Shown here: positions 1 through 64,000 of the stretch, one piece after another | Layout of the letters: each line of letters begins with the position of its first letter | How positions within the stretch are numbered: the stretch's first letter is position 1 | NCBI GenBank assembly: GCA_013239625.1 | Contig: MU053304.1 | Coordinates: 1,426,001-1,490,000 of the forward strand | Origin: Lama guanicoe | Taxonomy: Eukaryota | Length of the DNA stretch: 64,000 nucleotides | Direction of reading: 5' to 3' | Notes under the pieces: generated by a model | Databases searched by the model: none | Seen by the model: the letters and a program-made list of their open reading frames with translations, nothing else | Told to the model about the DNA's origin: nothing | Program-made: the position numbers and the translations under genes

Positions 1-424
1 TCATTTCAGTTTTCTTAGTAATCATTTTATCCTGACAAAGGATAGGCATTTCGGAGTCACTTTACCTCCCTTCTGTTTGTTTTTTAAGTTTGAAGATTTC
101 TAGTAAATTTATTCAGCTGTGTAATCATCACCATTACCACAATCAGGATAACAGCATTTTCATCACCCCAAAAAGTATAGGAGAAGTGATAGAGAAATAG
201 AGGTGGGTAAGGATGCGAACAGACGGTGGATTCCCAGCTCCCGCGGACCCTGGGGCTAGACCCCTGTGCCCCTTCCCCTCTGAACCCACCTCCCCAGGCT
301 GATCCGGATGAGCAGCAGCCCCTCCCCAACCCCCAAAGCCCTGGGGCCTCACAAGCGTCCGAAGGTGGAGGGAGGCTGCGGGCGCGGCAACTCTGCCTTC
401 GGCTCTGCGCGATCTGCTCCAAGT

Positions 425-442
425 ACTTTCACTTTCCTTTTC
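425..442 (-). promoter_or_regulatory. ISRE/IRF-binding element in the SP110 promoter
   Basis: ACTTTCACTTTCCTTTTC reads GAAAAGGAAAGTGAAAGT on the minus strand (tandem GAAANNGAAA). It lies ~130 nt upstream of the first in-frame ATG, and SP110 is a known interferon-stimulated gene. Confidence 0.75.
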
Positions 443-483
443 TCAAAGCCTGGCCTCGCGCTGCCCCGCGAGGCACAGCGCGG

Positions 484-496
484 ACTTCCTGTTTCA
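484..496 (-). promoter_or_regulatory. IRF-ETS composite element (GAAANNGGAA, IECS-like)
   Basis: ACTTCCTGTTTCA reads TGAAACAGGAAGT on the minus strand: an ETS core CAGGAAGT next to an IRF half-site, within a CpG-enriched stretch (~230-670). Confidence 0.55.
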
Positions 497-574
497 CCCA
501 CCAGTCTCTGCCTGCCCGTCTCCCAGTTTTCCAGGACCGAGCCAGCCCCTGGGCCTGGAAAGCGGCAGGAGAAC

Positions 575-35144
<34,570 letters not shown>

Positions 35145-38100
35145 TCCTGTTCTGGAAAGACAAAGGTACCCCAATTTCAGGATCCAGATGATGTGGCCCT
35201 GGCTGTTCTTAGATTGCCAACGAGTCTGGGATGTTACTGGCTGCACTCTTGACTCAAATCCAGGCCCTTCACAGCATGAGTACACCCTCCACCTCCTTTT
35301 ATTGTTTCTTTTTATGTTTCACACCTGAAAAAATTGAATATTTCCTTAATGCCGTGAAATACCCATCACAGTTCACATTCGCCCCATTGTCTCATAAATC
35401 CTTTTACAGTTGATCAGTTTGAATTAGGATCCAAACAAATTCCACGCACTGCATTTGGCTGATCTGTCTCTCAAGGCTCTTTTCTCTGTGGGTTCCCCAC
35501 TGCCTTTTCTCTTTCCCATCAACTCATTGGAGAACCTGGGGACTTCATCCTATAAAGTTGTTCATTTTCTGGATTTTTCTGCATCCCCTGAGTGGCCTGT
35601 TCCTTTCTCCCTGACATCTCTGTAAGCTCGAAGTCAGAGCTACAGGCTTGCTTAGATTTGATTCCTTGGGGGCAGGGAATATTTTGGTTGTTTCTTTAGT
35701 AAACAGACTTCACAGGGAGATTTGTGTCTTCGTCTGTCATGTTAAGATCAGTCAGCATGTTCAGGTGTTACCAGCCCGACCCATCATTCTATCACCCTTT
35801 CACCTAATGATTTTGTCAGCCACTGATGCTCATTGCCTCAACCCATTTCGTTGGGGTTTGCAAAATGATGATATTCAGATGCTGTTATTCCTTCTATATT
35901 TATTAGTCAGAATTCTTCGGCAAAGAGCTTCCCTTCCACAATATTTGGTTATCTTGAAATACAGTTTGTATAGGAAATGCAGGATAAATGCTAGATTCTT
36001 TATTTAAAGTGTTCAAATCAATGAGTTGTTTCCCTAATAGCCTCTAAAGATAAGCAGGGAGGGTTTCTTTTTCCTTTAAAGTATCTTGAACTCATGGATT
36101 TAAATATATTTAATGTGTTCCAAACCATTGCAGTTAATGTCTTTATTGCTGCTCAAATCACCCATCTTCAGTGAGTGAGACTCTTTTCAAGTTGGCTCCT
36201 GAGTCATTCTGAAATGACCCCAGAGCTCTTTGGTAGAGTATCAGCTCTTTCTTTCTGTATAACAAATGACCCCAAAGTTTAGCGGCCTAGAAGAACAATC
36301 ATTTTCCTGCTCACTAATCTGTAGGGCAGAATTCAGGCAGTGGTCCGTGTGGATACCTTATCTTTGCTCCACACAGTATTGACTAAGCCCTTTCGTGCTT
36401 GCTTGCAGTGTCACTTCCGCCACATACTATCAGTCCAAGCAAACCACTGGACCAAATTCAAAAGGAGGGGAAATAGGCTGTACCTCTTCGTGGGATGAAT
36501 GACAAAGTCACATTTCAAAGGGAATGTGGCTTGGGAAGAAATGTTGCCACTGTCTTCAGAAACACTCTACCATAGTTCACAGCAAGTCACATCCTTGCTA
36601 CAAGCAAAGGACATTCCCTCCCACCCCTGCCCCAAGGAGCCTCATTCTTTGCAGCATTGGGTCAAAGCCCAGGACCTCATTGTCTAAATCAGGTTCAGAT
36701 CTGATAAAGTTTCCTTGGCTGTGGTTCATTGGATGTGGCTCTGCATGCTGGTACCCATCCTCTGGAACCAAAGACTTGTGAATTGAAGAACAAGTTAGTC
36801 TCTCCACTTTCCAAATCTAATGATGAAACAGCGACAGAATAACCACTGTGGACACTTGCATTCAAACGGGGAAATGGGTAGCAAATAGCCGTCACTGGTC
36901 CATAAGCAATTCAGAAATCCAATCAAGTGCCTCAATCCCAGGACACAGAATATTCCTTGAGAATCCTATGGTCTATAAATATTATATCCCTCTAATTCTT
37001 ATCCATCACCGAGGGCTTCTTCCATGTCTTCCTCCAGGCCCTATTTGTGTCTCTTTTCTCCCCAGGATATTCACTCACTTGCTCAGCTCTAAACTACAAC
37101 GATAATAGTTTTGGAATCTCTAATTCATACCACCATAAAAAAACTAAATTAAATTCTAAATTTGTGTGAAATTTATTTTTGTTTCTGTTATATATTTAAT
37201 ATACCATCGCAGAGGGAATTTTCAGGATTTTGCGTGTGTATTTATAAATGAGATTAGTCTGTTAAGTTTCATATATTGCCATAGTCAGATTTAGAGTTTT
37301 CCTAGCTTGGCAAAATAATTTGTAAAATTTTATACCTCTTTATATGTTCTGGAATAGTTTGTAGCATTTTTAATTAACCAACTCATAAAATGATACAGCC
37401 TGGAGGACTTTCCCCTATTACTTTGGGGAAGTAATACTGATCACATTCTCTGCTGTTTTGTGGTGATTAGACTCTTTGGATATTCTGTTGCTTTTTGAAT
37501 CAGTTCCACTTTTATCTTTTCTAAGAAGCCATCCACGGCATTTATAGCTGGTCTTATTTCTGTCATATTATTTTATTCTTTCTCTTTGAAAATGTTAGTA
37601 TTTTTTGTCAACAGTTTGTTTTCATCTTCTATCCTGAAAGGCATTATGACGGTTTTTTCTAATATTTACCTGCAAGTTTTCCAACTATATTTCTAACTTA
37701 TTTTTAAGTGTCAGAACCAAAAATTAAATATCTTTTATATGCTACATATTTAAGCCAAGATGTTTGTCATTTTTAAACCTCTCAGCCCTAATTCCTTTCT
37801 ATCCACTGTTTAATAATATGGATATTCATTATCATTATTAAATTTTTTGTCTTTTACTCTATATTAATTATTTTAAAGTATTCAATTATGTCATTATCTT
37901 GTTATTTTTACATTATATAAATTATTTGTCATGTCAAATATCATTGAACATAATTGAAAAGCAAACATTAAAAATTTGTATTAATGTTCATCCATATTCA
38001 TGAGAGTAATACTAATGTGCTTCTGTTCTCACTATTTTAGTTTCCCCACTGGTCTTTTCTTGCCATGACTCCTCCATACCTCTTTTTTTGCGCCACCTTT

Positions 38101-38219
38101 CTATCGACTGAAGTATATCTTTGAGTAATTGTAAAAGAGGAGTACATGGGTGGTATGTTTTCTGAGTCTTGGCATATCTCAGAATGTCTTCTGTTGTTTT
38201 CATTAATTAACAACATATT

Positions 38220-38358
38220 GGGAGGGACGGTATAGCCCAGTGGTAGAGTGTATGCCTAGCGTGCATGAGATCCCGGGTTCAATCCCCAGTGCCTCCATTA
38301 AAATAAATTAATAAACCTAATTGCCTCCCCCCCAAAACAAACAAAAATAAAACCAAAA
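38220..38358 (+). mobile_element. tRNA-derived SINE (Vic-1-like)
   Basis: A/B boxes, A-rich tail, flanking AACATATT duplication. Confidence 0.85.
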
Positions 38359-39687
38359 ACATATTATGCTAATATATATATTTTATCACAACATCTCACC
38401 TTCAAAATTGACTTAGACTTTATTCCACTGTCTTTGAGCATTTTGTTCCACACCTCAGAAGTCTGAGTTCACCCAGAATTCTGCTTCCTTGTTAGTGTGT
38501 GGACACATATGAAATTCTCCATTTACGTCTATAATTATGTGTTTAGTTATTTTTGACAGGATACAATTCAATGTAATATTTTTATCATTGATCTTTCCTG
38601 GCACACTGAGCCCTTTCAGTGTCCATACCTGGTTCTATTTTCAGCTCCATTAAATATTTCTGATTTATTTGTTCTGAGCTTACTTTCAAGAACATCTATT
38701 GTCCATATGCTGGCTACCTGTTCTCTGTGTTCCCTATTTATTACTAAAAAAAGAAGAAGAAATTTCAGAAAGCACGCTTCCTCTTAGGTCGTTAGTGTGA
38801 GAATTAAACAACTAACTTTAAATAATTACAATCCTATGGTCAATGTTTTAATCCTAATGATTTTAGCATTTAGTAATGCTAATTGCTATCTACTAAACAA
38901 ACCTCAAAGGATATAAATTTTTCTCACCACAACACTTTTTTTCTCTCAAGACAAAAACAGAAAGTCATTGCAAATTACAAAATTGTTCTGATCTGTCTCC
39001 ACCCAAGTTGTCCAGAACTGTGAGAAATAAATGTCTGTTGTTGAAGCCACTGAGTCTGTGGGATTTTGTCAGGCAGCACAAACTGACTAATACAGAGTGA
39101 GTAACATCATCAGACTTCCCATCCTCTTGCCCATAGCCAGGCAGAGACTGTTCAGCAGGATCTCCCAGCGTCCCAGTGTGGAACTGGGAGAAGCATGTGT
39201 TGGAGTTTCCATTTAGGTATCTGGGGTCACAGACTAACAAACAGAGAATGCATAGAGGTCCCTTTAGTTCCTGTTTCCTAGCGCTGCCACAATAGTGTGA
39301 ACTGTGACGTGAACTGATTTCACCGATGAGCCAGAAAGGGATGGAGGCAGTTCAAGCACTTAAGAAAAGCACGTAATGAAATTGAATTCCTTTTGTTATA
39401 TGGGAAGATGACAAATACGGCCGTAAAAACTGCCACTCCTGGTGCTATTCTGGGAGAGAATGGTGGCTCCTAAGGATGATAATTCCATAGGTAGAGGCTG
39501 CAGACTTCCAAATCCTTCTGAGGGGGAGCACTAACGCTTTTTCTTTCTAGCATAATCTCACTGCATTGTGATAAAAGGCCCTGCTCCTCACTGGCTTCCC
39601 AGTGGGCAGGGTTGCTGTGCTTTAAATTATCTTGCATCCATTTGTGACCCTGTCTTTCGTTCTGGCACTGATAAGCTGAATCAGGTC

Positions 39688-39707
39688 TGTGTGTGTGTGT
39701 GTGTGTG
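39688..39707 (+). repeat. (TG)10 microsatellite
   Basis: Read directly from the sequence. Confidence 0.9.
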
Positions 39708-42700
39708 TCTTATCAAAGCTCTGGGTTGCTCTATTATGGGGAGAAAAACAAAATAAAACACTGAAGAGCCATTTTTTCTTTCAGGTTGAAAGTTTCAACC
39801 ACTGTCAGTTTGGTTGCCATGACAACCAAGACCCCCATCCCTGGAACCATCTCTCCCTTTGGCTGCCTTTTGTTGCTGCACTGCTTCCTACAAGAGCGGA
39901 GTTTGGTTTATTCTGCTTAGCTCAGCTGGTCCTTAGCTTCCCCCTCCATCCTGTCCTTCTGAGCTGCAGGGTCAGGCCCACCCTTTTTTGGTCTCCCACT
40001 GAACAGGCCCACTGAGTTACAGCATCAACTTCCTGAAACCAGTGTCAGCGACGCCCCTACAGACAATGCCGATTGTGTCTCCCCAGGGACCCCTTCTAAT
40101 CCTGTGCCCAGGCTATTTCTCCCTTCCTGGTCCAGCTTGGTCCCTTCCTCATTGGCTAGAGCTGCTGAGAGCCTGGGTCAACTCAGGACTGCCTCCACCC
40201 AAGTTGTGACACAGGAGGTTATAAATGACTCTCAAGTGGTTCCCTGAAGCTGGGCAGAGCTAAAGCTGCAAAATGGGATAAAGAAAAGCTTTCTATTGAG
40301 AACTTATCAGGAGGGATTATATATACATATAGCCACCCATCTAGCTGATACCAGAAATTCAACCTTGGAAAATCATTCTTGGGAGCTGGGAAGTCACGGT
40401 CTCCTGGTCGCACACACCTGCCCTCGGGAGAGGTGGGCTTAGCTGACAATCAGCGTCTGGGCTGGGCCTTTCTCAGATGCTTTCCAAGCTTCTACAGAGC
40501 CAGGCCCTGCCAAGCAAGCTCACCTTCCGCAGGTGGCTGTGGAGTCTGCCTCTGCTGGCCTGGTCAGTCCTGCTGGGCACCTTGGCCTCTCTTCTTCCCT
40601 CCCCACACCCTGAGATCCCTGACTGCTTCTCTTCCCTCCTAAAGGTGCTTCCACTCCGTCCCGTGGAATCCCTCTCCGCTTGGAACTGGGTATGTGAGCT
40701 ACAGGATTCCCAGTTCTCCCATCTGTCATAGTCCCTGAAAAACAGAAAAGCACAGACTCTATTTCCTTTACCACTGGGGCTGGGGGTGAAACTTGAGATA
40801 ATGAAATCCAAGAAGCCATTGACTTACTCCCTTTTCCCCTGGTCTTGAGACCACTTCATCTCCCGAGCCATCTAGAAAAGGGCTCAGTGAGGCCTGCCCA
40901 GCCTGGACTCCTTGGGCTGTGTGCCAACAGGCATCCAGCTTGGACAAGAACAGAGGTAGGACGCATTGGCACTGGGGACATTGTGACCCACGAGCTGTCG
41001 CTAGCATCTGATTATTCACAGAGTTTGAGCAGACCCTGTGGGAACTCTCTCCTCCATCATCCAGAAGTGACCCTTCTGGAGGCCAATTTGCCAGAAAGCA
41101 TCATGGAGCCTCAGACAAGAACTCAGCAGTAAGGACAATGACCAGACCAGGGCCAGAGGATCAGAGGAAGGGGCAGCTGCATGTCCAGAATGTCACCTGA
41201 TACAGGACTCATCTGTCCCGCCGCCCTCGGGCAGTACCTGTTTAATGTGGAGTGAAGACTTGACACACCGAATGCTGTAGCATCTAGGGGTGGGGTAAGG
41301 CAGAAACATCCTTATTTCACAAGGGCGACGGTGAGGTTTCTAACTTCAGGCGCAATGACAGTTCCCCAGGCTCGGCAGCCTGGGCAGAGGCAGGCATCCA
41401 GGCGCTGTGGCTGCAGCGTTCAGATCCAGGGCTGCAACAGTGCCCAGCTGTCAAGGCGCAGGCTGTCTGGATTTCTGCGGCAAAGGGACAATGCTGCCCA
41501 ACCACAGAGGCCAGTGTCAACCCCCTCCAGAGACGCTAGGTAGTAAAACTCCCACGGGAACTAGGAACAGGGAGAAGGAACGAGTGAGGGCTTTTCAGGG
41601 GGCAAAGGTGCTCTCAAAGGCTCTGTAATTGACCATTCAGTAACAGGAGAGCCAACCAAGGACGTGTGCCAGATCCCCCCCAGATTAGGCGAGCTAAGAA
41701 TGACCAGCAGGACAGTCAGGGTTAGGCGTACACTTGTACCGCTGACATTCAAGTGAGGATTTCCTTACCATGACAAGAGGTCCCTTCTGTTCTTTGCCGC
41801 AAGCTTCCAACCTCACAGCTAGCAAAATGTAACGACGGAGATGTGGTAAACAACATGGGCTGGAAAGAGTGCCAGGCAGTCTAGCTTTTCATTTAAACAG
41901 GCTGGGGCCTGGTGGTAGGCCCACCTCGGAGATGACCAACGGCATCCTCAGACCTAAACTCTAGCATCTCCCATTTGCAAGAATGCCCCTGGAAATCTGC
42001 TCTCCAGGACACTGACGGGTGAGAGTCTGGTGAGGAAGCCACACCCGTAGAGGGGTCTTTGGTCCCAATAAAGTAAATTTGACCAGATGGTGCTTGGAGA
42101 GGAGTTCCCTGAGATGGCTGTACATCTGACAACTTCCCATGGAAAGCATCCATGGACCTCTGCTCCAGAGTCACCAAGGAGCTTGTGAAGATGCAGATTC
42201 CGAGGTCCCCAGCCCTGAAGGAGAATCTCTACTTTTTTTCCTTTTTGAATCTTTACAATTGATGCCCAGGAAGTGGTGTTTTTAACAAGTTTTCTAAATT
42301 CTTTTATTTTTTTTGCCCCAATTATGTTTGGCATCCATTGCCCTAAGATAAGACTGGTCTTTATCTTTCAAGAGAGGAACAAATCTAACTGATGTATGGG
42401 TGATGCTGGCAGCAGTGGAGCCTGCAACTCCACAGCGAGAGCTGGCCCAGCCATGTGTGTGTGTGGTTGGGTTGATTTTGTGGTTTTTTTGTTTAATTTG
42501 AATGTTTTTTAGTTTAGTTAAGTATAATCGGTTCTCAGAAACAGTAATAAGAAAAGAATGAAAGCATTGGCAGAAGGAAAAACTAAACCAGGAAGAGAAA
42601 ACAGCTGTGAGTGAGAGGGAGGGAAAACTAAGAGAAAAGGCAGCCCAGCGGCCAGACTGGGGCCAGGAGGGAAGAGGGGCGCATGGGAGAGAGGGGGAAA

Positions 42701-43147
42701 CTCCTTCTTGAGCAGCTGTCAACAGGACTTTGGGAAACTGGGTGAGTGGATCTTTAAGATGCTTTGCTGTGTGGGGGTCAATCTCAAGAGACCTGAGATG
42801 TTTACAGTCACTCTGAAGCTTCTCTTGGATGTTGGGCTGCTGTTACAGTTGAATGGGAAATCACCCTGAGGTGGCTGCCAGGCACCCCCATTATATTTGG
42901 GCTACAGGCAGCTGTAAAAAGAGAGGAATACAGAATATTGACAAGTCCAGGGTAGAAATGCTTTGCAAGAGGGGCCCAGAGTTAAGGACCGGAGGCCCCA
43001 AGGAGGCACTGAAGCAGTGACATCTTGAAAGAAACAGTGAGAACGCCCACCATCTAGGGACCAGGTGGGGGGGGGCAAGAGGTGGCGGGTGGACTGGGGG
43101 CTGCCAATAGTTTAACCACCTGTTCCTTCTTAGTGCTTCAGTCCCCA

Positions 43148-43276
43148 GGGAGGGTACAGCTCAGTGGTGGGGTGACTGCTTAGCATGGACAAGGTCCTGG
43201 GTTCAATCACCAGTACCTCCATTAAAAATGAATAAATAAATAAACCTAATTATCTCCCACTACCAAAAAAAAAAAA
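43148..43276 (+). mobile_element. tRNA-derived SINE (Vic-1-like)
   Basis: GGGAGGGTACAGCTCAGTGG...GGTCCTGGGTTCAATC...AATAAACCTAAT...poly(A). Confidence 0.85.
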
Positions 43277-46200
43277 CTACAAAGGATCAAATTCCCACTC
43301 CCCAGGCTTTTCAGGGGGTGTGGTGGGGGTAGGGGAGAAGGCACACTGGAGAAGGTGAGGGGGAGATTGAGGAGGGGGGGAGGGGGAGTCCACTCTAGAC
43401 TTCAGCTTCTGTCCTAAATTACCTAAAGTCAACACACACCTTAACCCTGAAGAAATCATCTCCTGACACCAGCTCCTGATCCCCAGGGAGACTCATAGTT
43501 CTATTTAGCTGGCAGAGTCCTTCTCCTTAACTTTTTTCTCTCTAACCATTGAGCACGGTCTACGTGGGAGTCATTCTGGAGAATTCCTAAGCCTGGCTTG
43601 GGCTTGATTCTGCTAAAACGCCTGCCTTCAGCTCCAGAGGATAAAAGTTTTCTTTCACTGACAGATAACAGAGGGTGCCCAGCCCCAAGTGAATCATCCC
43701 AATTTCTCAGAAGGAGAGAAATGTCCTTTGATCCAACCGTGTATGCAGTGTCCCGCGCACAGCGGTGACTCAATAAAGCTCCATCATTGCTGTCCCTGCA
43801 ATAAGCCAGAGTTCCTCGCCCTTGACCTGCGTGTCCCAGGGCCTCCCTCACCCCCTGCCCGTCACTGGCCTGTGGAGCTTCCCGCTTTGGCCCAGGCACA
43901 GTGAAATGACCAGTTTCTGTCGTGCTGGCCAGAATCCACTACCTCCACAGAGGTCAGGCAGGGGGACCCCCAAAGAGAACAGTGATCACGGCCCCAGCCC
44001 TGGGGTGGACGCCTTGGGACCGAGGGGAGCCGTGAGGCTGGGATTCCTGGCGTTGGCTGCTCTTGGGTCTTTGTTTTCCTGGAGGTAGTTTTTATTGTGC
44101 AAAACCTTTTTTTTTAAGTGGAGGGCGGGGATGTTTTTCTCAGACACGTTCACAGCCAGGCATCCTGCTTACTTCCGACCCCATCCCTCCCCCAACTCCC
44201 CAGGGTGGAAATTCCTGATCTAGCCCGAGGTCCAGTCCCAGTGACATTCCAGACAAGAAGCCAGAAGCTGGAAGTCAGCTAACAGCCACAGCCCCCAGAG
44301 AGCTGGCCCGCGATCTGCTGGCTCTGCCTGTGAGCGGCGTACGTGGAGAACTGGCCACACGGCCTCACCTCACTGCAAACCACCATTGCCTGGGTCTGTA
44401 GTTGCCTCTCGGTCTCCCTGCTTCTACTCTGCCCAGCCCCCAGCCCAAAGCCCATTGCCGGCACGGCACCGCGCCAGCCTGGGCTGGTGAAACCCATCAG
44501 ATCTCACCCGCCGCAGGGTGGAAGCCCCAGGGTCCGCGCGGGGGGCCCTCCGCTCCCCTTCTCCACTTGCTGGGTTTTCTGTTCCTCACTCCTCCTCCCG
44601 CAGCCTCCTCACTGTGCCTGGAGCGCCAGGCCGTCCCTGCTCAAGGCCTTGCCACCAGCACGTCCCTGTGTCTGGAAGATTCCTCCCTCTAGAACTGCCC
44701 ATGGTTCATTCTTACTTTCCTAAGGGTCAAGTATCCCCTTTCGGGAAGGCCTACCCTGCAACCCCTCGCCTGCTCTTCTGCCTTCTCACTGGCCTGCTTT
44801 CCTTCCGCGGTGCCCCATGTATCATGTTCTAACTAACGCTCCAGTCTTTGGTTTATTGAGTTTGGTGTCTGTCTCTTGCCACTATAATGTAAGTTCCTCA
44901 AGGGCAAAACTTCTATTTTGTTTGCTGGTATTTCCCTATCGAGCTCCTAGGTGCTTCACAAACACTTGCTGAATGAAAGCCTCCGTCCCCCCAGTGAGTC
45001 TCAGCCAGCTGGCCTGCGGGGTCCACAGCTTCCCAGGGCAGCACCCCGCCTCCCTGTGCCTCCCACCGCCATTAATTAGTGGCGGTCTGACTCCCTGCCC
45101 CAGGCCTCGCTCCCGTGTGGTAAGCCCGGCTTCTGCCCTGGCTCTGCCCCTGCGCACCCTGTCTGTACCCAGTTCTCTCTCTGCCCAGGGCCTTGCTTCA
45201 CTCTGATGACGGATGCCTCCCTCCCACCAGGACGTCCCGCTGAGCTCTGTCCCCCTGGGAGAGAGAGCCCTGTGCCACTTCCCCCTGTCTGCGCTGCTCA
45301 CTGGAGCTCCGCCTGAGAGGTATTCCCACTGTTAGAGAAAACCAGAGGCTGGCAGTAGCTAATGCAGTAAAAACAGAACTATTGCAACAGGGGGGAAGGG
45401 ACCGCTGTACAGAACTGAGCTCCATTCTGAACATAACAAGGATGAGTGGGGATTTCCAGCCAAGGAGCAGGTGGAGGTGGGGGGAGGTCAGTGGATGAAA
45501 TACGTCTAACAGGAAAAATCAAGGGTAAAAGTAGGGGAAGAGAGCGGATTCTGGTTAAACAGACTGAACGGGATTCTTGCTGAAGGCAAGCAGAGTGATC
45601 AGGTACCAAAAATGGTGGGTGAGGAATTTGGCCAGATGTCAAGGGTGATCACAAATCAAGGGTGACCAGGTATCATGGACGGGAAATTCTCTCTAAACTG
45701 ACTTAGCCAGATTCTTACTAAAACTGGCCCATGTGGGCCCAACAAGGATGGATAGCTGAGAAGAAGCCTAGCTGAGAAGAAGGCTTAGAGGAGCATGAGT
45801 AAGTTTTGGTCAAGGGGAGAGCCTTCACCCTCACCTTGGAAAGCAGAACCCTTGGCTGGTACTGCCAGCACCAACCCTACTTGGCCTGGCCCACCCCTAC
45901 TGCCCTGCCCTGATTAAGAGACAGGTCCAGGTCAAGTCAGGCCCCGAAAGTCATGCAGGCATGAGGACCTGGCTGCCACCCAGCCCTGGCTCTTCACCAC
46001 CCACAGCCTCCGGATAGCACTGAGGGTGACTGGTTGGGCAGAGCAGAACCCAGTGCTGGAAAGCCCTGCACAAAATTTCCCAGGGAGCCCCTGGGCAAGC
46101 CCAGGTGCCTCAAAAAATTCTTAATCACTGTGAGATTTGTCAGTTCTTCATGTCCCCGAAATGAAGTCCCAGGGGCCGCATCAGGTCTCCTGCCCCTGTG

Positions 46201-48023
46201 GCCACCTTCAGTTCTGGCCCCAGCTTGGAGACAATTGCCTCAGGCTGTTTTACCCATAGATTTTGAGGAAGGAGGGAGAAGCTTTAAACTCAGTAAACTT
46301 TGCAGCAACTCTCATTTTTACTTAGGAAAGAAATGGATTAGTAATTCAGGACTCCTCACCTCATCTATTGATCTGTCTCTGCCCTTTGATTCATCCTGAA
46401 GAGCCGGATGGTCTATGAGCCAAACATTAGGTCCCAGGCTCTTAATGGGTCTCTTGTGATACCAGCACCACGGAGAGAGCCAAGTCGGGGGCACGGTCTA
46501 CAAACAGGCCAATTCCTATTGTAAGGGGTGAGCCCCGTGATCTGAGTTTTAGTTTTTAGCTTATTCCTTTCCTGTCTACCAATCAGATCCCAATGCTGTC
46601 TGGGCCCCACCCCCACATCCCCTACCCTGTGTTGCATTCATCTAGAACTGACCTCCTATTTCTAGTCCTATCTTCAATTTCTGACCTTTACCCTATCAGG
46701 CCAAGGATTATTGCCCCTCCTCAATATGCCTTCTTCTTAACTATTCCCAAGGAAATGCCTACCCCACCCCAAAAGAGCAAGAAGAGGAAACTAGGGGTTA
46801 TTTTACAGCTTCTTCAAGTCTAGACCTGTAGAGGACCCCAGAGCCACGGACCAAGCCATGAATTCCAAGGCCACTGGGAATGCTGAGAGTGTGTAGAAGG
46901 TGAAGAGAGAAACAGGGTTCCATAAGCCTCTACTTCTAGGAATTTCCAGAGAAAAATTATTTTGTAAATGCCAAAAATACGATAGGACTGTCCATGAAAT
47001 CAGCTATGACAATTAGGAAACAAAAGTTGTGGCTCTGTTCCCAAAGGCCCCACCTACTAATATCATCACATCAAGCATTGATATTTCAACATATGAATTG
47101 TGTGGAGACACAAATAGCGTCAGGTCATAAAAAGGATACCTTCACCCGGTGCACTCTGTCTGTCTCCTGGATAGCTCACTCTGGTGAAGGCTGCCACCAC
47201 GTCATGAGGATATGGTCAACAGCCCTTTGCAAGGTCCACATGTGGAAAGGAACCAATTCACCAGCCCCAGCTTGGTGGCCATGTGACTGATCCTCCCTCC
47301 TTAATCAAGCCTTGAGATGTTTCCAACCCCTCCAAGTCTTCGAGTCTCCCAGCTGAGGCACTAGACAATGTAGGGCTGTGTCTTACCTGAGTCCTCCCTC
47401 ACCCCCATGTCCTCTCTGAACTCCCGATCCACAGAAACAGTGAGATAATAAGTGGTTATTGCTGTCTTAAGCCTCTAAGTTTTGGGGGCGATTTGTTATG
47501 CAACAACAGACAACCAATACACATGGCCTCACATAATCTCAAGGGGATGGGGACATCTAAGTGTACCATTGACCCAAAGATGGGAGAAACTGCTTATTGG
47601 TAAATGTCCTGATCTTACCAGGAGAACTTACCAATGAGACATTTCCAGACAAAAACCAGGATTCACATTCCTTCCTCTGGTGGGTCATAGAAGGTTATTG
47701 TCTGAAAAATCAAAGGGTTGCTCCTGTCCCAACCTACCACCAGGAATAATATCCACACTCACTGATGTGCAGGCAAGGACACACATCAGAAATTTCTACA
47801 TGCCATGGCTGAAAACCTCCAGATTTCAGAAATACAAAAATTTGAAAAGAATAAGCATCTTGGAATTAATGGAAATAGCATGTTGCTGTTTTCTCAGTCA
47901 CACTCTCTCTTATTTCTGCCTGGGTTGCTGTTATTTGCCGTTAACTAGAAGATCTAAGACGGTAGGTTTGGAGACAAAATGAGAACATGGGTAAAATGTC
48001 CTTGTATTCAAAGCAAAGCATGT

Positions 48024-48400
48024 TGTCTTAGTCCATTCGGGCTTTTATTTAACATATATATTTTTTAAATCCATAGACTACGTAGTTTAAAAAACAAGCG
48101 TTTATTTCTCGCAATTCTGGAAGTCCAGGATCCAGGCACTGGCAGATTCAGCGTCTGGTGAGGATCTGCTTCCTATTTCATAGACGGCAGTCTTCTTGCT
48201 GTGTCCTCACATGGCAGAAGGGGAAGGAAGCTCTCTGCGGTCTCTTTCCTCAGGGCACTAATCCCATGTGTAATGGCTCCCCTCTCATGACCCAATCACC
48301 TCCTGAGAGCCCCACCTCCAAACACCATCACACTGGGGGTTAAGTTTCAACCTACACTTTTGTGGGGGCGTAGGGTCACAAACATTCATTCTATGGTACA
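48024..48400 (-). mobile_element. MaLR solo LTR (MLT1A-like)
   Basis: TGTCTTAGTCCATTCGGGCT...GTGTCCTCACATGGCAGAAGGGG...CTCATGACCCAATCACCTCC. Confidence 0.75.
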
Positions 48401-48869
48401 AATGATTGAGTGATTTTTATGAATAAAAAAAATTATTTTAATGCAACGTAATCTACAGGTATAATGGCTACAACTAAGGTCAGTCTGACCTTAACTTATT
48501 AAAATACACCAAATTTAATTGGCCAAGAATGGTCCTTTAACTGTATCTGTATATAAAGAGAAGTATGAATTTCTCCCTCTACACACAAATGTGCACACAG
48601 AGTTTATATAGTAGACTTAGCTGTAGGTATTGTGTACACCTATGTGTCACAGCTAGAAATAAAGTTTCCTTTAAAACTAGCCTTTAACAGATTGTTGATA
48701 ATGAATGCTGGCCTCGTTTATAGTTAAATTTATAGTAAATAGAAAGACATGTTAGGAAACAACTTGATTTTTTTCCCTAGGGTCCATTCAAACCCCATTT
48801 GTGGATTCAACCTTTATCTCCCCTTAGAAGAAAACTTGGATGAGATCTTGGATCTCTTACTTATCATTT

Positions 48870-49612
48870 TTTAAAATTATATGTTCATAAAAAACATATA
48901 AAATCTATCATCATAATCCTTTTTAAGTGTACAGTTTAGTAGTGTTAAGTACATTCACATTGTGGTGAAATAGATCTCCAGAACTTTTTAATCTGAAAAA
49001 AAAGAGTTCATCTGAAAACTCTATACCTGTTAAACAGCTCTCATTTTCCCCCTCCCCTCAGCCCCTGGCAACCACCATTCTACTTTGTGCCTCTATGAAT
49101 TTGACTACTTTATATACCTACTTCCTATAAGTGGAATCAGACAGCATTTGTCTTTTTGTGACTGGTTTATTTCACTTAGCATAATATCCTCAAGGTTCAT
49201 TCATATTATAACATGTGACAGAATTTCTTTCCTTTTGAGGGCTGCATGATATTTCATTCTATACCACATTTTGCTTATCCACCCATCAGTGGACTTTTGC
49301 GTTGTTTCTGCTTCTCAGCTTATTGTGAATAGTGCTGCCACAAACATGGAAATATCTTTTCTAGACTCTGCTTTCAACTTCTCTGGATTTATACCCAAAA
49401 GTGAGGTTGCTGGATCACATGATAGTTCTATTTTTAATTTTTTAAGGAACTTTCATACTGTTTTCTACAGCAGTTGTACCATTTTACAATCTCATCAAGA
49501 GTGCACAAGGGTACCAGTTTCTCCACATCCTTGCCAGCACTTATTTTCTGTTATTTTTGTAGTAGCCATCCAAATGGGCATGAGGCGTTATTTCATTGCT
49601 GCTTTGATACAC
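48870..49612 (-). mobile_element. L1 3' end (L1M-type)
   Basis: Typical blocks CAGCCCCTGGCAACCACCATTCTACTT and TTTGTGACTGGTTTATTTCACTTAGCATAAT. Confidence 0.85.
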
Positions 49613-52600
49613 GTTTTATCTAGTCATTCTTAAGTAATAAAAGCCCTTTGATCATTTTCAGCTCCAAAGAACAAGCTCATTTTATAAGTGTGATAGGCAG
49701 AATAACACCCTTTCCCCTGCAAAGATGCCCTAATCATTGGAACCTGTGGGTGTTTTGCTACATTGCAAGGGTGAGTTAAAGTTGCAGATGGAATTCAGGT
49801 TTCTACAGCTCCTCCAACCCCCAGTTGCCTGTGACTTTTCCAGAGTTAGAAGAGTTGGAGGCTGGGAGGAGATATAAGGGGCAGGAGACACCATCCTTAT
49901 CGAAGGCAGATGTAGTCTGATGTTTGCATCTTCTGAGTGGGGCAGATTCCCAGTGGTGATTCTTTCTCTTCTGTAGTACTTTGTGGGATCCTCAGTCAAA
50001 TGTATCCCTTCTAAGCCCTTAGGCAATCCTTGTCCCTGGTCAGCCGCTTCTCACCCCATCCTCATCCTCTGCAGCCAGTGGTAACCTCCAGTCTCTTTCT
50101 GATGAGAGCCCCTCCCCTTAGGAATGAAGCCTTTTGGGACAGGTCTTTTCCAACAATCCCAAGGCCAGATCCTTCCCACAAGTCTCCTTGGCTCACAAGA
50201 ATGCTCTGCATCTTCTCCCCACCCCCACCAGTGGTAGACGTGCAGTTTTCTCTCCATTGGAGAGATCTGTCTTTGCTTCGCCACAGGCAGGCAATTTTAG
50301 TCACAGTCTTTGACCTTCTCAGAGAGGAAAGATAAAAGCTTAAAATTCATTAATGTGACTGATTTTACAGTCTTGAACTTCTTCTAAAAAAATGGCCTGG
50401 GTTCATTCAACATTTTCTTTTGATGGATATTATAAACTAATTTTCTATTCCTATTTTTTAAAATTTTGCCCAAGTTCATTCATATTTATCTAATACGTGT
50501 TTATATAGCTATATATAAGCCAGAAATAGTTTCATGCAGTGATAATACAGTTGCAGTTACAGTAAATGAAACGCTCAAAAGAACTCAGGAATTTTGAGAT
50601 AATGCACATTTTTTTCCGTAAGTAATTTTTTTAGAGCTATTTGAACATTTCCCCCAAACTCCTACACTTTCTGACATCAGGTTCAATATCATCACATCAT
50701 ATCTATAGAGGAAAATAACACTTTACAAGAACTCTCAGCTAATTGCGAGTAACTTTAGCCACCACTTCCTCCTTCTCCTTTCTTTCTGTATCTTGCTCAA
50801 GGTTAAGTTTCTCAAAGACTTTTCACATCGTGAGAAAGATTATTGCTGATGTCACTGATGACATAAACTATCATTCTTAATGCCAATTTAAACAACATTC
50901 CAACCCAAGTCCAGGATATCAAAACCAAAATTATCTTACAAATGAGAAATTCTCAATAATTTCTCCTTTGTAGATTATCTCTTGGGGGAAACACAGAAAC
51001 TGATAACAGTTGTTCACTCTTAGAAGAGAACTGGGGGCCTCAAAAAATGGGGAGGAGGAGGACTTACTTCTCACCAAATACCACTATGAGTCTTTTGAAT
51101 TTCACACTATATATTCCTAATTTGAAAAATTTAATTTTAAAAGTAATAATTTGCATTTGAAAGTATGTAGCTACCATTCTAACATTCAGTTAATGGTACA
51201 AGTAGCAGTTAACTTTTGGTATCAGAAAACAGAATTTTTAAAGGTTAAGGATAAATTGAATTGTGTGTGTATTAGATCTAGGACTTGAAATCAAGTTAAG
51301 CTTGGTCAATTTTTCTCCTACTTTCTGCTCTCAGATTGCTTAATATTTCAATGAACAAAGAGACAGCTTGGTTTTTGTGGGAGGAGGTTTGTAGAAAGTC
51401 ATGTCTAGCTGGCTGACTGATGTGTCTCTTTCATCAATGCTGGCCCAGGGATGGGTTAAAGAAATGGGTTAAAAAGAGACTCTTTCCCACAAGCCAGGCA
51501 TCCACACCCAAAGCGAAGTGGAGAACCAAGGTCCCAATTTCCCAAGCAATTGGTCCAGCTCCCAACAGTGAAGAAACGATCACCCTGGGGCCACGTCATG
51601 TATATGACAAATCTTAAAGGGAAGGTCCTGACCTCCTGAGCTCCTGTATGGCCTTTCTAAGCCTCAGCTTTTCTCGTTTGTAAATCAGGAATAATAATAA
51701 CCTACATTATAAAGTGGTTGAGAGGACTTGACATGGTGCTTATAAAACGGCTTGCATAGCATCAGGAGCATAAGAGTTGCTCAATACATGGCATCATTTG
51801 TCCTTGTTGTTGTTACTAGTAAATATAACTAAACATCATAATGGTGGAGCCCATGGATTGGCTCATTCAATCCTTATTTCACATTCCTTTTGGGTAACTT
51901 CCTGAACTGCCACGTCTGTGAAACGAGGAGCCACATTTCCCAGACTCCTTTGCTCTTGGGGTCTGGGTACCAGTTGAGTTCCACCATTTAGAGGCAATCA
52001 CATGAGATTTGGAAGATGGAGGAGGTGGAGGCCATCTTCCTCTTGCTGTTTCTTTTGCAAACAAAGTTGCAAGGACATGAGTGGCATGAGGCAGGGGGAC
52101 AGGGAAGAAAGAAGCTGCCTGACCTCCAATTCACAGCTGCAGTGTTTGCTCTTGACATCAGTCAGTGGTGTCCCCTGATTTCCATTCCTCTAGCCCTTCC
52201 AGTGACTTCATAAGCATTTAATTCCTGTATTAAATCCTTTCTGTTCAAAATACCTAGAGTGATGATTCCTATTTCTAGAACTGAATCCTGTATGATTCAG
52301 GAATGAGTGTTTTATCTAAGGAAACATTATATGGGAACTTCAGTGAAAGAATTTATTTCATACTACTGTCCCAAACTTACTTAGATTTAAATGATAAGCT
52401 CCCATGTTTAAACCAGTTCAGTGATTTCCTAATTGATGCCATTCTCTTTGAGAGTTGTTGACATAACACAATTAAAGTTTCCTAGGCTCCTGAACAGATA
52501 ACTCTGCTCTATATTTGTCTATCATATTAAAAGACAGAGTATATTTTTATGATGATCATAACCCATTCATTGTCTTTCTTATGTTTTATTTGGTTGAGAG

Positions 52601-53439
52601 GAAAATGGTCCCTGAAATAATTTTGCCTCCCAATATCCATTCTTCCTTCCTTTCTTAATATTAAGAACTCCAATTTTTAACTGGAGACACCAGCCCTGCT
52701 AAAATTTCCTCCCACTGTCCCTTAAAGCTAAGTCATAGTTACATGACTAAATTTTGGCCAATTAGGTGTAAGAGAACGTGTTTTGTAACTTCTAAAAAGT
52801 GTCTTTAGAAGGAAGATTCAGAGGTTCCTTTCCCCTTTCTTCCTTCAGATTGGCTGAAGTGTGAATATGATGGCAGGAGCACTAACAGCCATCTTGGGTC
52901 ATGAGGCAGTACACTAATCATGGCAGAGTAGAAGAGGATGAGCCTGTTGCTTGAAGAGCTGACACATAGGCCTGGATTCTGTATCTCCAAATTTCTTTTA
53001 CATGAGAAAAAAAATCAGTCTGTAACTTCTTAAAGTCACTGTTATTTTGTTACTGATTTGTTATTATATGTAGACAAATCTACCCCTAATTACTATAAGA
53101 ACAGTCAAAACTTTTCTCTCCATATCAACCATGTACTATTTCTCAGTTTCTAAAAACAAGTGCGTTCTCAAAAGCTGACCAACTCCTGAAACACAGTAAG
53201 GCATGCTGCTAAAAATGATAATCTGGGTTTAGAATCAAGGACATAAAATGATTTCACTGAGCCAACTCAGTGTATGCCGCAGCAAAGATTGTAAGCCAGA
53301 TGGACAATTTTGATTTACTCTGTTACTTTCATAACAAAATCAAGGCATCCATTTTAGGTTGAGGAAATGGCCAATCCTCAACCCTAGCTAATGGCCCACT
53401 GGGACTGGAGTTATTGATTTAAAATGGCTGAGTTTTGGT

Positions 53440-54354
53440 TTAAACTGGCCCTCTGCTGGTCACCGTGTGACCACACCACAGTTGATAGCACATCCAATGG
53501 CATAATTTGCTTTGCAACTCTCTATTCCAGAGCCCATAGATCAGAGGGTTAAAACACTGGGCAAATGCAAAGACTCCAAAAAGCACCAGATTTAAAGCAA
53601 AGAAAAATTCCCCACACATCTTTCCCAAACCTATGAATATCAGGGTTGGTATCACATGCAGGGCCAGCTGCAGTAAGTGGATTAGCACTGTCTTCCTCGC
53701 CTTGACGTTTGATCTATTAAAATGGCCAGCCCGCTTCCCTTCTTTGTAAATCAGAGAGTAACTTATAAGAATGATAGACAGAGGAAGGAAAAGGAAAACC
53801 ATGCCGATGGCTCTGGCAGGAACGCCATTCAAGATCACCGGGCAAAGGGGTTCAGATTTTAAAACAGCCACCTGGGTGGGGTTAGTGCCTTCTATAAGGA
53901 ATAAGCAAGCATTCTTTAGTATAATAATTAGCCAAGCCCCAGCCAGAATCTTATACTTGAAAAGATCTACAAAGGACAGAGACTTCAAGGGCCAACAAAT
54001 TGCTAGGCAGGCGTTGACAGCCATCAAGGCCAGGGTGACGAGAATCCCTTCTCCAACACTTAGCTGTGCCCCAAACACCAGCCAGCACATCAGCATGGGG
54101 CTGTTGGCCAGGAGGGCCCGCATCCCTTGGAAAAGCACCCCCAGGCCGCAGTAGGAGGAGATGCACAGCAGATGGTGGCAAAGGAGGAGGTATCGGACCT
54201 TCCTCCTCAGCTTGGAATTCTGCAACACTGTGGCGATAATGATGACAGTGATGAAGGTGGCAAAGGAGAAAGTCACCAGGTATACAGAGGCCTTCACTGT
54301 GGCTTCCAGCCTCAGCCAATCTGATATGTTACAGCGCTCAGAAGACACGTTCAT
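53440..54354 (-). CDS. Orphan 7-TM rhodopsin-class receptor, olfactory-receptor-related (GPR148/Csprs-like), 304 aa
   Basis: Intact ORF with seven hydrophobic segments and N-glycosylation sequons NVS and NIS at the N-terminus. Motifs: RYLLLCH after TM1, MAVNACLAICWPL (degenerate MAxDRYxAICxPL), ISY in TM5, KARKTVLIH in TM6, NPLIYGLWNREL in TM7. A splice acceptor lies 24 nt upstream of the ATG. Confidence 0.9.
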   Translation of the reverse strand: MNVSSERCNISDWLRLEATVKASVYLVTFSFATFITVIIIATVLQNSKLRRKVRYLLLCHHLLCISSYCGLGVLFQGMRALLANSPMLMCWLVFGAQLSVGEGILVTLALMAVNACLAICWPLKSLSFVDLFKYKILAGAWLIIILKNACLFLIEGTNPTQVAVLKSEPLCPVILNGVPARAIGMVFLFLPLSIILISYSLIYKEGKRAGHFNRSNVKARKTVLIHLLQLALHVIPTLIFIGLGKMCGEFFFALNLVLFGVFAFAQCFNPLIYGLWNRELQSKLCHWMCYQLWCGHTVTSRGPV

Positions 54355-54573
54355 GATCTATAGGCAACTTGGCTTTTCCTGCAGGAGAAAAGACCAAGAA
54401 AGAATAAATCTGGGTTACATCTTCTTGTGTGGTTTTCCAACTCTCTGACCTTGTGAATAGTTTCAAGGAACAGATTGCACCTTTTTCGGCACAGAGGATG
54501 ACAACTTTAGTGCTGACAAGGATCAAAGAAACGGGAGACATTATCTGGAGTCTTCATTTCAGGGAAGAGGCAC

Positions 54574-55586
54574 TGTGATATCACGATTGATAATAAATAT
54601 ATATTTGGTCTTCATTCCGTTTCTGGCACAGAGCTCCTAAAACCCTTGTAACTTCCTAAGTGATGAGATCAGCAGATGTCTTCTGTTATGTTAATGCGAT
54701 GACTTTCAGGAAGGCCCTAGGTCACGTAAGGATAGGGACTGTTGCCAGAGGGCCCAACCATGTGATTAGAGGGTTGGAACTTTCAGTCCACCCCTCTCCC
54801 TCAGCCTCCAGGTACCGGGAGAGAGACTAGAGGCTGAATCAATCACCAGTGATCTAATCAACCATGGCTATGTAGTGAAGCCTCCATAAAAGCCACAGTA
54901 CAGGGCTGGGAGAGCTTCCATGCGGGTGAACACGTGGAGATTCAGGGACAGTGGCACGCCATGGGAGGGCATGGACACTTTGTGCCCCCTCCCCATACCT
55001 TGCCCTGTGCCTCTCTTCCATCTGGCCATTTCTGAGTTATATCCTTTTGTAATAAGTTGGCGATCTAGTAAGTAAAGTGTTTCTCTGAGTTCTGTGAGCC
55101 CCTCTGGCAAATTAATTAAACCCAAAGAGGGGTTAGATCAGAAGCACAGGTGGCAACCTGGACTTGCAACTGGTGTCTGAAGTGGTGGTGTGGGGACAGT
55201 TTTGTTGGACTGAGCCCTTAACCTGTGTGATCTGACTCTGTCTCCAGGTATACAGCTATACAGTATCACAACTGGTTAAAAAAAAAAAGAAGTTTCTTCT
55301 GTATAGTACAGGGAACTATATTCAATATCTTGTAATAGCCTTTAACGAAAAAGAATATGAAAATGAATATATGTCCGTGTATGCATAACTGGACATTGTG
55401 CTGTACACCAGAAATTGACACACTGTAACTGACTGTATTTCAATAAAATTAGTAAATTGCTTGCATACAAAAAGGAAAAAAACAGTGGGTTGAATTGTAG
55501 GACACGCATCCAGCTGGTGTTAGAGAATGGCCTTGTTGGGGGTTAGGGGGAACCCCACGTGGGAACTGGAATCAGAATTTTAGACA
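54574..55586 (+). mobile_element. MER21-like ERV solo LTR interrupted by an L1 3' fragment (~55280-55482)
   Basis: TG...CA ends and TGGCACAGAGCTCCTAAAACCCTTG; the internal CTGTATAGTACAGGGAACTATATTCAATATCTTGTAATA block is a cetartiodactyl-type L1 tail. Confidence 0.7.
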
Positions 55587-58500
55587 GAGGCTCAAATCAT
55601 ACAAAAGGAGGATTCAAAAGATGTACCCTCAGTACTCAGCAAATTGCTGAAGAGCAGGTTTAAGTTTTACTGCTTAGGCCTCATTTTCCGTCTTTGATTG
55701 TGAGAGCTTTTTCTCATTTTGGAGCACAAACCGAGACATCGTTAAAGTCAATTGATTGGCCACCAAACACTTGTTAACACTTAAAGCATGCAAAGGTCCG
55801 AGGGAAAAGTGAGGCCCAAAGCTGTGAGGAATGTGAGGAAGTCGCTGGTGCAAATGCTTGAATTCATCTGGGTCCCTAAGACACGAAAGGGAGAGTCACA
55901 GTAATGACGGCAATCGTGGGTGACATTTTCCAAGTACTTCCTAGGGATCAAAAACTGTTACCTGAGCAAATTCCTTGGTAACCCTGGAGTATGTTTTATT
56001 TTCCTCCACGTGGTTTATTATGCACTTTTCACAAATGGGGAACCTGAGACTTCAAGCGGATAAGTAGCCTGCTCAAGACCATGTGGTGGTTACCCACTGG
56101 GGCCAGGGTTTGAATGTGGGAGGACAACTACAGAGCCCACTATCTCAACCACGACGAGGAGGGTTCTGTCCAATGCAGAACCAAATGAATGCATTCTCCC
56201 AGTTCACTGTCATTTGACAGACCAGCTGGCCCCATTTGTAGAAATATTGTTTCTGTTGTTAAGGAGATGGAAGACTTCCTTCCCAGGAAGGTGCTGGGAT
56301 CTCAGGATTGCCAAGGGACAGGAACCACTGAAATGATAAGACGTGTGCAGTAGCCTGACAGACCTCAAGCATGTACAGCAATGAATGACACACTGTGTGG
56401 CAGCCTGGGGAGCCCCCAAACTCCAATATCATTGTTGTCCCTATGAAAGTCTGCTGTAGAGATACCAACTATTGCCTCCCCACTGCACCACACTTAGGGC
56501 GATGGGCCCCACCACAGCCTGGCCAGCTTGCTTCCTCACGAACTATAGCATCACCTCCTCCTCCATCACAGTTGATTGGACTGGCAGTAGACATGTCTCA
56601 GGGAAAATCATTCTGCAGACTGTGCTGAGTGTACCAAATTCTGTCTCTTAAAAATCCAACCCAAGAATTCACACAGAGTCCAAGTGTGATGTCGGGTAAT
56701 TGACCTGCCAGTCATGCTGGAGTGTGGATGAGTGGAAGAGAGAGGGAGGAGAGAAGCAGAAGGAAGAGAGGACCATGAGGTCCCTGAGGGACCACAAAAG
56801 TCCTTGCAGGACAGAGAGCAACCTGGGCTCCTGAGCTTCCGATTCCACCGAGATGCCTTGAATTTTCTGCCCTCGAGTTGTAAAAACATCACACACCCCT
56901 TTACTATTTGAGCTAGCTTAAATGGGTTTCTGTTCCTTTATTCTGGCTCCTACAGATCAAAGTATGTGAAATTGACCCTAAAGAGGCACCATAAATGCTA
57001 CTGATTTCCTAAGAGGCAAATCACAATACAATGATTACAATGATTACAGTGATACAATGATTTCAACTTTCTGAGAATCTAAAATGCCATAGCTCCCTAC
57101 AAAATCCCTTGCTGAAGGCATCATTTGTCCCCCCCGCTCCCCCCCACACGTATTGTGTTGTCACCCTTTGCGGAGAATTTTCCCTGTTCTGGATTTTTGT
57201 GCCATTGTCATGTTGTTGAACTCCAGGCTTTTATTCTCTCTACTCTCCAGCTCTTCAGAGAAAAATAGAAATCATAATTATAGAACTGTAAAATTGTGAA
57301 AATAGAATTGTAATGGTCACCATCATTGTTAAGATTTCTTTCAGCAGCAGATTTTTCCATCAAAATCTTCCACAAGAACCCCCCAATAATAAACAGAAAA
57401 AAACCCACCTGCCTGCGTGAAATGCCTCCTCCTTAATCTCTCACTCACAGAGCTTCCAGCTGTACCTGACCTCAGGGGACCACCATAGAAACCGAGGGCC
57501 CCCGAAAGGCTGCATGAAGGCTCTGGGGAGACAGAACAAACACTCTTCCCTTAGCCTGGGGGAGGCACCCGAACTGGACTTGAAGCCTAGGCCTGCTCCC
57601 AGCGAAGAATACGACTTTGGATACTGAAGTCACTTTGCTTCTCTGGCCCTTGGCTCTTTATATCGCCTCCCTGCGGTGCTGCCAAGCCCCACGTCCCGTC
57701 TCTCCGCATCTACAGAGTCATCCTCATGCACACCCTCGAGGTCCAACCTGAACACGGGCCTGCAGTGTCTGGGATTTCACTTCTTCTTGAAAACAAGACC
57801 GCCCACCTCTGCCCCAGAACGTCTCATCTTACTTCCCATTTCAACAACTTAAACAGAGCCCCTGACTCTCAAGAACAGGGTCTACCTTGTCCTGCCAGAC
57901 CCCCTCCCAGGATCTGGAATCCAGCCCCCGAGCCCCAGGCTTAAGGCAGTCACTGTTGGCAGGAGCCACAGTGATGACAGCGCCGCCATCACTCCTGGGC
58001 TCACGGCTGGCGGGTCTCACACAGCTGATGGTTATCTTCCCCATTATTTGGTCTTGCTCCCCAGCCCCCATTCTGCCCAGAATCCCAGTCATCAGCTGTA
58101 GCATCCCTGCTGGATTCTTCATTCCTGCTTAGCTGGACCTCCCTGCACCTGCCTGCCCCTCCCACTCTCCTTCCCCACGCACACCTGTCTAGCTCATTTG
58201 ACAGCACCTCCCCAATGGCTATGGGCTGGGCTTGACCCAACTGTGTTCTAAGACTCGAAATCCTATACAGAGTATGAGTGACTGTCATTATGTGTCCTTT
58301 GGAATAAAATGTGTAAAGCCATTCCTGAGTTACAGCAGCTGCAGTTATAATAAAGTTTACACCACAACACTCCTCACCACCCCCTCATCTGGAACGATTT
58401 CAGGGAACTATTTATTTTTGAGACCAGGCAAGGACTAGTTTCTTTAGTTTGCTATGATATCTAAGGCACTAATCAACGTGGTACCGCATTTCGTCACTGT

Positions 58501-59829
58501 ACTCAACCGGTCTCCACTGAGCATGAAACATACAAAGCATCGCCCTAAGCAGTGAGGCTGAAAGGTGGTAAAACACAGAGACTGGCACACAGAGGCTCCT
58601 TGTCCAGTGGAAAATGCCAAATACAATGTAACAATAACCAAAAGCATCATGTCTAGTTTTAGTTATTTATCAAATGCATAAGAAAGCTGGGTGTGCTATG
58701 GGAGGGCTGTTCAGAGATAGAAGAGATCACTGTGGCCTAAGGCAGTCAGAGAAAGCTCCCTGGAGGAGGCGAGACCTGAACCAGACCTTCCAAAGAAGGA
58801 AAACAGAGCAAAGAAGGGCAAGAGTGAGGTGGGGAAGGGAGAGAAGAGGTACAGATTCCAGGCAACAGAGAACAGTGGGAGCCAAGGTGGGACCTTGGTG
58901 TTCAGGGGACAATGGGCAGATCGCTATTGGTGGAGTGAAGGCTTGTTTAGAGGACTAAGGATCAACTAAGTCGGGACCAGATGTGGAGTGCCTTGATACC
59001 ATCCGGAGTGTTCAAATTCATTTTATGGCAATAAAGAGGCTTACATGATTAAACTTAGGAGCAGCACATGCCACAGGTTAAGAACCCATAGGAGATGCCC
59101 CGCCTAGTGGCACAGTGGTATTTGACAGGTGCTTTGCAGAGCAGGCAGCCCCCAAAGGAGAAATTTGCACAATGAAGACAGTACAACCACAGCAAATAGC
59201 TTAGAATACTTTTTGCACACGTGAAATCTCCAGGAGGGTTGCAACTGTGCAATATCAATGAGGGCAAGTGGTGTTGCCTTTAATTTATCTATGAGACCTC
59301 AAGAAGATCAGTAATTTATTCAGGATGGTGCAGCCAGAAAGAATCTCCTGGTTTCCAAATTCATATTCCTTCTCAGAGGTTTATTTGCATATCAACAGCA
59401 CTTGGCAACCAAACCCATATAATAAGCCCTCATCTCTGCATATTACTTTCACTTAATGACAGTTCTTAGATTCCTTTTCTTCTGGAATTCTAAAGTGGGG
59501 AGTAAATGTTTCCTTCTGGCCCAAAATCTTACTTTGGCTTCAGCTTTGAAATAAAATCCTGGAGAGACTATACTTTCAGGGATCATTTCTATAGTTTGAA
59601 ATAAAATCTTGGCGCTAAGAGACTTCAGCAAAGAATTACGTCCACAATTGCCCTGAAAAAATCAGAATCAGCCACCACCACTCCCTGCACAAATCCTGTA
59701 GGAAGCAGAAGGGTAGGAGGGCTGGACTGGGTACAGACAGGATCAGTGAATTCCTGGGGGTCTCATCCTAAGCGCCCTGCTTGGGACAAAGTCCTGAGGG
59801 CAACACGCTGCCCTCAGTGAAGGACTGAA

Positions 59830-60350
59830 TATATGAACAGATTTGGCCAGACCCTTTATAAAAACAGAATTCAGACCCACAACCTGCAGCAAACTGTCCA
59901 GGAAACCAAGCCCTTATCTACAGTGACCGGCCCAGGAAGGCAGCCTGCGGTAAGTCAGACTTGGGGGGCGTCAGACCAGGAAGCCAAACAACCCCTGTAA
60001 CAATCTGTCCAAAACAATCAGGACTTGATTAATAGCCGACAACTTCCCTAATTCTTGTCCCTGCTTCCAACTTAGGACCAACCAAAGTCAAATAGGTACC
60101 CTTAACCGATCACATAGGACACCCCAATTCCTGTTGGCCACCTCCAGCTTCCCCAGGCCCATAGTCCCCCATTAGGGCTCACCTCAAGGCCTCCCTTTTT
60201 CCATCAGAAAGCTTTCCCACTCCTCTGTGTGCTCGTGAGTCTCGCCAAAACGCGGATGATGGTGGCTGACTCCCTGGTTCTAGCAAGAACAGAAGAGATA
60301 GCCTTTGTTTTTCTCCTGTGATTGGTCTTTGTTTATCTCCACATGGGTAA
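59830..60350 (+). mobile_element. ERV1-like solo LTR
   Basis: Repeated CCAGGAAG/AACC blocks and an LTR-like 3' end (TTGGTCTTTGTTTATCTCCACA); family uncertain. Confidence 0.5.
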
Positions 60351-60744
60351 GAAAAGACAGCGCTAGCGGCCATGCATCAGGACATGCCCCGGGAGCCCTT
60401 TCTCCAGGGAGTAATGCATTTGTGGCAGCTCATGCTCCCTCTCCATCCTCTGCCCCTCCCGGCCAGCAGCAGGAGCGCTGCGGGGAGCTTGGGCCGAGTG
60501 AGACAGATTCCCTTCGTGGAGAGGCAGCTGCCACCCTGGCCTCATTGTGAGCTCTGGGTCACTGAGCAGGGGGAACTTCTCACTTTTCTTACCTCTGAGG
60601 GTCCACAAGGCAACCATTCCTCAACAAACAGCACACTTGGGAAGAAAATCAAAGGAGCACTGGATGTAAAAATGTGAGTGACAGGCCTGGAATGGAGCAT
60701 AAGAAAATTATATTTGGTTATGACACAGACAAAATACAATAGCA

Positions 60745-60884
60745 GGGGGAGGGTACAGCTCAAGTGGTAGATAGAGCACATGCTTAGCATCCATGAGGTC
60801 CTGGGTTCAATCCCCAGTACCTCTTCTAAAAATAAATAAATAGACCTGATTACCGCCCCCCCCAAATATTTTTGAATATATATA
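60745..60884 (+). mobile_element. tRNA-derived SINE (Vic-1-like)
   Basis: Same consensus as the other copies; flanking AATAGCAG duplication. Confidence 0.85.
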
Positions 60885-61375
60885 ATAGCAGATAACATGT
60901 GTTGACTGTTCATTGTAAGACAGTGCTAGTGAGGGCTGACTCCTCCATCTGCACAACAAGCCTATGAAGTAGATACTACCATTACTCCCATTTCTCAGTA
61001 AAGAAAACTGAGGGATAAAGGAAGGAAGCAACTCGCAAGAGTTAATCAGCTCATGACAGCGATACTGGAATTTGAACCAGGAAATCCACCTCCCTACACC
61101 ATTCCCTAACCCCCTGGGCCCAGGGCCCCCATTCAAGAAAAGTCAATAGTTAAAAGTTGTTAAAGGCTCCCACACTTCTCAGGGAGTTGCTGGTGAGTGG
61201 TGAAGTCTGGCTTCAAACTCAGTTGTTACGATTTCCAAGATAACACTTTCTTATTGTCATTTGTTGAGTTTGGAAAAAAACTCAATTATATTGCAGCCAT
61301 AGTGATGTACCATATTGACGCATGTGAACTGAATTCTTTTTGAAAAAGAAAAAAGAATAAAAAAGACTGACTAGC

Positions 61376-61786
61376 TGTTATGGTCTGAATGGTGTCCCTC
61401 TGAAATTCAAATGTTGAAGCCTTAACCCCCAGAACCTCAGAATGTGACTGTATTTGGAGATAGGGTCTTTAAAGAGGTAACTAAGTTAAAATGAGGCCAT
61501 TAGGGGGCGCTAATCCAATCTGACTGATGCCCTGTGTCCTTGAAAGAAGAGATTAGGACACAGAGAGAGAGACACTGGAGATGTGTGTGCTTAGAGGAAA
61601 GGTCACGTAAAGAGATGGCAAGAGACCAACCACCTGCGAGGCAAGGAGAGAGGCCTCAGAGGAAACCAGCCCCGCCAACGCCTTGACCTTGGACTTCCAG
61701 CCTCCAAGACTATGAGAAACTAAAATTCTGTTGTTTAAGCCTCCTAGACTGGCATTCTGTCATAGCAGCCGAGCTGGCTGATGCAG
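61376..61786 (+). mobile_element. MaLR solo LTR (MLT1B-like)
   Basis: TGTTATGGTCTGAATGGTGTCCC...GAATGTGACTGTATTTGGAGATAGGGTCTTTAAAGAGG...CTTGGACTTCCAGCCTCCA. Confidence 0.8.
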
Positions 61787-62717
61787 CAGGGAGAGGCAGC
61801 TATTGGCTGCCACCTTACCTCCAGGGCGCTGAGCATGGCTTCCCATGGCTCCAGCCAGACTCCCCCCAGAACGTGCGCCTGGGAATTTCTGAAGGAGGAG
61901 AGAACTCAAACATCTGAAAGGGAGAAAGGCTTCCCTTCCTGGACGCTCACCGTCAGTCAGTGAGTGTCTGCCAAGACCCGGGCCAGTATCTGACTTACTG
62001 CCAATGAGAAGAGCTCATTAGCTGAGAACAAACTTCAGAAATGATTTCCAGCATGAGTGGCTCCCGGCAGAAGGCCAGTGAGAAAAAGTGGATACTTCCA
62101 GAATGGCCCTTCAAACCCTTCCCAGATGATCAGACCTTCTCCTCTTCCACAGTAAACATGTCACCTTCTCTTTAAACATGTCTTCCCCTTTGCTCTAATT
62201 GTAGCTTTACTTCTTTGGTATTTTAACAGTCAATCTAGTCTGTGAAGCTCCTGTGATCCCATCTGTTCTCCTCCTCCAAGCAGGCAGGAAGGAAGGGAGG
62301 GAACTGGTGTTTGCTGAACATCAGGCACTTGACAGCAAGAATAAGCACTGAGTAAATATTAGCTGTGGTTGTTAACCTTCTGGAAGCAGCTCCCAGAGGC
62401 GACGTGGAGAACCAGGTGAAATCACAAAGCCTCTGAAGATACACCCCTTCTGACAACAGAAGGACTACACATTTTTCTAGTGAGTACTTTCCCAGGCAGT
62501 TAAACTTTGAGTGTTAATCTGCCTTTTTTTTTTTATAAAAAGGGAAATTCTCTAGCTTCCTTCCCCAATTTTTTATAATCAGAACTCTGATCTTCTAAGC
62601 GCTCCTAGGATTCCTTAATCTAGAGACCCACAACCTTGTTTTAATAAAAACTTGACCTATTCTAAACTACTTAATGCTCAAAAACACTTCTTAAAAAGCA
62701 ACGTGTACCACACACCT

Positions 62718-64000
62718 ACAGTCAATTAATCTTTGACAAAGGAGGCAAAAATATACAATGGAGAGAAGACAGTCTCTTCAGCAAGTGATGTTGAGTAAGC
62801 TGAACAGACCCATGTAAATCAGTGAAGTTAGAACACTCTCTCACACCATGTACAGAAATAAACTCAAAATGGCTTAAAGACTTAAATATAAGACAGGACA
62901 CCAGAAAACTTCTAGAAGAGACCATAGACAAAACATTCTCTGACATAAATTGTAGCAAGACTTTCTCAAATCAGTGTCCCAAGGCAAAAGAAATAAAAGG
63001 AAAAATAAACAAATGGGACCTAATCAAACTAATAAGCTTTTGCACAACAAAGGAAACCATAAGCAAAATGAAAAGACAACCTACAGACTGGGAGAAAATA
63101 TTTGCAAATGATGCAACTAACAAGGGCTTAATTTCCAAAATACACAAACAGTTCATACAACTCAATAACAAAAAAAAAAATGGGCAGAAGACCTAAACAG
63201 ACATTTCTCCAGTGAAGACATACAGATGGCAAATAGGTACATGAAAAGATGCTCAATATCACTAATTATCAGAGAAACGCAAATCAAAACTACAGTGAGG
63301 TATCGCCTCACATCAGTCTGAATGGCTATCACCAAAAAATCTACAAATAGTAAGATGCTGGAGAGGGTGTGAAGAAAAACGAACCCTTTTTACACTGTTG
63401 GTGGGAATTTAAATTGATGCAACCACTATGGAGAACAGTGTAGAGATTCCTTAAAAACTAAAATAGAGTTACCAAATGAGCCTGCAATCCTACTGTTAGG
63501 CATGCATACGGAAAAGATGAAAATTCTAATTCAAAAAGATACGTATACCCCAATGCTCACAGCAGCACTATTTACAATAGCCAAGACATGGAAGCAACCT
63601 AAGAGTTTTAAGTAATAAAATAGAATTTTTATTGACCTATATTTGATTTACAAGTGAATGGATAAAGATGTGGTGTGTGTGGAATATTATGCAGTCATAA
63701 AAAAGAATGAAATAATACCATTTACAGCAACATGAATGGACCTAGAGATTATCATATTAAGTGAAGTCAGACAGAGAAAGACAAATATCATATAATATCA
63801 TTTATATGTGGAATTTAGAAAAGTGATAAAATTAAGTTATTTACAAAACAGAAATAGACTCACAGACATAGAACACAAATTTATGGCTACCAAAAGGGAA
63901 ATGGGGGAGGGGTAAAGTAGGAATTTGGGGTTAACATATATACACTACTATATACAAAACTATATACATAATATATACTATATTAAAAAAATTAAAAAAA
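62718..64000 (+). mobile_element. L1 ORF2 C-terminus plus 3'UTR and A-rich tail
   Basis: Peptide [18 protein letters not shown]...[36 protein letters not shown], followed by 3'UTR and A-tail. Confidence 0.93.

Follow-up and report, generated by a model that had tools for sequence, protein, structure and literature searches.

The window, a 64,000-nucleotide stretch of the guanaco (Lama guanicoe) genome, carries SP110 coding exons on the plus strand and an intact seven-transmembrane (7TM) receptor gene on the minus strand (Table 1). The receptor open reading frame (ORF) encodes 304 aa from ATG to stop. Its stop-to-stop frame of 305 codons ranks first among 701 window ORFs of at least 45 aa (runner-up, 226 aa) and exceeds the longest ORF in all 200 first-order Markov simulations of the window (mean 178 codons, SD 27, maximum 280), bearing out the clean 304-aa single-exon ORF described in the original prediction.

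Table 1. Features of the SP110-receptor window, with strand and supporting evidence
Feature	Positions	Strand	Evidence
SP110 5′ coding exons, HSR (Sp100-type) domain	1683–3720	+	Pfam HSR, E 1.1e-16 (ORF 1683–1970) and E 9.1e-20 (ORF 3475–3720); ORF bounds, not exact exons
SP110 SAND-domain exons	25742–26546	+	Pfam SAND, E 4.1e-8 and E 5.5e-19; ORF bounds
SP110 PHD-finger and bromodomain exons	32076–34234	+	Pfam PHD, E 8.5e-6; Bromodomain, E 1e-3, 19.4 bits, under the cutoff of 21.7; ORF bounds
Receptor, complete coding sequence	53440–54354	-	304 codons plus TAA at 53440–53442; single coding exon
5′ UTR part of the receptor coding exon, 24 nt	54355–54378	-	Sequence reading; in-frame TAG at 54358–54360
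Probable 3′ splice site of the receptor exon	54379–54400	-	Polypyrimidine tract, then AG at 54379–54380; sequence only

The AG of the putative acceptor ends 24 nt 5′ of the receptor ATG, and an in-frame TAG sits two codons 5′ of it. Together, acceptor and stop indicate a single coding exon, probably preceded by an intron within the 5′ UTR; because the TAG is in frame, an upstream exon would be unable to extend the receptor protein in the guanaco. Five murid-like metagenome loci (L001–L005), which differ from one another by 1–5 nt, place the acceptor at the same distance, with a pyrimidine tract ending in CAG 23 nt before the ATG in 5/5 loci, and lack the in-frame stop (frame read by hand from the upstream sequence).

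The plus-strand HSR, SAND, PHD and Bromodomain matches extend from 1.7 to 34 kb, leaving ~19 kb between the last recognisable SP110 coding parts and the receptor stop codon and confirming the predicted convergent arrangement. The SAND ORF at 26322–26546 has 91 matches, of which the named ones are SP110 and, once, "Interferon-induced protein 75"; it is 100% identical to alpaca SP110 X2 and 94% identical to the dromedary protein. Mouse Csprs occupies a comparable position, being located in the Sp100/Sp110 region and flanking the Sp100-rs/Sp110 repeat according to passages of a 2026 preprint.

The receptor is single-copy in its own 2.05-Gb genome: among 24 candidates scored, one match (100%) was found at E <= 0.001, followed by a next-best match at E 0.3 and by the animal's own olfactory receptor (OR)-like loci at E 1.35–3.06. 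Window ORFs clear of the N gap were scanned for further 7TM or OR domains, with minimum lengths on the plus strand of 40 aa up to 53440 and 60 aa past it, and on the minus strand of 75 aa up to 53440 and 45 aa past 54300; none was found. The gene thus sits alone rather than in an OR cluster, as had been proposed.

Homologues and family membership

A protein search with the receptor, against a database holding one representative per 90% cluster, returned 84 matches, including an alpaca protein at 99% identity that is labelled "probable GPR148". The 63 full-length placental cluster representatives that we aligned span all four superorders at 69–85% identity, and more distant relatives (39–47% identity) come from sharks, rays and amphibians. 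The murid-like copies L001–L005 and P0057 are 72–74% identical to the receptor. A hamster fragment named "component of Sp100-rs" (P0076) is 69% identical to the receptor and 88% identical to the Phodopus orthologue.

The phylogeny comprises 64 rows (LG+G4, quick search, SH-aLRT support only), is rooted on two guanaco ORs and was built without mouse Csprs RefSeq, GPR148 or curated theta, lambda or eta references. It unites the receptor and the murid-like copies in a 32-row clade (SH-aLRT 99) containing 17 placental rows, the misplaced long-branch sequence P0084, axolotl, sharks and rows taken as fish; the placental group has a support of 100. Judged from these sequences, the clade is at least as old as the shark-tetrapod ancestor, in agreement with the original prediction of an old receptor. 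That prediction had also called the gene lineage-patchy, a part that holds up poorly: intact copies occur in all four placental superorders, and the ruminant fragments are chimeras. A loss in ruminants was considered and rejected, the Bos mutus and Ovis matches that cover only 61% of the query being chimeric gene models. The Bos mutus protein (P0068) is 97–98% identical to the intact full-length proteins P0005, P0008 and P0009 and then enters an RRM domain.

Two further proteins, P0110 and P0120, are fusions of an HSR domain (Pfam E 2e-19) with residues 1–52 of the murid copy (100% to P0057), the Sp100-rs architecture described in the same preprint passages. The passages on Type 2 receptors in Niimura 2009 (PMC2817399) equate group kappa with Csprs and describe it as single-copy and non-OR. 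These two sources also match the statements of the original prediction on Csprs, Sp100-rs and GPR148. Very probably, then, mouse Csprs (group kappa) has its camelid orthologue in this single-copy gene, which encodes an orphan class A receptor in one coding exon and lies tail-to-tail with SP110. The predicted identity as a probable Csprs, outside the canonical ORs, gains support from the 32-row clade, the name of the hamster fragment, the HSR fusions and Niimura 2009; the kappa label itself would follow from that one source name, the fusion proteins and the literature.

The receptor shares a clade with the murid-like copies that probably represent Csprs, and it has in common with mouse Csprs (group kappa) the single coding exon with an acceptor ~24 nt before the ATG, the SP110/SP100 neighbourhood and an N-T/A-Y/C motif instead of DRY. 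Within this motif the camelid protein has NAC and the murid-like copies have NTY, and the C-terminal tail beyond residue 289 differs between them. Group kappa usually has one gene per species without lineage-specific expansion, a pattern that the camelid gene fits, whereas Mus musculus carries many Csprs copies and Sp100-rs fusions, as given in passages of Niimura 2009 (PMC2817399) and of the 2026 preprint. The family is already known, kappa having been equated with Csprs since 2009 and the 99%-identical alpaca protein being in NCBI, and the gene is not new. As a gene discovery it carries little weight, since the family was described between 2001 and 2009 and the near-identical alpaca protein is public.

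Fold, activation core and possible function

Pfam 7tm_1 (PF00001) matches the receptor with 35.4 bits (cutoff, 30.5; E 1e-8) over profile positions 3–260 of 260. The AlphaFold2 (AF2) model, computed from 53 diverse rows, has a mean pLDDT of 87 and a pTM of 0.85; a model from 25 close orthologues (pLDDT 49) was discarded. It contains helices at residues 10–45, 53–80, 87–120, 122–156, 178–209, 217–243, 249–275 and 278–297, that is, the seven predicted TM helices followed by helix 8. Foldseek returned at least 500 PDB matches, and among those listed 48/48 are class A G protein-coupled receptors (GPCRs; TMq 0.60–0.71), indicating a generic class A fold with no informative nearest receptor among the matches listed. 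By profile and predicted model, the protein is a class A seven-helix membrane protein.

Class A microswitches, which characterise the class without being formally required for membership, are partly present. W141 (W4.50), P236 (P6.50) and N269-P270-x-x-Y273, the (N/S)PxxY motif, are kept, as are Y5.58 and the extracellular disulphide pair C90–C171. The altered positions are N1.50, which is Thr36; TM2, which has no acidic residue; and DRY, which is replaced by N114-A115-C116. HMMER puts NTY opposite the DRY of the β2-adrenoceptor. Among the 64 aligned placental rows, Arg at 3.50 and an acidic residue at TM2 positions 56–80 each occur in none, and Y5.58 and P6.50 are invariant (64/64). The substitutions run through the whole kappa clade, with N-x-C/Y in place of DRY, Thr or Ser in place of Asn1.50 and no acidic residue in TM2. 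Arg3.50 is found in 0/32 kappa-clade rows versus 25/30 rows of other Type 2-like clades; most of these sister rows also lack Asp/Glu at the position matching 2.50 and nonetheless keep DRY.

The alignment of 64 rows (the 63 placental representatives and the guanaco receptor) is gap-free over 289 residues in 59/64. In 62 placental rows, the share of the majority residue is 0.96 before TM1, 0.93 in TM2, 0.92 in ICL3 and 0.92 in TM7, compared with 0.75 in ECL2 and 0.58 in the C-tail. The ICL3/TM6 segment, which we take to correspond to the KAFSTCxSHL segment of ORs, is thus one of the best-conserved regions, which speaks for an intracellular partner that is itself conserved. In one relative (P0066/P0151) a frameshift is present and the otherwise invariant Cys171 is missing.

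Compared with locus L001 over 289 codons, the receptor has a dN/dS of 0.208 (NG86), 0.250 (LWL85), 0.338 (YN00) or 0.262 (ML) for this one pair, at a dS of 0.52–0.74, with differences at 19%, 13% and 35% of first, second and third codon positions. This shows that the receptor protein evolved under purifying selection of moderate strength (dN/dS 0.21–0.34 from a single pair) and agrees with the prediction that it has been kept intact.

The conserved sequence makes it likely, though well short of assured, that the protein works as a cell-surface receptor for a probably conserved endogenous or pathogen-related ligand. Its activation and coupling may be non-canonical, a proposal we advance tentatively and below even chance, as the whole clade is without Arg3.50, Asn1.50 and the acidic TM2 residue. 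We found no description, in the literature on Csprs and Sp100-rs receptors, of a clade-wide loss of the DRY arginine and acidic TM2 residue together with a conserved ICL3; titles and abstract openings joining Sp100-rs and G protein-coupled receptors yielded no functional study. An orphan receptor with this combination of clade-wide DRY-arginine loss and conserved ICL3 is a clean candidate for deorphanisation and for studies of non-canonical coupling.

The same substitutions could mean that the receptor no longer signals. In its general form, this alternative holds that the protein is an atypical 7TM without G-protein signalling (a scavenger, decoy, arrestin-biased receptor or constitutive scaffold) whose switch was lost at the origin of the clade and which has another membrane role. 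In its favour, class A receptors without the arginine of DRY couple poorly to G proteins (C5aR2 and certain atypical chemokine receptors are examples); the absence of Arg3.50 from all 32 clade and all 64 placental rows, the missing acidic TM2 residue and the change of Asn1.50 to Thr or Ser point the same way. However, the high conservation of ICL3 and of TM7 with its NPxxY, and the invariance of Y5.58 and P6.50, fit a working intracellular interface, and the sister Type 2-like rows that mostly lack Asp/Glu2.50 still have DRY. On balance we regard a non-signalling protein as somewhat unlikely.

A broader reading of kappa/Csprs, as an ancient class A lineage without the canonical activation core, with unconventional signalling and with a placental tie to the interferon-induced SP100/SP110 locus, is speculative, and we think it doubtful as a whole. 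The lineage would date at least to the gnathostome ancestor and would have given up Arg3.50, Asp2.50 and Asn1.50 at its origin, while ICL3 and the pre-TM1 segment would have stayed near-invariant for more than 400 million years (an age estimated from the shark-tetrapod split). It might signal via a non-G-protein or otherwise unconventional partner. The placental gene might then serve, for example, as a sensor under interferon control on myeloid or epithelial cells, tied to the SP100/SP110 nuclear-body locus, and this tie could explain the capture of its exon by the selfish Sp100-rs/HSR element of the house mouse.

Interferon induction of Csprs transcripts comes from the mouse literature and might or might not extend to the camelid gene. 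Mouse Csprs rises 55-fold with IFN-λ2 and 4-fold with IFN-β in polarised gut epithelial cells (PMC5650613, Table 1) and appears among IFNG- and IFNB-induced macrophage genes (PMC2846935), as given in the relevant parts of these papers. It may be that the transcripts measured in these mouse studies were Sp100-rs fusions under the control of the Sp100 promoter and not Csprs proper. In the guanaco, the 9.6 kb upstream of the receptor (54.3–64 kb) contains no interferon-stimulated response element (ISRE)-like core GAAANNGAAAS; two overlapping cores lie at 426–442, 5′ of the earliest SP110 coding exon identified. The window as a whole contains 5 such cores (expected, 2.5), which is not above chance, as 9/100 shuffles reach 5. 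An interferon element near the receptor was thus looked for and not found.

Far less probable than loss of signalling is the possibility that the ORF survives as a relic that looks conserved, with the locus serving mainly as an exon source, through 5′ exon donation, Sp100-rs-like fusions or RNA antisense to SP110. Gene models in several species do leave the receptor match early: in P0109, P0110, P0113, P0114, P0117, P0120 and P0123 it ends at about codon 52–54 and is followed by unrelated sequence or a jump to codons 266–289. Passages of the 2026 preprint describe mouse Sp100-rs as one such fusion. Because these models splice codons 1 to ~52 to other exons, part of the output of the locus may be non-receptor. 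Yet the gap-free alignment of 59/64 rows, the dN/dS of 0.21–0.34 across the ORF and the 39–47% identity retained from sharks to mammals all speak for a maintained protein, and the TAG before the camelid ATG blocks an N-terminal fusion, so that an Sp100-rs-type fusion of the kind present in the mouse would be untranslatable through the camelid exon. The mouse Sp100-rs/HSR selfish element is described in the preprint passages as a toxin-antidote system. The camelid gene represents the exon amplified by this element in its single-copy state, free of fusion; in orthologues outside the murids, this one included, the ancestral condition of the Sp100-rs/HSR locus is visible.

Relation to GPR148 and olfactory receptors

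The automatic NCBI name would make the receptor the camelid orthologue of GPR148 (group theta1), which we find hardly credible. At least a dozen of the 84 matches are named "probable" or "putative G-protein coupled receptor 148", and the second-nearest Atlas cluster is auto-named "probable G-protein coupled receptor 148" (score, 0.97). The same 84 matches, though, are also named odorant receptor 131-2-like, olfactory receptor 11H7-like, proteinase-activated receptor 1-like, histamine H2 receptor-like and rhodopsin-like, a mixture that shows these names to be arbitrary; the sole curated-looking name is "component of Sp100-rs". SP110 is the neighbour of the receptor, which mirrors the placement of mouse Csprs in the Sp100/Sp110 region, and no detectable paralogue of the receptor exists in the guanaco genome at E < 0.3. 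GPR148 resembles the receptor in being an orphan class A, non-OR protein nested in the OR radiation, and its name has been borrowed by NCBI for many kappa orthologues. It is set apart by published descriptions: the Type 2 passages of Niimura 2009 (PMC2817399) place GPR148 in theta1, separate from kappa, and the relevant part of a dog GPCR survey (PMC2651185) reports it in human and missing in dog, rat and mouse, where kappa is present, the receptor family being intact in carnivores and rodents. For this receptor family the label "probable GPR148" in public databases is therefore very probably mistaken, and the gene is better read as the Csprs/kappa orthologue.

With canonical ORs the receptor shares an intronless coding region of ~300–310 aa, N-terminal N-glycosylation sites, the C3.25-ECL2 cysteines, AICxPL after TM3, SY in TM5 and an NPxIYG-type TM7. 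The four motifs quoted in the original prediction (AICWPL, ISY, KARKTVLIH and NPLIYGLWNREL) are all found in the translation. AICWPL, SY, a KAFSTC..H-like ICL3/TM6 and NPxIYG resemble what we take to be OR consensus motifs; MAYDRY, GN in TM1 and LSxxD in TM2, presumably also part of that consensus, are all missing. The receptor differs further in being single-copy, slowly evolving and outside any cluster, and in having no match to Pfam 7tm_4 (PF13853) at E <= 1, a profile on which a control guanaco OR locus (L012) reaches 162.7 bits. Canonical ORs are not its best matches either, guanaco ORs matching at E >= 1.35. We give least credence of all to an ordinary class I/II OR outside its cluster, detecting odorants in the nose: although consOR2, with GPR84, is highest in identity (22%) among the top structural matches listed and the TM3, TM5, ICL3/TM6 and TM7 motifs are OR-like, the receptor has N-x-C/Y where ORs have MAYDRY, its single copy and one-to-one orthologues are the opposite of the birth-and-death evolution of ORs described in passages of Niimura 2009 (PMC2817399), and unpublished RT-PCR cited there found no kappa expression in Xenopus olfactory epithelium.

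The nearest non-kappa relatives of the Csprs orthologue by HMMER are fish and amphibian "odorant receptor 131-2-like" proteins, which carry DRY or ERY and are 23–31% identical to it (18–26% in a second alignment). The two groups share the ICL3/TM6 motif Y-x-E-G-K/R...S-N...A-R-K/R-T...H. They differ in that Arg3.50 is present in 25/30 of the 131-2-like rows and that 3/5 of those scanned reach Pfam 7tm_4, versus 0/5 kappa proteins.

A single-copy class A receptor gene convergent with SP110

The original prediction described an intact, single-exon, olfactory receptor (OR)-like gene beside SP110, and the 304-codon ATG-to-TAA frame is found where it was placed, with all four quoted OR-type motifs present. 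Measured stop to stop (305 codons), the frame is the longest among 701 window ORFs of at least 45 aa (runner-up, 226 aa) and exceeds the longest ORFs of simulated windows (first-order Markov, n=200; mean 178 codons, sd 27, max 280). The protein scores 35.4 bits against Pfam 7tm_1 (E 1e-8, cutoff 30.5); the olfactory-receptor model 7tm_4 yields no match at E <= 1. A PDB sequence search returns weak matches only, headed by beta-adrenoceptors (E 5e-4 for the protein alone, E 4e-7 for the family profile). An AF2 model built on 25 close orthologues reached only pLDDT 49; the model used, built from 53 diverse relatives (pLDDT 87, pTM 0.85), displays the seven TM helices described originally and also helix 8. 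Foldseek against the PDB retrieves generic class A receptors (TMq 0.60-0.71) and no informative nearest neighbour, the top identity being 22%, to consOR2 and GPR84.

The animal's own assembly (2.05 Gb) contains one match at E <= 0.001, with the next at E 0.3. The other open reading frames matched, at E 1.35-3.06, belong to ordinary ORs, and 7tm_4 recognises one of these at 162.7 bits. The receptor gene is thus a singleton, and it is not a canonical OR, the competing identity considered originally. It also stands apart from OR clusters as described, with no other Pfam domain in the remaining window ORFs scanned. The plus strand of the window carries most of the SP110 gene, with HSR, SAND, PHD and bromodomain exons. 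A SAND exon search returned 91 proteins, the named ones all SP110 except one 'Interferon-induced protein 75'; identity is 100% with the alpaca protein and 94% with that of the dromedary. SP110 and the minus-strand receptor thus form a convergent pair, as proposed, with about 19 kb between the last recognisable SP110 exon and the receptor stop codon.

Coordinates of features in the window (SP110 domain rows give ORF bounds)
Feature	Position	Strand	Remark
Receptor ORF	53440..54354	-	304 codons
Receptor pre-TM1 segment	about 54283-54333	-	residues 8-24
Receptor AAG|GT	about 54196-54201	-	codons 52-53
HSR (SP110)	1683-1970	+	Pfam E 1.1e-16
HSR (SP110)	3475-3720	+	Pfam E 9.1e-20
SAND (SP110)	25742-25975	+	Pfam E 4.1e-8
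SAND (SP110)	26322-26546	+	Pfam E 5.5e-19
PHD (SP110)	32076-32381	+	Pfam E 8.5e-6
Bromodomain (SP110)	33824-34234	+	Pfam E 1e-3, below cutoff
SP110, HSR to bromodomain	1683-34234	+	
ISRE-like cores, two overlapping	426-442	-	GAAANNGAAAS
Assembly gap	25006-25182		177 N, directly upstream of SAND exons
tRNA-model match	4046-4118	+	
tRNA-model match	20928-20998	-	
tRNA-model match	38226-38297	+	
tRNA-model match	60749-60825	+	
GC-rich stretch	40000-46500		0.51-0.61 in 500-nt bins, peak 44000-45500

Against L001, a murid-like Csprs locus in a metagenome contig, dN/dS over 289 codons is 0.208 (NG86), 0.250 (LWL85), 0.338 (YN00) and 0.262 (ML), with dS of 0.52-0.74 and differences of 19%, 13% and 35% at codon positions 1, 2 and 3, a comparison that indicates, from this one pair, moderate purifying selection. 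The receptor gene thus encodes a class A 7TM protein and is intact, under constraint and present in a single copy. Along the coding strand, a polypyrimidine tract closes with an AG 24 nt before its ATG, and a TAG in the reading frame precedes the ATG by two codons; the protein is therefore read from one exon, and an intron in the 5' UTR ahead of it is predicted as probable.

The camelid sequence carries AAG|GT at codons 52-53. Seven protein predictions in several other species (P0109, P0110, P0113, P0114, P0117, P0120 and P0123, database cluster representatives) match only receptor codons 1 to about 52-54, beyond which they either run on as unrelated sequence or skip to codons 266-289. Such a pattern suggests a recurrent internal splice donor near codon 52 and alternative, non-receptor transcripts.

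Relatives and phylogenetic placement

The original prediction was essentially right in observation and interpretation; the family is not new, having been described in 2009, and public databases already contain a protein with 99% identity. That protein, the best match among 84 from a word-indexed search, is an alpaca 'probable GPR148' differing at 2 residues. A further 63 near-full-length cluster representatives are 69-85% identical, with named sources in Laurasiatheria, Euarchontoglires, Afrotheria and Xenarthra, and 59 of the 64 aligned rows (window protein included) are gap-free over the first 289 residues. The automatic names are mutually inconsistent (GPR148, odorant receptor 131-2-like, olfactory receptor 11H7-like, PAR1-like, histamine H2-like, rhodopsin-like), and one hamster fragment is called 'component of Sp100-rs'.

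More distant relatives include shark and ray proteins (42-43% identity) and an axolotl protein (47%), whose own search names three salamanders, at least twelve frogs, sharks, rays and a reedfish. Sauropsid and marsupial names are missing from the lists of both queries, which is weak evidence of absence, given a search that relies on words in common and displays cluster representatives only. The family is small: among 1.84 billion representatives, exhaustive searching with HMMER recovered no more than 74 proteins at E <= 0.001.

A quick IQ-TREE run (LG+G4, SH-aLRT only) covered 64 rows: the window protein, 16 placental representatives, 4 sharks/rays, 2 other matches from the word-indexed search, 39 of representatives P0086-P0155 of at least 255 aa, and 2 canonical ORs of the same genome as outgroup; representatives below 255 aa and the near-duplicate entries P0092 and P0094 did not enter the tree. 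The window protein falls inside the placental group (support 100), itself nested in a 32-row clade (support 99) with the axolotl protein, sharks and seven rows taken as fish. P0084, on a long branch in this clade, is of uncertain placement.

Truncation of the receptor in ruminants was considered and rejected: intact bovid-like proteins exist, so the truncated entries are read as gene-model chimeras. The models P0068 (Bos mutus) and P0069/P0083 (Ovis) track the receptor for ~196-200 residues and then switch, P0068 to RRM-domain sequence (Pfam RRM_1, E 7e-29) and P0069, at about the same codon, to unrelated sequence; they are probably chimeric models, or a retrocopy adjoining the gene, rather than gene loss. 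P0066/P0151, an ~80% identical relative with a frameshifted N-terminal third, an Arg in place of the invariant ECL2 Cys171 and one TM5 residue deleted, looks like a disabled, pseudogene-like copy.

An atypical receptor core

HMMER alignment to the beta2-adrenoceptor equates the family N-T-Y with D-R-Y, Ser66 with Asp2.50 and Thr36 with Asn1.50. Arg at 3.50 occurs in 0/64 placental rows and 0/32 tree rows of the clade containing the window protein, here read as kappa, so that the missing DRY arginine is a hallmark of this clade in its entirety; 28/32 of these tree rows have Asn at 3.49. In the other Type 2-like clades, 25/30 rows have Arg at 3.50. The placental triplets are NTY (48), HTY (6), NAC (3, this camelid among them) and other variants, and TM2 (positions 56-80) lacks acidic residues in all 64 rows. 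Placental rows retain C90, W141, Y199 and P236 (64/64 each), C171 (63/64) and the N/S-P-x-x-Y motif.

Across 62 placental rows, conservation is highest in pre-TM1 (0.96), TM2 (0.93), ICL3 and TM7 (both 0.92), and lowest in ECL2 (0.75), helix 8 (0.73), ICL1 (0.72) and the C-tail (0.58). The extracellular pre-TM1 segment holding the placental maximum reads C-N-I-S-D-W-L-R-L-E-A-T-V-K-A-S, its V-K-A core being kept in sharks and axolotl as well; such conservation is uncommon for a GPCR N-terminus.

We infer a membrane receptor for some ligand, in which a conserved intracellular partner would bind the ICL3/TM6 face and activation chemistry would be unlike the DRY/Na+-site mechanism. Our literature searches found no paper pairing 'Csprs' with 'DRY motif' and, judged by titles and abstract openings, no functional study of the Csprs receptor. 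The ORF encodes an orphan receptor that the original prediction rightly recognised and that carries a wrong name; one oddity of its structure has been under-reported.

Csprs, Sp100-rs and interferon

Niimura's Type 2 OR-related group, kappa, is equated with mouse Csprs, a gene named in 2001, as cited by Niimura (PMC2817399); theta, kappa and lambda genes are described there as usually single-copy and probably not olfactory receptors (PMC2817399). Five metagenome contigs hold a 296-codon copy each (loci L001-L005), with 74% identity to the window protein and 99% to database cluster P0057 (377 members). These near-identical copies differ pairwise by only 1-5 nt, as expected for the multi-copy house-mouse gene.

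Sp100-rs is reported to fuse the first three Sp100 exons with Csprs (2026 preprint). P0110 and P0120 share this architecture, an HSR domain (Pfam E 2e-19) being joined to residues 1-52 of the murid protein (100% to P0057). From acceptor to ATG the murid exon is free of in-frame stops and so allows Sp100-rs-type fusions, whereas the camelid exon has TAG there.

In polarised mouse gut epithelial cells, Csprs mRNA is reported to rise 55-fold with IFN-lambda2 and 4-fold with IFN-beta (PMC5650613), and a macrophage study lists Csprs among IFNG- and IFNB-induced genes (PMC2846935); the mouse probes may also detect Sp100-rs fusion transcripts. In the window, the two overlapping ISRE-like cores that precede the first HSR exon of SP110 by about 1.3 kb are the only ones near a gene start, and none lies within 9.6 kb upstream of the receptor. 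The window total (5 vs 2.5 expected) is not above chance. These two cores are consistent with a candidate interferon-responsive SP110 promoter.

Four weak tRNA-model matches (34.6-38.2 bits, cutoff 29) are most likely tRNA-derived SINEs. The GC-rich stretch between SP110 and the receptor, with no Pfam matches on either strand, could be a CpG island, the promoter of an unannotated transcript, or a repeat.
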